Source of the DNA: Candidatus Hodarchaeota archaeon
Lineage (GTDB): Archaea > Asgardarchaeota > Heimdallarchaeia > Hodarchaeales > Hodarchaeaceae
Reading direction: 5' to 3'
NCBI GenBank assembly: GCA_016839815.1
Contig: JAEOTM010000066.1
Location: 1 to 64,000, forward strand
DNA: 64,000 nt
The position numbers and the translations under genes are program-made. The notes under the pieces are model-generated. The model made no database searches and had not been told where the DNA came from. It saw only the letters and a list, made by a program, of their open reading frames with translations. Positions 1 to 64,000 of the stretch are shown here, piece by piece (positions within the stretch are counted from its first letter, which is position 1; the number at the start of each line of letters is the position of its first letter).

Positions 1-105
1 AGCTAAACCCCCATAGATGTCACCTGTACGATACGCAATGCCTGTTCTGTTAGCAAAAGCTGTTATTTTTTCAAGAAATTGTTTCAAATCTTTATCTGCT
101 TCCAT
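1..105 (-). CDS. glyS: glycyl-tRNA synthetase, N-terminal fragment (runs off window)
   Basis: Not in ORF track. Minus strand reads MEADKDLKQFLEKITAFANRTGIAYRTGDIYGGLA, matching the GlyRS (alpha2 type) N-terminal R-x-G...IYGGLA motif; GGTGA SD upstream. Confidence 0.8.
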   Translation of the reverse strand, partial: MEADKDLKQFLEKITAFANRTGIAYRTGDIYGGLA

Positions 106-331
106 TTTCTTCACCGAATTCCATCCAGTAATGGTGACTTATGCAAAGGGAATTTACTGGGGAATTTTTCCTTAAATTACCGTATGATAAGTAGATAATC
201 TCATTCAGGTGAAATAAACTGAATAAACTACTTAAGAAGCAATTTCCTTTAGTAAATTAAAAAGGTCTTCTGCCTGATTAAGAATTCTAAGCTTGTTGAA
301 AAGGAATCCAAAAGTTACCTTGAAACACATT

Positions 332-1111
332 TTAGTTGGCTTTTTCCCAGTAAGGAATTTTACCTGCTGAAAACTCTCGCATAATAACCTTAGCTGCCTC
401 GACTAGATTCAACTTCCCCCCTTTCAGAATTAAACCTCGTTTTTGGGCAACACGACTAATTATTTCTTGATTACTCAATTCTTCTGGTGTAAGACCATAT
501 TTATCAATGAAACCTTGAATGTAATTCGCTTTTATCCGATCAAGGAAGAAATGGACAGTATCGATTGGATCTGGTAATTTTCCGATTTCATATGCCCCTA
601 AGAAAGCCTGTAAATTGATATTTGGATGATCAAAAGGGACTATACCTGGTGAATCATAAATCAAAATTCTATTAGATATTCTTACAATTTGCTTATGGCG
701 TGTAACGCCTGGTTTTTGACCTGTTGGAGCAACATGTTTCCCCCTCAGAATGTTTAATAAGCTACTCTTACCAGTATTTGGAATTCCTACTAAAGAAATT
801 ACCGTTTCTCTTTTAGGGGATAGCCGTGAAATCTGTTGTCTTAATTTTTTAGTTCCCAATCTATTTTGAGCGGATATGTACACAGCAGGAAAGTCTCTAC
901 TCAAAGCTAGTTTGTTATGTTCGCATATATCTCTCGGAACAAGGTCACATTTGTTGAGTACAATAATCAAGGGGATTCCTAATTTCGATATATGTTTTTC
1001 AATTGAAGAAACTCTAGTAAGATGGGGGAATCTCCCATCTACCACTTCCAAAATGACATCACTCGTCTTAATAAGCTCAAATACCCAACGATTTTCTTTT
1101 CTACGTCTCAT
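332..1111 (-). CDS. circularly permuted GTPase, RbgA/YlqF/Nug family (ribosome biogenesis)
   Basis: G4 NKCD precedes G1 GIPNTGKSS, G2 PGVT, G3 DSPG. Confidence 0.92.
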   Translation of the reverse strand: MRRRKENRWVFELIKTSDVILEVVDGRFPHLTRVSSIEKHISKLGIPLIIVLNKCDLVPRDICEHNKLALSRDFPAVYISAQNRLGTKKLRQQISRLSPKRETVISLVGIPNTGKSSLLNILRGKHVAPTGQKPGVTRHKQIVRISNRILIYDSPGIVPFDHPNINLQAFLGAYEIGKLPDPIDTVHFFLDRIKANYIQGFIDKYGLTPEELSNQEIISRVAQKRGLILKGGKLNLVEAAKVIMREFSAGKIPYWEKAN

Positions 1112-1429
1112 GAGTTAAAGACTCATTTCTATTACTGCTTTAGGATAAGTAAAGAAGAAAATGATTCTCCTTTTTATGTACACTTCAAATCCTAGGAACT
1201 TCTTTGTCCTAAAACCAGCTATACACTTCTATAAAAAGAAAAATATTAAACACCTGCATCTCATTCTACAAAAAAACTCATTATCTTTGACAATTCTAAA
1301 TTCTAAGCCCGGTATCATTATCATTCTAAGAAAGATAAAATAATTCATATAATAACAGAGAAAAACTCTTCTCAAAAGTATATTTCATAGAAGGAATTAG
1401 TATAAAACATTACTAGAATCATCTTTTAT

Positions 1430-1921
1430 ATGAAAGATCCTTTTTCAGTAACTAAGTCCTTATACATAAGCTTTAATCGGCATATTTCAAGGAAAGTATT
1501 GATCTTGACATCCGAAAAAGAATATCTTGCTAGTTTAAAACGTGCACGAGAAAATCTCCCTGCTCACGTCTTTGAGAAGTCTCGATTTGAAATTCCACAA
1601 GGTGATATTTTTCAAGAAGGAAATAGAACCTGGATCACTGATTGGAATCGGATTCTCAAAATTCTAAATAGGGAAAATGATGCGGACCACCTCTCGAAAC
1701 ATTTAGCAGGTGAATTTGCGACCTCAGCAACAGAAGAAAGAGGACGTCTTTACCTTCAAGGCAAATTTTCCAGGACTATGGTAAACCGGGAACTCACTGC
1801 TTATGTGAAAGAATTTGTATTATGCGAGGAATGTGGGAAACCCGATACAAAACTCGTGAGAGAAGGAAGAATTCTAATAAAAGTTTGTGAAGCTTGTGGT
1901 GCCCGTGGAGCAGTCAAGTAA
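1430..1921 (+). CDS. eif2b: translation initiation factor aIF-2 beta; true start probably TTG at 1499 or 1505
   Basis: RFEIP motif and C-terminal zinc ribbon CEECGKPDT...CEACGA. Confidence 0.93.
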   Translation: MKDPFSVTKSLYISFNRHISRKVLILTSEKEYLASLKRARENLPAHVFEKSRFEIPQGDIFQEGNRTWITDWNRILKILNRENDADHLSKHLAGEFATSATEERGRLYLQGKFSRTMVNRELTAYVKEFVLCEECGKPDTKLVREGRILIKVCEACGARGAVK

Positions 1922-2249
1922 GCACAATTCTGAACGTGTTCTTTTTAAGATTCATCGCAAGGATGCAACAGAAATCCTTGCTATATGTGACGAAATCCTT
2001 TTAGGAAAAGAATTATCTAATAAGACCATAAAGATGAAGGTTCCATCTAGCTTCTATAAAGGAACATATATTTCTAAATCAGACGCTTTAGATTTAATGC
2101 GGAGGTATACGAATATTAATGCTTTAGGATCCGTTCTTGATTTAGGGATAGAAAAGAGGATTATCAATAAAGATGCAGTAATTTGGTTTAATACAGATGA
2201 CGGACGAGAGATTCCACACCTCCTTATTTTCTCAATCCCTCCGATTTGA
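1887..2249 (+). CDS. DUF424 family protein
   Basis: ILAICDEILLGK...FYKG motif; usual neighbour of aIF-2beta and NMD3. Confidence 0.8.
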   Translation: MKLVVPVEQSSKHNSERVLFKIHRKDATEILAICDEILLGKELSNKTIKMKVPSSFYKGTYISKSDALDLMRRYTNINALGSVLDLGIEKRIINKDAVIWFNTDDGREIPHLLIFSIPPI

Positions 2250-3352
2250 ATTTTTCAGTGATGTTTATGTCTCCACCGTGTATTGCTTGTGGGGTAGAGG
2301 AAGAATTCTTTCAACATTTGTGTCAAACCTGTTATCTTGAGTCTAATCCAATTTTGAAAGAAAATAAAGATTTAAATATTGTTACTTGCATATCATGTGG
2401 CCTACTTGCATTTAAAGGCCACTGGTCAAAATTTTATATCAATGATTTGGCTTCTGTAAAGATTCATTCAAGATTAAAGACCTTTATTGGTCAGGAGTGG
2501 AAATTCTATTATCGTCCTACAAAAATTGAACTAAAAAACCTCCAGCAGAATTTTAACACAGAGGATGAATTAGAATCGATTCAGGGTATAGTAGTCATTT
2601 CAGCAAGTCCTGATCCTTTTGTTCCCCTGATAAATATTGAACAGGAATTTATAATTAAAAATAATTGGGGAGATTGTTCTGATTGTCAAACTCGTTCAAG
2701 TGGTTTATATACATCTAAAATACAGATAAGATCTCAAAAAGAAATTTCATCAGAGGAGCTAGATAAATGGGGTACCGAGATAGAAAATACTAGTAAAGAT
2801 TTCCCCCTCTCTGATGGAAAGAACCCACTTTTTAGATTAATACAAATAAAAAACGGCCTTGATGCTCTTTTTAGATCAAAATCAGCAGCCCATTCTGTAG
2901 GACGGATCTTTGCTAGGGATAGAGGAGGATTAATTCATATCACTACTGAATTTGCTGGATTCGATAAATCCAAATCAAAAGAATATCCTAGGAAACAAGT
3001 TGTACTAATTATGTTACCTAAATATGAGAAAGGTGATTATTTTTTAATAAATAAACAACTGTTCAAAGTAGAAGGCTATTCCAATTTTAAAATAACCTGT
3101 TCAGACGTGATAAATAAAAGTTTACGAAGGATTTCTGTAAAATCGTTCGAAGAACTCGATCCAAAACGATTCGATGCGAATTTTGAGGAATACCAGATCA
3201 TTCACTTTGAAACAGCAGAGAGTTTAGCTGAAATTATGAATTTGTCAGATTTTACTAATCATTTTGTTGATTCGACAGAGTTAACAGTCTTCTCAGAAGG
3301 AGAAACCTTTTGGGGAATAGTTTATGAAGGGAGAATAATACTAAGAGATTAA
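2246..3352 (+). CDS. nmd3: NMD3 family ribosome export/biogenesis protein
   Basis: CxxC pairs (CIAC, CQTC, CISC, CSDC) and Y..KIQIR motif; conserved context. Confidence 0.85.
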   Translation: MNFSVMFMSPPCIACGVEEEFFQHLCQTCYLESNPILKENKDLNIVTCISCGLLAFKGHWSKFYINDLASVKIHSRLKTFIGQEWKFYYRPTKIELKNLQQNFNTEDELESIQGIVVISASPDPFVPLINIEQEFIIKNNWGDCSDCQTRSSGLYTSKIQIRSQKEISSEELDKWGTEIENTSKDFPLSDGKNPLFRLIQIKNGLDALFRSKSAAHSVGRIFARDRGGLIHITTEFAGFDKSKSKEYPRKQVVLIMLPKYEKGDYFLINKQLFKVEGYSNFKITCSDVINKSLRRISVKSFEELDPKRFDANFEEYQIIHFETAESLAEIMNLSDFTNHFVDSTELTVFSEGETFWGIVYEGRIILRD

Positions 3353-3383
3353 TAAGAACCAAAATGAGGGTTGGAAATTTTCA

Positions 3384-4763
3384 TTGGAAAACGAAGTATA
3401 TCTGAACCAATATGTCAAGAACATTCAGGTTGCTTCTAAAATAATCGCATATTTTGAGAAAAACCAAGTTTCACTCCGAAATGCAATGAAGATGTACAAG
3501 AGTTTTACAAAAGATGAGAATAGACATTTATATTCTCAGGTTCACGCCTTGGTATTCGAAACAGTCCGTTATCAAAATATTGAGAAGAGGATAATCCATC
3601 ACCAAATTCAAAACTACTTTCCGAAGAAAATACCTGATGACATTCGAATAACTCTAAAGATAATCATATATCTTACAATCTTAGCACCTCCCAGTCAGCA
3701 AGATCAATACTGGAAACTTGCCTGTTCAGAAATATTAGAATCACTAAACACAAGGTTCTCAGTAACAATTTTCTCCAGTCTACTCGAGTATTTAAATCAA
3801 TGGAAGTTAGAAAATTACCTTGAGCAAATTAAGGATAGTGAAGAACGACTCGGAGTAGAATTTGCCCATCCTACTTGGCTAGTTCGAGAACTGAAAGCTT
3901 TTTATGGATTACAACTAACTAAAGACATATTAGCTGCAAACAATAAAACTTTACCAGTCTATCTCAGATTGAATCTTCTAAGATTCGAAAAAAGGTCAAT
4001 ACTATCCCAATTAAAGGAGGAAGGAGTTACTACTGAACAAGATCCAATTATGGATGATGTTATAAAAGTTGTATCTACAGATAAACCGTTACCCCGTCTT
4101 CCATCTTTTCAAGAAGATCTATATTATATGCAAACAAGAGGTTCCTCGTTAATATCTCATATCATCAATCCACAGCGTGAGGATATTATCTTAGATGCAT
4201 GTGCTGCTCCAGGAGGAAAAACAACCCATTTAGCTACATTACAAGGTGATTCAGGGTTTATAATTGCTACAGATAATCACCATAGGAGAATACAAGAACT
4301 AGCTAGAAAAATTAGAGTTTACAAACTGAATAGTATTCATCCGTTATTGTTTGACATGAGAATTAAGGATCCATTTAGAATCGCATTTGATAAAATTCTA
4401 CTGGACGCACCTTGTTCAGGCTCTGGTACATTTTCATCTCGTCCAGATTCTAAATGGAGAGTGGATCGGCATCAAGTCAAGTGGTTGCGAAACTTACAGC
4501 TAACACTTCTAAAAAACGCATCTACATTATTAAAAAAGAATTCGTCTTCATTTCTAATTTACTCTACATGTTCACTCCTTCCGATGGAAAATGAGGATGT
4601 CATTGAACAATTCCTTACAAAAGATCCCCGATTCGAGCTTAAAAAGCAGAAATTGTATATTGGTTCCCCAAGTCCCAAATTTCCTCTTGCTCAACGGTTA
4701 TTTCCACATATTAACAATACAGAAGGCTTTTCAATTTTCAAAATTGGATTCAAATCTACTTAG
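3384..4763 (+). CDS. RsmB/NOP2 family RNA m5C methyltransferase
   Basis: DACAAPGGKTT, LLDAPCSGSG, YSTCS motifs. Confidence 0.93.
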   Translation: MENEVYLNQYVKNIQVASKIIAYFEKNQVSLRNAMKMYKSFTKDENRHLYSQVHALVFETVRYQNIEKRIIHHQIQNYFPKKIPDDIRITLKIIIYLTILAPPSQQDQYWKLACSEILESLNTRFSVTIFSSLLEYLNQWKLENYLEQIKDSEERLGVEFAHPTWLVRELKAFYGLQLTKDILAANNKTLPVYLRLNLLRFEKRSILSQLKEEGVTTEQDPIMDDVIKVVSTDKPLPRLPSFQEDLYYMQTRGSSLISHIINPQREDIILDACAAPGGKTTHLATLQGDSGFIIATDNHHRRIQELARKIRVYKLNSIHPLLFDMRIKDPFRIAFDKILLDAPCSGSGTFSSRPDSKWRVDRHQVKWLRNLQLTLLKNASTLLKKNSSSFLIYSTCSLLPMENEDVIEQFLTKDPRFELKKQKLYIGSPSPKFPLAQRLFPHINNTEGFSIFKIGFKST

Positions 4764-7318
4764 CTAAAAAATTCCATTAAATTAACCTGACCTGAAGATA
4801 ATTCTTCCACTTCTATATCTAAAGCTCCAATCAATTGCTCAAAAATGGTATCGATCATCGATCTGTAGGCTTTTACATCGATTTTAGATTTATCGGACAT
4901 CAACTCCAAAGCAGTTACTCGATCAGCAGTCTTTGTTTTTACAAATCTAAGAAAGCGCCCAGATTTGATAAATTCGGCTGGTTTGGACTTATTTAGAGGT
5001 TTATTGTAATATTGTCTTTGATACATTTCTTCCAGCTGCCATGCTACTTTAACATGCTGGGCATTTACTGCATATCTATGTAAAGGCTGTGTTAACTGCA
5101 TTGTGATAGCAAGATCTTCATTTGAATACTTTTTCCTTTCTAATTTTCGATACACATTACGAATATATTCTTTGACACGATTCTTTGCATCATCAAATTC
5201 CTGTTCAGATTTAACTTCAGAAAAAATTCTTAATACGTGTTTAAAGGCCCTTTGTAGGAATTGGGGAGTATTTCTTTTCTTTCCCATGAGTCCCTTAACA
5301 TCAATTTCAGAATTAGGATACACACCAAAATAGTTCTTCTTTCTCTCTGACAAAACAACATAACGGTAGTTCTTCTCTACTTCTAACCCCACACCTAAAG
5401 AAGTCTGACTCCATTTTATTATCTCCTTTATCTGTTCTGGGTTAGGTGATAGTAAAAACACGGAGTCGGTATCTCCATAAAGCACTTGAACGTTTAAACT
5501 TTGAGCTTTGGCAATAGTTCGCTCAATAGAATCTCTTCCGTAAGCTGTAGTCGAATCTGCGACTGGTAAACAATATAAAAGAAAACGATCACTACCTAAA
5601 ACTCCATAAGAAGCATTGATTAAGACCTTAAGGCTTCGTTCTAAGATTTTATAATAATCTTGTTGATTGGACTTCTTCTTCGATTCAGGCTTCAACCATT
5701 GGACCCTAACATCTTTTATAAAGCCGATGGTATCAGCAATAATTCCACGTTGCTTTTTACATACCCAATAATTAGTTTGTGGAACAAAGTTTTCTTTACA
5801 ATCTGGATGATTACATAGAATTGTTTCGTAGCTTAAATTAAATGCACTAATAATTGAGGGGTAGAGCGATGCGAAATCTAAAACAGTCACATTAAAATGG
5901 ACTCCTGGAACAGGATCAATTACAGTTGCCCCTTTGTATTTTTTTCCTTTGATTATTGATTCAGAACTCCTAAACATGCTTTTTTCTTTTTGAATATCCT
6001 CTGCATTCGGTATTAAATAATGTCTTCGACGATGTTCAGAGTAAAACAGACTTTGTACCCAATTTGATACCGCTGTTCTTGTTAAATCATCAATAGGACT
6101 ACGAGTAATTCTAGATAGCATAAAAATTAGTCGTAGTGGAGTGTTATTATCAAATAAGACGAGATCTAGAGTAATTTTCGCATCTCTTGCACAATAATGA
6201 ATCAATTCCCATTCTGTGAGTTCCGCGATTTCTTTTTGTAATTTGATTTTTCCTATTCCTAATAAGGCCGAAGCAATTGCGTCTAATGATGTTTCCTGAT
6301 ATTTATTCCCGAAAGCATATGTACGAATGGCTACATTTTGATAAAAACGATAAAGATCAAGATGAATCCCATTTTTAAGCGTACACTCTCTATTCCGTCT
6401 GCTCCATATTATAGGGCTATATTTATTAACTTTAAGCTCCCTGGCACGCTCATGTAGGTAGGGAAAATCGAAATTATCTCCGTTAAATGTTACACACACT
6501 GGATACTTATTTAATATTTCAAAAGCTTTCTTGATTAATTCTTCTTCATCCTTGAAACGAATAATATCTATAGATTTAGAGTCATTGTTAATTTCCTGGC
6601 CTTTTTCAACCTCATCTCTTTCTAGAACCAGTGAATATGCATTATCTGCATTATCAGAAAAACAAATGCATGTAATTCTATGTTTTGGATCAGTTGCCTG
6701 TGGAATTTGATTTTCAGCATATTCTGTTTCAATATCACATGATAGAATAGGAAATCTGGGAATTTCCTGTGTGAAATCAAAAATAAAATTCTCCAAAAGC
6801 CCCTCATATTCCTTTAGCAGCGCCATAACCGTTGATGGAAGTTTCAAACTCGATTTCTGATCATCTGGAATGAAGAACGTTCCTTTTTCCTTATCCCATC
6901 TATATACTCTTCCTGGTACAAGTTGTTGATCATAGAGCCAATTACGGTGATATTTAATTCTTGATTCCCAAGTCTCACCCAAAATTTCTCTAACCTTAGG
7001 AACTTCGCTTGGAGTAGGTGTGAATATCTGAGTAAATGTAGAACTTTTATCATGCAATAGATCGCGTTTTTCAATGGCTTTAAGCCGACTAATAATATTT
7101 GAAGAGATATTTTTAGCCTTAATATCTTGAACAGATTGGTTACTCAGGCAATACGGTTCATGATTAAACGGATCTGTTATATATACAACTTTACCGTTTT
7201 CTATATCAAGAAGCTTTATACCTGCACCGTTGTTCTTTGCATCATACACAGTACTTAATAAGAGATAGTCTTTACTCTCTTCCAGATTATAATTCACTTC
7301 AGACTCGGTTTTGTTCAT
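4760..7318 (-). CDS. polB1: family B DNA polymerase (PolB1 type)
   Basis: ExoI DIETE, ExoII FNGDNFD, ExoIII YCARD; polymerase motifs DFASLYPS, KVLINASYG, YGDTDS; N-terminal HEPYC typical of PolB1. Confidence 0.93.
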   Translation of the reverse strand: MNKTESEVNYNLEESKDYLLLSTVYDAKNNGAGIKLLDIENGKVVYITDPFNHEPYCLSNQSVQDIKAKNISSNIISRLKAIEKRDLLHDKSSTFTQIFTPTPSEVPKVREILGETWESRIKYHRNWLYDQQLVPGRVYRWDKEKGTFFIPDDQKSSLKLPSTVMALLKEYEGLLENFIFDFTQEIPRFPILSCDIETEYAENQIPQATDPKHRITCICFSDNADNAYSLVLERDEVEKGQEINNDSKSIDIIRFKDEEELIKKAFEILNKYPVCVTFNGDNFDFPYLHERARELKVNKYSPIIWSRRNRECTLKNGIHLDLYRFYQNVAIRTYAFGNKYQETSLDAIASALLGIGKIKLQKEIAELTEWELIHYCARDAKITLDLVLFDNNTPLRLIFMLSRITRSPIDDLTRTAVSNWVQSLFYSEHRRRHYLIPNAEDIQKEKSMFRSSESIIKGKKYKGATVIDPVPGVHFNVTVLDFASLYPSIISAFNLSYETILCNHPDCKENFVPQTNYWVCKKQRGIIADTIGFIKDVRVQWLKPESKKKSNQQDYYKILERSLKVLINASYGVLGSDRFLLYCLPVADSTTAYGRDSIERTIAKAQSLNVQVLYGDTDSVFLLSPNPEQIKEIIKWSQTSLGVGLEVEKNYRYVVLSERKKNYFGVYPNSEIDVKGLMGKKRNTPQFLQRAFKHVLRIFSEVKSEQEFDDAKNRVKEYIRNVYRKLERKKYSNEDLAITMQLTQPLHRYAVNAQHVKVAWQLEEMYQRQYYNKPLNKSKPAEFIKSGRFLRFVKTKTADRVTALELMSDKSKIDVKAYRSMIDTIFEQLIGALDIEVEELSSGQVNLMEFFS

Positions 7319-7540
7319 CTAGAAACCTCTTAGGTTTTCTAAGACATCAATAAATGGCCAATTTTCAAATAAATTACTATGAGAATTGATATCTTTTATG
7401 TTTTTATCATAAAATCAAATTTTAAATCACAAGAATTATTATCAAAAGGAAATTTTTTAATTCCAAAAGATAGATTTCAATTTAACAAGATTATGATCAT
7501 CGAAAAGTATTGTTACGGCTCAAGAAGGAACTGATTAGAA

Positions 7541-7885
7541 TTGTCTCTTGGGGAATTAAATGCAAAAAAAATTGAAACTTTGACCAAAGTAGCCAGATTG
7601 CTAGGTGATCAAATTCAAGCTCAGAGCAGAGCCATAAATAAGCTTCAAAATGAAATAGATTGGATAAAGGAATCATTAAGAAGAATCACTCATGAAGATG
7701 TTCCAGTAAAGGATGAAACGCATCAACCAGTTCCGGAAGTAACCTCTGAAATATTTCAAGAGGGAGAAAAACCTTTAACCTCTTCAACTGAAATAGATTT
7801 AACGAAAACTGAATTAACTGTTAAAAAAGAATCTTCAGAGAAAGAAGAACTTCTACAAGCATTAAAGATAATTGATAATCTTTAA
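7541..7885 (+). CDS. hypothetical coiled-coil protein with acidic linker and C-terminal amphipathic helix
   Basis: 114-aa ORF with heptad pattern in aa 5-50 and terminal EKEELLQALKIIDNL; AGGA SD upstream. Confidence 0.7.
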   Translation: MSLGELNAKKIETLTKVARLLGDQIQAQSRAINKLQNEIDWIKESLRRITHEDVPVKDETHQPVPEVTSEIFQEGEKPLTSSTEIDLTKTELTVKKESSEKEELLQALKIIDNL

Positions 7886-7924
7886 TCTAGTTCCAGAAAC
7901 CTTTTAGCGAAATAAATTTCTCTT

Positions 7925-9595
7925 TTAACGTAAGATATATCGAACTAGCTGTTTAATATCCAATGGAACTCCTTCCTTGTTCCCTAGAATCGTATTGGTA
8001 TAGGAACCAATTAGATCTGACCATTCCCATCTATCAAGCTGATATAATTCTTCATCTGATGTTTCTATGACTTTAATTATACGTCTATCCACGTAATCAT
8101 TTAATCGTCTTTGTAAATCTAGCCTTTTTTCTGCAGGAATTCCAAGAATTTGGGTTATCTTCTCTTTTGACAATGGTTGGTTGGTTCCCAAAACAAAAAG
8201 AATCCAATTATCTGGTGATGCGAGAAAGGCTTTAACTAGGGGACGAAGATCAATCTCCATCCCAACTGAGCTACCCCCTGACTTCATTGTAAATTCTTTA
8301 GTAACTTTATAACTTAGCTCTCTACTTTCTTCTGGTTCTTTTAAATTTGCTAGTCGTTCTTTAAGTAAATTAACTTCTTCACGGAGATTAGCAATATCAG
8401 ATGTTATTACTTTACTGTCAGAGCTTTCTGCTAATATTTCAGGAGAAATAGTTCCTCCTTCTCGTAATAAGTTCTTTAATTCTTCATTTTCCCTTCTAGT
8501 ATCAAGTAATATTCTCTCAAATTCCAATAATTTTTCAGATAAATCTTCAGCTAACCGTTCATCAATTGCTCTAGACCAAGAAAGCTTTTCGTGTGAACTT
8601 TGTGTTGTACCTTCAAGCTCGGTTTCCAAGTCATCTTTAATCGCTTCTAATTCCTTTATACGCGCTTCCTGACTAACTATTTTGTCTTTCAATCTGTTTA
8701 CTATGGAAGCAGTATTCAAAATGACCTTATTATCAGCAACGTTAGGGATGCGATAAACTGGAACTACACTGCCCCGATCCCAGATTGATGCTGTTTCATA
8801 CCTAACACCCAGTTTTTCAATCAATTTAGCAATTTCACGTGTCTCATCGTTATATCGAAACATAAAGAGATTTTCCTCGTCCCCCTCAAATCTGTATAAT
8901 CGGGAAAACTTCAACCACATTGTTACAAAATCTAAAATATCTTGTTCATCCTTACATTTGGAAACAGAAAGAATTATCTGGGGAAAACTATTCTGAAATT
9001 CTCCAGTAAATGCTTTTACTATTGCGGAACAAAGATGAACTGGAATTTTTACATAGAATCCACGTTGATTCTGTGCAATTTCACCATCAGGGTAAAGATT
9101 GACATCGAACACAGAATCAAATGTTTCAATAAAACTTTCGATTTTTCCTCTTTGATCCGTTTGGTACGTTCCAGTTTGAAATACATTCTTCGATAATGTG
9201 AGTAATCCAAGTAGTTTAGCTAAAGAATTACTCTTTGTCTTTACAGGGAGCTTTATAGGGAGTTGACTTTTTTTATTTCCAATACTTGTTACTGTGAACG
9301 ATGTCATGAACAGTTCTCGCTCGTTCTCTACTAACATACGTATTGTTGATAGTGGAATCGTCATCTCGGGATTTGAACGATACCGAGACCATTGAGTTCT
9401 GCTTACAACAGGGCCTAACGCTTTTTGCATCCTACTATGTTGGAATACGAACCGACGTCCAGCTAATGAAAGATTAACTCTGGTTTCGTCTGGAAAATTC
9501 TTTAAAGATAACCAATCCTCGATTTCATGTTCCATATCAAGTCTTGATCTACGTCTAAAGACTTCCTCATGCAATTCTAATTTTTCGGACTCCAA
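7925..9595 (-). CDS. hypothetical: HTH + degenerate LAGLIDADG-like region + coiled coil + C-terminal winged helix
   Basis: 556-aa ORF with GGTGAGG SD; domain pattern recognised by eye (see findings). Confidence 0.6.
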   Translation of the reverse strand: MESEKLELHEEVFRRRSRLDMEHEIEDWLSLKNFPDETRVNLSLAGRRFVFQHSRMQKALGPVVSRTQWSRYRSNPEMTIPLSTIRMLVENERELFMTSFTVTSIGNKKSQLPIKLPVKTKSNSLAKLLGLLTLSKNVFQTGTYQTDQRGKIESFIETFDSVFDVNLYPDGEIAQNQRGFYVKIPVHLCSAIVKAFTGEFQNSFPQIILSVSKCKDEQDILDFVTMWLKFSRLYRFEGDEENLFMFRYNDETREIAKLIEKLGVRYETASIWDRGSVVPVYRIPNVADNKVILNTASIVNRLKDKIVSQEARIKELEAIKDDLETELEGTTQSSHEKLSWSRAIDERLAEDLSEKLLEFERILLDTRRENEELKNLLREGGTISPEILAESSDSKVITSDIANLREEVNLLKERLANLKEPEESRELSYKVTKEFTMKSGGSSVGMEIDLRPLVKAFLASPDNWILFVLGTNQPLSKEKITQILGIPAEKRLDLQRRLNDYVDRRIIKVIETSDEELYQLDRWEWSDLIGSYTNTILGNKEGVPLDIKQLVRYILR

Positions 9596-9763
9596 ATTAT
9601 TGCCTCACCCTGAGAATAATCATTTCTTTGCTATGTGCTCCTTATCGTTCCATGTACTTATATTAGAATATGTGTGAATGATAAATGTTTCTTTTCTGAA
9701 GTGTTTATATTAACATACTAAGACTGCTGCAGTTGTATATTTCCGATGTCTCTGCTTTAGAAA

Positions 9764-10561
9764 ATGTATTTGAGGTATTCTATGACACAACTTTTGTACT
9801 TAGCACTACTAGATCCCGTTTTTGACTTTTTCCTTTTTATCTGGACTTCGTTAAATGAAATTCTCTTAGATTTAGTTGATACATTTGGAGTCTGGGGATT
9901 AATATTTGCTATGGTGTTTCAAGCTATTGTAGCTCCAATTATATCAGAAGCAGTCCTTACCGCAGCCGGATATGGATTCTATGAGAGATTCGATGATCTA
10001 GGATTGATTTTAGCTTTCGTAGGAGGAACTATTGGCTCATTACTAGGAGCAGTAATTGCATTTTATATAGCAAGGGGAGTACAGCCAATATTACAGAGAA
10101 AAGTCGTTGATGTGTATGGTAATAAAGGAGGGGATTCTGATTCTGAACCTGATCAGAAGAATTCCTTGCTATCACGATTAGCTAATTTTCTTGCCCGGTT
10201 TATTGATGAGGATTCGGAATATTTCCTTGATCTAATTGAAGAGCGTGGGTTTTGGTTTGTCTTAATTGGACGATTGGCTCCATTTATCCCCTTTGATGCG
10301 GTGTCTTATGGAGCTGGATTTACTCGAATAAGTTTTTGGAATTATTTTATCCCAACGGTAATAGGAACCATTCCCAGAGTTTTATTCTACATATTACTTG
10401 GAGCAGGATTAGTTTCATGGGCTGAAGATGATTTAAATCTCTTCTTTCTAATACTCTTAGGATTTATTCTAATCATCCTCGGCTTATACATGTTAAGTAT
10501 GCGCTTTCTAAGAAAAAGGGTCAACGAAAGAAGAGATGAAGAGAAAAAATCGAAAGAGTAA
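9764..10561 (+). CDS. TVP38/TMEM64/DedA (VTT domain) membrane protein
   Basis: GSLLGAVIAFYIAR, RLAPFIPFDAVSYGAG, GTIP motifs. Confidence 0.9.
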   Translation: MYLRYSMTQLLYLALLDPVFDFFLFIWTSLNEILLDLVDTFGVWGLIFAMVFQAIVAPIISEAVLTAAGYGFYERFDDLGLILAFVGGTIGSLLGAVIAFYIARGVQPILQRKVVDVYGNKGGDSDSEPDQKNSLLSRLANFLARFIDEDSEYFLDLIEERGFWFVLIGRLAPFIPFDAVSYGAGFTRISFWNYFIPTVIGTIPRVLFYILLGAGLVSWAEDDLNLFFLILLGFILIILGLYMLSMRFLRKRVNERRDEEKKSKE

Positions 10562-10655
10562 TTAGGTTTTTAAATCTGTAATACCAAAAACAGACAGCGT
10601 TCCTCCCTTTTTCTAGAAATAGCTAATCACGTATGTTGGTTCAAGCCAATGATAC

Positions 10656-11036
10656 CTATTCCATTAGGATTGCGTCAACAGTACCACTTTGACCAGGCCG
10701 AGAAGTTACACGAGCTTTCCCCTTCTCGGTCTGTATTATTGCTCCTTTTGTAATAATTTTTCGGCGAGCAAAATCTCTGTTGGCAGGATTGGCTTCAACA
10801 TCTAGAATTTCAACATTTTCTGATGTTTTCTTGTCCAGATTCGAAAGATTAGCGTATTTATGTGATAGCAGACGAATTTTCCGATTTCCCCCGCGTGTTC
10901 TTATTAACTTCCTCCTTTGATCACCAAGAATTGTGAGTGCAGGTGGGCGGGAAAGATCCCGTTTTTTCTTTTTTATTGCTGTATGATATCGTCCACCGCT
11001 AGGTTTACGAACAGATCGTTTTTGTGATCGAGCCAT
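10656..11036 (-). CDS. rps8e: 30S ribosomal protein S8e
   Basis: [26 protein letters not shown]. Confidence 0.97.
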
Positions 11037-11114
11037 TAATGTCTCCTCTTACTATTCTATACGAGAATATATTAGAACGCCAATAATGAAGGCTTCTTCA
11101 ATATTTGGGCAATC

Positions 11115-11441
11115 TTAACTACGCTTATATCTTTCCTCTCTAATTCGTTTCTTCCGATCCAGATATTTTTTTGATTTTTTTCGTTTTATTTTATCTTGTG
11201 TGAATATCTCATCATCAATTTGGACGTGTTGGAAGGCTTTTTTATTTGCAGATATAACTATCCATGGACTTTGAGTTGATCCAATTGCTTCCACTACTTC
11301 CCCAAGGGGTTTTGATTTCCCATCTTTTGAGACAAATGCTTTGGATCCGATTTTAGGTAAGTTTATTCCTTTTAATTGAACTAGTACTTTACCTTGTGTC
11401 TTAATGGTGCATTTTCCGATTTTCATGGATGAGGGTGACAT
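11115..11441 (-). CDS. gar1: H/ACA RNP subunit Gar1/Naf1
   Basis: PKIGS..., GEVVEAIGSTQSPW pattern; adjacent to S8e as in other archaea. Confidence 0.75.
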   Translation of the reverse strand: MSPSSMKIGKCTIKTQGKVLVQLKGINLPKIGSKAFVSKDGKSKPLGEVVEAIGSTQSPWIVISANKKAFQHVQIDDEIFTQDKIKRKKSKKYLDRKKRIREERYKRS

Positions 11442-11597
11442 AATAAAACCAATTTAAGGAAAAATCATGAATATTTTTGCTATATTTGTTCTGAATATGT
11501 TAATTTTCTCTAAGTAAAATTTGAGTATCCGAAAAGGTAAGAGAAAAAAGTACATTTAGGGAAACAAACTTCGATTGTACTGTGGAGAAATTCGATA

Positions 11598-12824
11598 TTG
11601 AAACCCTTTGATGTCATAATTATTGGTGGCGGGCCAACAGGACTGTCTACCGCAATTACAATTTCAAAAAACAGTGATTTAAGTGCTTTGGTTTTAGAGG
11701 AACATTCAGAAATTGGGAATCCACTAGCTTGTGGTGAAGGAATTTCAAAAGAGAAATTATTAACTTTAGCGAATATGCCACCTATTTCCAAGGATATAAA
11801 CTCTTCAATGCTGAAATTACAAAAAGAAAAACCTTTTGTTGAACGTGAAGTGATATCACAAAGGTTTTTTTTTGGTACAACGGGCGTGGCCACCTCTAAT
11901 TTGAATATAGCGACAATTAATCGCCCCCTGTTCGATCAGCTTATGGCTAAAGAAGCAAAAGAGCTGGGTGCAACAATCCACTTAAATTCACAAGTCATTG
12001 GGATTGATCGTAAAAAGCAACAATTGGAAGTAAAAACCCAAAAAGAGTCTTTCTCTGCCCCACTAGTCATTGGATGTGATGGACCTTCAGCTCACAGTGT
12101 GCAAATGATGGGTTTAACTCCACCCACAGAATATGTACAGGGAATGGAATACAAAATTGAGGGGGTACATACTGATGCACTGGATTTCTATTTTGATTTT
12201 AGAAAGTTCCCTAAAATGCACTATGGATGGGTTTTTCCTAAAAAAGCACATACAAATGTAGGAATTGTCGCTGATACGGCTTCAAGACCGAAAGAGATTC
12301 TTGATGAATTTATAAATAATTTAAATAACGCTAATATTAAAAATAGCAAGATAGTAAAGGAAATTGCTGGAATTATACCTGCTAGTGGTCCTATCCCAAA
12401 AAGATATTGTGATAACTATTTAGTTGCAGGGGATGCTGCAGGGATGACAAATTCAATCTTCTATGGTGGGATTGCTATTGGGATTCACACAGGGATGCTT
12501 GCAGGCGACACTGCAATCAAAGCTCATGAATCTCAAAAATTTGATGAAGAGTTCCTTTCTGAATATCAAAATCTCATGAATTCCTTTCCATATTCTGATC
12601 CAGTGATTCAAGAAGCACATGATATCTTATATTCCAAGTTTTCACCTTCAGATATTGATGCATTCGGCTCATTACTTAATGGCTGGGATATAACTACGAT
12701 ATCAAGTCTACAAAAGATTATTTTACTTATTAAAGCTTTGAAAATGCCTTCAAAACTAAAACGTATTAATGATGTGCGTACAGTTGCCTATGGATTTAGT
12801 AAAAGTCGCGATTGGGGATTCTAA
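11598..12824 (+). CDS. geranylgeranyl reductase family FAD-dependent oxidoreductase
   Basis: GGGPTG, ACGEG, YGWVFPK, GDAAG motifs. Confidence 0.88.
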   Translation: MKPFDVIIIGGGPTGLSTAITISKNSDLSALVLEEHSEIGNPLACGEGISKEKLLTLANMPPISKDINSSMLKLQKEKPFVEREVISQRFFFGTTGVATSNLNIATINRPLFDQLMAKEAKELGATIHLNSQVIGIDRKKQQLEVKTQKESFSAPLVIGCDGPSAHSVQMMGLTPPTEYVQGMEYKIEGVHTDALDFYFDFRKFPKMHYGWVFPKKAHTNVGIVADTASRPKEILDEFINNLNNANIKNSKIVKEIAGIIPASGPIPKRYCDNYLVAGDAAGMTNSIFYGGIAIGIHTGMLAGDTAIKAHESQKFDEEFLSEYQNLMNSFPYSDPVIQEAHDILYSKFSPSDIDAFGSLLNGWDITTISSLQKIILLIKALKMPSKLKRINDVRTVAYGFSKSRDWGF

Positions 12825-12962
12825 CTAAAGATACAGGTGATTTTTATACTTTATATTGTTAAGTCAAGACTTAATAATACCTCATCGGTGAGTGAAAAAA
12901 TGTCGGAACTCGTCAGAGAAAGCCAGTATTAACTCTAATAATTCATACGAGGAATCTTAGAA

Positions 12963-13109
12963 ATGAAAAGTAATGCAAAAGCCTTCATTGCCTTTAGTAT
13001 TGGAATTATTCTTCTTGCTACAGCAATATCAGAAGGTCAATTTGGAGATATTGCCGATTTAATAGTAGATATTACGTCAAGTGCACTTGCAGGTATTCCA
13101 ACTCCTTAG
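12963..13109 (+). CDS. 48-aa single-TM protein, resembles CD1871A-type partner of 4Fe-4S membrane proteins
   Basis: Not in ORF track. MKSNAKAFIAFSIGIILLATAISEGQFGDIADLIVDITSSALAGIPTP, GAGG SD, 9 bp before the polyferredoxin gene. Confidence 0.65.
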   Translation: MKSNAKAFIAFSIGIILLATAISEGQFGDIADLIVDITSSALAGIPTP

Positions 13110-13118
13110 GCGATCAAA

Positions 13119-14030
13119 ATGACATGGCACAAGAAAGACAAGGCAAATCTAACAAAACTCCGTCTTCTAAGGATTTTTGTTCAATTTATTATGTTTCTAC
13201 TGATGAATCTATCATTTTTTCTCATTGGAGCAACCTGGCTAGTATTACCTGTTGTGATGCCCAAAACAATATTCACCACTTCCGAAGGAGCATTTGATCT
13301 CCTTCAACGCATGTTAACGACGGCTATTATACCTTTAATACCTTTAGCGTCATTTTTTCTCATTGGAGCTATATTTGGAAGGATGTTTTGCTCATGGGGA
13401 TGTCCTTTCGGTTTATTCCAAGATATAATTGGATTCTTAACCTCAAGAATGAATAAATATGAACCAACAAAGGATACTAACGATAGTTTACGTCAGATTG
13501 GAGAATTTCTTATGGGTGGGACAGTTTTAGTTTCAGTCGTCATTGGTGTGGGAGTCGGATTGGGTGATACTGAGCAAGTCAGAGCCTCATTTGGTGTTTT
13601 TTCTGAACAACCATGGACTGCACTAAGTCCAGCAACCTTCCTTTTCACAGTGATTCCAATATTATTCTACTGGGGAAGTATTGACACGTTCCTTAGTCTT
13701 AATACCATTGCTCAAGTAGATATTTTCTTCTGGATTCGCTTTTTGATTTTTGCTGGTGGGTTAATTCTCATTGTTTACATACCTAGGGGTTGGTGTCGGT
13801 GGTTCTGTCCCGTAGGAATAATCATGGGCCAAATAGGAAAACATTCTATGATCGGAGTTGGGAGAAATATCTCAAAGTGCACACATTGTGGTATCTGCGA
13901 AGATGTGTGTCCGATGGGAGTTCGTATTTTAGCTCATCCACCTGAAAAAGTAAGAAGTGAACATTGTACAAATTGTCTTGACTGTGTTGCAGCATGTCCA
14001 GATGATGCCATGGAAATCAAATTTCTTTGA
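13119..14030 (+). CDS. membrane 4Fe-4S binding protein (NapH/MauN/YccM family)
   Basis: GRMFCSWGCPFG, WCRWFCPVG, two CxxCxxCxxxCP clusters, several TM helices. Confidence 0.9.
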   Translation: MTWHKKDKANLTKLRLLRIFVQFIMFLLMNLSFFLIGATWLVLPVVMPKTIFTTSEGAFDLLQRMLTTAIIPLIPLASFFLIGAIFGRMFCSWGCPFGLFQDIIGFLTSRMNKYEPTKDTNDSLRQIGEFLMGGTVLVSVVIGVGVGLGDTEQVRASFGVFSEQPWTALSPATFLFTVIPILFYWGSIDTFLSLNTIAQVDIFFWIRFLIFAGGLILIVYIPRGWCRWFCPVGIIMGQIGKHSMIGVGRNISKCTHCGICEDVCPMGVRILAHPPEKVRSEHCTNCLDCVAACPDDAMEIKFL

Positions 14031-14073
14031 TTTCCCCACTCTATTAACTTATTCTACTAATATTAGAAAGGTT

Positions 14074-14298
14074 CTAACCCCAACGAAGGCGATCAATCTC
14101 ACGATCTTTTTTTAGCTTCTTCTTTATCTTTCTGTAGTGATCTGCACATAAATGAGCCTTTGTTACCTTATCTCTAACTGATAAATTTAAACCAGCTTCT
14201 TTGATTGCAGCGCCAGCTTTTTCCCTTGATACAGTCTTTTTACTCTCTTTGGAGCATCCTTCTACGTCACAACTTTTCTTTACTGGAATTTCTGTCAC
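14074..14298 (-). CDS. small conserved archaeal zinc-binding hypothetical protein
   Basis: C-x4-C ... HLCADHY and basic C-terminus ending RWG. Confidence 0.7.
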   Translation of the reverse strand: MTEIPVKKSCDVEGCSKESKKTVSREKAGAAIKEAGLNLSVRDKVTKAHLCADHYRKIKKKLKKDREIDRLRWG

Positions 14299-14318
14299 AT
14301 CACTTTCTTAATAATATT

Positions 14319-15074
14319 TCATAAGATAGGAGATAGTTCAATATGACCTGGACTGGGCTGAAATGAAAATTGGGTGTTTTCTAATTCAGAGAGAGACATT
14401 CCAGGAACCTTTATTATTTGGAGAATATCAGCGGAAGTAAGGTCTTTGCCTTCAGAAGATTCTTTTGTTAATCTGAGAACTCCATCGCAATAATGCTCTA
14501 CTGCTTGAATAATACGAGGAGAATGAACATCTCTGTGAAGAGTAAGAATGCTAACAATTCCCATTTCTTTGTCGGTAGCGATTTTGTGTTGGAGGAAAGC
14601 CATCGGGGCCTTAAGAGTTTCTGATACGAGTAAAATTGTAGTTAACGAATCCAGAACGCCGCGAACTGGTTGGGAACGAACATGTAATAAGGCTCTTCTG
14701 ATTTGATCAGTCACTTGTCGGGGTTGGGTAATATCACGAATTACATTTTCTCCTGCTGTGCTTGGCCTACCTTCAGAATAACCAAATGGATTTGAAAATG
14801 CATCAAGAAATACAAGTCGCTTTGTTTCAAAGGTTACTTCAGAAATATTATACGGGACAAAGAGAGGGGAATAGTGAGAAAATAAGTGTTCAGTTGATAG
14901 AATATATCCATATTCACCTGTTCTTAAGCCCTCAGATAAAAACTGTACGAGAATATGTTCTGTATTTATTCCTACTTCATCTTCAACCAATATTATGGAT
15001 CCACGAGGAACACCTCCGCCTAAGGCGTCATCTAAGAGCGGAATTCCAAATTTAGCACGATCTTCCATTGACAT
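14319..15074 (-). CDS. KaiC/RAD55-like RecA-fold protein with degenerate P-loop
   Basis: FGIPLLDDALGGGVPRGS and Walker B-like GVLDSLT; Walker A replaced by EDEVGINTE; start moved to ATG 15074 (GGAG SD). Confidence 0.8.
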   Translation of the reverse strand: MSMEDRAKFGIPLLDDALGGGVPRGSIILVEDEVGINTEHILVQFLSEGLRTGEYGYILSTEHLFSHYSPLFVPYNISEVTFETKRLVFLDAFSNPFGYSEGRPSTAGENVIRDITQPRQVTDQIRRALLHVRSQPVRGVLDSLTTILLVSETLKAPMAFLQHKIATDKEMGIVSILTLHRDVHSPRIIQAVEHYCDGVLRLTKESSEGKDLTSADILQIIKVPGMSLSELENTQFSFQPSPGHIELSPIL

Positions 15075-15397
15075 CTTCTGATCTCCATACTTTTCTATGC
15101 AGTTACAAATAAAATTATGTTCAAAAAAAATGAATTGCACTTTTTCATTTTTTCTTCGTTTGAAGCGTTATCTTGTTCATTTTCAATGATTTATGAACTA
15201 CCTCTATCGTGACCTTAAAAGATTGTCTGTTTTAAGTACCAGAATGTTAACGATCTTTGTCATAGGAAGAGTTAAATTAATTTTATCTTAATCTTTAACA
15301 AAAAGTAAACAGGTACTTACATATGGTTCAGAGCGGACAGTCTGAATAGCTAAAATAAGGAATAATGCAAGCTTAAGAGTGTAGGAAGCGAAAATCA

Positions 15398-16189
15398 ATG
15401 AGGATTGAATTTATTGGAATCCAGACGAAAATTTTAACTGCAAATAATGGAGATATAGTTGAATTCGTGAAATTCGCATTAGAAACAAACGAATGTAAGC
15501 TAGAAGAAAATGATATCATAATCATTGCAAGCAAAATTATCTCTACCGTAGAAGGATGTCAGATCAAAATTTCAGATATTAAAGAAGTTAGAGAAGATGT
15601 TTTTCCCTTAGCCGAGAAATCTAAACTCGATCCTCGTTTTGTAGAGTTAGTGTTCCGTGAAGCTGATGAAATTGTTGGAGCTGTTCCAGGTGCAGTACTT
15701 GCTTTAAAAAATGGAGTTCTTCAGGCCAATGCAGGCGTGGATCAGAGTAATTCAGGCGGAACTGAATATTATATAACTTTACCTAAAGATCCTGTCGAAT
15801 TTGCAAATAAAATTCGATTGCAACTCCAAAAAGTTTTTTCTGTATCAATCGGAGTGATAATTGCGGATTCAAAAACTCATCCTCTACGTAGAGGAACATC
15901 AGGTTTTGCATTAGGAGTTTCAGGTTTTTCACCAATTATTGATGATCGGGGAACCAAGGATTTATTCAATCGAGAAATGCACATAACAACAAGAGCTCTC
16001 GCGGATAACCTTGTCTGTGGTGCAGAAATATTAATGGGGGAATCAAATGAAAAGATACCAATTGTTATTGTAAAAGGGCTTAAAGAATTACCCATTCAAG
16101 AAATAAAAAATAATTATGAGAATAATGAGCAGATGAAAATGGATCCATTGAACTGCATCTATATAGGTCCTCTCTGGAAAAAATCATAA
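15398..16189 (+). CDS. cofE: CofE-family gamma-glutamyl ligase (F420-0 ligase or FolC2-like)
   Basis: ASKIISTVEG, ANAGVDQSN, PLRRGTSG, LMGES motifs. Confidence 0.85.
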   Translation: MRIEFIGIQTKILTANNGDIVEFVKFALETNECKLEENDIIIIASKIISTVEGCQIKISDIKEVREDVFPLAEKSKLDPRFVELVFREADEIVGAVPGAVLALKNGVLQANAGVDQSNSGGTEYYITLPKDPVEFANKIRLQLQKVFSVSIGVIIADSKTHPLRRGTSGFALGVSGFSPIIDDRGTKDLFNREMHITTRALADNLVCGAEILMGESNEKIPIVIVKGLKELPIQEIKNNYENNEQMKMDPLNCIYIGPLWKKS

Positions 16190-16197
16190 GAAAGAGG

Positions 16198-17076
16198 TTG
16201 GAATTCATGAGAATTAAAGGTCAAATTGGAGAGATTTCATATGGAGATGGATATAAAACCTTAATAATGGGAGTTTTGAATCTATCACCTGCTTCTTTTT
16301 ACAGAGGAAGCATCACAGAATCTTCAAATACCATTCAGAAAAAGATTATAGAATTTATGACAGAAAAGGCTGATATTATTGACGTCGGTGCCATATCGAG
16401 TGCCCCCTCTTTCATTTATGATTCTGTTGAAGATTTTTCGGAATCTAAGGAAATAGAACGATTACGGAAATTTTTCGAAAGTATAAAAGAAATAGGTTCT
16501 CAGATTCCAATTTCTGTTGATACACAATCCCATAAAACTGCAGAATTTGCCTTAAATTCGGGTGCTTCAATGATCAATGATATATCAGGATTAAAAGCAG
16601 ATGTAATGATGGCAAAAACAATATCGGAATTCAATGCTTCGGTAACCATAATGGCATGCCAGAGTCAACCTGGAGATGTTTTTGAAATTACTGATATTCT
16701 GATAGAACTACAAAAAAGCATTGATCTGGCACTTGATGCAGGGATATCACGAAAGAATATTGTTATTGATCCTGGGCTGGGAGGCTGGATTCCAGAACGA
16801 AAAACAGAGAACGATTACCTTATCATTCAGCAGTTGGACAAATTGAGGAAACTTAACCAGCCTATCTTAGTGGGAATTTCACGAAAATCTTTTATTGGTT
16901 CTATAATAGAAAAAAAACCAAATAATCGATTATGGGGGTCATTAGCAGCTACCTCTATCGCTATCAACAACGGAGCTCACATTATTCGGACACATGATGT
17001 GAAAGAAACAAGAGATACTTGTTTAATAATCGATTATATGAAATCCCTAATTGAAAAAGAAACTTCTTATAAGTGA
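16198..17076 (+). CDS. folP: dihydropteroate synthase
   Basis: MGVLNLSPASF, ISVDT, INDISG, DPG, GISRKSF, IIRTHDV. Confidence 0.93.
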   Translation: MEFMRIKGQIGEISYGDGYKTLIMGVLNLSPASFYRGSITESSNTIQKKIIEFMTEKADIIDVGAISSAPSFIYDSVEDFSESKEIERLRKFFESIKEIGSQIPISVDTQSHKTAEFALNSGASMINDISGLKADVMMAKTISEFNASVTIMACQSQPGDVFEITDILIELQKSIDLALDAGISRKNIVIDPGLGGWIPERKTENDYLIIQQLDKLRKLNQPILVGISRKSFIGSIIEKKPNNRLWGSLAATSIAINNGAHIIRTHDVKETRDTCLIIDYMKSLIEKETSYK

Positions 17077-17131
17077 TTCAGTGATTGACTATATGAAATA
17101 TTATCTTAGAAAATCAATGTAGGTTTACACT

Positions 17132-17737
17132 TTGACCAATTTAGATGAATTCTTTGGGGATAATCAATCCCAAAATGTCGATACGCTGATCGCTGTAACA
17201 AAAAAATTCTTTGTATTTGTGTCACAATTAGCAGAAATTGTTGATGAATTGGAACGAAAATACGCAGAACTTAGTAATAAAATCAGTCAAGTTTCTCAAC
17301 AACCTGCGGCGTCCCCTCCTCTGTCAGCTCCAACACCAAGTCCATCACCTCCTATTACTCAACCAACAGCACCATCGACTGCACCAACACCTCCAAGCAC
17401 CCCTCCACCAAGTTTACCAACACCTCCCTCATTTCCAACACCTCCATCACCAGTACAGGCTCAACCGTCTGCTTTTCCTCCTCCAATGACAGCTAATCCC
17501 TCATCAGAAACTCCTGCAGCTATACCATCACCATCGAGTCTTCCACCGCTACCTGGGCAATCTCCTGCTCCTCCTTCTCCTGGTTTAGCTCCACCATCAG
17601 TCGGTACGCCAATGGGAGGTCCACAAGCACCAGCACCTCAAGCTCGTCCTTCTCCCATGAGTTTAAAAGCCCAAATGAATATGGAACTTAAAGAAGCATT
17701 CTCAAGAATCCGCAAAGGCTGGGATGAAGAAAAATAA
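17132..17737 (+). CDS. hypothetical coiled-coil / proline-rich protein with C-terminal helix and W-acidic tail
   Basis: 201-aa ORF: N-terminal heptads, about 115 aa Pro/Ser/Thr/Ala-rich, ends SLKAQMNMELKEAFSRIRKGWDEEK. Confidence 0.75.
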   Translation: MTNLDEFFGDNQSQNVDTLIAVTKKFFVFVSQLAEIVDELERKYAELSNKISQVSQQPAASPPLSAPTPSPSPPITQPTAPSTAPTPPSTPPPSLPTPPSFPTPPSPVQAQPSAFPPPMTANPSSETPAAIPSPSSLPPLPGQSPAPPSPGLAPPSVGTPMGGPQAPAPQARPSPMSLKAQMNMELKEAFSRIRKGWDEEK

Positions 17738-17752
17738 AGTAACTTCCCAGAT

Positions 17753-18703
17753 TTATTTCTGTTCTCCGTAAACTAGATCGGCCAGTTCTCTAAGGCGATC
17801 AATACCTCTAATTTCATACTCAAACGTAGGTATTTCATATAAATCAAATTCTTCATACAGGTCCTTAATCTTTCCAACACTCTTCTGTTGTTCGTTATAT
17901 CGATTCTTACAATAATTACAGCCAAGATTTTCTGGTTGTAGTTGATTAATATAAATTCGAGTAATCGGAAAGGCGACTTCAAATAATGCACGAATTAATC
18001 TTTCTGTTTCCCAAATTGCCATTACAGTAGGAATCGTAACTGCTACAAATTCAGTCTCCTCATTGTTGCTCAGATGAGTTCTCGCAATTTCGACCTGATC
18101 TCTCAGTTCTTCCAGTTTATCAAATGCATCCTGTTCATCAAGATCTGATCCGCCACCAAAAAGAGATTTAAATCCACCCAGCAAGCCTCCAAGGCGACGA
18201 CGCATTTTAATTAGTCGGAATAACCAGCTTTGGGTTAGTTCTGGTAATTGGAGGAGTTTCAATGTATGTCCAGTTGGGGCTGTATCAAAGACAACTATAT
18301 CATATTCTGGATTCTGTATGAATTCCAATAGCTGAATGAAGGCAACCGTTTCATCAGTACCAGGTGGGGATAACGCATTAGGATCACCATCTCCTAATAA
18401 CTCATTAAAAGCTCCAGTAGGATCCTGTTGACTTATCATTTCAGAATAGGTGCTCATTGCTTGATCAGTATTCAATTCAATTGCCCATAAATTCTCCACA
18501 TTATTAACCTTAATATAATCGTCCCCACCTATTTGTTGGTCTAAACTATCTGATACAGAGTGAGCTGGGTCAGTTGAAACTAATAATGTATTATGACCTA
18601 GATCAGCAGCACGAATAGCTGTTGCTGCAGCCATTGTAGTTTTTCCAACACCTCCTTTTCCTCCAAAAAACAGAAAATGTTTGTTAAATAATGAATTTGA
18701 CAT
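17753..18703 (-). CDS. ArsA/GET3 (TRC40) family ATPase
   Basis: GGKGGVGKTT, STDPAHS, DTAPTGHT, CNYC zinc-hook motif. Confidence 0.93.
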   Translation of the reverse strand: MSNSLFNKHFLFFGGKGGVGKTTMAAATAIRAADLGHNTLLVSTDPAHSVSDSLDQQIGGDDYIKVNNVENLWAIELNTDQAMSTYSEMISQQDPTGAFNELLGDGDPNALSPPGTDETVAFIQLLEFIQNPEYDIVVFDTAPTGHTLKLLQLPELTQSWLFRLIKMRRRLGGLLGGFKSLFGGGSDLDEQDAFDKLEELRDQVEIARTHLSNNEETEFVAVTIPTVMAIWETERLIRALFEVAFPITRIYINQLQPENLGCNYCKNRYNEQQKSVGKIKDLYEEFDLYEIPTFEYEIRGIDRLRELADLVYGEQK

Positions 18704-18797
18704 AAAAAGGGAGGGTAGGTATTTAAAACAAGAATCTTTTGTTAAGTACTAAGATTTAACAAGATAAACAAAATGGGGATAATTATACCTATTTTAG

Positions 18798-19412
18798 GTG
18801 ATATTAATGTGGACTGTGTCTAAAAGGTCTCAACTTGGTAGAATGATAGTTATAAGCGTTGTTTTTACAATTCTTTGCTTTAATTATATGTTAACGCAAG
18901 TTCAGGCTTCTCCATCAGGAACAACCAGTGTTTCTGATTTGTATCCTAGTTTATTTGTTACTAAAGATGTTGATAACTCAGAAGTAACATTAAATGAATC
19001 ATTTGTTGTAACAATTACGATAACTAACTTTGGAAATAGTACAGCGTATAACATTACTTTTATTGACACTTTGAATTCTCCTTGGGTATTTAAAACAACA
19101 GGGTTGACTGAACTCACTTACAGCTGGATCGAACCCAACCAAACACGGAGATTTAGTTATATTGTTACTGCTTTATCTGTTGGAGAATATGAACTACATT
19201 CTGCTAAAGTATATTATCGAATATCAGATCTTGTGGATACAGAGTTTTTAGCTTACAGTAATTCAGTTTATATTGTGGTAAATCAATTAGAAGAAGACTT
19301 CTCATTAGAAAATTTCAATTCTGCTGTTACTTTCTTACTTGTACTAATAGTTCTTAACATTGTACTTACTCTACGACTCATCGCACCAAGATTTAATCGA
19401 AGAAAGTCTTAA
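18798..19412 (+). CDS. TRAP-beta (SSR2)-like / DUF11 Ig-fold type I membrane protein
   Basis: Signal peptide; LFVTK...ITNFGNSTAYNITFID...IEP..T..FSY...GEY..HSAKVYY pattern; C-terminal TM plus basic tail. Confidence 0.7.
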   Translation: MILMWTVSKRSQLGRMIVISVVFTILCFNYMLTQVQASPSGTTSVSDLYPSLFVTKDVDNSEVTLNESFVVTITITNFGNSTAYNITFIDTLNSPWVFKTTGLTELTYSWIEPNQTRRFSYIVTALSVGEYELHSAKVYYRISDLVDTEFLAYSNSVYIVVNQLEEDFSLENFNSAVTFLLVLIVLNIVLTLRLIAPRFNRRKS

Positions 19413-19448
19413 TCACTTTTTGAAGGATGAAGAATCTAGGGCAAGAAA

Positions 19449-19997
19449 ATGGAAACTCCCGTGCCAGCTCAATTAGTTGACAAGCATGTTATCGTATGGA
19501 ATCACGAGCAAGGAAGTAAAATTTATCAGTTGGGGTATTTTGGAAAACCAGTGGGGATAAGAAAACCGAAATCCCCGAGATTTGAAAGACCTCTGGAACT
19601 AACGTTGCTAGAAGCCGCATTTCTACTAGAAAATAACACTATAAAAATCAATGAGGGGGAAAAGGAAATTTCTTATTCTGATTTCTTATCTATCTGCCAA
19701 GATCGATTCGCAAAATTTGAGGATCTTTACACAGTGTACAAGGATTTACGGAATAAAAGATATATTGTACGCCCCGGTCTTAAATTCGGAACTGACTTTT
19801 CTGTATATCGTAGAGGGCCAGGCATTGATCATGCGCCATTTCTTGTTTCTATATTCCCGAAAGAATCTACTATAGAACCAATTGATCTTGTTAGAGCAGG
19901 TCGATTAGCAACATCTGTGAGGAAAAGATATGTAATTGCTACTGTTCTTTCAGATCAACAGATTCGCTATTATGTATTTCAATGGAATAGACCTTAG
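19449..19997 (+). CDS. endA: tRNA-splicing endonuclease, catalytic subunit
   Basis: VYKDLR, GLKFGTDFSVY, catalytic Tyr/His (IDHAP)/Lys (SVRK). Confidence 0.92.
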   Translation: METPVPAQLVDKHVIVWNHEQGSKIYQLGYFGKPVGIRKPKSPRFERPLELTLLEAAFLLENNTIKINEGEKEISYSDFLSICQDRFAKFEDLYTVYKDLRNKRYIVRPGLKFGTDFSVYRRGPGIDHAPFLVSIFPKESTIEPIDLVRAGRLATSVRKRYVIATVLSDQQIRYYVFQWNRP

Positions 19998-20006
19998 AAA
20001 AAAATA

Positions 20007-20663
20007 TCACTCAAACGCAATTGAATATATCCCGACTTGGGGTTCAAAAAACTCACCAGATTCTAATAACTCAGTAATTGCATCATAAATCTGAGCTTCA
20101 TCAATTTTTGGTAATTTTGCCATAACTTCATCCATTGTGACGCCACTACCTTTATCTAATTGCTTAACTAATTTCTTAAGTTTGATCTTTAAATCTTCTA
20201 AAGACGCTACTCCAAGATCAATTCCTTCAACGACTGCAGATTTTACAGTGATTTCTGAATCAGTATGACGACCCTGTTGAACTATCTTCAATCGATGATA
20301 AATAAACCAATTATCATCCATAATATCTTCTATTATATCAGGGGTAATAAAAACATCAATTTTCTCATCTTGCTCAGATATTTGCACCTGTCCAAGGATC
20401 TCGACCTTATCCCATTGAGAAAACGACTCTAATTGTCCATCCCAAGACTTTACCAATATTCCTCCACTTCCATCTTCGACTTTTAATCCAAGATAGTTGT
20501 TTTGCCCCTCATATTTCTCTGTTATTACTCCTACCATCCATATTCGAAATAAACTTGATCCATCTGAAGTTCTTAATCGCCAACGTTCTTCATTGTCTTT
20601 AATAACCTCTGAACTAGTGATGGTTTGAATTTTTATCCGTTTATAGGGTGCACGTCTTTTCAT
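20007..20663 (-). CDS. RPA32/RPA2-like OB-fold + winged-helix protein
   Basis: OB fold (RIWMVGVI...EDGSG.I..K.W) and C-terminal wH ending GEFFEPQVG. Confidence 0.75.
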   Translation of the reverse strand: MKRRAPYKRIKIQTITSSEVIKDNEERWRLRTSDGSSLFRIWMVGVITEKYEGQNNYLGLKVEDGSGGILVKSWDGQLESFSQWDKVEILGQVQISEQDEKIDVFITPDIIEDIMDDNWFIYHRLKIVQQGRHTDSEITVKSAVVEGIDLGVASLEDLKIKLKKLVKQLDKGSGVTMDEVMAKLPKIDEAQIYDAITELLESGEFFEPQVGIYSIAFE

Positions 20664-20686
20664 CTAAACCCTCTCATATTATAAGG

Positions 20687-21136
20687 TTACTCAATCCATG
20701 GTTCGTTAATAAGATCATAGGATACATAGTCTTCTTCTTGAAATAATACACCTAACTCATACAAGGCTCTTTCTGGTTTATCCGATGAATGGAGAATATT
20801 TTTTGTTAAATCATTTCCATAATCACCGCGGATGGTTCCAGGTTCAGCTTCTGGTGAATTAGTGACACCAGCTAATTTTCTCACTACTTTGACACTGTTT
20901 TTCCCTTGAATTGCAATGGCAACTAATGGTCCGGAAGTAATAAAAGAATTTAAAAGCGGATAGAATACTTTATCAACATGAATGTCATAGAGTTTGTCTA
21001 CATAATCATCTGTTAACATCATCATTTTAAGAGCAATTATCTTTAGGCCCTTTCTCTCTATACGGGAAATAATTTTGCCTATGAGCCCTCTTTGTACCGC
21101 ATCTGGTTTAATAACCAATAAAGTTTTTTCAGTCAT
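20687..21136 (-). CDS. ndk: nucleoside diphosphate kinase
   Basis: IKPDAVQR, PGTIRGD, NILHSSD. Confidence 0.97.
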   Translation of the reverse strand: MTEKTLLVIKPDAVQRGLIGKIISRIERKGLKIIALKMMMLTDDYVDKLYDIHVDKVFYPLLNSFITSGPLVAIAIQGKNSVKVVRKLAGVTNSPEAEPGTIRGDYGNDLTKNILHSSDKPERALYELGVLFQEEDYVSYDLINEPWIE

Positions 21137-21545
21137 TTTATTGCACGAATCCTAAACCAATTTTCAAATCTAATGATTTCTTATTATTTGGGAGGAATTA
21201 TATTGGGGCTTAAGAAACTACTGTAAGGAAGAAGATGTAATATCTCGATATCTTATGATCTTAAATCTCTGTAGAGATTGAACTACTTAGTAATTTTTAC
21301 CTTTTTCATATATAAACAACTTTTCTGATCCCTCAACGAAATTTGCATTGAGAATATCTACCGAATAAATATCTACATCTCGTAATAACCTCACTGAATT
21401 TATGATTCTCTTTTTAGTAGTGTAATAACATTGACATTTTTTATTAACCTAAGCTAAAAATTGCTTCATACTAAGAAAAGACCTGATTCTTAACACAGGT
21501 CGAATGAATTCGTAGTAAATGAACTCTTTTTAATCAAAATATAAG

Positions 21546-23996
21546 GTGAAAACAGTGTTTACAACTTTTTTAGATTTAGAATTCATTGAACAAGCAACCC
21601 TTGGTGTTGTAATCATTGTTGCTATTATTTCCTTTATCTATTCATGGTGGCTTCGTAAAGATGTTTTAAGCCATGATAAAGGATCAGAGGAAATGCAACA
21701 AGTATGGGAAGCTATCAATGAAGGAGCAAATGCTTATTTGATGCGCCAACTAAAAACCATTCTTCCTATCGTACTTATTCTAACCGTTGCACTATTTTTC
21801 AGTGTATACTTGGTACATCCAACCAAAGCAGCTAAAGATGAGTTTTATTATTTAGCCGATCCAACCTTAATCATTGCTATAGGTCGTACTATCGCTTTCA
21901 TTATGGGAGCATCATTTTCAATGATGGTTGGCCAATTTGGAATGCGTATCGCAGTTCAAGGAAATCTGCGGGTCGCAGCAGTTGCTGCTAAAGCGACAGA
22001 TGAAGATGGAAATCAGCTAGATGTTGATCAAAGATACAGCAAAGCTCTTTCTGTTGCATATCATGCTGGTACAGTAACAGGTATGCTTACTGACGGGTTT
22101 GGACTACTTGGTGGAACAATGATTTTCATAATTTTCGGAACAGCCGCTCCAGATGCATTGTTAGGGTTTGGTTTCGGAGGAACTATATTAGCTCTATTCA
22201 TGCGAGTTGGAGGAGGAATTTATACGAAAGCAGCTGATGTTGGGGCAGATCTTGTTGGTAAAGTCGAAAAAGATGTTCCAGAAGATGACCCAAGGAATGC
22301 TGGTGTCATTGCAGATTTGGTTGGGGACAATGTTGGTGATTGTGCAGGTATGGCTGCAGATATTTTCGAATCATACGAAGTTACTATTGTCTCATCCTTA
22401 ATACTAGGACTGGTTCTATTTGAACTCGATGGACGAATTGTGTGGATCATGTTTCCTCTAATTGTTAGAGCTGTGGGTGTTATCAGTTCAATTGTAGGTA
22501 CTTATGCTGTCGCGTTATGGAAGACTCCAGATGCAGAGAAAGCTATGTTTCAATCTTATGAGATTTCTAGTGCTATCACTATAATAACATCATTATTCCT
22601 TGCAACATTTTATGCAGGTGATTGGAGACTCGGTTTCCTTATCGCTGTTGGAGTTTTGCTAGCAGTCTCTTTCAACCCTATCACTGCTCGATTCACAGCA
22701 AAAGCTGGTGGACCAGTCGTTGAGGTATTTGAATCTACAGACGGAGGCCCAGCTACTACCATTCTTAGTGGTATAGCATTAGGATATGAAAGTAGTGTTT
22801 GGGCTGTTGTTGCTATCTGTGTTTCCTTCGTTTTTGCAATTATAACCTATGCGATTCTCCCCGGCAATACTGGATTACCTCTTATTGATGGATTAGCTAA
22901 TAACATTACTGTTGCCCCAAAAGAGATTGGAACAGCTATTCTTTATGGAATTGCGCTGATCGGTATAGGCATGCTTTCCCATACAGGAAATAATGTCGCA
23001 ATGGACTCTTTTGGACCAATAAGTGATAATGCTCAAGGTATCGCTGAAATGACAGGTATGGACAAAGAGTCGCGACATGTCTTAGAGGAATTGGATGCTG
23101 TTGGTAACACTACAAAGGCAATTACTAAAGGAATCGCTATTGCTTCCGCTGTTATTGCGTCAGTAAGTCTATTTGCATCTTTTGTTATAGATGTCGGACT
23201 TGTTGCTGATAACCTAGGCATTGACAGTCCTCTTCGGTTTGGATTACGTATTAACGTTCCCGCTGTTTTTGTTGGACTTCTTCTTGGTGCAGCTCTTCCT
23301 TGGATCTTCTCAGCTTTTAATATTAGGGCTGTAAATCGAGCTGCTGGTCAAACAATTGCAGAAGTTCGTCGGCAATTTAAAGTTCCAGGAATTATGGAAG
23401 GAACCAAGAAACCAGATTATGGGAATGTTGTGAAGATTGTAACAGCTGCTGCACAAAGGGAGCTAATCAGTCTGACTATCATCGCCGTCAGCGTACCCAT
23501 ATTCATGGCAATATTCTTCTCAATTGCCCTTGGAGCTGTTGAAATTCCTGGTGTTAATACAGCAGAATTGATCGGGTCTGGAGTCGAAGTTCTTGGTGGT
23601 TTCCAGGCGGGTATTATTGTCAGTGGACAATTACTTGCAGTTTACATGTCTAATGCTGGTGGAGCATGGGATAATGCCAAGAAAACGATTGAAGATGAAG
23701 TTAGAGATATAGAGAAAAATACAGGAAAAGGATCAGAACGTCACAAAGCTGCTGTTGTTGGAGATACTGTTGGTGACCCCTTAAAGGATACTGCGGGGCC
23801 AGCATTGAATCCTATGATAAAAGTAATCAATTTGATTAGTCTTATCCTAGCTCCGCTATTAGTCCAATCTACTGGCGATGGAAATCTTCAGATTACTTTA
23901 GCAGCTGTCGGTGCGTTACTTTTCGTCGCTTTTGTTTGGGCTTATAGGAAAAGTTCACGAAAATCAGCGATAACTTTCGACATTGACGATGAATAA
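21546..23996 (+). CDS. hppA: membrane-bound proton-translocating pyrophosphatase (K+-independent signature)
   Basis: [47 protein letters not shown]. Confidence 0.95.
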
Positions 23997-24029
23997 AATT
24001 CAAACTCCCCTGAAATATTCATCCTCCCC

Positions 24030-24045
24030 TTTTTTTCTTTTTTTT
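24030..24045 (+). terminator. oligo-T tract, likely archaeal terminator of hppA
   Basis: TTTTTTTCTTTTTTTT about 35 nt after the stop codon. Confidence 0.5.
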
Positions 24046-24172
24046 ATTACTTTATTCAATTCTCGAAACTAACAGGTAATTGGAAAGACTCAATAATCCA
24101 ATGAATAAAACCTTTAATGATTCTATTTTCGGTATAGCTGGACTAAGGTCAGTGGAAAGAGGTACTGGATAC

Positions 24173-24718
24173 ATGTATTATATGACTCAGATCCGTGAAA
24201 CAATACGAATTCCCCCCAACAGATTTGGCCAACCACTAGAAGAGGTTATTCTTGATATCTCAAGAACGAAGAATGAAACGACAATTGGAGGAGATGTAGG
24301 AATGATCGTCGCAATATTGGCAGTGAGTGAAATTTCTCCTGGTCGCATTGTACCTGGAGATGGAGCAACCTTTCACGATGTAGAATATGAAGCGATCACC
24401 TTTCGTCCTCTTGACGACGAAGTAGCGGAAGGTGAAGTTGTTGAAACCACCAAATTTGGATTTTTCATGCGAATAGGGTGTACTGACGCTTTAGCACATA
24501 TCAGTCAAATTGCCGACGAGTATTTTCAAATGTCTTCTCGTTCTTCAGGAGTACTTGTAGGAAGAGAATCAGGTAGGACGATTAGACCTGGTGATCTGGT
24601 TCGTGGAAAAATAATTACTGCTACTGTCGATCATGTGAGTATGAAAATTGCAGTAACGATGAAAGGTGAGGGATTGGGTCTTAAAAGCTGGATTGAAGAA
24701 AAAAAGGAGGCAGCATAA
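24173..24718 (+). CDS. rpo7: RNA polymerase subunit Rpo7 (E')
   Basis: IRIPP.RFG, IVPGDGA, S1 domain HISQI; start moved to MYYM. Confidence 0.93.
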   Translation: MYYMTQIRETIRIPPNRFGQPLEEVILDISRTKNETTIGGDVGMIVAILAVSEISPGRIVPGDGATFHDVEYEAITFRPLDDEVAEGEVVETTKFGFFMRIGCTDALAHISQIADEYFQMSSRSSGVLVGRESGRTIRPGDLVRGKIITATVDHVSMKIAVTMKGEGLGLKSWIEEKKEAA

Positions 24719-24913
24719 ATGGTTAAGATCAAGGCCTGCAAAAAGTGTAATAGTATTGTTCATGGAGAGGAAGTTTGCCCAATCTGTAAGACGCACAACC
24801 ATTTATCAAAAAGTTTCGTAGGAATGGTTATCATCCGAGACCCAAAAGATAGTAAGATTGCACGAAGATTAAACATTAGTCGTCCAGGCAAATATGCAAT
24901 CAAAGTCCGTTGA
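24719..24913 (+). CDS. spt4: transcription elongation factor Spt4 (RpoE'')
   Basis: KACKKC...CPIC, PGKYAIKVR. Confidence 0.93.
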   Translation: MVKIKACKKCNSIVHGEEVCPICKTHNHLSKSFVGMVIIRDPKDSKIARRLNISRPGKYAIKVR

Positions 24914-25493
24914 GGAATCAATTTTGGGATATAAACTCCCAGTTACCCTACGAGAGTCGCTTAGAGCCCCGATAGGCCAATTGTTTACTGGAGAGCATTC
25001 AGTTTCAGCCAAGAAGGCAATCGAATATATTCATAGTATAAATACAGGATTAACTGTTGCTATTGGTGATGTGTGTGCAAAATCTCTTCTTATCCAAGGA
25101 TTTTATCCCAATATCATAATTTATGATGAAAAAACTCAACGAACAGAGAACATCGTTTTAGATCTCGAATCCTATTCCATGTATAATGCATTTAATCCAA
25201 AAGAATGGATCTTAGAGAGTGCGAAATCTGAAATCAAAAATGCAATAGCTTTTTGTACTTCCAACAATTGCCGCATAGCAGTAAGGATTGACGGTGAAGA
25301 GGATCTATTAATTATCCCAGCGATAATTTTCCTACCTCTTGGAAGTGTTGTTATTTATGGACAACCTCCTATAACCACTGAAGAAGGCCTTGTGGTAGCA
25401 TTGATAACTTCCGCCCTGAAGGATGAAGTGCAAGATATACTAAATAAATTCGAATTTCATGAGGAATACATAAATGGAAATCACGATTACTGA
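24894..25493 (+). CDS. GTP-dependent dephospho-CoA kinase (DUF359)
   Basis: IGDV, DGEEDLL, YGQP motifs; canonical position between spt4 and rps24e. Confidence 0.88.
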   Translation: MQSKSVEESILGYKLPVTLRESLRAPIGQLFTGEHSVSAKKAIEYIHSINTGLTVAIGDVCAKSLLIQGFYPNIIIYDEKTQRTENIVLDLESYSMYNAFNPKEWILESAKSEIKNAIAFCTSNNCRIAVRIDGEEDLLIIPAIIFLPLGSVVIYGQPPITTEEGLVVALITSALKDEVQDILNKFEFHEEYINGNHDY

Positions 25494-25776
25494 AGAAAAA
25501 CATAATCCCTTAATTGGCCGAAACGAGGTCAAGGCCCTTATTACTCATCTTGGGGAGATCACACCCACCAGAGAAGCTGTCCGATCAAAGATAGCGGCAC
25601 AGATGAACTTTGATCTCGAACGTGTTGTAATCCAGGAAATCGTCGGACATTTTGGAGAACCAAAATCACAATTAATTGTACATTGTTATGATAAGGCCGA
25701 GGATGTGTCTGTTTTCGAGCCCAAGTTCCGTCTCAAAAGAAATAAAATCATTGCCGATGATCAAAAAGAGGATTAA
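25474..25776 (+). CDS. rps24e: 30S ribosomal protein S24e
   Basis: NPLIGR.E, TPTR, FG motifs; context. Confidence 0.92.
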   Translation: MEITITEEKHNPLIGRNEVKALITHLGEITPTREAVRSKIAAQMNFDLERVVIQEIVGHFGEPKSQLIVHCYDKAEDVSVFEPKFRLKRNKIIADDQKED

Positions 25777-25779
25777 ACA

Positions 25780-25941
25780 ATGCCGATTCGTAGAAAAGCA
25801 GTTCAATCATATTACAAAGTCGATTATAAGAAAGGTACAATTAGCAGAACCAATAAATTTTGTCCAAGATGCAAAGGATCTTTTTTAGCTAAACACAAAG
25901 ATAGAAAGTCTTGTGGGTTGTGTGGATACACAGAGTTCTAA
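25780..25941 (+). CDS. rps27ae: 30S ribosomal protein S27ae
   Basis: Not in ORF track. [15 protein letters not shown]...[28 protein letters not shown]. Confidence 0.95.
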
Positions 25942-25961
25942 TTTTAAACTTTGACCTTAGT

Positions 25962-26954
25962 ATGACACCTTCCGAACCAATCATTTTGGGATTAGAAGGA
26001 ACAGCTCATACAGCTGGGGTAGCGGTAATCAAAGGCAAAGAAATTATTGCTAATACGTCTTCAACTTACTTTCCACCCCAGGGAGGAATTCACCCTCGGG
26101 AAGCCGCAATTTATCTAGCAAAAGAATTTCCTCAACTTATCGGTGATACATTCAAGGGATTACCTTTTGGAATTGATAAAATAGATGGAATAGCATTTTC
26201 TCAAGGACCTGGCCTAGGTCCATGTCTAAGAACAACCGCTACTGTTGCTAGAGCTATTTCTTTAAGACTCGGAATCCCTCTTCTTGGAGTTAATCATTGT
26301 ATTGCCCATGTTGAACTAGGAAGAACTATAACTCCAGCAGATGATCCTTTGGTTCTTTATGTAAGTGGAGGAAACACACAATTAATTACGTTCTTAAACG
26401 GACGGTATCGTGTGTTAGGAGAAACTCTGGATATTGCGATTGGAAACGCATTAGATACTTTAGGGAGAGAAATGAATTTACCACATCCTGGGGGGCCTCA
26501 TATAGAAAAGCAAGCACAAACAGGGCAGGAGCTTTTACCTCTCCCTTATACGATAAAAGGTATGTCTTTTTCATTCTCTGGTATGGTAACTGCTGCTAAG
26601 AAACTAATACCAAAGCATTCAACTGCTGATATTTGTTATTCTTTTCAAGAATACACATTTGCAATACTTGCTGAAGCTACTGAACGAGCTCTTTCTTGTA
26701 CTAAGAAAAAATCAGTTCTATTAACAGGGGGGGTAGCAGCTAATGCACATTTGCAGGAAGTAATTCAAAAAGTTGCTGATGAACAAGATTCATCATTTTA
26801 TGTCGTTCCGCGCAATTTAGCAGGTGATAATGGAGTGATGATCGCATTCGCAGGAACTCATCTTTTAAACACAGGAGAAATCCTTCCTATTCAAGAAAGT
26901 CAAGTTAAACCGAGATGGAGAACAGACCAAGTTCAAGTAGGGTGGATTTCATGA
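25962..26954 (+). CDS. kae1: KEOPS t6A synthase Kae1
   Basis: GLEGTAHT, GGIHPREA, NHCIAHVE, VSGGNT, DNGVMIA; start moved to MTPSEP. Confidence 0.96.
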   Translation: MTPSEPIILGLEGTAHTAGVAVIKGKEIIANTSSTYFPPQGGIHPREAAIYLAKEFPQLIGDTFKGLPFGIDKIDGIAFSQGPGLGPCLRTTATVARAISLRLGIPLLGVNHCIAHVELGRTITPADDPLVLYVSGGNTQLITFLNGRYRVLGETLDIAIGNALDTLGREMNLPHPGGPHIEKQAQTGQELLPLPYTIKGMSFSFSGMVTAAKKLIPKHSTADICYSFQEYTFAILAEATERALSCTKKKSVLLTGGVAANAHLQEVIQKVADEQDSSFYVVPRNLAGDNGVMIAFAGTHLLNTGEILPIQESQVKPRWRTDQVQVGWIS

Positions 26955-27604
26955 AACTAGTTCAGGCAGAAAGAATTGCTAAGGGGGCAGAGGCCGTAAT
27001 ATTCAAGGGGACATTTCTCAAAGAAGTAATTACAATTAAACAGCGAATTCCAAAGTCTTATCGACACCCAGAGATTGATCAACGGATAAGACTTCAAAGG
27101 TTAAGATCAGAAGCTAAAGTTATGACAAGCGCAAGAAAATTAGGCGTATCAGTACCGAGTTTGATGGGGATTGACCTTCGAAATTTTACACTCATTCTAG
27201 AATCTTTAGATGGAATATTATTGTACGAGAAAATGGATACACTCCCAGTTGATGAATTACATCCGATATTTTCGAATTTAGGAACTCAGATTGGCCTTTT
27301 ACATAAAAATGACATAATTCATGGTGATTTAACTGTATTCAATGTTCTTGTTCAACCAGAAGATGAACCTTCAATAATTGACTTCGGACTCGGTAGAATT
27401 TCAAATGAATTAGAAGCAAAAGCGGATGATATACTTACTTTTTATTCAACATTAAAAGCAATCCAACCAGCTTCAAAAATTCTCTTTAATACATTTTTAG
27501 AAGGTTATCTAAGTGAATATCAAGAGGGGAAGAAAACTTATGAACAAATGAAAAAAATTCAAAGTCGAGCACGATATGTCGCACGGGAAGACCGACTTGA
27601 ATAA
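26951..27604 (+). CDS. bud32: KEOPS kinase Bud32
   Basis: GAEA, K.RIPKSYRHP, HGDLT, IDFGL; ATG overlaps the kae1 stop. Confidence 0.94.
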   Translation: MKLVQAERIAKGAEAVIFKGTFLKEVITIKQRIPKSYRHPEIDQRIRLQRLRSEAKVMTSARKLGVSVPSLMGIDLRNFTLILESLDGILLYEKMDTLPVDELHPIFSNLGTQIGLLHKNDIIHGDLTVFNVLVQPEDEPSIIDFGLGRISNELEAKADDILTFYSTLKAIQPASKILFNTFLEGYLSEYQEGKKTYEQMKKIQSRARYVAREDRLE

Positions 27605-27627
27605 TACGATTATTTGGTGGAAAATAG

Positions 27628-28383
27628 ATGAAGTTCAAAATTTTTCATGAAGATCAAGAAGTACTTAATCAATGCAAGAGATTTATTGCTGGATGGCATG
27701 GTTTAGGAGAAATTGGTTATATCACCGTTTCTCACATGATTGAAGATCTCAAATTAAAACGAATCGCAACTATCATGTCAAGTGGAGCTCCCCCATTTAT
27801 ATCAGTTCAAAATAGTCAATTGCGATTACCTTTCGAAATATATGGAAAGGAAGACTATGATTTCGCGATTTTTATTCCTCACCTCCAGCCCTATCGACAT
27901 GTACAAATCGAGTTTTCCGAAAGGATGTCTGAATGGATACTAAAACAGAAATCTCTATCTGAAGCATATTTTATCGGAGGGGTTGATGCTCGATTAAAGA
28001 CTTCAGAAAATGATATTCAATACATTCCAACAAGAGCATTTTTACAATTAGTTAACCTGAATTCTGAATTCCACGAAGAGGTTAAAACAAACTTGCTTGA
28101 TCCAGGTTTATTCGTAGCAGGTCCTTTAGCCATTATGCTTGGGTATCTTGATATGAGTATGTTTCCTGCAGTAGGGCTTTTAGCATATGCCCAGAGGGAG
28201 CGTCCTGATCCATTAGGTGCTGTAGCTACTATTAAAAAACTGAACGAAATTTTAGATATCAATATTGATACAAATGAACTAGTACAGAATGCTCAAACAA
28301 TTGAAGAAGAGATTAAGCGTCAATTAGCTCCTATTGAGGAAAACCAAGCAGATAATCTCTCTACTAAGCGGATGTATACTTGA
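27628..28383 (+). CDS. PAC2 family proteasome assembly chaperone
   Basis: GWHGLGEIGYI, RPDPLGA, ELVQNAQTIEE. Confidence 0.85.
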   Translation: MKFKIFHEDQEVLNQCKRFIAGWHGLGEIGYITVSHMIEDLKLKRIATIMSSGAPPFISVQNSQLRLPFEIYGKEDYDFAIFIPHLQPYRHVQIEFSERMSEWILKQKSLSEAYFIGGVDARLKTSENDIQYIPTRAFLQLVNLNSEFHEEVKTNLLDPGLFVAGPLAIMLGYLDMSMFPAVGLLAYAQRERPDPLGAVATIKKLNEILDINIDTNELVQNAQTIEEEIKRQLAPIEENQADNLSTKRMYT

Positions 28384-28402
28384 ATAAATTTAAGTAGAAT
28401 AG

Positions 28403-29194
28403 CTACTTTCCATGACGTCGTTTTCGAGATTGATAAGTACGGATAGCTCTCCACAAGTCGATCTTTCGGAATCCAGGGAAAAATACATCTGCAAAATAAA
28501 GTTCACTGTATACAGATTGCCAAGTAAGGAAACCTGATAGGCGTTCTTCACCTGATGTGCGAATAATGAGATCAGGATCGGGTATTCCATTGGTATAAAG
28601 ATGTCTCTCAACCACCAACTCATTAATCTCTTCTACATCCATTTCTTTATTGACAACTTTCTTTGCAATTGATTTCATGGCATCAATCATTTCTGCACGT
28701 CCCCCATAGCCTATTGCGATAATTAGTGTCGGTCCAGACTTCTCTGTATCAGAACTGGTTTCTGCTCTTCTTATTGCCTGTTGAACTTTCATCGGGAGCA
28801 AATGGGTTCGTCCAATAACTTTAATCTTCACATTCCTTTTCTTTAACTCGGGATGGTCGATAAGTTCCTCAAAGGTTGATTCAAATAAATTCATTAATTC
28901 TGTGACTTCTTCATCTGTTCTCTCAAAGTTTTCAGTCGAAAAAGCGTATAGAGTCACATATTCAATCTCAAGATCCCAGAACCACTCAAGAATATCCTTC
29001 AACTTATCACGGCCAAGACGATGACCAAAAGTACTTGGAAGACGCTTTGCACGTGCATAACGCCGATTCCCATCCATAATTAGGGCAACATGGGTGGGGT
29101 GAATTCCTTCCTCAATACCACCCTTAATTTGATTCCATAACCTACGTTCATACAGCTTATAGATCAGTGAATCAAACCTTAAATTTATTTTCAA
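28403..29194 (-). CDS. uppS: cis-prenyltransferase (polyprenyl diphosphate synthase)
   Basis: HVALIMDGNRR, AFSTENFER, IRTSGEERLSGF. Confidence 0.96.
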   Translation of the reverse strand: MKINLRFDSLIYKLYERRLWNQIKGGIEEGIHPTHVALIMDGNRRYARAKRLPSTFGHRLGRDKLKDILEWFWDLEIEYVTLYAFSTENFERTDEEVTELMNLFESTFEELIDHPELKKRNVKIKVIGRTHLLPMKVQQAIRRAETSSDTEKSGPTLIIAIGYGGRAEMIDAMKSIAKKVVNKEMDVEEINELVVERHLYTNGIPDPDLIIRTSGEERLSGFLTWQSVYSELYFADVFFPGFRKIDLWRAIRTYQSRKRRHGK

Positions 29195-29362
29195 AACTAA
29201 AATCCAGCCTTTTCAATTGAGAGGATTTCGATTCAATATAAATTTATTAAGTAATAAAAATTTCTTGGAATCAATGTTCCGCAAGAAATTATGTGAACGA
29301 ATTAATATAAATCAAGAGTCCTAGGAGAGGGATTCTAATTCACGAATAAGGATTTTAGAAAA

Positions 29363-29447
29363 TGCGGGGGGTGAGATTTGAACTCACGAACGCCTACACG
29401 ACTAGGACCTCAACCTAGCTCCTTTGACCTGGCTGGGAAACCCCCGC
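29363..29447 (-). tRNA. tRNA-Leu(GAG), no intron
   Basis: GCGGGGG/CCCCCGC acceptor, anticodon arm CTAGG-TTGAGGT-CCTAG, long variable arm, TTCAAAT T-loop. Confidence 0.95.
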
Positions 29448-29459
29448 GCAGCAATATTT

Positions 29460-29822
29460 TTATCGTACAATAATCAAATATTCTTTAAATGGTAATTTGA
29501 ATTCTGATAAGACTTTTCCAGAGAACAAGCGGAATGTTAACCCACCAGAAGAAAATGAGTATATCTTTTCTTTTCCTACGGGCTTCGTTCTGTAGTTAAT
29601 TGCATTTAATGCTACTTTGGCATCTTTTAAGGAAGGAGTCTTTTTTTTAACTGCAACAACTTCAATCTGAAGATTCTTAGCATCGTGTAAATCAACAATC
29701 TTAGAGGGTATTTCCATTCTTCCTCTTAGTCCCAATTTTTCATCCCTGAAATCAATTAGCCAGAGATTATTATCAAAATCTTCCTCTAGTTGAAACACTT
29801 CTGCATTTATTAGCATGTTCAT
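29460..29822 (-). CDS. rpo8: RNA polymerase subunit Rpo8 (RpoG, RPB8 homolog)
   Basis: SFSSGGLTFRL resembles the RPB8 SxGGLLMRL signature; co-oriented with the Lsm gene as in TACK archaea. Confidence 0.72.
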   Translation of the reverse strand: MNMLINAEVFQLEEDFDNNLWLIDFRDEKLGLRGRMEIPSKIVDLHDAKNLQIEVVAVKKKTPSLKDAKVALNAINYRTKPVGKEKIYSFSSGGLTFRLFSGKVLSEFKLPFKEYLIIVR

Positions 29823-29824
29823 TC

Positions 29825-30268
29825 CTACTCTTCTGAAGCTTGATCACTTGCATATCGGTTAAATATTGCACGGACACGATCTGCAACTGGTCCTGTTCCT
29901 TCAACACCCGTTTCAGATACTTTAACTCTTTCAAGAACGACAATTAAACCTGCTTCATCATAGACTTTAACGTCTCCAGGACGACGAAAGATTTGTTCCA
30001 GTTCTTCTTTTAAGCCCAAAAGATCGAATGGAGCTTCTTCTAAGTAAATCTCTGCGATTTGGTCACCATTTAAACAAATACGATGAATTTCATTAGTTTC
30101 ATCGTCACGTTTTGCTTTTATTAAGACACAAGTAAGAGTCTCAGGTGATAATCCTTTGAGTTCTCCTACAAATTTTTTTCCATTCTTAAGAATTACAGCG
30201 ACTCTTTTATTGTTAAATGCAGTGATTTCTTTTTGAAAAGTTCTTTTGGCTTGACCGACCATGGACAT
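29825..30268 (-). CDS. Lsm/SmAP3-type RNA-binding protein with C-terminal domain
   Basis: Sm1/Sm2 (V.V.LKNGKKFVGEL, LNGDQIAEI) plus GVEGTGPVADRV C-terminal domain. Confidence 0.85.
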   Translation of the reverse strand: MSMVGQAKRTFQKEITAFNNKRVAVILKNGKKFVGELKGLSPETLTCVLIKAKRDDETNEIHRICLNGDQIAEIYLEEAPFDLLGLKEELEQIFRRPGDVKVYDEAGLIVVLERVKVSETGVEGTGPVADRVRAIFNRYASDQASEE

Positions 30269-30522
30269 GCTTAAGCCTCCTTACAAAACAAGCAGATATC
30301 GTTATTAGTAAATCCTTCAGATAATTAACCAAAATTTGCTTCGTAACGGTAATCTGGCTCGTTAAATGTGCAATTATCTTGTATATATATTTTTTCTGAA
30401 GTCCTGTACCACTTATTTGGAGTAAAGGATATTATTCAAAGAAAAATGAATATTATTAATTGATAATCGTCTTTCAGCATCCAAAAACTTTGTACCATAA
30501 TTTCTAGCCTTGGAATAAAATT

Positions 30523-30834
30523 TTACAACGACTCAACGGCTCTAGCCTTAACCAAGAGGGACCAGTCTAAGTTTAACTTAATGATGTGTTCCAAATGGTA
30601 CTCAGATTCTTCTTTATGACCATAAGCTAGTACTATATCTCCCAAACCTATATGGGTCGTATCTATATCCTGTAAAATAAACTTAAATTCAGAAATCTCG
30701 TCCGATAATACTATTTCTGCATCATCTTTCTCTTTTACTTTACAATATATCTGAAATTTTGTTTCAGATGCAATATTAGCGAGAGATAACATAGTAATCT
30801 CTTCATAAGGTCTAATTGAAGTTCTGATCAACAT
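30523..30834 (-). CDS. small OB-fold protein, RPA14/RPA3-like
   Basis: RPY..., CKVKE, LSD, GDIVLAYG, terminal helix LDWSLLVKAR; pattern of the archaeal RPA small subunit; start uncertain (30834 or 30891). Confidence 0.55.
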   Translation of the reverse strand: MLIRTSIRPYEEITMLSLANIASETKFQIYCKVKEKDDAEIVLSDEISEFKFILQDIDTTHIGLGDIVLAYGHKEESEYHLEHIIKLNLDWSLLVKARAVESL

Positions 30835-31008
30835 AATCCTCTCTTGTGTACTCTTTCCTTCATAATGATTTGTATAATTAATCTTTCTCATTTCTCTGAT
30901 AATCTAGACTGAGGAGGATTTCGTTGATTGCCAAAAGAAACGCAGCTTCTTTAAAACTTTAGAGGATTTCAGCCAGTACTGAGCACAAATTGGTTGGAGA
31001 TAATTTTA

Positions 31009-31353
31009 ATGGATTTTTGTGAATGTGGAGCTCTTCTTGTCCCTGATAAACAGGCAGATGGAAGCATCGTGATGAAATGTAATTCTTGTGGGAAAACAAT
31101 CGGCGCTGATTCACATTCGAATTCAAAAGCATTTGAGATCAAACAGACCATAAGACACTCTGATCTGGAAAAAACAGTCATTATTGATGATGAAAATGAG
31201 GTTGAAACTATGCCCACCGTCACCGCAAGTTGTGAAAAATGTGGTCATCATGAAGCAGTTTACTGGCAACTCCAAACGAGGAGTGCAGATGAGGCCTCAA
31301 CTACATTTTATCGATGTAAGAAATGCAAATTTACATGGCGTGATTATGGTTAA
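31009..31353 (+). CDS. tfs: transcription factor S (TFS)
   Basis: Two zinc ribbons and the catalytic QTRSADE hairpin. Confidence 0.94.
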   Translation: MDFCECGALLVPDKQADGSIVMKCNSCGKTIGADSHSNSKAFEIKQTIRHSDLEKTVIIDDENEVETMPTVTASCEKCGHHEAVYWQLQTRSADEASTTFYRCKKCKFTWRDYG

Positions 31354-31366
31354 AAAACAAGGATAT

Positions 31367-32047
31367 CTATTCTTTTTTTATTATCATGACTGCATGCTTC
31401 TTTTCATAGGCATCAATCTTAGAATGTTCTATTACCTTTAGTCCGAAGTTATTTTCTAAGATACTCATTTGTTTGGAAAATACTTCTTCTGGTTCAAGTG
31501 ATACATCTATGCTTTGGGATTTGATGGCGATTATACCTTCCCCGCCTGGTTTAAGGTACTCTTGGGCATTTCTACCAAAAATTTTTGCCTGTTCCGGTTG
31601 AGAAACATCTTGATACAGTAGATCCACATCAAAAACATACGAAGAATATTCTTCTGGCCTTCTAGCATCCGCAAGAATTGGTATCAAGTTTGGTCGCTGT
31701 TCCGCAAGTCGATAAAATTTCCTCATGACTTTTGGAGAAAACTCAACCCCATAAATAAAACCATCTTCTAAGATATCTGAGAAATGAGAGGGTGTTGTAC
31801 CTGTGGAAACTCCCAAATATAGGATATTTTTAGCTTTTAATTGAGGTAGAAGCTTCATTCCTGATAAATAAGCCGCAGCAAATTTAGATCGAAAGGGATC
31901 CCATAATCTATATTCTTCGTTTTCAACTTTGATTAATCTTTCACCGTAAACATTCGTACCAGGAACTTTGTTTTTGGTAGCAAGTCGATTCTTTTGATCT
32001 ATTTTTAATTGGTACATCCCCTCGATCATAGTTTCTTTTACCTTCAT
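31367..32047 (-). CDS. flpA: fibrillarin-like rRNA/tRNA 2'-O-methyltransferase
   Basis: VYGE, WDPFRSK, LYLG..TGTT.SH, DARRP, DVSQPEQ. Confidence 0.96.
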   Translation of the reverse strand: MKVKETMIEGMYQLKIDQKNRLATKNKVPGTNVYGERLIKVENEEYRLWDPFRSKFAAAYLSGMKLLPQLKAKNILYLGVSTGTTPSHFSDILEDGFIYGVEFSPKVMRKFYRLAEQRPNLIPILADARRPEEYSSYVFDVDLLYQDVSQPEQAKIFGRNAQEYLKPGGEGIIAIKSQSIDVSLEPEEVFSKQMSILENNFGLKVIEHSKIDAYEKKHAVMIIKKE

Positions 32048-32074
32048 CTTGTCACCCTAAGATATTTAGATTAT

Positions 32075-33361
32075 TTAATCCTTCTTTTTATTCCTACGCT
32101 TCTTATATTTAGAATCAGATCTTGTTCCAGATTTCTTTGGTCCTTTTTTAAAGTGTTTACCACGCTTCCCTCTAGATTTAGAATCCTTCTTTTTTTGTTT
32201 TCTTGCTTTTTGTTTATCTGAAGGTTCGGGAAACGATTCTTTAATCTCATTTATTCTTTTCTCAAGATCTTCTAGTAGGGTTGGAGCTATGAATTCACCA
32301 CTAAAGAAATCAACTCGTGAAGCAATACTGAGCTTCCCCGCTAGTGCTCGTGCAATTTTCCCCCTCTGGTGTTTCTTTGCTGAATGGATGAACTGAGATT
32401 GGAAAATAACCCCATGTTTTGGAGGATCCTCACCTGACCTTAAATGTCTAAATAATGCCTTTTCAGCCCCTAAAACTTGAATTGTACCTGAAGATCGTTT
32501 CGCTAAATTTTCTAAACTTCCCACGAGGGAAATAAGGCGTGCACCAAGCAGACTACCAACTAGGAATTGTAAATTTGGAGCTACTTCCTTCATGCTTTCT
32601 TCAATATAGTTTTCGAGATTTTCTTTTATGTTTAAGATCTCTACACCGAAAGATGCCAAATTGGATATTGGATTCATATCGTAGTTAGAGATATCAGCAC
32701 CTAGTGAGTTTTCTGCAGCTTGTTGTATAAGTTCCTGTCTTCTCTCAGATAATGAAGAAATTTCCTCTGTTACGATTTCTGATCGAACTTTTCCCCTCAT
32801 CTTCGATACAAGACGAATGTATTGATTATTATCTCTTACCAGGTCAACTAATTCTGGAAAATGGATTCCGTACCATTCTGATAAACGAGCATATATTAAA
32901 TTCAATATTGAATTAATATCATCAATACTATTAATTGCCTGAGCAAGATATTTATCCCTTGCCTCAACATTCTCCCGTAAAAGGGTTTGTGTCTGAACCA
33001 ATGATTTATTTCGTAATAGAGAAATAAGTTCTCCTGGGCTGGTTAAATCGAGTTTTTTAACAAGAAAGTCGTTTATATTCGACCTAAATGTGGAAAATTC
33101 TCCTGCACTCGCAAACCGAACTTCTTCGTACCCTATCTGTCTTAGATGGTCAATAACCACTACATTATCTGAAACAATTTCTTCTGTTTTGTCTGGTAAT
33201 ACCTTTCGCAGTTCTTCTTCATGTTCGGTTAGAAAAACTTTGAATTGGCCTGTTAAAATGGTTTCGTTATCTTTAAACATAAGGGAATCATAAATTTCAG
33301 TCGATTCGGAAGAAATTTCTCCAAAGATGACTCCTGCTGCTGAGACTAGTACGCCTTTCAA
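32075..33361 (-). CDS. nop5: box C/D RNP protein Nop5/Nop56/58
   Basis: EWYGIHFPEL, VAPNL, IQVLGAEKALF, PPKHG. Confidence 0.95.
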   Translation of the reverse strand: MKGVLVSAAGVIFGEISSESTEIYDSLMFKDNETILTGQFKVFLTEHEEELRKVLPDKTEEIVSDNVVVIDHLRQIGYEEVRFASAGEFSTFRSNINDFLVKKLDLTSPGELISLLRNKSLVQTQTLLRENVEARDKYLAQAINSIDDINSILNLIYARLSEWYGIHFPELVDLVRDNNQYIRLVSKMRGKVRSEIVTEEISSLSERRQELIQQAAENSLGADISNYDMNPISNLASFGVEILNIKENLENYIEESMKEVAPNLQFLVGSLLGARLISLVGSLENLAKRSSGTIQVLGAEKALFRHLRSGEDPPKHGVIFQSQFIHSAKKHQRGKIARALAGKLSIASRVDFFSGEFIAPTLLEDLEKRINEIKESFPEPSDKQKARKQKKKDSKSRGKRGKHFKKGPKKSGTRSDSKYKKRRNKKKD

Positions 33362-33569
33362 TTTTACTCACCCGATTATATATTCCAAGCAGAGATACTC
33401 TCAGATAAAATTCTTTCTTTAAAAATCATTGGAAACTTCTCCTTTCTCAACAGAAATCTAACAGTTTCCTCTCTGTTAAATCTGATATTTTGAATATACA
33501 AAATTTCTGAAATCATTTCCAAGAGTAAAACCTATATTGAAACACTTAAAATTAGGAATGGAATAAAAA

Positions 33570-33755
33570 ATGATGCGACAAAAGCCAATAAGTATCAAAA
33601 TTCCCGATCAAATCCTCATCCTTATTGATAACTTCGTTCGTCTTGGTCAATACGAATCAAGATCACATTTCTTACGTATAGCAATTGAAGAATTGCTTAA
33701 ACAGGAAAGGGAGACGTGGGATAAACTAGTTGATCAGATTTCTCAAAAAGAATAA
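33570..33755 (+). CDS. ribbon-helix-helix (CopG/Arc/MetJ) regulator
   Basis: ISIKIP...IDNFV..G.YESRSHFLR.AI. Confidence 0.85.
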   Translation: MMRQKPISIKIPDQILILIDNFVRLGQYESRSHFLRIAIEELLKQERETWDKLVDQISQKE

Positions 33756-33767
33756 TCCTGATGATTT

Positions 33768-34349
33768 ATGAACTCTTTTTCTCAAGAAGAACAGCAACAC
33801 CTACTTATTGCATCAGTTATTTTTGTGATTGTTGAACTATCTTTTCTACTCTCGTTTCTAGATTTCTTTGAATTACTACTAGCTGGAATTCTGATTCTTC
33901 CACTATATACATTACACGAACTAGCCCATAAATACACTGCAATTAGATATGGATTTCCTTCAAAATTCTATTTAGATCAAAACATGGCCCTTATTTCGCT
34001 TTTTTCTGCATTCTTACCTTTTAAGATCATCGCTCCTGGTGTAGTAATTTGGTATGGGAACCCTTCTTCTAGGATTCGAGCTTACGTCTCAATGATGGGG
34101 CCTTTAGTGAATATCTTTATAGGGGGATTTTTATTACTGATTTCACCTTTTCTTCCTCCTTTATGGTCACTTTTAACAATTTATATAAGCAAAGCATCGA
34201 TTAACCTTGCAATATTCAATCTTCTCCCTTTTTCAGTCCTTGATGGATCAAAGATCTACAGATGGAATCAGGAAGTTTTTTTTGTTATATTTGGTTTTAC
34301 GGTAGTTTTTTGGCTTTTTCATCCTTTAGGTTACTTTGGTTGGATTTAG
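33768..34349 (+). CDS. site-2 protease (peptidase M50)
   Basis: HELAH, GP.VN, FNLLP..LDG.KI. Confidence 0.9.
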   Translation: MNSFSQEEQQHLLIASVIFVIVELSFLLSFLDFFELLLAGILILPLYTLHELAHKYTAIRYGFPSKFYLDQNMALISLFSAFLPFKIIAPGVVIWYGNPSSRIRAYVSMMGPLVNIFIGGFLLLISPFLPPLWSLLTIYISKASINLAIFNLLPFSVLDGSKIYRWNQEVFFVIFGFTVVFWLFHPLGYFGWI

Positions 34350-34351
34350 AT

Positions 34352-34765
34352 ATGAGTTCGTTAACATCTAGAGAAAGAGGATCCTTGGTGATGGCAATTG
34401 GACTCATTGCATGCTTACTTCTCACTTATTTCACATTTTTCGAACATGATGAGGAGATCTTACTAATAATCTGGGGTGTAATTACTATGGTATTCTCTAT
34501 TTTAATTGCGTATGTGTTTGCTTCTCAAACAACAGATCTCCGTCCTTTGAGGAATGAACCAAATCGTTACTCGGCAGGTTATGATTCATTCAAGCCGAGA
34601 GTCATCCCCCCTTCAGGAATGAAAAAAAGAACACAGTTTGAAGGACGATGCAACCAATGTGGAATGTCAGCCTTATTAGGGTTTACTTGTTCATATTGCG
34701 GAGGCTATTTTTGTACCGATCATCGTCTTCCTGAGAAACATAATTGTGAAGGCCTTTACAAATAA
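34352..34765 (+). CDS. two-TM membrane protein with C-terminal AN1-type zinc finger
   Basis: CNQC...FTCSYCGGYFCTDHRLPEKHNC; start moved to MSSLTSRE. Confidence 0.82.
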   Translation: MSSLTSRERGSLVMAIGLIACLLLTYFTFFEHDEEILLIIWGVITMVFSILIAYVFASQTTDLRPLRNEPNRYSAGYDSFKPRVIPPSGMKKRTQFEGRCNQCGMSALLGFTCSYCGGYFCTDHRLPEKHNCEGLYK

Positions 34766-34775
34766 TCACGTGGAA

Positions 34776-36236
34776 TTAAAGTGATACAACATGACTAAAT
34801 TCTGATAAAACAAGATTTACCAATCCCAGACCAAGAAATAAGAGATAAAAGATGTTGAATATGTAGAAGGTACCATATTCTAAATATTTTACACAACTTA
34901 CAATTAGAAACAGGAGATATATCAATTCTAGGATTGTGATTTTGTCCAGTGGAATATAATCATGGATTTTATGCTGAGAAAAAGGATTTATGTCTGATAA
35001 ATTATATTTGGGGGTTCTCTCAAATTCTCCTCCTTTTTTAACAAGACCTGTGAGCGTACCTACAGCCATACGTACGATTAATCCACCTCCCCAGAATAGA
35101 AATAGGGGAATAAGGAACAAATCATGCATTGACCTTCCAGCACGAATAACTGCAGCTGAATATGCTAGAATTCCGCATAGTGCCGAAACTGTGAATAAAA
35201 AACCAAGTACGGGGAGAAAATCAGTGTTGAATGACGAGTTGAATATTAAAAATGAACTAGTCAAGGTATTAATCAAAATCATTAGAGGTATAAAATATTG
35301 AGTTAAGTGGATTGTACCTTGAATTTTACACATTCTTGAGTTATCTGAAGATAGAAAATTCTTTAGATTCTTTTTAATATTCTGTGAAAACCCTTTCGAC
35401 CATCTACTCTGCTGTATAATCCATGAACGAAGAGTAGGAGGTATTTCTTGTAAATTAACTACATTGGTCAAATAAATGATTTCATAACCTTTCATTTGGG
35501 CTCTATAAGCAAGATCTAAATCTTCTGCTAACGTATCTGAAGACCACCCCCCACTCGTTTCGAGTGCAGCTCGCCTCCATATTCCGCCAGTTCCATTAAA
35601 AGTAATATTTGTTTTCAGATTCTTACGTCCAATTTTCTCAACCCAGAAATGACCATCAAGCCCAATGGACATAGATCGAGTAAATAATGAATAATTAAGA
35701 TTGGTGTATCCCCACCTAGCCTGAATTGCTCCAATATCGCTTCTTTCCTTGAAAAAATGAATACACCTCATCAGAAATTCAGGATTAATTTCAAAATCAG
35801 AATCAAATAATGCAACAAATTCAGAATTATCTTTATCTAACCCGTTACTTAAAGCCCCTGCTTTAAATCCAGTTCGTGTTTGCCTTCGAATAGTATTAAC
35901 CACTATTCCTTTATTTTCTAATTTTACAATATTTTTATCGATTAATCGAGATGTTTCATCAGAAGAATCATCTAGAATTTGGATTCTCAACCGATCTCTG
36001 GGATAGATTATATTTTCTAAATGAGTAAGTGTTTTTTCTATTATCCTTGATTCATTATAAACGGGTATTTGAATGGTAACTGAGGGAAGATCTAATTCAG
36101 TATATTCTCCTCGAGGTACAGGATCTCTATAATTTAAAGAGGATAACGTTAAATAAAGTAGGTTTATTGGATATGGAATTATAATGAGCGCTGATATCAA
36201 ATTTAGAGTTAAAAATGCTATAAATAGTGGATCCAT
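34776..36236 (-). CDS. processive GT2 glycosyltransferase (cellulose-synthase-like)
   Basis: QIPVYNE, GFKAGAL, FDSDF, TLAEDLDL, QQSRW; multiple TMs. Confidence 0.92.
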   Translation of the reverse strand: MDPLFIAFLTLNLISALIIIPYPINLLYLTLSSLNYRDPVPRGEYTELDLPSVTIQIPVYNESRIIEKTLTHLENIIYPRDRLRIQILDDSSDETSRLIDKNIVKLENKGIVVNTIRRQTRTGFKAGALSNGLDKDNSEFVALFDSDFEINPEFLMRCIHFFKERSDIGAIQARWGYTNLNYSLFTRSMSIGLDGHFWVEKIGRKNLKTNITFNGTGGIWRRAALETSGGWSSDTLAEDLDLAYRAQMKGYEIIYLTNVVNLQEIPPTLRSWIIQQSRWSKGFSQNIKKNLKNFLSSDNSRMCKIQGTIHLTQYFIPLMILINTLTSSFLIFNSSFNTDFLPVLGFLFTVSALCGILAYSAAVIRAGRSMHDLFLIPLFLFWGGGLIVRMAVGTLTGLVKKGGEFERTPKYNLSDINPFSQHKIHDYIPLDKITILELIYLLFLIVSCVKYLEYGTFYIFNIFYLLFLGLGLVNLVLSEFSHVVSL

Positions 36237-36386
36237 CTACAAATCCTCCAATCCATTAGAATGTAGAAAAAAGAAATATTTAATTTATGGTGAATTTTGA
36301 TATATTACAAACATTCACTTCACTATATTAGAATGGATGTTTACCTTTCTACTAATAAATCTTAATTATTCTCCAGATGTGATGAT

Positions 36387-37898
36387 TTGGAAAATGACTT
36401 GATATCTACCCTTGAAATGTCCATCATCGATGTAAATGCAGATTATCTTGGAGTAAAAAGATTACTTTTGATGGAAAACGCAGGTAAAGGACTAGCGGAC
36501 TTTGTATGGGAAATATGTAAGAAAAAAGCTCTTTCTAATATCATAATTCTTGCAGGAAAAGGTGGGAATGGGGGCGATGGTATGGTTGCTGCACGTCATC
36601 TTGCTAATAAAGCAGATGTATCTCTATATCTACTAGGGGAGAAAGAAGATATCAGAAAAGGTTCAACCCAAAAAAATTGGCAAATTTTGGAAAATATGTT
36701 ACATTCTTTAAACTTACATGAAGTGAAGGATTCAACTGAACTAAGTAAAATACAAATTATGCAGAACTCTATCATTATTGATGCGATTTTTGGTACGGGA
36801 GTACGTGGAGAAGTTACAGGTCTTTATTCCCAAGTAATTTCTATGATCAACGACCATGGGAAGAAAGGAACAGATATAATTTGTGTAGATACACCCTCAG
36901 GTATAAATCCAAACACAGGTCAAAAAGCTAATACTTTTGTTAAAGGGAATTACACAGTTGTGTTCCATAAGACAAAAAAAGGATTAACTGAAGGAAACTC
37001 AGGAAAGATCAGAGTCGTTCCTATTGGTATTCCACCAGAAGCAGAATTTATTGTTGGCCCCGGTGATCTCTTAGCCATTTCTAATATCAATAAATGGCAA
37101 AGAAAGGGTGATCAAGGAAAAGTTCTTGTTATAGGGGGGAATGAAAAATACTCTGGAGCTCCAGCTTTGGCAGCTATGGGTGCTTTACAAGCTGGATCGG
37201 ATTTAGTCACTATAGTATCACCAGAACAAGTTGCACAGGCCATTCGATCCTATACACCAGAATTTATTGTAGAAAGTTATTCTTCTTCACATTTAACACT
37301 TGATTCAATACCTTATCATTTATTAGAAGAGTATAATTCCATTGTATTAGGCCCAGGATTAGGACGCCATCCTGATACACAAAAAGCAGTTGAAGAAATT
37401 CTTAAGATTACGAAAACGAAGAACTTACCATTGATAATTGATGCAGATGGATTACACCTGATTAACCAAGGCCAGCTATACTCAAAAGTCATTCTTACAC
37501 CTCATGCTGGAGAATTTGCCGTTCTCTCGGGGAATTCACTCCCCTCTGATTCAGAATCCTTTCCAGAAAGACTTAATAAAGTATTAGAAACAGTTAAAGA
37601 TTCACCAGCTGTGTGGTTAGTTAAGGGGCCATGGGATATTATAGCTCACTCTGATAATTATAAAATTAACAAGTCTGGTATCCCTGAAATGTCACGTGGA
37701 GGTACTGGGGACATTTTGGCAGGATTAACTGCAAGTATGGTTAACAAAACCGGAGATCATTTTTATGCGGCATCAATTGCCGCATTTATTAACGGAAAAG
37801 CTGGTGAACTAGCTCATCGGAACTTTTCTACGATGAGACTTCTAGCAAAAATTCCAGAGGCTATTCAAATGAGCTGGGACTTTATACTTGAAGATTGA
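36387..37898 (+). CDS. nnr: bifunctional NAD(P)H-hydrate epimerase/dehydratase
   Basis: LMENAG, GKGGNGGDG, DAIFGTG, GPGLG, TPHAGEF, GGTGDILAG. Confidence 0.94.
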   Translation: MENDLISTLEMSIIDVNADYLGVKRLLLMENAGKGLADFVWEICKKKALSNIIILAGKGGNGGDGMVAARHLANKADVSLYLLGEKEDIRKGSTQKNWQILENMLHSLNLHEVKDSTELSKIQIMQNSIIIDAIFGTGVRGEVTGLYSQVISMINDHGKKGTDIICVDTPSGINPNTGQKANTFVKGNYTVVFHKTKKGLTEGNSGKIRVVPIGIPPEAEFIVGPGDLLAISNINKWQRKGDQGKVLVIGGNEKYSGAPALAAMGALQAGSDLVTIVSPEQVAQAIRSYTPEFIVESYSSSHLTLDSIPYHLLEEYNSIVLGPGLGRHPDTQKAVEEILKITKTKNLPLIIDADGLHLINQGQLYSKVILTPHAGEFAVLSGNSLPSDSESFPERLNKVLETVKDSPAVWLVKGPWDIIAHSDNYKINKSGIPEMSRGGTGDILAGLTASMVNKTGDHFYAASIAAFINGKAGELAHRNFSTMRLLAKIPEAIQMSWDFILED

Positions 37899-37899
37899 C

Positions 37900-38505
37900 C
37901 TAAAACTGTAAACTATCCGCCTCAAAAGCGTCAATTTCTTCAAGAATGGAATAGATCTTATGAATGGATTGATAAACATATTCTTCTTTTTTTGCACCAG
38001 TGCAAACTAGTTTTCCTGATTGGAAAAGAAGAAGTACAACTTTAGGTTCTTGCATTCGATAAATCAAACCAGGAAACTGTTCTGGTTCGTACATAGAATG
38101 TTCCAACAGCAGTGCAGCAAGCTCAAGATTAATTCTCTTCCCGAGTGTTCCAGAAGCAACAATATTTTGGACAGTAATTGTAGCCTCATGCTTTACATTG
38201 TGTCCGGCTTGCCGTAATAATTCCGAAATGACTTCAACAGCTTCTTCAATCATTTCTACCGATTTCGCTCCAGTTACGACGAGTTTTCCTGAAGAAAAAA
38301 CGAGAATTGAGACTTTAGGTTTTTTTATCTTGACAACGACACCGGGAAATTGCTCTGGAATGTAAGATACTTGAACATCTCCTGGAAGACGGCTCGCAGC
38401 CCTTTCTAGTTTTATTTTACAGCGTAAATCTACTGAAGCGACAACATTTTGAACTTCAGCAAATAAATCATCTTTATTTGACTCATTTGACATGATTACC
38501 ACCAT
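37900..38505 (-). CDS. tbp: TATA-box binding protein
   Basis: Two repeats QNVVAS...PEQFPG...FSSGK.V.TGAK. Confidence 0.97.
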   Translation of the reverse strand: MVVIMSNESNKDDLFAEVQNVVASVDLRCKIKLERAASRLPGDVQVSYIPEQFPGVVVKIKKPKVSILVFSSGKLVVTGAKSVEMIEEAVEVISELLRQAGHNVKHEATITVQNIVASGTLGKRINLELAALLLEHSMYEPEQFPGLIYRMQEPKVVLLLFQSGKLVCTGAKKEEYVYQSIHKIYSILEEIDAFEADSLQF

Positions 38506-38591
38506 TGTAACGCGATTAAGAGCCAGAATACAATGTGAAGAAAAATTAAGGGAAACTCTATTCTTCTAAGAATATATACAGACCCTTCTAC

Positions 38592-38637
38592 TTATATAAA
38601 AACCAAACTTATAAGCATTTATAAGGTTTATAAGCAT
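38592..38637. promoter_or_regulatory. cluster of TATA-like boxes upstream of tbp
   Basis: TTATATAA at 38592 followed by TTATAAG x3 at 38609, 38619 and 38628. Confidence 0.5.
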
Positions 38638-38967
38638 AGTTTGTCTCCATTCAAAAATAATTTTAAGTTAATTTGAGAGTAGCTCTCTCTTATAAACCAA
38701 ATATGGTTTTTTTAATAACTTATGAAGTAACTCTTATTTTTACTAATAGTAAGAACATTGAAATACTAATGGAATAAAATTTCCTTTTGAAACGACAGGT
38801 AGAAGTTGGAAAACCAAGATGATTCGAAGATCAAAGTTCTAAACAAGTTTTATTGACAATATTCCTGAGACTCTTTATTGAAAAATCAGGGCTCTTTTCC
38901 AATACTTATTTAAAAGCCTATCTATTATATAAATCCCGTTAGAGGTTTCATCTGGAGGGCAAGTAAA

Positions 38968-39906
38968 CTGGCACCACCTGAACAAAAATGTCCCGAATGC
39001 GGTAGTAACGATATTGTCATGGATATGACAAAAGGTACTTCAATTTGCGCATCTTGTGGACTTGTAATTGATTTACAAATCGATATGGGACCAGAGTGGC
39101 GTGCATATAATTCAACTGAACTCCAAGAACGTGCGCGAGCTGGTGGACCGATCACCCCACTTAAAGCGGAAATGGGTTTGAGAACACAAATCGGTAATAT
39201 AAGGAAAGATATTTCAGGAAGAACTCTTCCGTTTTCTTCACAAACCAAATATAGAAGACTTTCTCGAATCGATAATAGAACTAGGAAGTCAGAAATTAGG
39301 AATTTACGTTTTGCTTTAAAAGAATTAAAACGAATCAAAAGTCAGCTTGAGCTCCCTGAAGACGTAGCAGAAATGGGTGCCATGATTTATCGAAAAGCAT
39401 TGAAAAAGAACCTGATTCGAGGTCGTTCTATAGATGGAATGATCGCAGCTAGTTTATATCTCGCCTGTCGCAAAAAGAAACTACCTCAGACATTGAAGGA
39501 TATTGCTTCTGTATCAAATATCTCATCTAAAGAATTAGGTCGATGTATTAGGATAATCCTCCAAAAATTAGATTTGAAAGTAAGTCCTAGTGACTATTCC
39601 GCCCTAGTTCATCGTCTTGGAATAAATCTTCGCGTTACGATGAGAGCACGGCGTCAGGCGGTAAAGATTTTGAATATTGCCCGTCTTCGTGGTGCAACAG
39701 TGGGTAAGAATCCAATGAGTCTTGCAGCAGCTTCACTCTATATCGCCACTATTCAGACTGGTGAACGTCGTACGCAACAAGAAATAGCAACGGCTGCTAA
39801 AATTACTCCCGTGACCATAAGAAACCGTTTCAAAGAATTAGTAAGGATCATTGATGCAGAATCTTCAAAAGATGGCCAAGATCCGCTACAATCATTACTT
39901 GTCTAG
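38968..39906 (+). CDS. tfb: transcription initiation factor IIB (TFB); probable CTG start
   Basis: Zn ribbon CPEC...CASC, GPEWRAY, two cyclin repeats; first CxxC lies upstream of the ORF-track ATG at 39019. Confidence 0.93.
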   Translation: MAPPEQKCPECGSNDIVMDMTKGTSICASCGLVIDLQIDMGPEWRAYNSTELQERARAGGPITPLKAEMGLRTQIGNIRKDISGRTLPFSSQTKYRRLSRIDNRTRKSEIRNLRFALKELKRIKSQLELPEDVAEMGAMIYRKALKKNLIRGRSIDGMIAASLYLACRKKKLPQTLKDIASVSNISSKELGRCIRIILQKLDLKVSPSDYSALVHRLGINLRVTMRARRQAVKILNIARLRGATVGKNPMSLAAASLYIATIQTGERRTQQEIATAAKITPVTIRNRFKELVRIIDAESSKDGQDPLQSLLV

Positions 39907-39919
39907 ACTATTATTTTGA

Positions 39920-40621
39920 TTAAGAGACATCTTCAACAGAGGCGACAATTCCATCCTTAATATGGAAAATCCTATTAGCCTCTTTGGCAATATTTGAATC
40001 ATGAGTTACTAGGATTAATGTTTGATTTTCCGTTTCATTAACTTCTTTAAGTAAACTCAATACTGCCTGGCCTGACTCTGTATCTAAATCTCCTGTAGGT
40101 TCATCAGCTAATAATATTGTAGGTTTGTTGGCTAGAGATCGTGCTATGGCAACTCTTTGACGTTCTCCTCCACTTAACTCATCAGGTTTATGATCTTGAC
40201 GTCTGAGAAGATCTACTTTCTCCAGTAGATCTGTTGCTCTCTTCACACGTTTATCTTTGGATATTCCGGCAATTAACATTGGCAATTCGACGTTTTCTAG
40301 TGCAGTTAAAACGGGGAGTAAATTATAAAATTGAAAAATAAACCCTACACTCTTTCGACGAATTTCTGTAAGTTGTTGTTCACTTGCTCGAGATATATCG
40401 CTTCCTTCAAGTAAAACTTGTCCAGAGGAGGGATTATCTAACGAACCAATAATATTTAGTAGAGTTGTTTTCCCACAACCACTGGGCCCCATAATAGAAA
40501 CCATCTCTCCCCTGTTAATTTTCATATTAATCCCTCTCAAAGCGTCGACCCTCACTTCACCTAAGATGTAAGATTTTCTTAGATTTTTACACTCAACTAC
40601 TAGATCTTGAACTGATGCCAT
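39920..40621 (-). CDS. ABC transporter ATP-binding protein (LolD/MacB type)
   Basis: GPSGCGKTT, LSGGERQRVAIAR, LADEPTG, VTHD. Confidence 0.93.
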   Translation of the reverse strand: MASVQDLVVECKNLRKSYILGEVRVDALRGINMKINRGEMVSIMGPSGCGKTTLLNIIGSLDNPSSGQVLLEGSDISRASEQQLTEIRRKSVGFIFQFYNLLPVLTALENVELPMLIAGISKDKRVKRATDLLEKVDLLRRQDHKPDELSGGERQRVAIARSLANKPTILLADEPTGDLDTESGQAVLSLLKEVNETENQTLILVTHDSNIAKEANRIFHIKDGIVASVEDVS

Positions 40622-40951
40622 TTAAACCGCCTTTACCAACTCATTTTATTCAAATATGATTATTCTGATGATTAAATAGTCAAAGGAGCGATTCAATTAC
40701 GAGTTATTAACATTTTTATGAGTGAAATAAAACAGGTAAACTAGAACCATCAGAACCCAGAGATTTAGCTCCTTTTCTCGGTCGAATGAAAAGTCAAAGA
40801 TGACGGAGTTAGTCATTTTCGGCATTTTTACTGGCAAATACAGTCAGGAAAAAATAGTATATGTAGGAATAGATGTCAAGAACCTAACTTCAGAATTATC
40901 AACAAATTTATGCAAACTATTTTAAAAATTGAATAAAAAAACACCTTTACA

Positions 40952-41392
40952 ATGGAAAATGTCGATAACCAAACTAAAAAACTGTTGGAAAGACCATTAG
41001 CAAAAGAAATAATGAAACTCCTCACTAAAAATGATCTTTCCATATCTCAGATAATCAATAAAATGAAAAACTTTGACACTCAAACAATTATTGCATTCTT
41101 AACTGAATTACAGCGCTTTGGTTTAATCGAACAAACTAGTAGCTCTATGGAAAGTTATGACGAATTAGAAAAGAAAAGATCTCCTATTAAGGAAAGCAAT
41201 GAAAATTTTACTGATAAAACTACTCAGTTTCCTCCATTAAAAATCTCTGTAATGGCATATAATAAGCTTTGGGAGGACGCTTCAAGAGAGAACGGTCAAA
41301 TTAATCTTCATGATCTAGAAAAATACACTTTTACTGTTCCTAGCACGTTGAAACAACTTTTTAAACCAGATAAATCCAACAATGAGGAGTAA
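40952..41392 (+). CDS. winged-helix hypothetical protein (ArsR-like N-terminus)
   Basis: PLAKEIMKLL...LSISQI...LTELQRFGLIE. Confidence 0.55.
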   Translation: MENVDNQTKKLLERPLAKEIMKLLTKNDLSISQIINKMKNFDTQTIIAFLTELQRFGLIEQTSSSMESYDELEKKRSPIKESNENFTDKTTQFPPLKISVMAYNKLWEDASRENGQINLHDLEKYTFTVPSTLKQLFKPDKSNNEE

Positions 41393-41561
41393 TTCTGTGA
41401 ATTTATCTTCTATCACAATTATAAAAGACTGAAAACCATCTCTTGATGGTGGATTTTAAGAAAAGTTTTTCATTATGAGTTAATTTAGCTCCTAACGGCA
41501 TTTAATATTTACTCTATCTATCTTGGGGTTAATTTTGATATATAAAAGGAAATAAAAGAAA

Positions 41562-43202
41562 ATGTTCAGACAAAACGCTGTTTTAAATGATTTTGTAAAC
41601 TTTCTAAAAGCTCGCGGTAGATTTCGTGAAATTGAATTTATTGATAATAGCGTTCATGCCACTCCACGAATTCCAGATTTTCCGTCACTAATATTCTACA
41701 TCGAAGAAACACTTACTGAACCGAAACAACAACAATACGTTCTTGAGATCCATGGTAGTGAATCAAGTGTCATGAACAGAGAAATTAAGGAGTTCTTCAG
41801 TCTAAATAAGTTAAATGTACAAAAAATTCGCTCTAAATTTCATTTGAAAACAGAAATCGAAGAAGAAATAACTTGTGAAGTAACTGGAATAGGTTCCTCA
41901 TTCGATTCATTTTCAGAACAAATTCAAGCCTTATTTAATGTTGCACAAGTTACAATCGAGACAACTCAGAAAACTTTGATTTTTGGCTCGGAATCTACGA
42001 CAAAGATTGCACCTAGGACAAAAAGACCTTCACAGGTTTCAAGTACTTCGAAAATTTCTACTAAGCAACAAAAACCCACAATATCTCCCGTTATATCCTC
42101 AGTCAAATCTAGACCATCTTCCGAAAAAATAGGTAAATCAAAATTTGAAAATTCGGCACCTGCAATGAAAACTGGAATAACAAAGCCATCTGAAATTCCG
42201 AAAAATACACCCTTATACGAGGATCATTCAGATTATCAAGATAATGAAGTGACTGATAAAATAACAGAGAATTTTAATGAACAGGAACTTTTCAAAACAC
42301 CGCCATCAAATTTGGTGAAACATCCAAAAGAGGAACAAGATCCGGAAGCAGATTTATTCCGAATGCAACCCCCAGATAAATCATACTCAACTGATGTGGC
42401 CCCATATTTAAAGCAAACTACAGGTTTATTCAGAAAAGATAATTGGGAGGAAGATCTTCCTACAGAAACAGAAATGGAAATATTAGACCGCACTTTTGCG
42501 CGAATCAAACATCGTACAAAACCTGAAATTCTCGCTAAAGATTTAGATATCCAGATCGAGGAAGCAGAAAAACATCTTCGAAATCTAATCTCAAAAGGAC
42601 TCCTTAGGACACAAGTAGGATGGTTTATCATCAAAAAAAGCCACTTACCTTTCTTTAAGAAGACATTTTCTGATTCAAATCGTAAAAAGAAGAAGAAAAA
42701 ATCACCACGGATATCTCGGACTGGGGAAGGTCTCACATCAGAAGAAATAGCCACAATCAATGCAATTAAATCTAGACCTAATCTCAAAGCTCAATCAAAC
42801 TTACTTACACGTCCTACAGGGCTAAAACAGAGCATTCTGAAAGAGGTACTAAGAAATTTAGTAGATAAAGGAATACTTAGGGTGTCATATGGGTGGTACA
42901 TCCTCAAAGATAAGCATATTTTGGAGCAAAAAAGAGGAAGTCTAGATCCAGACACAATAATCCCGTCAAAACCTGATTTGAAACTTCCCAAAGGGGTAAA
43001 GCTTTCAGATTCTGAAATTCAAGTCATCCAAGCTCTATTACAGCGTCCACAATATAAAGCTCAATCTAATCTCTTAACCTCAGAGGTTAAATTGTCAAAG
43101 GACCAAATTAAACAAGTCCTAAGGGAATTAGTGGAAAAAGATATTTGTAAAGTCACCTATGGATGGTACACTTTAAAAAATCCAGATGATTTCTTATCAT
43201 AA
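41562..43202 (+). CDS. hypothetical protein with three tandem C-terminal winged-helix repeats
   Basis: Three ~60-aa repeats, each ending LRxLxxKx(I/L)xxxxxGW(Y/F)x(L/I)K. Confidence 0.75.
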   Translation: MFRQNAVLNDFVNFLKARGRFREIEFIDNSVHATPRIPDFPSLIFYIEETLTEPKQQQYVLEIHGSESSVMNREIKEFFSLNKLNVQKIRSKFHLKTEIEEEITCEVTGIGSSFDSFSEQIQALFNVAQVTIETTQKTLIFGSESTTKIAPRTKRPSQVSSTSKISTKQQKPTISPVISSVKSRPSSEKIGKSKFENSAPAMKTGITKPSEIPKNTPLYEDHSDYQDNEVTDKITENFNEQELFKTPPSNLVKHPKEEQDPEADLFRMQPPDKSYSTDVAPYLKQTTGLFRKDNWEEDLPTETEMEILDRTFARIKHRTKPEILAKDLDIQIEEAEKHLRNLISKGLLRTQVGWFIIKKSHLPFFKKTFSDSNRKKKKKKSPRISRTGEGLTSEEIATINAIKSRPNLKAQSNLLTRPTGLKQSILKEVLRNLVDKGILRVSYGWYILKDKHILEQKRGSLDPDTIIPSKPDLKLPKGVKLSDSEIQVIQALLQRPQYKAQSNLLTSEVKLSKDQIKQVLRELVEKDICKVTYGWYTLKNPDDFLS

Positions 43203-43432
43203 CCAAGATGAATTCTTCTGTCAGCAATTAATAATGCTAAAGAAAATAATCATTATTCCTATTGAATGTTGAACGAATTTAGCCTTTTTAGATAAATATC
43301 TATTAACTAATTATCAAAACATCCTCAAAGAACAAATTTTTAAATCATCGAGTTCTATATACATAGGAAACAAAATTTAAAATCATGAATTAATATTGAT
43401 AAATCGAGACAGAAAAATCAACGTGGCTAATT

Positions 43433-44176
43433 ATGACTAACAACGATACTACAAAAGAAATAACTCACGAAATTCCATCATCAGAAGAGAAGGATTCAAC
43501 TACCCCTACAAAACGGTATCACAATGATAAGTTGATGATTTCTACTCTACTGATTGCTACGGTTATCACATTCCTCATTTACACTGTTCCTGATTGGGTT
43601 TTCTTGGAAATTCCAACACGTAACATAATTCATGAGCTACTTACGTTTATGGGCATAGAAAATTTACCTATTCCAATGATAGATCCAACATTGCCCCATC
43701 TGGCCTCACCTATCCCTGATTTTTTAAGGGGAGGTGATTTTCCTTTTCTTGAGGCTACCTCACAAACACCAGGAATTCATATTCCATCCACAAATGGAGA
43801 TTATTGGATAGTGAAAGCCTGTACAGGTATGCAAGCGGGAGGATTATTGCTAGCTATCATCATGATTACTGAAGCTACTTGGAAGGCAAAGCTTCAAGCA
43901 GGTTTTGTATTTTTTATTGCACTATTTATTGGAAATACATTACGCATTACCTTTCATCTATGGTGTGTATCGTTTTTGGTCTCACAATTCAATATGAATT
44001 CTGAAGACGCCTTTTACTGGGCACATGATGTATCTTCAAAGGTGATCGGATTTTTTGGCACGATTCTCTTTGCATTAATTATTGAACGAATGGGAGTTCC
44101 AATAATCGATCAATTTGCAGATTGGTTGGACTGGATATGGTGGAGATTAGAAAAGGGATTCTCGATATTCACTTGA
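43433..44176 (+). CDS. archaeosortase/exosortase family protein
   Basis: IVKACTG (catalytic Cys), NTLRI (Arg), AHD (His); multi-TM. Confidence 0.85.
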   Translation: MTNNDTTKEITHEIPSSEEKDSTTPTKRYHNDKLMISTLLIATVITFLIYTVPDWVFLEIPTRNIIHELLTFMGIENLPIPMIDPTLPHLASPIPDFLRGGDFPFLEATSQTPGIHIPSTNGDYWIVKACTGMQAGGLLLAIIMITEATWKAKLQAGFVFFIALFIGNTLRITFHLWCVSFLVSQFNMNSEDAFYWAHDVSSKVIGFFGTILFALIIERMGVPIIDQFADWLDWIWWRLEKGFSIFT

Positions 44177-44435
44177 TTATGCCATTAGAGTATATACATC
44201 AGATAAATTCGAATGCTTCCCCTCCTCTCAAGGTGAACTAGGTGTCACTTTCTCGTTTACTTCAGGGAAATATGAGGTGAATTTGAGCATTTTTTTCTTC
44301 TAGTCTAGGATTGGAAATTTTAAACAACTGCTTTAGCCCTTTATCGCGATGTAAAACTTCTTAAGTAAATCCGGATTTAGACTACTTGAAACGATGATCA
44401 CATCGATCTAGGCATTTACGACAGGAGTGTAGAGT

Positions 44436-44612
44436 ATGAGTGTCAGAAAAACAAAAAAACGTGATGATTCTCCGATGCCAGCCACTGGTGCAGGATTGAT
44501 TAGGTTTTATTCCGAATCGGATTCACCAGGGTTAAAAATTGGCCCTTATTGGACAGTTGGACTAGCGATCGTATTTGTAGGACTAATTCTTATATTAAAT
44601 CTGTTTCAATGA
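44436..44612 (+). CDS. sec61b: preprotein translocase subunit Sec61beta
   Basis: Not in ORF track. MSVRKTKKRDDSPMPATGAGLIRFYSESDSPGLKIGPYWTVGLAIVFVGLILILNLFQ; AGLIRFY motif and C-terminal TM. Confidence 0.92.
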   Translation: MSVRKTKKRDDSPMPATGAGLIRFYSESDSPGLKIGPYWTVGLAIVFVGLILILNLFQ

Positions 44613-44677
44613 AGACAGGTTGAACAATTTTAGTGTGATTTTTTTCTACATCTTTCTTTAAATTAGGTAAATGAAAT

Positions 44678-45577
44678 TTGAGTAGGTTGGATGTAATAAT
44701 GGAAGATATTCCCCTTTCTGAAATAATGACCCAAAAAGAAGATTTAGTTATTATGAGAATACCTGGTAATCGAGATTTGTTGATTGAAGCTATTCGGAAA
44801 ACAGGGTTAAGCGTTTATCCTGTGTTAAGAAAGGATTCAGATGAACTAGTTGGAATTCTATCTAGATCAGACTTATTCAGAAATCCAGATGAAACACAAC
44901 TTTCCCTTCTAATGAAGCGAAATGTTATCACACTAAACCCCAATGATAATGTCATTGATGCTGCTAGGATATACAAGGAAAATGTTTTCCAAAGAATTCC
45001 TATTGTTGAAGATGATGAGAAAACCCTTACTGGTTTGGTTGCTCGTAATGATCTCATCAAGAAAGTAATACTAAAAGCTAAAATTCAAACAGATGTTAAA
45101 AATTACTTTAATCCCAATGTGACAACAATTTGGGAAGAAACACCAGTAAATATTGCTGCAAAGATACTTCGTGTTAGTCATCAAAAAGGACTTCCAGTCC
45201 TCAATGAATCAGGCATGATTGGGATCATCACCCAGAATGATTTTCTAAAGGTTGCAGAAATCTTAGATTCTCAAAGTACAAGTCGAACTGGTCATGGTGC
45301 AGAAAATGATAGTTCCTCCTGGGATAGTGAATCAGTCTTGATTATTGGTTCAAAAACACTCACTCTCCCTAGCAACATGAAAGTAAACGATATTATGGAA
45401 CGAAATGTGGAATTATGTTACACTGGAACCACCATTCACGAAGTTACTAAGAAAATGGTTCAGAAAAACCTCGATCAAATGCCTGTAGTAAGCGTAAGTG
45501 GTGATATCTTAGGGATAATTAATACACGAGATATAATAAGAGCGTATATTCACGAATATGAGAAGGAGAAGAAATAG
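44678..45577 (+). CDS. tandem CBS-domain protein (MJ1225-like)
   Basis: Four CBS repeats; SSSWDSES insert. Confidence 0.85.
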   Translation: MSRLDVIMEDIPLSEIMTQKEDLVIMRIPGNRDLLIEAIRKTGLSVYPVLRKDSDELVGILSRSDLFRNPDETQLSLLMKRNVITLNPNDNVIDAARIYKENVFQRIPIVEDDEKTLTGLVARNDLIKKVILKAKIQTDVKNYFNPNVTTIWEETPVNIAAKILRVSHQKGLPVLNESGMIGIITQNDFLKVAEILDSQSTSRTGHGAENDSSSWDSESVLIIGSKTLTLPSNMKVNDIMERNVELCYTGTTIHEVTKKMVQKNLDQMPVVSVSGDILGIINTRDIIRAYIHEYEKEKK

Positions 45578-45651
45578 TTCTTCTCAAAAAATAGAATTTT
45601 CCAGCGAATAGATGAAATTCTAGGATTCATTGAGACTATATTTGGAGACGG

Positions 45652-46494
45652 TTGAGGATTATTTTGTCTGTTCATCGATCAATTGCAATTCCTGATTCCG
45701 CAGTAAGTGATAACAGTGATATACGTTCAAAAACTGAAAAACTCTTTCAAATTAGTCGAATTGTAGCAATCTTTCAAGTCCAAAACATCATCATTTACCA
45801 CGATCCATTCTTGAAACCAGCTCGTGCAAACCGTGAAAGAAGAATTATTACTAGAATCTTAAAATATGTTGAATGTCCTCAATACCTACGTAAACGACTG
45901 TTTCCCCTCTCACGAGATACTGCAGCTGTTGGAATCTTGTCTCCTTTAGCAATTCCTCATCATGCAAAAACACGTGATCTGAAACTGAATGAAATTCGAG
46001 AAGCTGCGATTTTTCTGAACCAAAATCGTGTAGTGGCTGATGTCGGAGGTATAGAACTCCTAGAAGTAGAAGGATGGAAAAAATCACTGAAGGAGAAAAC
46101 TATCCGTGTCACTACAAAAATCATCAAGGAAAACGGGAAGTTTAAGGCGAAAATTCTTAAAAATCCTCCCAAAACAGAATATTGGGGATATTCTGTTAAT
46201 GCATATCAACAAACTATGAGTAAAGTATTAGCCAATAGATCTGAATATAAAATCGCTACTTCAAGAACATGTGAACCTTTTTCTAGGCTAAAACAAAAAT
46301 TAACTTTAAAAAAAGACTTAATAATCGCCTTCGGAGGACCATATAGTGGTATTCCCCAATTGTTAAAGGCAGAAGGGAAAAAAATTAGTGATATATTTGA
46401 TACTTGCGCTAATACACTCAACAAATATGGTACACGATCATTGAGACTTGAGGAAGCAATGATGATAATGTTCAGTCGTCTAGAGGACGGTTAG
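45652..46494 (+). CDS. SPOUT-class RNA methyltransferase (SPOUT1/MTH1-like)
   Basis: SIAIPDS, CPQYLRKRLF, YWGYSV, FGGP, GTRSLRLEEA. Confidence 0.88.
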   Translation: MRIILSVHRSIAIPDSAVSDNSDIRSKTEKLFQISRIVAIFQVQNIIIYHDPFLKPARANRERRIITRILKYVECPQYLRKRLFPLSRDTAAVGILSPLAIPHHAKTRDLKLNEIREAAIFLNQNRVVADVGGIELLEVEGWKKSLKEKTIRVTTKIIKENGKFKAKILKNPPKTEYWGYSVNAYQQTMSKVLANRSEYKIATSRTCEPFSRLKQKLTLKKDLIIAFGGPYSGIPQLLKAEGKKISDIFDTCANTLNKYGTRSLRLEEAMMIMFSRLEDG

Positions 46495-46595
46495 TCTCAT
46501 TCGTCTTTACTGATTTTCTATCCCGAAATCTTTAAATTTCCTCCTCATTGGAATCAAACTCGTATATAATTAAGTTAAAAGGCTTGAGATAACCT

Positions 46596-46710
46596 GCGGG
46601 GGTTCCCTAGCCAGGTCAACGGGGACAGACTCAAGATTTACCCTCAATTTGAGGTGAATGAAGAGATCTGTTAGTGTAGACTTTCGTGAGTTCAAATCTC
46701 ACCCCCCGCA
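46596..46710 (+). tRNA. tRNA-Leu(CAA) with 30-nt intron (46636-46665)
   Basis: GCGGGGG/CCCCCGC acceptor, ACAGA-CTCAAG|intron|A-TCTGT, variable arm, TTCAAAT; TATATAAT about 30 nt upstream. Confidence 0.92.
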
Positions 46711-46813
46711 CTATACAAACGAGAAGAAATAACTCATTGGCAATAGGTTCTAAGTGTTCAATGAATTAAAATAGTATCATTTCCCCCCATTAGATGAAGT
46801 TTGAGGTTTCAAG

Positions 46814-47458
46814 ATGAGTACAGAAGAAATTATTCCAGGAATTACTCCAACACGAATGCAATTACTCGAACTTAATCAAAGACTAGAATTAGCTACAAAA
46901 GGATATGAACTGCTTAGTGAAAAACTGGAGGCTCTTACTGGAGAACTACTCACCTCAGTAAATACCTACAAGGATAGAAGGGAAAAAGCTCTTGAAAAAA
47001 CAAACCAAGCTCAGGATGAGTACAGAAAACTAGAGCTACAACTAGGGATTACTGAACTACGGGGAGTAGTATCTAGCTTTAAACAAGCATATAAACTAGA
47101 AAGCAAAAGACGAAGTTTAATGGGAATTTCTGTTCCTATGTTTAATCTAATTGATACTGAAGACGAAAATGAAAAGAGCCTCTCATACTCGTTGAAAAGA
47201 ACATCTGCAAAATTCGATAAGAACCTATTTTTGTTTAAAGAATGTCTTCAAGCCATTATACAGTTAGCAGAAGTTCAATCAACTATATCCCGTCTATCAA
47301 AGGAAATTATTGAAACCAAACGACGGGTTAATGCCTTAAATTATATTATAATTCCAAGGATTGAAGCAACAGTCAAATGGATTCGATTAACTCTTGCTGA
47401 ACGTGAAAGAGAGTCGTTTGTTAGATTGAAAAAAGTAAAGAAGAAAATTTCAGGATGA
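46814..47458 (+). CDS. atpD: A/V-type ATP synthase subunit D
   Basis: PTRMQLL...A.KGYELL, TKRRVNALNY.IIP, ERERESFVRLK. Confidence 0.93.
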   Translation: MSTEEIIPGITPTRMQLLELNQRLELATKGYELLSEKLEALTGELLTSVNTYKDRREKALEKTNQAQDEYRKLELQLGITELRGVVSSFKQAYKLESKRRSLMGISVPMFNLIDTEDENEKSLSYSLKRTSAKFDKNLFLFKECLQAIIQLAEVQSTISRLSKEIIETKRRVNALNYIIIPRIEATVKWIRLTLAERERESFVRLKKVKKKISG

Positions 47459-47473
47459 GATTATTAATATCCA

Positions 47474-48220
47474 TTATTCTCTTCTAATTCTTCCTCTTCT
47501 TGGTCCAGTTCTACGAGCGGCAATTAAACCGACTTTACGGCCTGGTGGAGCGTTACGGGATACTGTAGTTGGCTGTCCTGGTCCCTGATGAGCACCCCCA
47601 CCAAAAGGGTGCGAGACTATGTTCATTGCTACACCACGGACTACAGGGAACGCTTTATGACCTTTTGCTCTCATGAATGCTCTTTTTAATCCTGCTTTCA
47701 AGAATGGACGATCAGGTCTTCCACCAGCTGAAATAACCCCAACCATTGCTCTTGCATTTTTGTGAACTTGACGAGTATACTTGGAAGGTAATTGGATTGA
47801 TGGTCCAGATTTTGATTGACCACGGACTTGTCCATGGGTTCCTGATGCACGACAAAGTGCACCACCATCGCCTGGTCGCATTTCGATATTGCAGATCCAT
47901 ACTCCCTCAGGGATTTTGTGAACTGGAACAATATTTCCCACCTCTAATTCAGCTTCTTCTCCTTGTTCACATTTTTGGCCGACATGCACTCCTTCTGGTG
48001 CTGGTAATAGGCATTCATCACCATCATCATAACGGATAAGCATTAGGGGGAGTCCACGACCCATTTCATGGATAAAATCAATGATAGTGAACCCAATTTT
48101 TCCAGTTAATTCTTGTTCTTTAATTGGTAAATAACGTGCTTTTCCCCTTCTTCTATGCGATAACGCACGGAATACTGGAGAACCACGTCCACGTCTTTGT
48201 ACAAGTATTTTTTTTCCCAA
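47474..48220 (-). CDS. rpl2: 50S ribosomal protein L2
   Basis: GKKILVQRRGRGS, VRGVAMN, HPFGGG, APPGRKVGLIAARRTG. Confidence 0.97.
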   Translation of the reverse strand: MGKKILVQRRGRGSPVFRALSHRRRGKARYLPIKEQELTGKIGFTIIDFIHEMGRGLPLMLIRYDDGDECLLPAPEGVHVGQKCEQGEEAELEVGNIVPVHKIPEGVWICNIEMRPGDGGALCRASGTHGQVRGQSKSGPSIQLPSKYTRQVHKNARAMVGVISAGGRPDRPFLKAGLKRAFMRAKGHKAFPVVRGVAMNIVSHPFGGGAHQGPGQPTTVSRNAPPGRKVGLIAARRTGPRRGRIRRE

Positions 48221-48233
48221 TCATGTCACCTTC

Positions 48234-48509
48234 TTAAATTATCCCTACTTCTGTCGCGAGATCTAAAGCACTATTTTCAGGGTCAAGTTTAATGAATGCT
48301 TTCTTTTTTCCTTGGGGTGTGATTAGAGTATTTACTTTAACTACAGAAACATTATAGAGTGATTCGAAAGCATATTTTATCTGGTGTTTTGTTGCATTAC
48401 GATCCACAATGAAAACCAATGCGTTTTCAGTAATGCTATCCATTTTATTAAATGCAGACTCTGTGATTAGAGGATATTTGATAATATCTTGGGGATGATC
48501 GAATTTCAT
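48234..48509 (-). CDS. rpl23: 50S ribosomal protein L23
   Basis: IIKYPLITE, KVNTLI, KKAFIKL. Confidence 0.96.
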   Translation of the reverse strand: MKFDHPQDIIKYPLITESAFNKMDSITENALVFIVDRNATKHQIKYAFESLYNVSVVKVNTLITPQGKKKAFIKLDPENSALDLATEVGII

Positions 48510-48543
48510 TTAACTCCAACCTTCGCTTATATAATTCTTATAA

Positions 48544-49338
48544 TTAATTTTTTTCCCATTCTTTAAGATAATCAACAGCTGATTTAGTCCATATCGTTAG
48601 TCGTCCAGCATGGGTTCCTGGAGCTAAGTGTTCAGTATTTAATTGATCGATAATCACAGCATCAACACCAGAAATGTTTCTAGCTGCTCTAAGTATTCCC
48701 ATATCATTAGCTACTACTAACAGTACGGATTTACCATTTTTATATTTCCTTCCACGTCGTTTCCCCTTCCCTGCACGCACATGGGAATTTCTACGTTTTG
48801 CTTTTGCTAAATCAAAGGATAATCCTAAACTCTTAAATGTTTCATAAACATCTTTCGTCTTCTTTAGTGATTCAAGTTCATCTGTCACCACTAAAGGTAA
48901 ATAATTTACTTCCTCAATTATATGACCTCGTGATTCCACGAGAATTGGATCGGAAGTTGCGGCAATTGCTGAATTTCTAGCAATTATTCTCTCTTTCTTA
49001 TTAACTTTTTCAGAAAAATTCTGATCGGCTTCTGGTGGGTGTGTACGCCTTCCTCCAACAGCAAATGGAATAAGTGCGGCCCGACTGGCAGAATGAGTTC
49101 GAGATCCCTTTACCCGTGGAACTCTAGCAGCCCCACGACCCGTTCCCCAGCTTTCAGCAGAGGTTCGTTTACCTGCTCTAGGATCAACTCCATAAGGAAC
49201 CTGTCTATTTCGACGGCTAGATAATACTGCGCGTTTTATTAAATCGGGACGAAAAGGGGCTTGAAATACTTCCGCAAGCTCGATCTTCTCAACTTCTTTT
49301 CCTTTAATATTAAACACTGGCACCTTTGTTGATTTCAT
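48544..49338 (-). CDS. rpl4: 50S ribosomal protein L4
   Basis: SAESWGTGRG.ARVPR, RAGKGKRRGR, LAPGTHAGRL. Confidence 0.97.
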   Translation of the reverse strand: MKSTKVPVFNIKGKEVEKIELAEVFQAPFRPDLIKRAVLSSRRNRQVPYGVDPRAGKRTSAESWGTGRGAARVPRVKGSRTHSASRAALIPFAVGGRRTHPPEADQNFSEKVNKKERIIARNSAIAATSDPILVESRGHIIEEVNYLPLVVTDELESLKKTKDVYETFKSLGLSFDLAKAKRRNSHVRAGKGKRRGRKYKNGKSVLLVVANDMGILRAARNISGVDAVIIDQLNTEHLAPGTHAGRLTIWTKSAVDYLKEWEKN

Positions 49339-49362
49339 GTTTCACACAACTCTTCTCTTTCA

Positions 49363-50361
49363 CTAATTTTTTGCAGCAGTGCTGATATAAGTAATTTGTA
49401 AGTCCTCTATATCAACAGGTTTTGGTCTTATTGGATCTCTAATGCGAATTAGTCTTTTTGCAGGACCAGGAACACTTCCACGGACTAAACAATGACGGCT
49501 TACTCTCCCATACCGTTTGAATCCATTTGAAGGCGTAACTTCTTCACCATCTTCTCCAATTTTTAATATCTGTTTATTAAATTCAGTTCTGGTAAAATTA
49601 CCTAATTGCCCAGCTCTAGGCACAGTCCACATAACTCTAGCAGGGTGCCATGGGCCTATACATCCAACAACACGTCTTCCTTTTCGAGTTTTTCTTGGTA
49701 AGATTTTTATCCCATGTCTCTTAACAGGTCCAGCAAATCCCTTCCCTTTTGTAGTTGCATTCACATCTACAAAATCACTTGCCTTGTACACATCATCTAA
49801 TGAAATTTTCTTATCTAAAATTTCCGTTGCATAGTTGAACGCCTCAGAGATGGTGCCTCCAACCTTAATTTCTAGTATATCAGGTTTTTTCTGGGATAAA
49901 CCAGCCTGTCTTGGTAGAGTGTGTGCGATAACTCTCACAGCTGTGACTTCATTTAGAGAATCCTTTTCCAGTTTTATTGCCTGTTTTAAGTTTAATTTCC
50001 CTTTAGGTACTTGTAATCGTAATCCAAGATCCTTTTCAAGTTTTTCACCCCAAATTTGGGTTTTTACTTGTTCTTGGTTTGTTACGGGATCTCTTCTATA
50101 TGTTCTAACGCCAAATATCACAATAGGAGGTGTTTCAATCACAGTTACTGGTACAAATTGCTCCTGTTTATAGTATGGGGATCGTCGATCAGTATTAATC
50201 AAAGCAATATGTGTCATTCCGGCCTTGTAACCGGCAAAACCTAATAATCTTGACTCAGCCGACGATGTCCAAGTCCTTATCCGAGATGTATGACGAGATG
50301 CTTTCTTTCGTCGGTATCCTAGAGATCCTCTATGTGGTGCATGTTTTTTTCTGTGACCCAA
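49363..50361 (-). CDS. rpl3: 50S ribosomal protein L3
   Basis: GYKAGMTH, TKGKGF.GPVKR, GCIGPWHP, GSVPGP. Confidence 0.97.
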   Translation of the reverse strand: MGHRKKHAPHRGSLGYRRKKASRHTSRIRTWTSSAESRLLGFAGYKAGMTHIALINTDRRSPYYKQEQFVPVTVIETPPIVIFGVRTYRRDPVTNQEQVKTQIWGEKLEKDLGLRLQVPKGKLNLKQAIKLEKDSLNEVTAVRVIAHTLPRQAGLSQKKPDILEIKVGGTISEAFNYATEILDKKISLDDVYKASDFVDVNATTKGKGFAGPVKRHGIKILPRKTRKGRRVVGCIGPWHPARVMWTVPRAGQLGNFTRTEFNKQILKIGEDGEEVTPSNGFKRYGRVSRHCLVRGSVPGPAKRLIRIRDPIRPKPVDIEDLQITYISTAAKN

Positions 50362-50801
50362 TGTTTACGCTCTCCTATCTCTAAACTTATTTGAATTTTC
50401 TTCTATTGAGAACCGTATATCTTTGTAGAATCTTATACACGTCTACCTCTTGCTTTTTCGTCAGGGTTTTTTTGTTTTTGTTTTTATCTAGAGTGGTTTA
50501 CTGCATTTCTCGTAAGGATTTAGCAGGAAAAAATCAATAAGAAGTTGAATCATCAGTAAAAAGACAAAACACTACTAAAAAACGCATTTTTGATTTTGGG
50601 ATCCCGATATTCAATTGGAATCACCTTTTTTTTCTAACAAAAAATTAAGATCCTTAGATCTTTAATCCTCTGGTTGTATTTATTTTAAAAAATAATTCCC
50701 ATACTGTATCAAATGAGCAGAAATTATGATTAGATAATAAAATATGCTTGAATTTTACGTTCTAAATCAATAACTCAAAAAAAAAATCGGAATTAACAAA
50801 A

Positions 50802-51437
50802 TTGAATACCGAATCATCATCCAAAGACGAAACACCTCCCTCCTTATCTTTTGATATGAAAAAACCTCATTTATCTATTGAAAAACCATTTGCTTCTGAT
50901 ATCTTTGAAAATGGGTATTTTGGTAGATGGATATCGGAGAATACTCTTAGTTTAGAGCCTGAAGAAATTCTACTTCTCCTTGATAGAGGCAGGATTATTT
51001 TAGAATTGACAAATACTGGTAAAAGAATTGAGTCAGAAGAATTGGTCGTTCATTTTACATCGCTTAATCCAAATTTCTGGAGTCGATATTTAGTGTATAA
51101 AGATTTACGCAATCGAGGATATGTAGTTAGCATTGGAACACGAATAACAGCTCCATTTAGAATATACTCAAGAGGAGGAAAACCTGGAGAATCTGTTAGT
51201 AAGACGGTTATTTATCCGATCCCTGAAGGTGAAGATATTGATCTGAATCTTCTTGATCAGATTGTAAAACAATCAAAAATTGATAGAAAAACCTTATTAT
51301 TATCAGTTATTGATAGATTAGGAGATGTGACATACTACCAAGCTTCACAGTTGGAACTTGAATTCAACAATCTAGATTATGAGTTTAGAGACGAAATTTC
51401 TCCCTCTAATCTTATCGAGGAAGAGGAGGAAACATAA
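50802..51437 (+). CDS. tRNA-splicing endonuclease, probable structural (non-catalytic) subunit
   Basis: LEPEE, YLVYKDLRNRGY, D..GDVTYY; lacks the catalytic His. Confidence 0.8.
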   Translation: MNTESSSKDETPPSLSFDMKKPHLSIEKPFASDIFENGYFGRWISENTLSLEPEEILLLLDRGRIILELTNTGKRIESEELVVHFTSLNPNFWSRYLVYKDLRNRGYVVSIGTRITAPFRIYSRGGKPGESVSKTVIYPIPEGEDIDLNLLDQIVKQSKIDRKTLLLSVIDRLGDVTYYQASQLELEFNNLDYEFRDEISPSNLIEEEEET

Positions 51438-53308
51438 TGGAGAAAAGATTCAGTTTTGATACGGAGGATAATCAATTTATCCCAGATACTTCTGTGGTAA
51501 TTAATGGAGGATTAACTATTCTAATTCAAAATGATGAGGTGCAACCTGGTTCTACTCTAACCATTCCTATCGCACTTCTCGCTGAACTAGAAAATCAAGC
51601 TAATTCAGGCAGAAAAACTGGTACAATCGGTTTACAACAATTAAAATTCATTAAATCTATTTGTGAAGAAAAAGAAATTATTTTTTCTATAGGGGGAAGA
51701 AAACCCCGGCAATTTGAACTGGGGGAAATAGATACATTAATACGTGAACTAGCATGGAAGGAAGGAGGGATTCTCATCACATCTGACAAGATTCAAAATA
51801 TGAGTGCTCAATCTATGGGTGTTCAAACTATATACATTGAACCAAAGCAATTAAAGCAATATGACAAGCAATTGAAGATTGATAAATATTTTGATAGCGA
51901 AACCATGAGTATTCATATTAAACAAGGAACAAACGTGTTTGTAAAAAAAGGGAAACCAGGTGATGTTAGATTCACTCAATTCTCTTCGGAAATTATTACG
52001 AAGGAAATAATTACAGACTATGCGGATGACATTTTAGAGAAGGCGGATTTCTTTCCTGATGCATTTATTGAAATCGAAAGAAAAACTTCTACAATTGTAC
52101 AATACGAGGATAGACGGATCGTTATTACTCGCCCTCCATTCTCAGATGGGTGGGAAATTACTGCTGTTCGTCCTTTAAAAAGAATGGCATTAGAAGAATA
52201 TAGTTTGGAATCCCGACTGATTCAACGTCTTAATGATAAGGCTGAAGGGATTTTAGTGGCTGGAAGTCCAGGTGCGGGAAAAACTACTTTTACACGAGCT
52301 TTAGCGTTATATTATTATGAAATGGGAAAGATCATCAAGACCATTGAATCACCAAGAGATCTCGATTTAAAGGCAGAAATTACCCAATATTCAAAGAATT
52401 TTGGAACACACTCTGAAATTCATGATATTCTTCTATTATCAAGACCAGATTATACTATTTTTGATGAAATCCGAGATCAAGATGATTTTCGCTTGTATAC
52501 CGATTTACGTTTAGCAGGAATCGGATTAATCGGGGTTATTCATTCTAGTACTGCGATAGACGCTATACAAAGGTTTATTGGAAAATTAGATCTGGGATTA
52601 ATTCCAAGTGTCCTTGATACAATATTATATATTGATTCTGGTCAGATACAGACAATTTTAGAAGTAAAAATGACTGTAAAAGTTCCTTCAGGGTTAGTTG
52701 AGAGTGATCTCGCCCGACCAGTTGTTGAAGTGCGAGATTTCTTATCTGGCAATGTTGTATATGAAATGTACACTTTTGGAGAGCAAACTGTTGTGATACC
52801 CTTAGAGGATCCCAATTACAGTGGGAAGGAAATTAATTCCGAGCGAATAGCAGAGATAAAAGGTGTAGTAGAACAATACACAAATCAATCGGTTGAAATC
52901 GTCCCTAAAGATAGATATGGCCACCGTTATGTAATACATGCCCATGAAGAAGACATCCCCGTCGTGATTGGACAGAAAGGAATCACGATTAAAATGCTAG
53001 AACGGGTATTAAATGTAAAGCTTGATGTAAATAAATCACCTACAGCATTGAATGACTCGGGAATAGGTTACCTCAAACGTAAAAATGTATTATTTCATAA
53101 ACGAACAATTACGATTGGATTCCCTAAACGTTTCAAAAATAGAGAGATTAGTTTTTTTATCCGAGAATCAGATGGATCCCCTCCTGTTGAGTTTTTTAAT
53201 GCCACAACATCTAAATCAGGAAAAATTAAAATTGCTACCAACAGTGAAATTGGAAATATCTTTCAAAGGGTATATAGAGATGAGGAGGGGGCAATCTTCT
53301 GGAAATAG
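51437..53308 (+). CDS. PINA-type ATPase (PIN + VirB11-like ATPase + KH)
   Basis: PDTSVVI PIN, GSPGAGKTT, RPDYTIFDE, GVIH, VIGQKG KH. Confidence 0.9.
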   Translation: MEKRFSFDTEDNQFIPDTSVVINGGLTILIQNDEVQPGSTLTIPIALLAELENQANSGRKTGTIGLQQLKFIKSICEEKEIIFSIGGRKPRQFELGEIDTLIRELAWKEGGILITSDKIQNMSAQSMGVQTIYIEPKQLKQYDKQLKIDKYFDSETMSIHIKQGTNVFVKKGKPGDVRFTQFSSEIITKEIITDYADDILEKADFFPDAFIEIERKTSTIVQYEDRRIVITRPPFSDGWEITAVRPLKRMALEEYSLESRLIQRLNDKAEGILVAGSPGAGKTTFTRALALYYYEMGKIIKTIESPRDLDLKAEITQYSKNFGTHSEIHDILLLSRPDYTIFDEIRDQDDFRLYTDLRLAGIGLIGVIHSSTAIDAIQRFIGKLDLGLIPSVLDTILYIDSGQIQTILEVKMTVKVPSGLVESDLARPVVEVRDFLSGNVVYEMYTFGEQTVVIPLEDPNYSGKEINSERIAEIKGVVEQYTNQSVEIVPKDRYGHRYVIHAHEEDIPVVIGQKGITIKMLERVLNVKLDVNKSPTALNDSGIGYLKRKNVLFHKRTITIGFPKRFKNREISFFIRESDGSPPVEFFNATTSKSGKIKIATNSEIGNIFQRVYRDEEGAIFWK

Positions 53309-53375
53309 TGGTTAAATAATTCTCGTTAACTCTACATAAAAAAGTGAGGTTACTCTCTCTCCCTTGATTCAGCTC

Positions 53376-55061
53376 TTATTCTTCTTTGAAGATTTCTCTT
53401 AGACGACGTAACTCTTTGAGCATTTCCCCTCGTAACTCTGCGATGCTTGTTGATCGTGCATCGGCAATTAAGTCTAGTGGGGAATCACCTGATTGACCTG
53501 AAGGTATCACAGGTTCAGGTACAGCTACTGGAGAAGGAGTGGGAGGAACAGGACTTGCAGTCGGCATCGGAGGCGCTACAGGAGGGCTAGATGGTGGTGG
53601 AGGAGGTGATGATGGCAAACCGACTGGTTTTGACTCAATGGGTGAAGCTTTCGGAGTTGGTTTCACGGTGGGAGTTTCACCCAAAACAGAATCAAAAAGT
53701 GCCCCCACTTTATCCGCACCTGGAGAACTTGGTTTAGCTTTTCTAAGACTACCAATTTTTGTCTTATACGATTTAATTCGGCCTTCATAATGTTTTACTA
53801 GAGATTCATAAACACGAGGTCGAAATTTGTCATCTCTTACAGCCTCTTTAAACTGGTTTATCAGACTAGATTCATTTTGGCTTAAAATCTCCAAATAAGT
53901 GACCATTTCCGTGGGAGTAGTTTTAAGATCAAGAAAAGAATCGGTGGAAACATCTGCTGTCTGGAAATCCCCACTAACATCTTCCGTTTCGAAATACAAC
54001 ACCGAGGTTATGAAAATCACTGCTAGAAACGAGAAAACTGCTCCAAACATGTACATTATATCCCAAGAATAGCCCATGAATGTGTAATTCAAATTTTCTA
54101 GATTCAATAAGTCTTGTACTTCAGTAGAAGAGGCAAAAACTAGTATAAATGAAGTTAAAACCATTAGAAATCCTATCAGCAATATAAAGATCCAGATTAC
54201 TTTTAGTTTGTCTAAAACACCACTAAATTTTCTCGAACTTGAGAGAAAGGCTGCAGCTGAAAATATCAGTAAACTTCCAAAAGAATAAATTACCTGCCAT
54301 TCTGTATCTAGGAGGAAATTAGCTTCAAGAACCTCAATACTTATTAAAAGTGATATCAGCGCAAATACGATTCCGATAATAACTGCAATTAGCCATAGGA
54401 TTCTGGTACTATCAAGAAAACCGCGGAAACCGTGACTCGCTGACATTAGAAGGGGGAAAATTCCTAAAATGAGAAATATCCCTCCACCAAAGAACAGCAC
54501 ATCCCAAGCAGTACCCCCGACTAGAGGAATTGTTTCGATTAGATCATCGATATAATGTCCATAAACTAGCATAGAAAGGATTTCTAACACAATCCCCACT
54601 AATATAAGGATAAAATACACAAATTTGAGATTCCACAATCGTTCACGATCTCTAACCCCAAATAATATTGGTAAAAAGCTTACACAGAATACAATAGCAG
54701 AAAGTGTGAAGAAATCAAACCATGATGAAGCTTCTGTGTCAATCGAAGTGATAAAACCACCATAAACTAATAATGAATATGTTATACCTAAAAGACTGAT
54801 ACTGAATAAGAGTACTAAATGAGGATAAATTTTCTTAACACTTGATTTTCCTCTGGCATCCATTACTGACAAAGAAGGTAGGGCTGTTATGATTGTCAAG
54901 TAAAAGCCGAAAACAAATAAGATTTTGTAATCTAATCCCAAGAACAACCTATCTGCTGAAGCTACGCCAGAATAGTAGAGAAAACCTAGTACAATGCTAA
55001 AAATGCCAATTGCTGTTAAAGTAAGAAGTCCTCTTGAAGTTTTTACGAATGTTTCTCTCAA
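53376..55061 (-). CDS. multi-pass membrane protein with helical hairpin, polyproline tract and C-terminal helix
   Basis: About 10 TMs in aa 1-355, then coiled coil, SSPPPPPSSPPVAPPMP, terminal SIAELRGEMLKELRRLREIFKEE. Confidence 0.75.
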   Translation of the reverse strand: MRETFVKTSRGLLTLTAIGIFSIVLGFLYYSGVASADRLFLGLDYKILFVFGFYLTIITALPSLSVMDARGKSSVKKIYPHLVLLFSISLLGITYSLLVYGGFITSIDTEASSWFDFFTLSAIVFCVSFLPILFGVRDRERLWNLKFVYFILILVGIVLEILSMLVYGHYIDDLIETIPLVGGTAWDVLFFGGGIFLILGIFPLLMSASHGFRGFLDSTRILWLIAVIIGIVFALISLLISIEVLEANFLLDTEWQVIYSFGSLLIFSAAAFLSSSRKFSGVLDKLKVIWIFILLIGFLMVLTSFILVFASSTEVQDLLNLENLNYTFMGYSWDIMYMFGAVFSFLAVIFITSVLYFETEDVSGDFQTADVSTDSFLDLKTTPTEMVTYLEILSQNESSLINQFKEAVRDDKFRPRVYESLVKHYEGRIKSYKTKIGSLRKAKPSSPGADKVGALFDSVLGETPTVKPTPKASPIESKPVGLPSSPPPPPSSPPVAPPMPTASPVPPTPSPVAVPEPVIPSGQSGDSPLDLIADARSTSIAELRGEMLKELRRLREIFKEE

Positions 55062-55576
55062 AAAATAAATCTCCTTTTCACATGTCCAGATAAATCTGTT
55101 TAGGAATAGGTCTAATACCTACTAATATAAGTCTAGTCTTATTTCAAATAATTATGCAATGCCGACAAAAATTGAGTATTCCGAATATGCTCAAATATTA
55201 TTTTTCCTTCGTGAACAAATAAGGTGTTTTTATTCTTTTCTACCCTTGAGTCTAAATTGTCTTTCTGCTCCACCAGAATCTCTGACTTAATTAGTTAAAA
55301 AAAATCTACGATTCAGTAAATTGATTGAACAACGAATTAAACCCAATTAAAAGGTTTTAATCCTAAATACTATCTATCTACTAGATTTTAAAATTTCAGA
55401 CTTTTATTGTACCAAGAAAAGATCAAAAAATAACTGATAAACCCAAGAAAACTGGAGGAGAACGGTATGAGAATGCTGAACAACTCCAAAAAGACTCAAT
55501 AAGAGTCAAAAAAAAGTAATATTATCAATAAAGATATGGAATACTTAGATGGAAAAAATAAAAATCCCTTTACATA

Positions 55577-55693
55577 GCCGGGGTATTCTAGTCCGGCAGG
55601 AAGCATGCCTGGAAATAACGTGTCTAGGATTCATCCTTCAGACCATAAAGCATGTGCTCTCTGAGCTCGAGAGTTCAAATCTCTCCCCCGGCG
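55577..55693 (+). tRNA. tRNA-Ser(GGA) with 34-nt intron (55615-55648)
   Basis: GCCGGGG/CCCCGGC acceptor, CATGC-CTGGAA|intron|A-GCATG, long variable arm, G discriminator. Confidence 0.9.
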
Positions 55694-55996
55694 TTTTATT
55701 CTAATAATTTTATTGGTAATGAATCCATAACATTACAGAAAAGGCGATTAACATCTTTTTTCAGCAAAACTTTCCAAATAAATACACCCTCTAAGAAGAT
55801 AAGTCACTCTTTGTAGTTTTTAATAATTTAATATTAGTGAAAAATTGAATTGTGTCACCGTCCAGCGGGTTCGTAACCATAATATAGGGTAGTCAAACTC
55901 CTTATCAAGCAGAGGAGAATAGCAAAACAGACAACCACGTAAAGTGTTTGATGTTCAAACTATTCATTATTCAATAAGTAGTAGTAGGAATGAACT

Positions 55997-56446
55997 TTGG
56001 AATATAATCACCAATTAAGAATCGCAGGAGCTGATTGTCCAGGAAATTGGCTTGTAGCTCATGCTATAACTAAAATACGAGGAGTAGGTTATCGGCTTGC
56101 TACTCAGATTTGCCAAAAAGCTGAAATTGACCCTGAAATGCGATGTGGATTCTTAACTGAAGATGAAGTTCAACTCATCGAAGACATTATTACAAATTGC
56201 TCTGCATTCGACATCCCCACCTGGATGTTAAACCGTCAGAAAGATATTGTTTCAGGTGAAAACTTTCATATCATAAGCAATGATCTAATTGATACTATTC
56301 GTCTTGATATTGAAAGAGAAAAGAAAACACGATCTTACAGAGGAATTCGGCATTACCTAGGACTCCCTGTTCGGGGACAGAGAACAAAAACCTCTGGCCG
56401 TGGTGGAACTACTATCGGAGTATCGAAGAAAAAAGTAAAGCAATAA
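55997..56446 (+). CDS. rps13: 30S ribosomal protein S13
   Basis: IRGVG, WMLNRQKD, YRGIRH..GLPVRGQRTK. Confidence 0.97.
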   Translation: MEYNHQLRIAGADCPGNWLVAHAITKIRGVGYRLATQICQKAEIDPEMRCGFLTEDEVQLIEDIITNCSAFDIPTWMLNRQKDIVSGENFHIISNDLIDTIRLDIEREKKTRSYRGIRHYLGLPVRGQRTKTSGRGGTTIGVSKKKVKQ

Positions 56447-56447
56447 G

Positions 56448-57014
56448 GTGATAAGCATGGGAGATCCAAGAAAATTAAGGAAAAAACTTGAAGGCCCCCG
56501 CCACCCATTTAATAAAACTCGCATTGAAGAAGAAATGCAATATATGGGACGGTTCGGGCTCAGAAACAAGAAAGAGATCTGGAAAGCACAAACTGTCCTC
56601 AGAAAATATCGATCACGAGCTCGTGCCTCACTTGCTTCATCAGAGGCTCAGAGAGAGATTGAAAGGAATATCTTAGTTAAGAAGCTTTACCGGATGGGTA
56701 TTATGGCAAATGAGGCGGGATTAACTGATGATGTTTTATCTCTAAATGTTGAACAATTCTTAAAACGAAGATTACAGTCTATTGTTCATGAACTTGGTCT
56801 AGCAAATACTCCTTGGCAAGCCCGACAAATGATTTGTCATGGACATATCTCGCTAGAAGGCCGAAAAGTGACTGCACCAAGTTATCATGTGAAACGCGGT
56901 GAAGAAGAACTAATAACATATTCTCCAAGCTCTCCCTACAATGATTCTGCACATCCAGCCTTGAGTGTCCCTACTTCAAGGACTCCTAGTCCTCCCCCAT
57001 CTGAGGAACATTAA
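56448..57014 (+). CDS. rps4: 30S ribosomal protein S4
   Basis: MGDP, GLRNKKEIWK, RRLQSIV, ARQMICHGHI. Confidence 0.97.
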   Translation: MISMGDPRKLRKKLEGPRHPFNKTRIEEEMQYMGRFGLRNKKEIWKAQTVLRKYRSRARASLASSEAQREIERNILVKKLYRMGIMANEAGLTDDVLSLNVEQFLKRRLQSIVHELGLANTPWQARQMICHGHISLEGRKVTAPSYHVKRGEEELITYSPSSPYNDSAHPALSVPTSRTPSPPPSEEH

Positions 57015-57029
57015 TCTATTCAATTTAAG

Positions 57030-57443
57030 TTGGTTATAATAATGTCAAAAGCAAGTAAAAATCCTTCTACTGGAATTGCACATATTTTAAGTTCATATAA
57101 TAACACAATAATTACCTTAACTGATATGACTGGCGCTGAAACCATTGCCAAATCTTCTGGTGGACAAGTAGTTCGTGCAGATCGTAATCAATCATCTCCT
57201 TACGCTGCAATGAAAGTTGGTCACGAAATAGCTAGAGCTGCCAAAGAAAAAGGTATAAGAAAAATAGTTGTGAAGGTTAGAGCCCCTGGCGGTTCTGGAG
57301 CACGAAATCCTGGTCCAGGAGCTCAAGCAGCTATCCGTGCAATTGCACGTTCAGGTTTGCAAATAACTACCATTGAAGAAGTAACTCCCATTCCTCACGA
57401 TAGTACACGACAACGTGGTGGAAGAAGAGGCCGTCGTGTATAG
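57030..57443 (+). CDS. rps11: 30S ribosomal protein S11
   Basis: [34 protein letters not shown]. Confidence 0.97.
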
Positions 57444-57541
57444 ATCCAAATAAGGCCACGAAGAAAAATTTTGGCTTTAAGTCTCCTAATAAAGTATTAG
57501 GGTTTTCTGTATTGACTTTTGCTATCAAAGTAATTTAGAAG

Positions 57542-58516
57542 TCAGATTTCTTTCCATGAAGAGGGGTATGTTCCTTTTTCCATAAAAACTGCAATAGGTT
57601 TTGCACAAATTCCATTTTTCAACTCTGAGATCTTTTTACTTGTTAAAACACTTCTCCCAAAAGCTACTAATTCTCCTTTCATTGAAAGAATGGCGAGTAA
57701 AGAATTTTTATCAACATTTTTAGTAAATTGAACTACTCCTGGAAGCGTAAGCTGGGCACCATGACATATAGCATCAACTGCTGAATCACGAATGTAAATC
57801 TTAGGTAGATGTACGCAAATAGCTTCAATTGGTTGAATTATCTCCCTTATTTGTGACTCATCTCCCCCTTCATTATAGTAATACCATGCATCAGCTAAAT
57901 CATGTAAAGTCTTACACTTCTTCACATCGAATGGTCCAGTTTGTGTACGTCTTAATTCATGCATATGCGCCCCAGTTCCCAAAATCAATCCAATATCATG
58001 ACAAAGCTTTCGAATGTAAGTTCCTGCTTCGCACTTTATTCTTAATAATGAAAACTGTGAATCTAAATGTTCAATTAATTCAAGTGCATATATTTTTCTA
58101 ACCCGTAATTGTCTTTTAACATTACTTCTTACAGGAGGTGTTTGATAGATTTTCCCACGGAAGATCTGAAGGATGTCTTCTACCTCATTCTGTGATTTAG
58201 CTTCATGAAGTTTCATAATACAGATATATTCTTTTCCTGCAGGCAATAAAACTTGAAGCGATCTAGTAGCGCGACCCAGAGCTATAGGTAAACATCCTGT
58301 GACAGCAGGATCAAGTGTACCCCCATGTCCAGCTCTTTTGATTCCTAAAATTTGTTTAACCCATGCTGTGACTTCATGAGAAGTAGGATTTGCTGGTTTG
58401 TCAAGATTTATAATCCCTAGATTTAAAAGCTCTGAAATACTACGTTTTTCTGGAGATAAACCATAATCAGGATTGGTGTGATAATTTTGTACCTTTACAA
58501 AAAAAGGGGAAGTCAT
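57542..58516 (-). CDS. cbf5: H/ACA pseudouridine synthase Cbf5
   Basis: LDKP..PTSHEV, GHGGTLDP, GTYIRKLC, PUA domain. Confidence 0.96.
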   Translation of the reverse strand: MTSPFFVKVQNYHTNPDYGLSPEKRSISELLNLGIINLDKPANPTSHEVTAWVKQILGIKRAGHGGTLDPAVTGCLPIALGRATRSLQVLLPAGKEYICIMKLHEAKSQNEVEDILQIFRGKIYQTPPVRSNVKRQLRVRKIYALELIEHLDSQFSLLRIKCEAGTYIRKLCHDIGLILGTGAHMHELRRTQTGPFDVKKCKTLHDLADAWYYYNEGGDESQIREIIQPIEAICVHLPKIYIRDSAVDAICHGAQLTLPGVVQFTKNVDKNSLLAILSMKGELVAFGRSVLTSKKISELKNGICAKPIAVFMEKGTYPSSWKEI

Positions 58517-58546
58517 AAAAAGACCCCATATTTAGAAAAAGAGGAT

Positions 58547-58825
58547 TTATACGGTAATTTGTAAAGGTTCTTTAATTTCGTCAAGGAGACCCGCCTTATC
58601 AATCGCCTTTTGTATTGCATCATCATTTGCTCCTCTCTTAATACTTATAACATTATCTAAGGGGCGAATATGCTTTATATTACAGCGACGTCGTTTAACA
58701 GCGGATACACCACCGCCGGAAATCAAAACAAAGTTTGGATCAACTAAATCAACGATCACTGCTTTCATTAACGCCTCGCGTCCGGCGGTCTTTACAATAA
58801 CTCTACCAACTTCAATCGCAGCCAT
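58547..58825 (-). CDS. rpl14e: 50S ribosomal protein L14e
   Basis: IEVGRVIVKTAGREA, VKRRRCNIKH. Confidence 0.95.
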   Translation of the reverse strand: MAAIEVGRVIVKTAGREALMKAVIVDLVDPNFVLISGGGVSAVKRRRCNIKHIRPLDNVISIKRGANDDAIQKAIDKAGLLDEIKEPLQITV

Positions 58826-59365
58826 CTATGTTCATTCCTTTCGTTAGAATATGCATCTTTTGAGATCAAAGCAGAAAATGTACACAAATCTTTGCATGAA
58901 CGGAATAGTGCCTTAATTTCTGCCTAAATTCAAGTATGGCCTTTTTTAAGTATAATTCATATAACTTTCTAACTGACAAAATTGCTAAATACCTCACGTA
59001 GGGTTGAGTCGCATCCCAGAGGATCAAATTCCAATCATAACTGGAAAGAAAGTGATTAGAAATCTTAATATACAAATCACGCGTAATTTTAACTAAAGAG
59101 TTCCTACCATGAAAATTACGATCTCCTATAAACTCAAGAATTAAAAAATGGCGAATTTTTGATGAACAGAGTGAATAGATTCAAGTTTTCTTTTGCATCA
59201 GTAGATAATGTTTAGATCTGTATTCTATTTGATATTTAAGATCCTCTTCAAAGAATTCTTTCCATCTCTATTTCTCATAATCCTAAATGATTATTTATTA
59301 AGAAGGAATGATCTTGTCAGTATTGAGATTCATTTTCATTCCTGAGATGGAAACCAAATTAAAGA

Positions 59366-59473
59366 GCTGCTGTGGCTTAGTTGGTAGAGCGACAGACTCG
59401 TAAGGATTCTCGTATTCCATGATATCTCCGAGTTATCTGTTGGCCGTGGGTTCAAGTCCCACCAGCAGCTCCA
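59366..59473 (+). tRNA. tRNA-Thr(CGT) with 32-nt intron (59403-59434); CCA appears encoded
   Basis: GCTGCTG/CAGCAGC acceptor, ACAGA-CTCGTA|intron|A-TCTGT, canonical BHB core (CTCG/CGAG), U discriminator then CCA. Confidence 0.93.
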
Positions 59474-59494
59474 GTTTCTTATTGTCTATTCAGC

Positions 59495-60346
59495 TTAATG
59501 GTCTAACCATTTTATCTTAAAGAAGTCGGAATAAGTGTAGATAGGGAAATCTGTGTAATGATCGATAATCTCAGTTATTTGAATGACTGTACGCTTCTGA
59601 TATAAATCAATCTTTTCTTTCTGTGTATCTTTTTCAACCAATGATTTCAGCTTCTGGAAATAATCGACTATTCGGGTCTTCCATTCACCCCGGGATCGTC
59701 TATCAATTCGATAGATTATCGGTGTTTCAACCTCCTTCAATCTAAACTCATTTTGATATATATAATGCCAAAACACTAGCGGAAATGAATAACCAGCATG
59801 ATCCATTTCCAAGGGAAGAATTCGTACTCTATATCCTTTCAACCCACAAAAAGCATCAGTTATCTGAGTGTCAAACACTTCATTTATCGTTCTAGTAAGA
59901 AACATGTTCGTGACATATCTATCAACAGGAACCTTAGTATTATCCTTCCAGAATTTGTATGTTAAATATCTACTAGTAGAAATTAAATCTATCTCAGGGT
60001 TCTCTGAGAGTTCACTTATTATCTCCTTAATAGTAAATGGTGAATGCTGTAAATCAGCGTCAAAAGTAATTAAAATATCATAACCTTTCTGAGCTTCCCT
60101 AAATAAGGTAAGGATTGTATTTCCATAACCTAATGGACCTGATTTATGTCTAACAATTTTTAATCTATAAGTCAATGAAAGCTCTTCATATATTTCACGG
60201 GACTGATCCGTACTTCCATCATCAGCAATAAGAACATCTATGTCGTAATGTTGACATTCTGAGTATAAATACTCATATAGAGAGACAAGACACTCTTGAA
60301 GATATGCTTGTTCATTATGCAATGGAATGCCTATTAGAATTTTTAT
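59495..60346 (-). CDS. GT2 glycosyltransferase (DPM1-like); probable ATA start
   Basis: KILIGIPLHNE, DDGSTD, GYG, DADLQH, DAFCGLKGY. Confidence 0.88.
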   Translation of the reverse strand: MKILIGIPLHNEQAYLQECLVSLYEYLYSECQHYDIDVLIADDGSTDQSREIYEELSLTYRLKIVRHKSGPLGYGNTILTLFREAQKGYDILITFDADLQHSPFTIKEIISELSENPEIDLISTSRYLTYKFWKDNTKVPVDRYVTNMFLTRTINEVFDTQITDAFCGLKGYRVRILPLEMDHAGYSFPLVFWHYIYQNEFRLKEVETPIIYRIDRRSRGEWKTRIVDYFQKLKSLVEKDTQKEKIDLYQKRTVIQITEIIDHYTDFPIYTYSDFFKIKWLDH

Positions 60347-60646
60347 AAGGACTCCTCCAGCGAGGATAAAGTAATTAATGAGCGAAAATATATTTGTTTA
60401 CTGCGATTTGGAGTTTGTTTATCAATCATTTTGAGATGGTAAAATCTGAATATCTTCAGAATTCATTCAAAAAAATTATGAGATGGATGTCAATAATCTT
60501 CGAGATATACAATATTTGAAATAACGCTTTTAGATATAGGTTAATTTCAATCCAATGTTCTCTGAAATCCTTTTAAAACCTCTTTTTCTCGGGTAGATTA
60601 GAGTGTTCTAAGAACATGGTGACAAATACGTCAATCAGATAGGAGA

Positions 60647-61087
60647 ATGACTGATAAATTGACCGAAATTGATCCTGAACTTCAAGAGATATTGAAAAAG
60701 AAGGCTTCATCGCTAAAAAAGGACGTATCTTTCTTTAATGAAGTAAATCAGAATGGTGTCACCCACGTTGACGATTCTAATATCGATAGGATAATTCAAT
60801 CCTCTCCACTACCAGTCTTAGTAGACTTCTCCGCTGATGCTTGGTGTAGACCCTGTCAGGTAATGGCACCAGTATATGAAGAATTAAGTCAAGAGTATGC
60901 AAAAAAAGTTGTCTTTCTTAAAATCAATACTGACCAGAACCATCAGGCCTCAGGTAGATATAGAATATTCTCGGTACCAACTTTTATCATATTTAAAGCA
61001 GGTAATCGGATAGCACAAAGAGCAGGTGCGGCTCCAAAAGCAAAATTTAAAGCATGGATTGAAGAAACTTTATCAAACAGTGCTTAA
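60647..61087 (+). CDS. trxA: thioredoxin with N-terminal helical extension
   Basis: VDFSADAWCRPC, SVPT. Confidence 0.92.
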   Translation: MTDKLTEIDPELQEILKKKASSLKKDVSFFNEVNQNGVTHVDDSNIDRIIQSSPLPVLVDFSADAWCRPCQVMAPVYEELSQEYAKKVVFLKINTDQNHQASGRYRIFSVPTFIIFKAGNRIAQRAGAAPKAKFKAWIEETLSNSA

Positions 61088-61133
61088 AATTTTGGAATCA
61101 GGTGTAATGACTTAGTAAGTAGTGTGAAGTACT

Positions 61134-61202
61134 TTGAGAGAAAAATGGAAGAAAAAACGACTAAGAAGAAGGAAGAGAAAAGAAAGAAGAAGAAAAGGAT
61201 AG
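61134..61202 (+). CDS. rpl41e: ribosomal protein eL41 (eS32)
   Basis: Not in ORF track. TTG-start 22-aa MREKWKKKRLRRRKRKERRRKG, matching the eL41 MRxKWxKKRxRRxKRK consensus. Confidence 0.85.
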   Translation: MREKWKKKRLRRRKRKERRRKG

Positions 61203-61302
61203 TCTAAATCTATTTTTCTGCAAGAAATATGTCCCTTACTACGACAATACCTAAATCTTGCCACGATTACTTCTTTTGAACCATTAGGTGTGTTCTTAAA
61301 TA

Positions 61303-62382
61303 ATGATCATTGGTGTGATAGGATCAAGGGGAACAGTTCCTACTGCGAATAATGGTACAACATCATTCCTAGTAGATAATAAATTTCTGTTTGAATGTCC
61401 ATCAGAAATTGTACAGGCCTTCCATCGATTTCAAAATAATTGGACAGAGGTTGTGGGGAGTGTGAAGAACACTGAACTTGAAGCATTAGGTCGGCCAACT
61501 TTTGGAAAAATATCCCATATCATTCTTTCCCACCTTCATTTTGATCATTGGGGAGGAATACCTCATATTTTACATCGAATTCTGCTTTTAGAACGAGAAA
61601 AACGCGAACGCGAACCGATCCACCTGGTGATACCTAAAGGATCAACACTCCCTCTTCAAATGCGAATGAAACACACTTTCTCACTTGAAAATTCAGACTT
61701 TCCTCTGAATGATGATGAGTTCCTCTATAGATTTTTAGCAATTGAAATTGGTTTGATAATTCAAAAAATCGTGAAGATTATCGTGATAGTCCCAGGAGAA
61801 ACAATTATCCCAGAATCAGGATATGAATTAAGCTGTGAACACAATTCTCATCTACCACAAGGGTCTGTTGCCTTTAAATTTTCTTCTAATAAGGTTAAAC
61901 TGAATGTGAAGAAAGCAAGAAAGTTGGAAGTTCCTTTTAACTCGACTCTCAAACAAATTGAGACTAGTAAAGAACCTGTTATGGTTAAAGGAAACCTTAT
62001 CAAACGGTCAGATATTTTTCACGATATAAAGGTGAATCTAGGATATTCTGGAGACACCACCCTTAATTCTAAAGTTTTAGATTTTTTCTCAGATTGTCAA
62101 GTAATTATTCATGAAACAACCTACCTGACTGTAGATGAAAGTTATCACTTAGACATTCATACAGATTTAGAATCATTAGTTGAGGCCTTAAAAGCCTTCA
62201 AAGAATTGTTTCTTTTATTACCCATCCATTTTTCTATCAGGCATAACTCTAACGAGATTAGACAAGCAATAGAAAAAGTTAAAACAAATCAATTTCAGAT
62301 TTGTGATACTACAGCCACTTTCATTGTACATATGGATTATGAATCAATTATTGCTTTATATGAAAAGCCGAAGGATACTTGA
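61303..62382 (+). CDS. rnz: ribonuclease Z family metallo-beta-lactamase
   Basis: GSRGTVP, SHLHFDH, exosite-like insert, SGDT, HET, HFS.R. Confidence 0.8.
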   Translation: MIIGVIGSRGTVPTANNGTTSFLVDNKFLFECPSEIVQAFHRFQNNWTEVVGSVKNTELEALGRPTFGKISHIILSHLHFDHWGGIPHILHRILLLEREKREREPIHLVIPKGSTLPLQMRMKHTFSLENSDFPLNDDEFLYRFLAIEIGLIIQKIVKIIVIVPGETIIPESGYELSCEHNSHLPQGSVAFKFSSNKVKLNVKKARKLEVPFNSTLKQIETSKEPVMVKGNLIKRSDIFHDIKVNLGYSGDTTLNSKVLDFFSDCQVIIHETTYLTVDESYHLDIHTDLESLVEALKAFKELFLLLPIHFSIRHNSNEIRQAIEKVKTNQFQICDTTATFIVHMDYESIIALYEKPKDT

Positions 62383-63213
62383 TTAATCAACTATGATAGT
62401 TTTATCAAACCAAGAGGGTAAATTTGGATAACCTGCATCTTTAGCAATCTTCCTTAGGAGTTTCAACGTTCCTGACCCATACTGAAGTGCTTTCTTGGGT
62501 TGACTAGCCATTATGGGTGATAGGTCGAGATTCGAAGCCAATGCTCGAAGAATTGCTTTTCGTATCGGATGATCTCTCCTACCAATAATATGTTCCTTTA
62601 TTGGTATAGATTTCGCATATTTAATCACATCTGGGGACAGAAAAGGATAAACCAATGATATACCGAAATAGTCACCAATCCGTTTTTCCATAACCATTTG
62701 GTCTGTAGTTAAAGATAATAGATCTGAGTCCATCATTTTCCTTATTTTGATCTCACTGGAGTTCCTGTACAGCTCTACATACTTCTTATACCCTCCAAAA
62801 AGCTCATCTGCTCCTTGTCCTAGGAAAACATGTTTTATCCCGTTCAAACTCAGATAACGCATACCTACGAATAATGGTATAGCAATAAGTAACTTACTTA
62901 TCTCAGAAACCACATTCAGTTTTGATAAACTTTCGATTGTATTACTGATTACTGAATTATTGAGTGAACATAGATTTAGATCAATATTCAATTCTCGAGC
63001 TCCCTTCAAGGCATTCTCAATATCATAACTCCCTTTTACTCCAACCGTAACTGGGTGTATTCTGTTTACTCCGATCTCTTTTATCAAAATTCTTAATATA
63101 ATCGAAGAATCAAGTCCTCCACTGTACAGAATTCCAATATTCTCATAACACAGATTTTGTCGGATAATGGATGTTAAGTGGTCTAATAATAAATTCAAAC
63201 TAGTTCTCCTCAA
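62383..63213 (-). CDS. asparagine synthase C-terminal-domain protein (no glutaminase domain)
   Basis: SGGLDSS PP-loop, GQGADELFGGY, YPFL, KKALQYGSG. Confidence 0.85.
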   Translation of the reverse strand: MRRTSLNLLLDHLTSIIRQNLCYENIGILYSGGLDSSIILRILIKEIGVNRIHPVTVGVKGSYDIENALKGARELNIDLNLCSLNNSVISNTIESLSKLNVVSEISKLLIAIPLFVGMRYLSLNGIKHVFLGQGADELFGGYKKYVELYRNSSEIKIRKMMDSDLLSLTTDQMVMEKRIGDYFGISLVYPFLSPDVIKYAKSIPIKEHIIGRRDHPIRKAILRALASNLDLSPIMASQPKKALQYGSGTLKLLRKIAKDAGYPNLPSWFDKTIIVD

Positions 63214-63283
63214 GAATCACACGGAGGAAGATTTCTTTTGATTATTCTTCATGAGATATAGCCATATTGTTTGATTTAAATTT

Positions 63284-64000
63284 ATGACGCAAAAAATTTA
63301 TGATTTACCAAAATCCAGAGATATTCGATCAGTAGATACCTTGAATAAATGTGAATTCAAAGTGAGAACTACCAATCCCAAAAAAGGCCTTAGAAAAAAA
63401 TATGAAGCTATTTTTGCTCCTTTGGGCAAGTTTCTAGCAAATACATGGATTACTCCTAATATGATTTCTATGTTAAGTGTGGGAGCTAGTATCTGCAGTT
63501 GTATAGCGTATGCTAGTGTATCATCAGTAGGAGCTAGCTTAAGTTTGTTAGTGGGTACATTTTTACTAGGAGTATCTTCTTTATTAGATATGATGGACGG
63601 AAGTCTTGCAAGAGCAAGAGGAATTGCTGGTCATTTCGGAGCTTTATTAGATCGTACATTGGATAGAGTCTCGGAATTCTTTTTTCTATTAGGCATTATG
63701 ATGGGGGGATATGTTCTCCCAGAATTAGTCTTCTTCTGCTTTGAGGGGATGATCCTAGCTAGTTACGTTCGGTCAACTGCAGAATTACGTGGAGGCTTGA
63801 ACATGGAATCAACTCAAGGTATTTTTGAAAGAAAAGAAAAATTAACACTTTTAGCAATAGGTTGCCTACTCGAAATCCTCCTTCTCGAGGATATATTTAC
63901 AGAATTTTGGCCGTTTACAGATTTTGGAATCTTAGCGATCATCATTTTGATAATTGGTATTGCATCAAATATCTCCGCTTTTCAACGGATTTTATTTGCC
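63284..64000 (+). CDS. CDP-alcohol phosphatidyltransferase (archaetidylinositol-phosphate synthase-like), runs off window; start uncertain (63284/63341/63362)
   Basis: Not in ORF track. ITPNMIS and LDMMDGSLAR...FGALLDRTLDRVSE signature. Confidence 0.88.
   Translation, partial: MTQKIYDLPKSRDIRSVDTLNKCEFKVRTTNPKKGLRKKYEAIFAPLGKFLANTWITPNMISMLSVGASICSCIAYASVSSVGASLSLLVGTFLLGVSSLLDMMDGSLARARGIAGHFGALLDRTLDRVSEFFFLLGIMMGGYVLPELVFFCFEGMILASYVRSTAELRGGLNMESTQGIFERKEKLTLLAIGCLLEILLLEDIFTEFWPFTDFGILAIIILIIGIASNISAFQRILFA

Follow-up and report, generated by a model that had tools for sequence, protein, structure and literature searches.

Positions 17,132 to 17,737 of the window, by which we mean the whole stretch of 64,000 nucleotides analysed here, encode the long form, as present in Hodarchaeales, of a hitherto undescribed protein family that is near-universal in Asgard archaea. 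The protein consists of a long N-terminal helix, a proline-rich arm and a basic amphipathic helix at its C-terminal end, and we tentatively propose that it would act as an oligomeric adaptor of the Asgard actin system, Ena/VASP-like in character, with its end helix addressing actin and, in the proline-rich lineages, its arm addressing profilin. We regard this reading as quite possible, if still somewhat short of probable. The initial annotation of this DNA had seen in the same gene a minimal WAVE/WASH-like factor and, more broadly, an undescribed archaeal actin-assembly adaptor. The family is indeed undescribed, and the broader idea survives as a candidate that now draws on family-wide data, whereas the WAVE/WASH specifics did not hold.

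Asgard archaea possess actin, profilins and gelsolins that resemble those of eukaryotes; in cultured strains, protrusions filled with actin extend at 1.5-5.3 um/min. The machinery for the nucleation and elongation of their filaments is yet to be discovered (PMC9433394; PMC13716822), and formins and Ena/VASP-type polymerases are assigned to eukaryotic systems of greater complexity (PMC13716822).

Gene and predicted architecture

The open reading frame at 17132..17737 (+) comprises 201 codons plus a stop, exactly as first described. It begins with TTG, the sole possible start that retains the conserved N-terminus and, since the frame opens just 9 nt upstream and close homologues have a methionine at the equivalent position in an alignment of 28 sequences (A1), we take this codon to be the real start. 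An AT-rich, TATA-like element in the gap to the upstream gene suggests that the gene has its own promoter. GC content, about 0.31 in the flanks, climbs to 0.54 within the gene, because of the proline codons. This is confirmed as a real gene, with features far beyond what chance would produce. The coordinates of these features are collected in Table 1.

Table 1. Features of the gene and of the encoded protein, with positions in the window.
Feature	Position	Strand	Description
Whole gene	17132..17737	+	201 codons from TTG, then stop; homologues known
AT-rich TATA-like element	17090..17104	+	About 30-40 nt before the start, within the 55-nt gap to the upstream gene
N-terminal acidic/aromatic motif	17138..17161	+	Residues 3-10, core DEFF; predicted short helix
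Long helix	17165..17296	+	Residues 12-55; AlphaFold2 pLDDT 81-93; presumed oligomerising coiled coil
Proline-rich arm	17297..17650	+	Residues 56-173; disordered, uncharged, 38% Pro
Double motif LPTPP-x-FPTPP	17414..17446	+	Residues 95-105, within the arm; conserved in the alignment
S-x-LPPLPG motif	17534..17557	+	Residues 135-142; invariant; candidate docking site for a proline-motif reader
Conserved tail	17651..17734	+	Residues 174-201: S-P-M lead-in, basic amphipathic helix 178-198, end GWDEEK

The fold was predicted by AlphaFold2 with the 28-sequence alignment, which gave helices at residues 2-7, 12-55 (pLDDT ~81-93) and 178-198 (pLDDT ~88) and left residues 56-177 without structure, for an overall mean pLDDT of 64 and a pTM of 0.23. 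The short N-terminal motif follows a pattern that is kept across the family, namely acidic-acidic-F-x-x-hydrophobic-hydrophobic. The N-terminal coiled coil of the initial annotation stands insofar as a long helix is predicted there, although regular heptads are confined to about residues 33-54; residues 15-40 of this helix are conserved on all faces, and residues 41-54 are variable.

The proline-rich tract, first put at about 115 residues, proved to be 118 residues long with 45 prolines (38%), charged residues being nearly absent from it, and all the strings quoted in the initial annotation are present. The amphipathic basic helix ending in Trp and acids was likewise recovered by the prediction. 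Its hydrophobic stripe is formed by L178, M182, L186, F190, I193 and W197, and the helix is hydrophobic on one face only, with a net charge of +2 to +3, a hydrophobic moment of 0.36 and a mean hydrophobicity of -0.25. The E185-L186 pair is invariant across the whole family.

An undescribed Asgard family

Among 5.8 billion proteins, a word-indexed search recovered 37 homologues, with E values from 2.6e-92 to 6.3e-32, and the named ones come from MAGs of Hodarchaeales or Heimdallarchaeota, where they are unannotated. The 28 sequences of alignment A1 conserve the DEFF region, the helix core at 15-40, the double motif LPTPP-x-FPTPP and the invariant LPPLPG, and in the tail almost every residue between 174 and 197 is invariant. 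When whole genomes were scanned with the A1 profile, full-length copies appeared in 21 of the 21 sampled genomes with the same family label, and weak partial matches appeared in ORFs of 130-160 residues from other Asgard lineages. A broad alignment (A2) was built with distant ORFs extracted from these other lineages, and its profile places the family in 334 of 400 Asgard genomes, in 81 of the 90 high-quality ones and in 72 of 85 genera, mostly as a single full-length copy per genome. Actin, too, is present almost throughout the phylum (103/121). In G137, taken to be the genome of L. ossiferum, the orthologue is found at L082:1300-1758 (2,628,811-2,629,254 of the 6.04 Mb) and has 152 aa and 16.1 kDa. 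Among the rows covered of the published Lokiactin co-IP table, locus tags 02231-02248, which surround the index of about 2239 expected for this orthologue, do not appear.

The protein encoded here thus belongs, by A1, by A2 and by the profile searches, to an unnamed Asgard family with a coil, a proline arm and an end helix. Searches of Pfam and NCBIfam with the whole protein, with its ends or with any of the 28 members brought up nothing meaningful, the Atlas look-up matches unnamed Asgard clusters only, and our literature search found no published description of the family. A HMMER profile search without filters against 1.84 billion representative proteins yielded 20 matches only, 17 of them members of the family or fragments thereof, two (P0045 and P0057) family segments in another context, and one (P0052) an unrelated coiled coil. 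P0057, a metagenomic protein of 196 aa, is a Zn-ribbon-type protein with a near-exact Hodarchaeales tail (ending GWDED) followed by extra acidic residues, and represents either modular reuse of the tail or a chimera of assembly or gene calling.

The plan common to all members in A2 comprises the N-terminal acidic/aromatic motif, the long helix, a flexible linker and a basic amphipathic C-terminal helix with the invariant Glu-Leu. Other features vary between subfamilies. Proline makes up 17-23% of the Hodarchaeales proteins and 14-16% of the Loki-type ones, which carry PPPPP-G repeats; three other subfamilies have just 6-8% Pro and no proline runs at all. The C-terminal GW with acids is invariant in the Hodarchaeales-type subfamily and absent from all others, which terminate in basic, Gly-rich or plain acidic sequence. 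In the comparison of orthologues that had been proposed for the tail, the helix and its E-L pair are kept family-wide, and the Trp-acidic end is confined to the Hodarchaeales type.

Several further variants and look-alikes were observed. P0021, P0044, P0046 and their relatives have an additional short helix inside the proline arm, with the pattern L-Q-x-E-L/I-x-S-A-M/I; its match to the first half of the tail profile is weak (i-E 0.044, P0044), and it may duplicate the docking helix. In the genera labelled g52 and g54, many family matches contain one in-frame stop, TAA/TAG in g52 and TGA in g54, which may reflect a profile match that runs 5' of the true start, or another cause. Within the window, the 561-aa multi-pass membrane protein encoded at 53376-55061 (-) has a C-terminal PPPPP tract followed by a helix whose pattern, L-R-G-x-h-h-x-E-L-basic, resembles the family tail. 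It is matched by the A2 profile within the genome (E 1.8e-5) and not by the tail-only profile, and may carry, anchored in the membrane, a related cassette of proline arm plus helix. The 114-aa coiled-coil ORF at 7541-7885 (+) was considered as a paralogue and rejected, as BLASTP detects no similarity (E 60).

Likeness of the tail to the Ena/VASP F-actin-binding helix

In human VASP, the F-actin-binding helix (FAB) occupies residues 259-278, for which the sequence has been printed, the G-actin-binding block (GAB) occupies residues 223-239, and the tetramerising coil residues 343-380 (PMC10340426). The resemblance of the tail to FAB, noted by eye in the initial annotation, gained support from distant members of the family but is not significant for the very protein in which it had been noticed. 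The tail of the latter aligns to FAB with a Smith-Waterman score of 18 (p=0.21), which is not significant. The family tail profile, on the other hand, scores 8.4 bits against FAB without gaps, a value reached by 19 of 5000 order-shuffles. In the most distant subfamily, the tails have the same residue as human VASP FAB at 13-14 of 19-20 positions and reach Smith-Waterman scores of 55-56, against 20-21 +/- 4.4 for 3000 order-shuffles (p<0.0003), and the tails of three further subfamilies give p=0.0003-0.001 by Smith-Waterman. FAB also served as the query of a BLAST search covering 3.28 M residues, taken from six-frame ORFs of the genome itself and of all fetched loci; there, the most distant tails take the top four places (E 0.013-0.085, 68-74% identity), and the next match has E 5.1.

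On these alignments, the likeness to FAB appears real for part of the family, and the link of the protein studied here to FAB rests solely on the homology of its tail within the family, given that its own tail is not significantly FAB-like. A match of 19 residues can also be convergent or due to chance, the E values being only 0.01-0.09 in 3.3 M residues. That the end helix would be truly homologous to the FAB of Ena/VASP, and the family an ancestral Asgard tether or elongation factor for actin filaments, is in our opinion improbable, and is considered here for what it would imply.

The likeness to Ena/VASP proteins otherwise lies in the combination of an oligomerising coil, a profilin-type proline-rich tract and a short basic amphipathic helix of the actin-binding type. 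The proline-rich region with profilin-type motifs is present in our protein, as an arm of 38% Pro with LPPLPG and PPP runs, although it is not universal in the family. An EVH1/WH1 domain is absent from every member by Pfam, and the protein encoded here is too short to hold one; its coil is N-terminal and has no match to VASP_tetra; the order of modules is permuted; and GAB, a WH2-like K-L-R-K block, was not detected, an LKKV being present in one family member only (L030).

Presumed partners in the genome and proposed mechanism

A eukaryote-like actin, with 440 bits on Pfam Actin, is encoded in the genome, as is a profilin of 122 aa at L007:688-1056 (+) (G000:C22), which matches PDB 6YRR, the Heimdall LC3 heimProfilin, with E 6.7e-37. 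This profilin is devoid of the N-terminal extension of the 6YRR protein, the alignment beginning past it. In the 6YRR protein, the extension weakens the binding of polyproline and of PIP2, and the N-truncated form binds a proline peptide of VASP, which includes P-P-L-P, with a Kd of 0.3 mM; the profilins of Loki and Odin, for their part, have been reported not to bind polyproline (PMC8410842). Neither SH3 nor WW domains were found by Pfam in the genome, which is 89.5% complete.

The genome also contains two divergent actin paralogues in tandem (L002/L003, G000:C66:89306-91881), with 192 and 240 bits on Pfam Actin, and an ARPC4-like ORF of 160 aa with 31.7 bits (G000:C149:48740-49042). ARPC2 was not found in this 89.5% complete genome. 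In L. ossiferum, the published Arf-like GTPase of 38.1 kDa that co-precipitates with Lokiactin maps to L089:703-1689 (-), at about 5.47 Mb of G137, an ORF of 329 aa and 38.12 kDa whose C-terminal extension is not proline-rich. It has neither the arm nor the tail of the family, and the same holds for all 13 extended Arf-like ORFs of the genome studied here, in which no significant paralogue of the N-terminal domain was found either.

Short helices that bind actin homologues are known from other archaeal systems. Arcadin-2 of Pyrobaculum, with 203 aa, binds the hydrophobic groove of crenactin through a Trp-containing C-terminal helix of 17 residues (PMC5173319), and is similar to our protein in being archaeal and in having about 200 residues; only its C-terminal helix contacts the actin homologue (PMC5173319). 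It differs in belonging to the crenarchaeal arcade cluster, in depolymerising filaments and in having no reported proline arm, and the two were compared by description only. The WH2-type motifs of Asgard two-domain gelsolins are the sole short motifs binding the actin groove so far described in Asgard archaea (PMC9433394). The tail of the family member L030 has a literal LKKV in common with them; however, the gelsolin motifs lie between gelsolin domains, whereas the family treated here has no gelsolin domain and the tail of the protein under study is one continuous predicted helix.

In the mechanism that we propose, the N-terminal helix would assemble into a parallel coiled-coil oligomer and thereby make the protein multivalent. 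The LPPLPG and LPTPP/FPTPP motifs of the arm would then recruit the heimProfilin-type profilin of the genome, carrying actin, and the terminal helix would dock on actin, either at the filament, as the FAB of VASP does, or alternatively in the hydrophobic groove, in the manner of WH2 helices and of the arcadin-2 tail. Several tails per oligomer could tether or bundle filaments or aid their elongation, and the N-terminal acidic/aromatic motif might provide a second docking site that positions the protein.

In favour of the actin reading we counted the architecture of coil, proline-rich arm and end helix; a distribution that fits a core factor of Asgard cell biology (334/400 genomes, approximately single copy); the match of the distant tails to FAB and the presence of actin and profilin in the genome; and the classical PPPPP-G repeats of the Loki-type orthologues, together with the precedent of arcadin-2. 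Against it we counted that the protein's own tail reaches only p=0.21 with FAB and that no match to WH2, WH1 or VASP_tetra is found; that part of the family lacks the proline tract; that the best PPPPP motifs occur in the Loki orthologues, even though Loki profilins are reported not to bind polyproline (PMC8410842); and that the gene neighbours of the family vary and are never actin, profilin or gelsolin genes.

Alternative explanations

The main rival to the actin-adaptor reading is a protein of the same build with a different partner, in which an oligomeric coil and flexible arms would carry end helices that recruit another conserved Asgard machine, much as the ribosomal stalk or the tails of FtsZ offer a terminal peptide at the end of a flexible linker. 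The features that are universal in the family, limited to the N-terminal motif, the coil, the flexible linker and the basic end helix, would suit such an adaptor; no profile ties the family to any actin-binding family, no neighbourhood ties it to the cytoskeleton, and the tail of the protein studied here is no more FAB-like than chance. What this explanation leaves unaccounted for is that the tails of several subfamilies match FAB far better than shuffled sequences do and come first in an unbiased BLAST search, and that profilin-type PPPPP/LPPLP motifs have accumulated in the arms of several lineages. We consider it rather unlikely, with weight enough to be kept in mind throughout.

The C-terminal helix might instead be a membrane-targeting amphipathic helix, and the protein a peripheral membrane scaffold, an explanation to which we give little credence. 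Its single hydrophobic face, its net charge of +2 to +3 and its location at the extreme C-terminus would be in line with such a role, as would the similar PPPPP tract and helix at the end of the multi-pass membrane protein in the same window. However, both the hydrophobic moment (0.36) and the mean hydrophobicity (-0.25) are modest, an invariant Glu lies within the helix, and acidic ends are common in the family. An internal Glu, acidic ends and a modest moment are unusual for a helix that targets membranes. That almost all tail residues are nearly invariant among the 28 sequences suggests, rather, a specific protein surface. Two further readings by known motifs were tried by eye and rejected: a MIM1/MIM2 ligand for the MIT domain of Vps4, represented by the tail and LPPLP, for which neither the MIM1 Arg nor the hydrophobic residue at i+7 is conserved, and a PTAP late domain, since conservation is also lacking for the PTAP at residues 77-80.

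The WAVE/WASH-type reading, in which the coil would form a bundle of the CCDC53/BRK1 type and the helix with its Trp-acidic end would activate an Arp2/3-like complex, is not supported, and we consider it very unlikely. Its appeal stems from the order of modules, which runs from a region of the helix-bundle kind through a proline tract to an amphipathic helix and then, in the Hodarchaeales form, to Trp with acids, and so resembles the WHD-PRD-CA arrangement of WASP/WAVE/WASH proteins; the tandem actin paralogues and the 31.7-bit ARPC4-like ORF would also fit. Nevertheless, hmmscan against Pfam gave no match to CCDC53, BRK1-type, WASH, WH2, WH1 or VASP_tetra models in any of the 28 members (E<=10), and the WH2 model in particular matches neither the tail nor, in a whole-genome scan (E<=10), anything at 17132-17737. 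The likeness of the N-terminus to CCDC53/WASHC3, which the initial annotation had drawn by eye, did not withstand comparison with Pfam or PDB sequences either: among the best 60 matches of the A2 profile to the latter there are only generic coiled coils, mostly trimeric, and no WHD, BRK1 or CCDC53. The Trp-acidic end is specific to one subfamily and lacking from most of the family. Of the two Arp2/3 subunits looked for, ARPC4 and ARPC2, the latter was not found in the 89.5% complete genome, where a complete Arp2/3 complex is not evident.

The genomic neighbourhood was weighed as a source of function as well. In Hodarchaeales, a pterin-binding (DHPS-like) gene, the gene studied here, a convergent ArsA/Get3-like gene and a TRAP-beta-like gene follow one another, and the same order is found in three other Hodarchaeales contigs. 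They form part of a longer block that starts with KaiC-like and F420-ligase-like genes before the pterin-binding gene and continues after the TRAP-beta-like gene with tRNA endonuclease, RMI2-like, NDK and H+-PPase genes, this order being kept too. The adjacency of the ArsA/Get3-like ATPase gene and the TRAP-beta-like gene is observed at 17753-19412 of the window and at L004/L005/L006, with Pfam TRAP_beta recognised in the orthologues. Elsewhere among the Asgard lineages, genes of the family have unrelated neighbours (radical SAM, Elf1, phosphoglucomutase, PIG-L, glycosyltransferase, CYTH and tRNA endonuclease), and in the lineages examined actin, profilin and gelsolin genes are never neighbours of family genes. 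As the neighbours differ between lineages, the context offers no functional clue, and the idea of a link to Get3 was down-weighted. An adaptor of the GET pathway for tail-anchored proteins, acting with the adjacent ATPase, would draw on the conserved tail-to-tail arrangement with the ArsA/Get3-like gene ahead of the TRAP-beta-like one and on a weak Pfam MDY2_C (Get5 C-terminal) match in 2 of the 28 members (E 0.16), but is hardly credible, because the two genes are convergent and hence not co-transcribed, the entire region is syntenic, which makes their adjacency uninformative, and the neighbours elsewhere in Asgard archaea are unrelated.

Significance for Asgard actin biology

A near-universal, small and single-copy family that combines a coil, a profilin-type arm and an end helix similar to the FAB of VASP is a concrete candidate for the missing part of actin assembly in Asgard archaea. 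If the adaptor role were confirmed, the origin of a filament-assembly module would move to before eukaryogenesis. Should the end helix prove to be truly homologous to FAB, a piece of the toolkit made of an oligomer, a profilin-recruiting arm and a filament-binding helix would predate eukaryotes, and the family would power the fast actin-based protrusions of cultured Loki- and Hodarchaeales cells.

What the first reader, a model, noticed from the sequence alone, without database searches (positions are those of the whole stretch)
53376..55061. Membrane-anchored polyproline adaptor with repeated TM hairpins and a MIM1-like tail
Seen: about 10 TMs built from five repeats of a two-helix unit (second helix starts LDYKILFVFG / SWFDFFTLS / AWDVLFFGG / EWQVIYSFG / SWDIMYMFG). 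These are followed by a helical hairpin (INQFKEAVRDDKFRPRVYESLVKHYEGRI), a PPPPP-containing tract and a terminal helix EMLKELRRLREIF. Inference: the hairpin recalls CdvA-like/steadiness-box helices, and the tail resembles the ESCRT-III MIM1 motif (CHMP1B ELSQRLARLRD, from memory). Alternatively the polyproline could recruit profilin-actin. Either way it looks like a membrane tether for ESCRT/Vps4 or the cytoskeleton, sharing the Pro-rich + terminal helix design of the 17132 protein.
Basis: partly seen in the sequence, partly recalled or inferred. Interest (0 to 1): 0.7.

Follow-up and report, generated by a model that had tools for sequence, protein, structure and literature searches.

The report
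Asgard membrane anchor with docking helix
This Hodarchaeales (Asgard archaeon) gene encodes a ten-helix membrane protein that holds out, inside the cell, an ESCRT-I/CdvA-type helical hairpin, a floppy proline-rich arm and an almost invariant end helix that many other Asgard proteins also carry; it looks like a membrane tether for a very conserved partner, most likely the ESCRT machinery, but the partner has not been shown.

Summary
Window 53379-55061 (minus strand) is a real 561-aa gene. It has ten TM helices made of five homologous two-helix units (N-in, C-in), then a cytoplasmic helical hairpin, an 85-aa linker (31% Pro) and a 35-aa terminal helix.

- **Terminal helix:** its protein sequence is invariant in 20 genomes of the genus, although every codon but Met varies synonymously.
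- **Wider distribution:** its core (LRxEMLKELxRLK) recurs in 260 of 400 Asgard genomes, on single-pass anchors, soluble coiled-coil proteins and a small GTPase.
- **Hairpin:** it is homologous to the steadiness-box hairpin of Asgard Vps23-like proteins and to the OST1 (ribophorin I) cytoplasmic hairpins. Its nearest folds are Vps23-C, OST1 and CdvA.
- **Synteny:** the gene is a positional orthologue of single-TM versions in Heimdallarchaeaceae.
- **Known motifs:** the helix is not a recognisable WH2 and matches MIM1 only partly.

No partner is shown, and one complex prediction gave no verdict.

My best reading (about 0.4) is a CdvA-like membrane tether for ESCRT. The rivals are actin/profilin, ribosome/translocon, or another partner.

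The scan had already met orthologues of this family on other genomes, with the same open question.

The parts
53379..55061 (-). Whole coding sequence, 561 aa (stop codon at 53376-53378). TTG start with GGAG at 55071-55074.
   Evidence: About 40 full-length orthologues, all from Hodarchaeales/Heimdall-group sources. Only 29 representatives among 1.84 billion proteins.
53982..55061 (-). Membrane domain, residues 1-360: ten TM helices as five homologous two-helix units. Unit boundaries lie near residues 70, 140, 212 and 280. Each even helix is preceded by an outside W-D type motif.
   Evidence: Hydropathy and positive-inside rule. hhalign of the units against reversed controls. AF2 pLDDT 80-95. 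No structural analogue, TM-score below 0.3. No Atlas look-alike. Stand-alone paralogues without a tail exist. Only G19 and W186 are invariant in the wider family.
53739..53915 (-). Cytoplasmic helical hairpin, residues 383-441, of the steadiness-box / CdvA / OST1-C type. Carries the invariant stretch QFKEAVRxDKFRPRVYE.
   Evidence: AF2 pLDDT 93-97. Profile hit to PDB 8WHN, E 1.4e-5. Tandem profile hits in the C-terminal part of 27 of 29 distinct Asgard OST1 frames (30 rows, one duplicated). hhalign 94% to Asgard Vps23_core-like proteins and 93% to OST1-C. VIA Z 9.8 / 9.1 / 8.8 to Vps23-C / OST1 / CdvA.
53484..53738 (-). Disordered Pro-rich arm, residues 442-526 (31% Pro, one PPPPP run). Includes a short conserved helix near residues 452-459.
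   Evidence: AF2 pLDDT below 50. Composition and length are conserved but the sequence is not.
53379..53483 (-). Terminal docking helix, residues 527-561. Core STSIAELRGEMLKELRRLREIF.
   Evidence: Near-identical in 28 orthologues: 34 of the last 36 alignment columns are invariant. 34 of 35 codons keep their residue while carrying 2-6 synonymous codons across 20 genomes. The same helix is kept in distant 10-TM relatives. It is found in 260 of 400 Asgard genomes on other architectures.

Best explanation
The protein is a membrane-anchored adaptor. A ten-helix anchor built from five repeated TM hairpins, specific to Hodarchaeales, has been joined to a cytoplasmic module that is much older and found across the Asgard phylum. 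That module has three parts: a steadiness-box/CdvA-type helical hairpin, a flexible Pro-rich arm of about 85 aa, and an amphipathic end helix under extreme purifying selection.

Inferred mechanism:
1. The hairpin pairs with like hairpins, either its own or those of ESCRT-I proteins such as the genome's Vps28.
2. The arm lets the end helix reach tens of nanometres from the membrane.
3. The helix docks a highly conserved soluble partner.

The most likely partner is the ESCRT machinery, that is the Vps4 MIT domain or another ESCRT subunit. The protein would then play the part that CdvA plays in TACK archaea (hairpin, linker, C-terminal ESCRT-docking motif), a tether that is reported missing from Asgard archaea.

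Shown: the anatomy, the topology by the positive-inside rule, the repeats, the selection on the helix, its modular spread, the hairpin homology and the synteny. Inferred: every binding step and the identity of the partner.
For: Anatomy and topology.

Selection on the helix:
- The protein is invariant while synonymous sites are saturated in 20 genomes.
- The helix is near-identical in relatives whose TM part is only about 17-22% identical.

The helix is a module:
- It hits 260 of 400 Asgard genomes.
- It sits at the C-terminus of single-TM + hairpin proteins and soluble coiled-coil proteins. In a Ras/Roc-like GTPase (about 100 residues from its end) and in a Sec23/24-like protein it is internal.
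- It occurs as three tandem copies in P0067.

The cytoplasmic module is the conserved unit:
- In Heimdallarchaeaceae the single-TM version lies at the same syntenic spot, beside the KH/PIN ATPase and EndA pair.
- The ten-TM domain also exists alone, without a tail.
- The ten-TM domain has almost no invariant polar residues.

The hairpin belongs to the SB/CdvA kind:
- hhalign 94%, E 1.2e-7, to Asgard proteins that match Pfam Vps23_core.
- Sub-threshold Pfam hits to Vps23_core in 3 of 22 members and to CdvA in 1.
- Best structural matches are Vps23-C, TSG101-type chains, OST1 and CdvA.
- SB and CdvA hairpins are reported as related (PMC10936438).

Likeness of the helix to ESCRT-III tails: Asgard ESCRT-III proteins end in helices such as SELEKEIKKLKE, and this genome's ESCRT-IIIB ends in ELQKELEKIKK. 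These share the pattern E-hydrophobic-x-K-E-hydrophobic-x-basic-hydrophobic-basic with EMLKELRRLRE.

Genomic and literature context: the genome encodes Vps4 with a MIT domain, two ESCRT-III proteins and Vps28. The literature states that Asgard archaea have no CdvA homologue to tether the machinery (PMC8970359).
Against: - The likeness to ESCRT-III tails is weak when measured. This genome's ESCRT-IIIB C-terminus scores -1.2 bits and ranks 47 of 3836 against the tail profile. These are low-complexity K/E/L helices.
- The eukaryotic MIM1 consensus is met only at the hydrophobic and last basic positions.
- In five complete genomes the carrier genes are not linked to Vps4 or ESCRT genes. The one partial exception is G116, where a carrier lies about 10 kb from ESCRT-III genes.
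- MIT is present in families where the helix was not detected (f24 7 of 7; the three unlisted families taken together, f31 among them, 78 of 89), so the phyletic pattern does not support coupling.
- The hairpin kind is generic. It is equally close to the OST1 cytoplasmic hairpins. Helical-hairpin Z scores of 9-10 are within the range of common arrangements.
- P0001 itself has no Pfam hit to Vps23_core or CdvA.
Confidence: 0.4

Rival explanations
1. It is an actin-assembly or actin-tethering factor. The Pro-rich arm recruits profilin-actin, and the end helix binds actin (a WH2/GAB-like amphipathic helix in the barbed-end cleft). This would be a membrane-anchored counterpart of Ena/VASP or WASP-type regulators.
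For: - The layout of a Pro-rich tract followed by an amphipathic helix starting ..DARSTSIAELR.. resembles WAVE-type WH2 (my recollection only).
- Some relatives carry repeated PPPPPG tracts like FH1 regions (P0061 and L029).
- P0067 has three tandem copies of the helix, as tandem-WH2 nucleators do.
- A near-invariant ligand fits a near-invariant partner: actin is 96-100% identical within the genus.
- Heimdall and Thor profilins bind polyproline weakly (PMC8410842).
- Actin nucleation machinery is said to be still undiscovered in Asgard archaea (PMC9433394).
Against: - Pfam WH2 does not match the protein or the isolated 42-aa tail even at E up to 10.
- A tail-profile search of all PDB sequences finds no WH2 protein.
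- The helix is about 30 residues long and continuous, with no extended LKKT-type segment.
- The polyproline run is not conserved in orthologues, where the longest run is 3-5.
- Carriers with Pro-rich arms also occur in f19, the family of the two complete genomes that I take, from their sizes alone, to be the cultured Loki strains MK-D1 and L. ossiferum. The Loki and Odin profilins that were tested did not bind polyproline (PMC8410842).
- Actin is present in lineages where the helix is not detected.
- There is no tight gene linkage to actin.
Confidence: 0.2
2. It is a ribosome- or translocon-associated membrane protein. The hairpin works like the cytoplasmic domain of OST1/ribophorin I, which contacts ribosomes. 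The gene's fixed place among ribosomal-protein operons would reflect that role.
For: - The only significant PDB sequence hit of the hairpin profile is 8WHN, the MK-D1 OST1 cytoplasmic domain (E 1.4e-5, two tandem matches).
- The same profile hits the C-terminal domain of 27 of 29 distinct Asgard OST1 frames. hhalign gives 93% and VIA gives Z 9.1.
- That domain pulls down eukaryotic ribosomes in vitro (PMC11417166).
- The gene lies between S13-S4-S11 and EndA/PIN-ATPase/L3-L4-L23-L2 in orthologues of 38-44% identity, with glycosyltransferase and OST3/6-like genes a few kb away.
Against: - OST1 uses two hairpins as a four-helix bundle, and this protein has one.
- The hairpin kind is shared with ESCRT-I-like proteins and CdvA, so it is not specific to OST1.
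- This genome's own OST1 scores only weakly against the profile.
- The neighbouring ribosomal-protein genes are divergently or convergently transcribed, not co-transcribed.
- This reading does not explain the docking helix on soluble carriers.
Confidence: 0.1
3. The end helix docks a different partner, one not yet considered. Candidates are a small-GTPase/longin-roadblock module, a coat or trafficking component, or the helix of another copy (self-assembly into bundles). The ten-TM domain may also have a function of its own that the tail regulates.
For: - The helix occurs on a Ras/Roc-like GTPase and inside a Sec23/24-like protein, which points to a general trafficking hub.
- All faces of the helix are conserved, as expected for a buried helix or one with several partners.
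- Stand-alone ten-TM paralogues exist, which implies that the membrane domain does something by itself.
- No test here singled out ESCRT or actin.
Against: - No positive evidence exists for any particular alternative.
- In the AF2 model, structural alignments never joined the tail helix to the hairpin.
- The membrane domain has almost no conserved polar residues.
Confidence: 0.3

Closest known systems
CdvA of TACK archaea (CdvA_alpha hairpin, linker, then C-terminal BWI or MIM2 motif; PMC8970359, PMC10936438; PDB 9s9g)
   Same: - A helical hairpin of the same kind (VIA Z 8.8, rmsd 2.2 over 68 residues; Pfam CdvA E 1.2e-4 in one relative).
- A flexible linker follows.
- A short conserved docking motif sits at the very C-terminus.
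- Both are associated with the membrane.
   Different: - There is no PRC barrel.
- The membrane contact is through integral TM helices, not peripheral binding.
- The linker is Pro-rich.
- The end motif is a 30-residue amphipathic helix, not the BWI peptide or a Pro-rich MIM2.
- No Pfam-level membership.
- The partner is unknown.
ESCRT-I steadiness-box proteins (Vps23/TSG101, Vps28, Vps37) and Asgard Vps23_core-like proteins
   Same: - Hairpin profile similarity: hhalign 94%, E 1.2e-7.
- The best structural matches are Vps23-C (2f6m, 2f66) and the human ESCRT-I headpiece (6vme).
   Different: - No UEV domain or stalk.
- Membrane-embedded.
- Carries a terminal docking helix.
- The protein itself has no Pfam Vps23_core hit.
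- The gene lies outside the ESCRT gene cluster.
Cytoplasmic domain of Asgard OST1 / ribophorin I (PDB 8WHN, PMC11417166)
   Same: - It is the only significant PDB sequence match of the hairpin profile (E 1.4e-5).
- It shares the G-x-I-S...Y..L...Y hairpin signature.
- It lies directly after a TM segment on the cytoplasmic side.
   Different: - OST1 has two tandem hairpins that form a four-helix bundle, and it has no Pro arm or end helix.
- This protein has one hairpin.
- This protein has no luminal ribophorin domain.
MIM1 tails of ESCRT-III Vps2/24/46-class proteins read by the Vps4 MIT domain (PMC7240154)
   Same: - An amphipathic helix at the extreme C-terminus, after a flexible linker.
- The hydrophobic positions and the final basic residue of the consensus fit.
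- It resembles Asgard ESCRT-III end helices.
   Different: - The central Arg of the consensus is Glu, and the leading acidic position is not kept.
- The helix is about twice as long.
- The measured similarity to this genome's ESCRT-IIIB tail is weak (rank 47 of 3836).
- It is attached to proteins that are not ESCRT-III.
Pro-rich region plus WH2/GAB helix of WASP/WAVE/Ena-VASP (Pfam PF02205)
   Same: The order of a Pro-rich tract and then an amphipathic helix. Tandem copies occur in one relative.
   Different: - No WH2 profile match.
- No LKKT-type extended segment.
- The Pro runs are not conserved.

Membership tests
WH2 domain (Pfam PF02205) | Sequence match to the WH2 profile: a short amphipathic helix followed by an LKKT/V-type segment. 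| tested here: not met
   hmmscan found no WH2 match at E up to 10 for the whole protein, for residues 370-561 or for the 42-aa tail. The tail-profile search of PDB sequences returned no WH2 protein. The model shows one continuous 30-residue helix.
WH2 domain (Pfam PF02205) | Binds G-actin in the cleft between subdomains 1 and 3. | not testable with these tools
   Needs a binding assay or a structure.
MIM1 (type-1 MIT-interacting motif) | An amphipathic helix at the extreme C-terminus behind a flexible linker. | tested here: met
   The helix spans residues 531-560 of 561 and follows 85 disordered residues.
MIM1 (type-1 MIT-interacting motif) | Consensus (D/E)xxLxxRLxxL(K/R). | tested here: inconclusive
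   RGEMLKELRRLR fits at M, L, L and the final R. It has Glu in place of the central Arg and no leading acidic residue. Asgard ESCRT-III tails share the Glu/Lys pattern. The PSSM score of this genome's ESCRT-IIIB tail is -1.2 bits, rank 47 of 3836.
MIM1 (type-1 MIT-interacting motif) | Binds the MIT domain of Vps4. | not testable with these tools
   Needs a peptide binding assay with the cognate MIT domain (Vps4 residues 1-80; G000 C135:21436-21675).
Steadiness-box / CdvA helical hairpin (Pfam PF09454 Vps23_core, PF18822 CdvA) | An antiparallel two-helix hairpin of about 60 residues. | tested here: met
   AF2 hairpin 383-441 has pLDDT 93-97. VIA gives Z 9.8 (rmsd 1.8 over 63 of 63) to Vps23-C and Z 8.8 to CdvA. 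Foldseek probability is 0.99-1.00 to ESCRT-I headpiece chains.
Steadiness-box / CdvA helical hairpin (Pfam PF09454 Vps23_core, PF18822 CdvA) | Profile-level sequence relationship to bona fide members. | tested here: met
   hhalign of the hairpin alignment A5 against Asgard proteins that match Vps23_core: 94%, E 1.2e-7. The reversed control gave E 0.09.
Steadiness-box / CdvA helical hairpin (Pfam PF09454 Vps23_core, PF18822 CdvA) | Reaches the Pfam gathering score. | tested here: not met
   There are only sub-threshold hits in relatives: Vps23_core in 3 of 22 (best E 0.0037) and CdvA in 1 of 22 (E 1.2e-4, 20 bits against a cut-off of 30). There are none for this protein.
Steadiness-box / CdvA helical hairpin (Pfam PF09454 Vps23_core, PF18822 CdvA) | Assembles with other hairpins (ESCRT-I headpiece) or polymerises (CdvA). 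| not testable with these tools
   Needs co-expression, pull-down or a structure with Vps28 (G000 C135:25659-26213) or with itself.
OST1 / ribophorin I cytoplasmic domain | Sequence relationship of the hairpin unit. | tested here: met
   Profile against PDB: 8WHN at E 1.4e-5. 27 of 29 distinct Asgard OST1 frames are hit in their C-terminal part. hhalign 93%.
OST1 / ribophorin I cytoplasmic domain | Two tandem hairpins forming a four-helix bundle behind a luminal ribophorin domain. | tested here: not met
   The protein has one hairpin only and no Ribophorin_I match.

The most novel reading that the evidence does not exclude
The terminal helix is a phylum-wide recruitment signal of Asgard archaea, and this protein with its single-pass orthologues is the long-missing membrane tether. 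It would be a functional replacement of CdvA that brings ESCRT-III/Vps4 to the membrane. Alternatively it would be the first Asgard factor that brings actin assembly there. Either way, one short helix would wire membrane anchors, coiled-coil proteins and small GTPases to a single conserved machine.
Probability: 0.35. Interest if true: 0.85.

Novelty: new variant of a known kind. Interest (0 to 1): 0.6.

Why it matters
[quoted passage not shown] Two questions are stated as open in the literature:
- How their ESCRT machinery is tethered to membranes, given that they have no CdvA homologue (PMC8970359).
- What nucleates or positions their actin; the machinery is "yet to be discovered" (PMC9433394).

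This family offers a concrete, testable candidate for one of them. It gives a 35-residue peptide under near-absolute selection, displayed from the membrane on a flexible arm and shared by several protein architectures in most Asgard lineages. Identifying its partner needs only peptide pull-downs.

The five-fold repeated ten-TM domain also has no structural or sequence relative in the libraries searched.

Tried and rejected
- **Complex prediction.** It returned no answer: score 0.22, below the mark of 0.32, and the controls were not run. This is neither support nor evidence against. Actin, profilin, Vps28 and ESCRT-II could therefore not be tried.
- **Family and structure searches on the whole protein.** Pfam and NCBIfam gave only chance-level hits, such as the OAR motif at E 0.33. 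Foldseek against PDB and the Atlas structure search gave nothing above TM 0.3 for the membrane domain. The Atlas feature search scored at most 0.77.
- **Profilin.** Pfam Profilin found no gene in this genome, but that search rang nowhere, so it shows nothing.
- **Gene linkage.** In five complete genomes the carrier genes showed no tight linkage to Vps4, ESCRT-III or actin.
- **Phyletic pattern.** MIT is present in 374 of 400 genomes, and actin is present in lineages that lack the helix. Neither discriminates.
- **Conservation within the genus.** Actin (96-100%), the Vps4 MIT domain and the ESCRT-IIIB end helix are all conserved there, so this does not discriminate either.
- **Gene conversion or recent ancestry as the cause of tail identity.** Rejected, because synonymous sites are saturated.
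- **Tail helix packing on the hairpin.** No structural alignment of the cytoplasmic model spanned both elements. This was only indirectly tested.
- **Hairpin profile against this genome.** Only this gene is significant. Several weak G-x-I-[ST]..Y hairpins appear, so the motif is widespread and generic.
Full report
**1. The gene**

Window 53379-55061 on the minus strand is one open frame of 561 codons, with the stop at 53376-53378. It begins with TTG, and GGAG lies 9 nt upstream. Orthologues begin at the same residue with M or L. The genome is a Hodarchaeales (Heimdall-group Asgard) assembly, judging by the names on close homologues and by its gene content: actin, Vps4, two ESCRT-III proteins and Vps28.

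The family is small. About 40 clusters were found in 5.8 billion proteins, and 29 representatives in 1.84 billion. All are unnamed and none carries a Pfam family. Pfam and NCBIfam give nothing for the protein.

**2. The membrane domain**

- **Topology.** Hydropathy gives ten TM segments. The loops alternate between K/R-rich (3, 4, 4, 2, 4) and acidic, K/R-poor (2, 0, 0, 0, 0). By the positive-inside rule both ends are cytoplasmic.
- **Repeats.** The ten helices form five two-helix units. Sub-alignments of the units match each other in register with hhalign E from 1e-5 to 2e-11. The same profiles reversed give at best 1.5e-3.
- **Fold.** AF2 models the domain with pLDDT 80-95. Neither Foldseek on PDB, nor the Atlas structure search, nor the Atlas feature search finds a relative.
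- **Stand-alone copies.** The domain also exists alone. A 378-aa paralogue without any tail lies on contig C168, and similar proteins of 370-383 aa occur elsewhere.
- **Conserved residues.** Across the wider family only G19 and W186 are invariant, and no polar TM residue is conserved. This fits an anchor or scaffold better than an enzyme or transporter, but the domain's own function is unknown.

**3. The cytoplasmic part**

Folded alone with an alignment of 26 relatives, it shows three parts:
- a very confident helical hairpin, residues 383-441, pLDDT 93-97
- a disordered stretch, residues 442-527
- a terminal helix, residues 531-560, pLDDT 78-86

Mean pairwise identity among 28 orthologues is 51% in the membrane domain, 68% in the hairpin, 42% in the linker and 99% in the last 35 residues. 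The linker keeps its length (82-103 aa) and Pro content (26-38%). It does not keep its sequence or the PPPPP run, whose longest length varies from 3 to 5.

**4. The terminal helix is under extreme selection and is a module**

- **Selection.** In 20 genomes of the genus, 34 of 35 residues are identical. Every codon except Met occurs as 2-6 synonymous codons, and mean DNA identity is 0.80. So the identity is due to purifying selection, not to recent ancestry or gene conversion.
- **Distant relatives.** Ten-TM relatives whose membrane part is only 17-22% identical keep ARSTSIAELRGEMLKELRRLRDIFKE almost unchanged.
- **Phylum-wide spread.** A profile of the helix hits 260 of 400 Asgard genomes at E up to 0.01.
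  - A: ten-TM proteins, in Hodarchaeales
  - B: single-TM proteins with the same hairpin, a coiled stretch and a Pro arm, in Heimdallarchaeaceae and other families
  - C: soluble proteins of 220-260 aa with an N-terminal coil and a Pro arm, in a Loki-type family (f19), an Odin-sized genome (f27) and several unnamed families
  - D: a Ras/Roc-like GTPase
  - E: one Sec23/24-like protein, where the match is internal and may be chance
- **Tandem copies.** P0067 has three tandem copies.
- **Core motif.** The phylum-wide core is [ST]-[IL]-x-x-L-R-x-E-M-L-K-E-L-x-R-L-K-x-[ILF]-[MF].
- **This genome.** Only one other protein carries it, a 261-aa protein on contig C20.

**5. The ten-TM and single-TM forms are positional orthologues**

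Orthologues of 38-44% identity keep the same neighbours. S13-S4-S11 lies on one side. The KH/PIN ATPase, the tRNA-splicing endonuclease and L3-L4-L23-L2 lie on the other. In Heimdallarchaeaceae the single-TM carrier lies at the same spot, next to RpiA, the PIN ATPase and EndA.

The conserved unit is therefore the module of hairpin, arm and helix. Hodarchaeales have fused it to a ten-TM domain that also exists separately.

**6. What the hairpin is**

- **Sequence.** A profile of the hairpins of forms A and B gives one significant hit among all PDB sequences. That hit is 8WHN, the cytoplasmic domain of OST1/ribophorin I of Ca. Prometheoarchaeum syntrophicum MK-D1 (E 1.4e-5, matched twice in tandem). 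The profile also hits the C-terminal cytoplasmic part of 27 of 29 distinct Asgard OST1 frames, twice in nearly all of them.
- **Profile-profile.** Against Asgard proteins that match Pfam Vps23_core (the steadiness box), hhalign gives 94%, E 1.2e-7. Against OST1-C it gives 93%, E 3.2e-7. OST1-C against the Vps23-like set gives 90%. Reversed controls give E of 0.09 or more.
- **Structure.** The best matches of the model are Vps23-C (Z 9.8, rmsd 1.8 over 63 of 63), human ESCRT-I headpiece chains, OST1 (Z 9.1) and the S. islandicus CdvA filament (Z 8.8). Such Z values are not decisive for a helical hairpin.
- **Pfam.** Hits are sub-threshold only: Vps23_core in 3 of 22 members, CdvA in 1 and SHOCT in 1.

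I conclude that the hairpin belongs to this broad SB/CdvA/OST1-C hairpin kind, which is an association module.

**7. What the helix binds is not shown**

*ESCRT reading.* Asgard ESCRT-III proteins end in helices such as SELEKEIKKLKE, and this genome's ESCRT-IIIB ends in ELQKELEKIKK. These share a pattern with EMLKELRRLRE. Such helices are taken to be MIM1-like ligands of the Vps4 MIT domain (PMC7240154). The design of hairpin, linker and C-terminal ESCRT-docking motif is that of CdvA (PMC8970359), and that paper says Asgard archaea have no CdvA homologue for tethering. When measured, however, the similarity is weak: this genome's ESCRT-IIIB tail ranks 47 of 3836 C-termini at -1.2 bits.

*Actin reading.* The order of Pro arm then amphipathic helix, the FH1-like PPPPPG repeats in some relatives and the tandem copies in P0067 all fit. 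But there is no WH2 profile match, and the Pro runs are not conserved.

*Ribosome/translocon reading.* This rests on the OST1 hairpin, whose parent domain pulls down ribosomes (PMC11417166), and on the ribosomal-protein neighbourhood.

Gene linkage, phyletic patterns and genus-level conservation do not discriminate between these readings. The details of what was tried without result are under Tried and rejected.

**8. Verdict**

Odds for the partner:
- ESCRT (Vps4 or another subunit): 0.4
- actin/profilin: 0.2
- ribosome/translocon: 0.1
- something else, or self-association: 0.3

Earlier agents of this scan examined orthologues and sister architectures in other genomes and reached the same open end.

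- the synonymous-site test
- the positional orthology of the ten-TM and single-TM forms
- the stand-alone ten-TM paralogues
- the profile-level link of the hairpin to both the OST1 cytoplasmic domain and Asgard Vps23-like steadiness boxes
- a measured, and weak, value for the likeness to ESCRT-III tails

Noticed in passing
window 55577-55693 (+): An intron-containing tRNA of 117 nt (Rfam tRNA 41.5 bits, E 3e-7) lies between this gene and the S13 gene. ARAGORN missed it. By eye the anticodon loop reads GGA (Ser).
   Followed up: partly
window 17132-17734 (+): A 201-aa protein with an N-terminal helix, about 130 aa of Pro-rich sequence and a terminal helix (..LKAQMNMELKEAFSRIRK..). It has no Pfam family. 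Its layout matches the soluble carriers, but its helix does not match the docking-helix profile (rank 160 of 3836).
   Followed up: partly
own genome G000 C20:22077-22859 (+) (L175:1078-1860): This genome's second carrier of the docking helix, 261 aa: a small N-terminal domain, an acidic and Pro-rich arm, then ..ATGIAILRKQMLTELKKIRSV... It has no Pfam family and is conserved in every genome of the genus. It lies about 13 kb from the actin gene here and about 25 kb from it in a complete relative.
   Followed up: partly
own genome G000 C168:32412-33548 (+) (L176): A stand-alone paralogue of the ten-TM repeat domain (27% identity, tblastn E 7e-31) with no cytoplasmic tail. It lies next to a winged-helix regulator gene.
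   Followed up: partly
P0067 (344 aa, metagenomic), residues 10-127: Three tandem copies of the docking helix, spaced 43 residues apart, at the N-terminus of a soluble helical protein. Its origin and context were not examined.
   Followed up: no
L056:271-1461 (-) and L052:365-2008 (-): In a Ras/Roc-like small GTPase (L056) the helix core follows PPPP tracts about 100 residues from the C-terminus, ahead of a Cys-rich end. It also occurs inside a protein with a Sec23/24 trunk and beta-sandwich (L052).
   Followed up: partly
window 50802-58516 and loci L139, L140: A conserved gene order holds in orthologues of 38-44% identity: EndA, KH/PIN ATPase, this gene, tRNA, S13-S4-S11, Cbf5. A glycosyltransferase and an OST3/6-thioredoxin gene lie a few kb away.
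   Followed up: partly
G116:C1:2271544-2287500: In this complete Asgard genome the soluble carrier of the helix lies about 10 kb from two ESCRT-III genes. No such proximity was seen in four other complete genomes.
   Followed up: no
Asgard OST1 frames, loci L109-L138: The cytoplasmic domain of Asgard OST1 and the steadiness box of Asgard Vps23-like proteins match each other at profile level (hhalign 90%, E 1.7e-6). I did not find this link stated in the papers read.
   Followed up: partly
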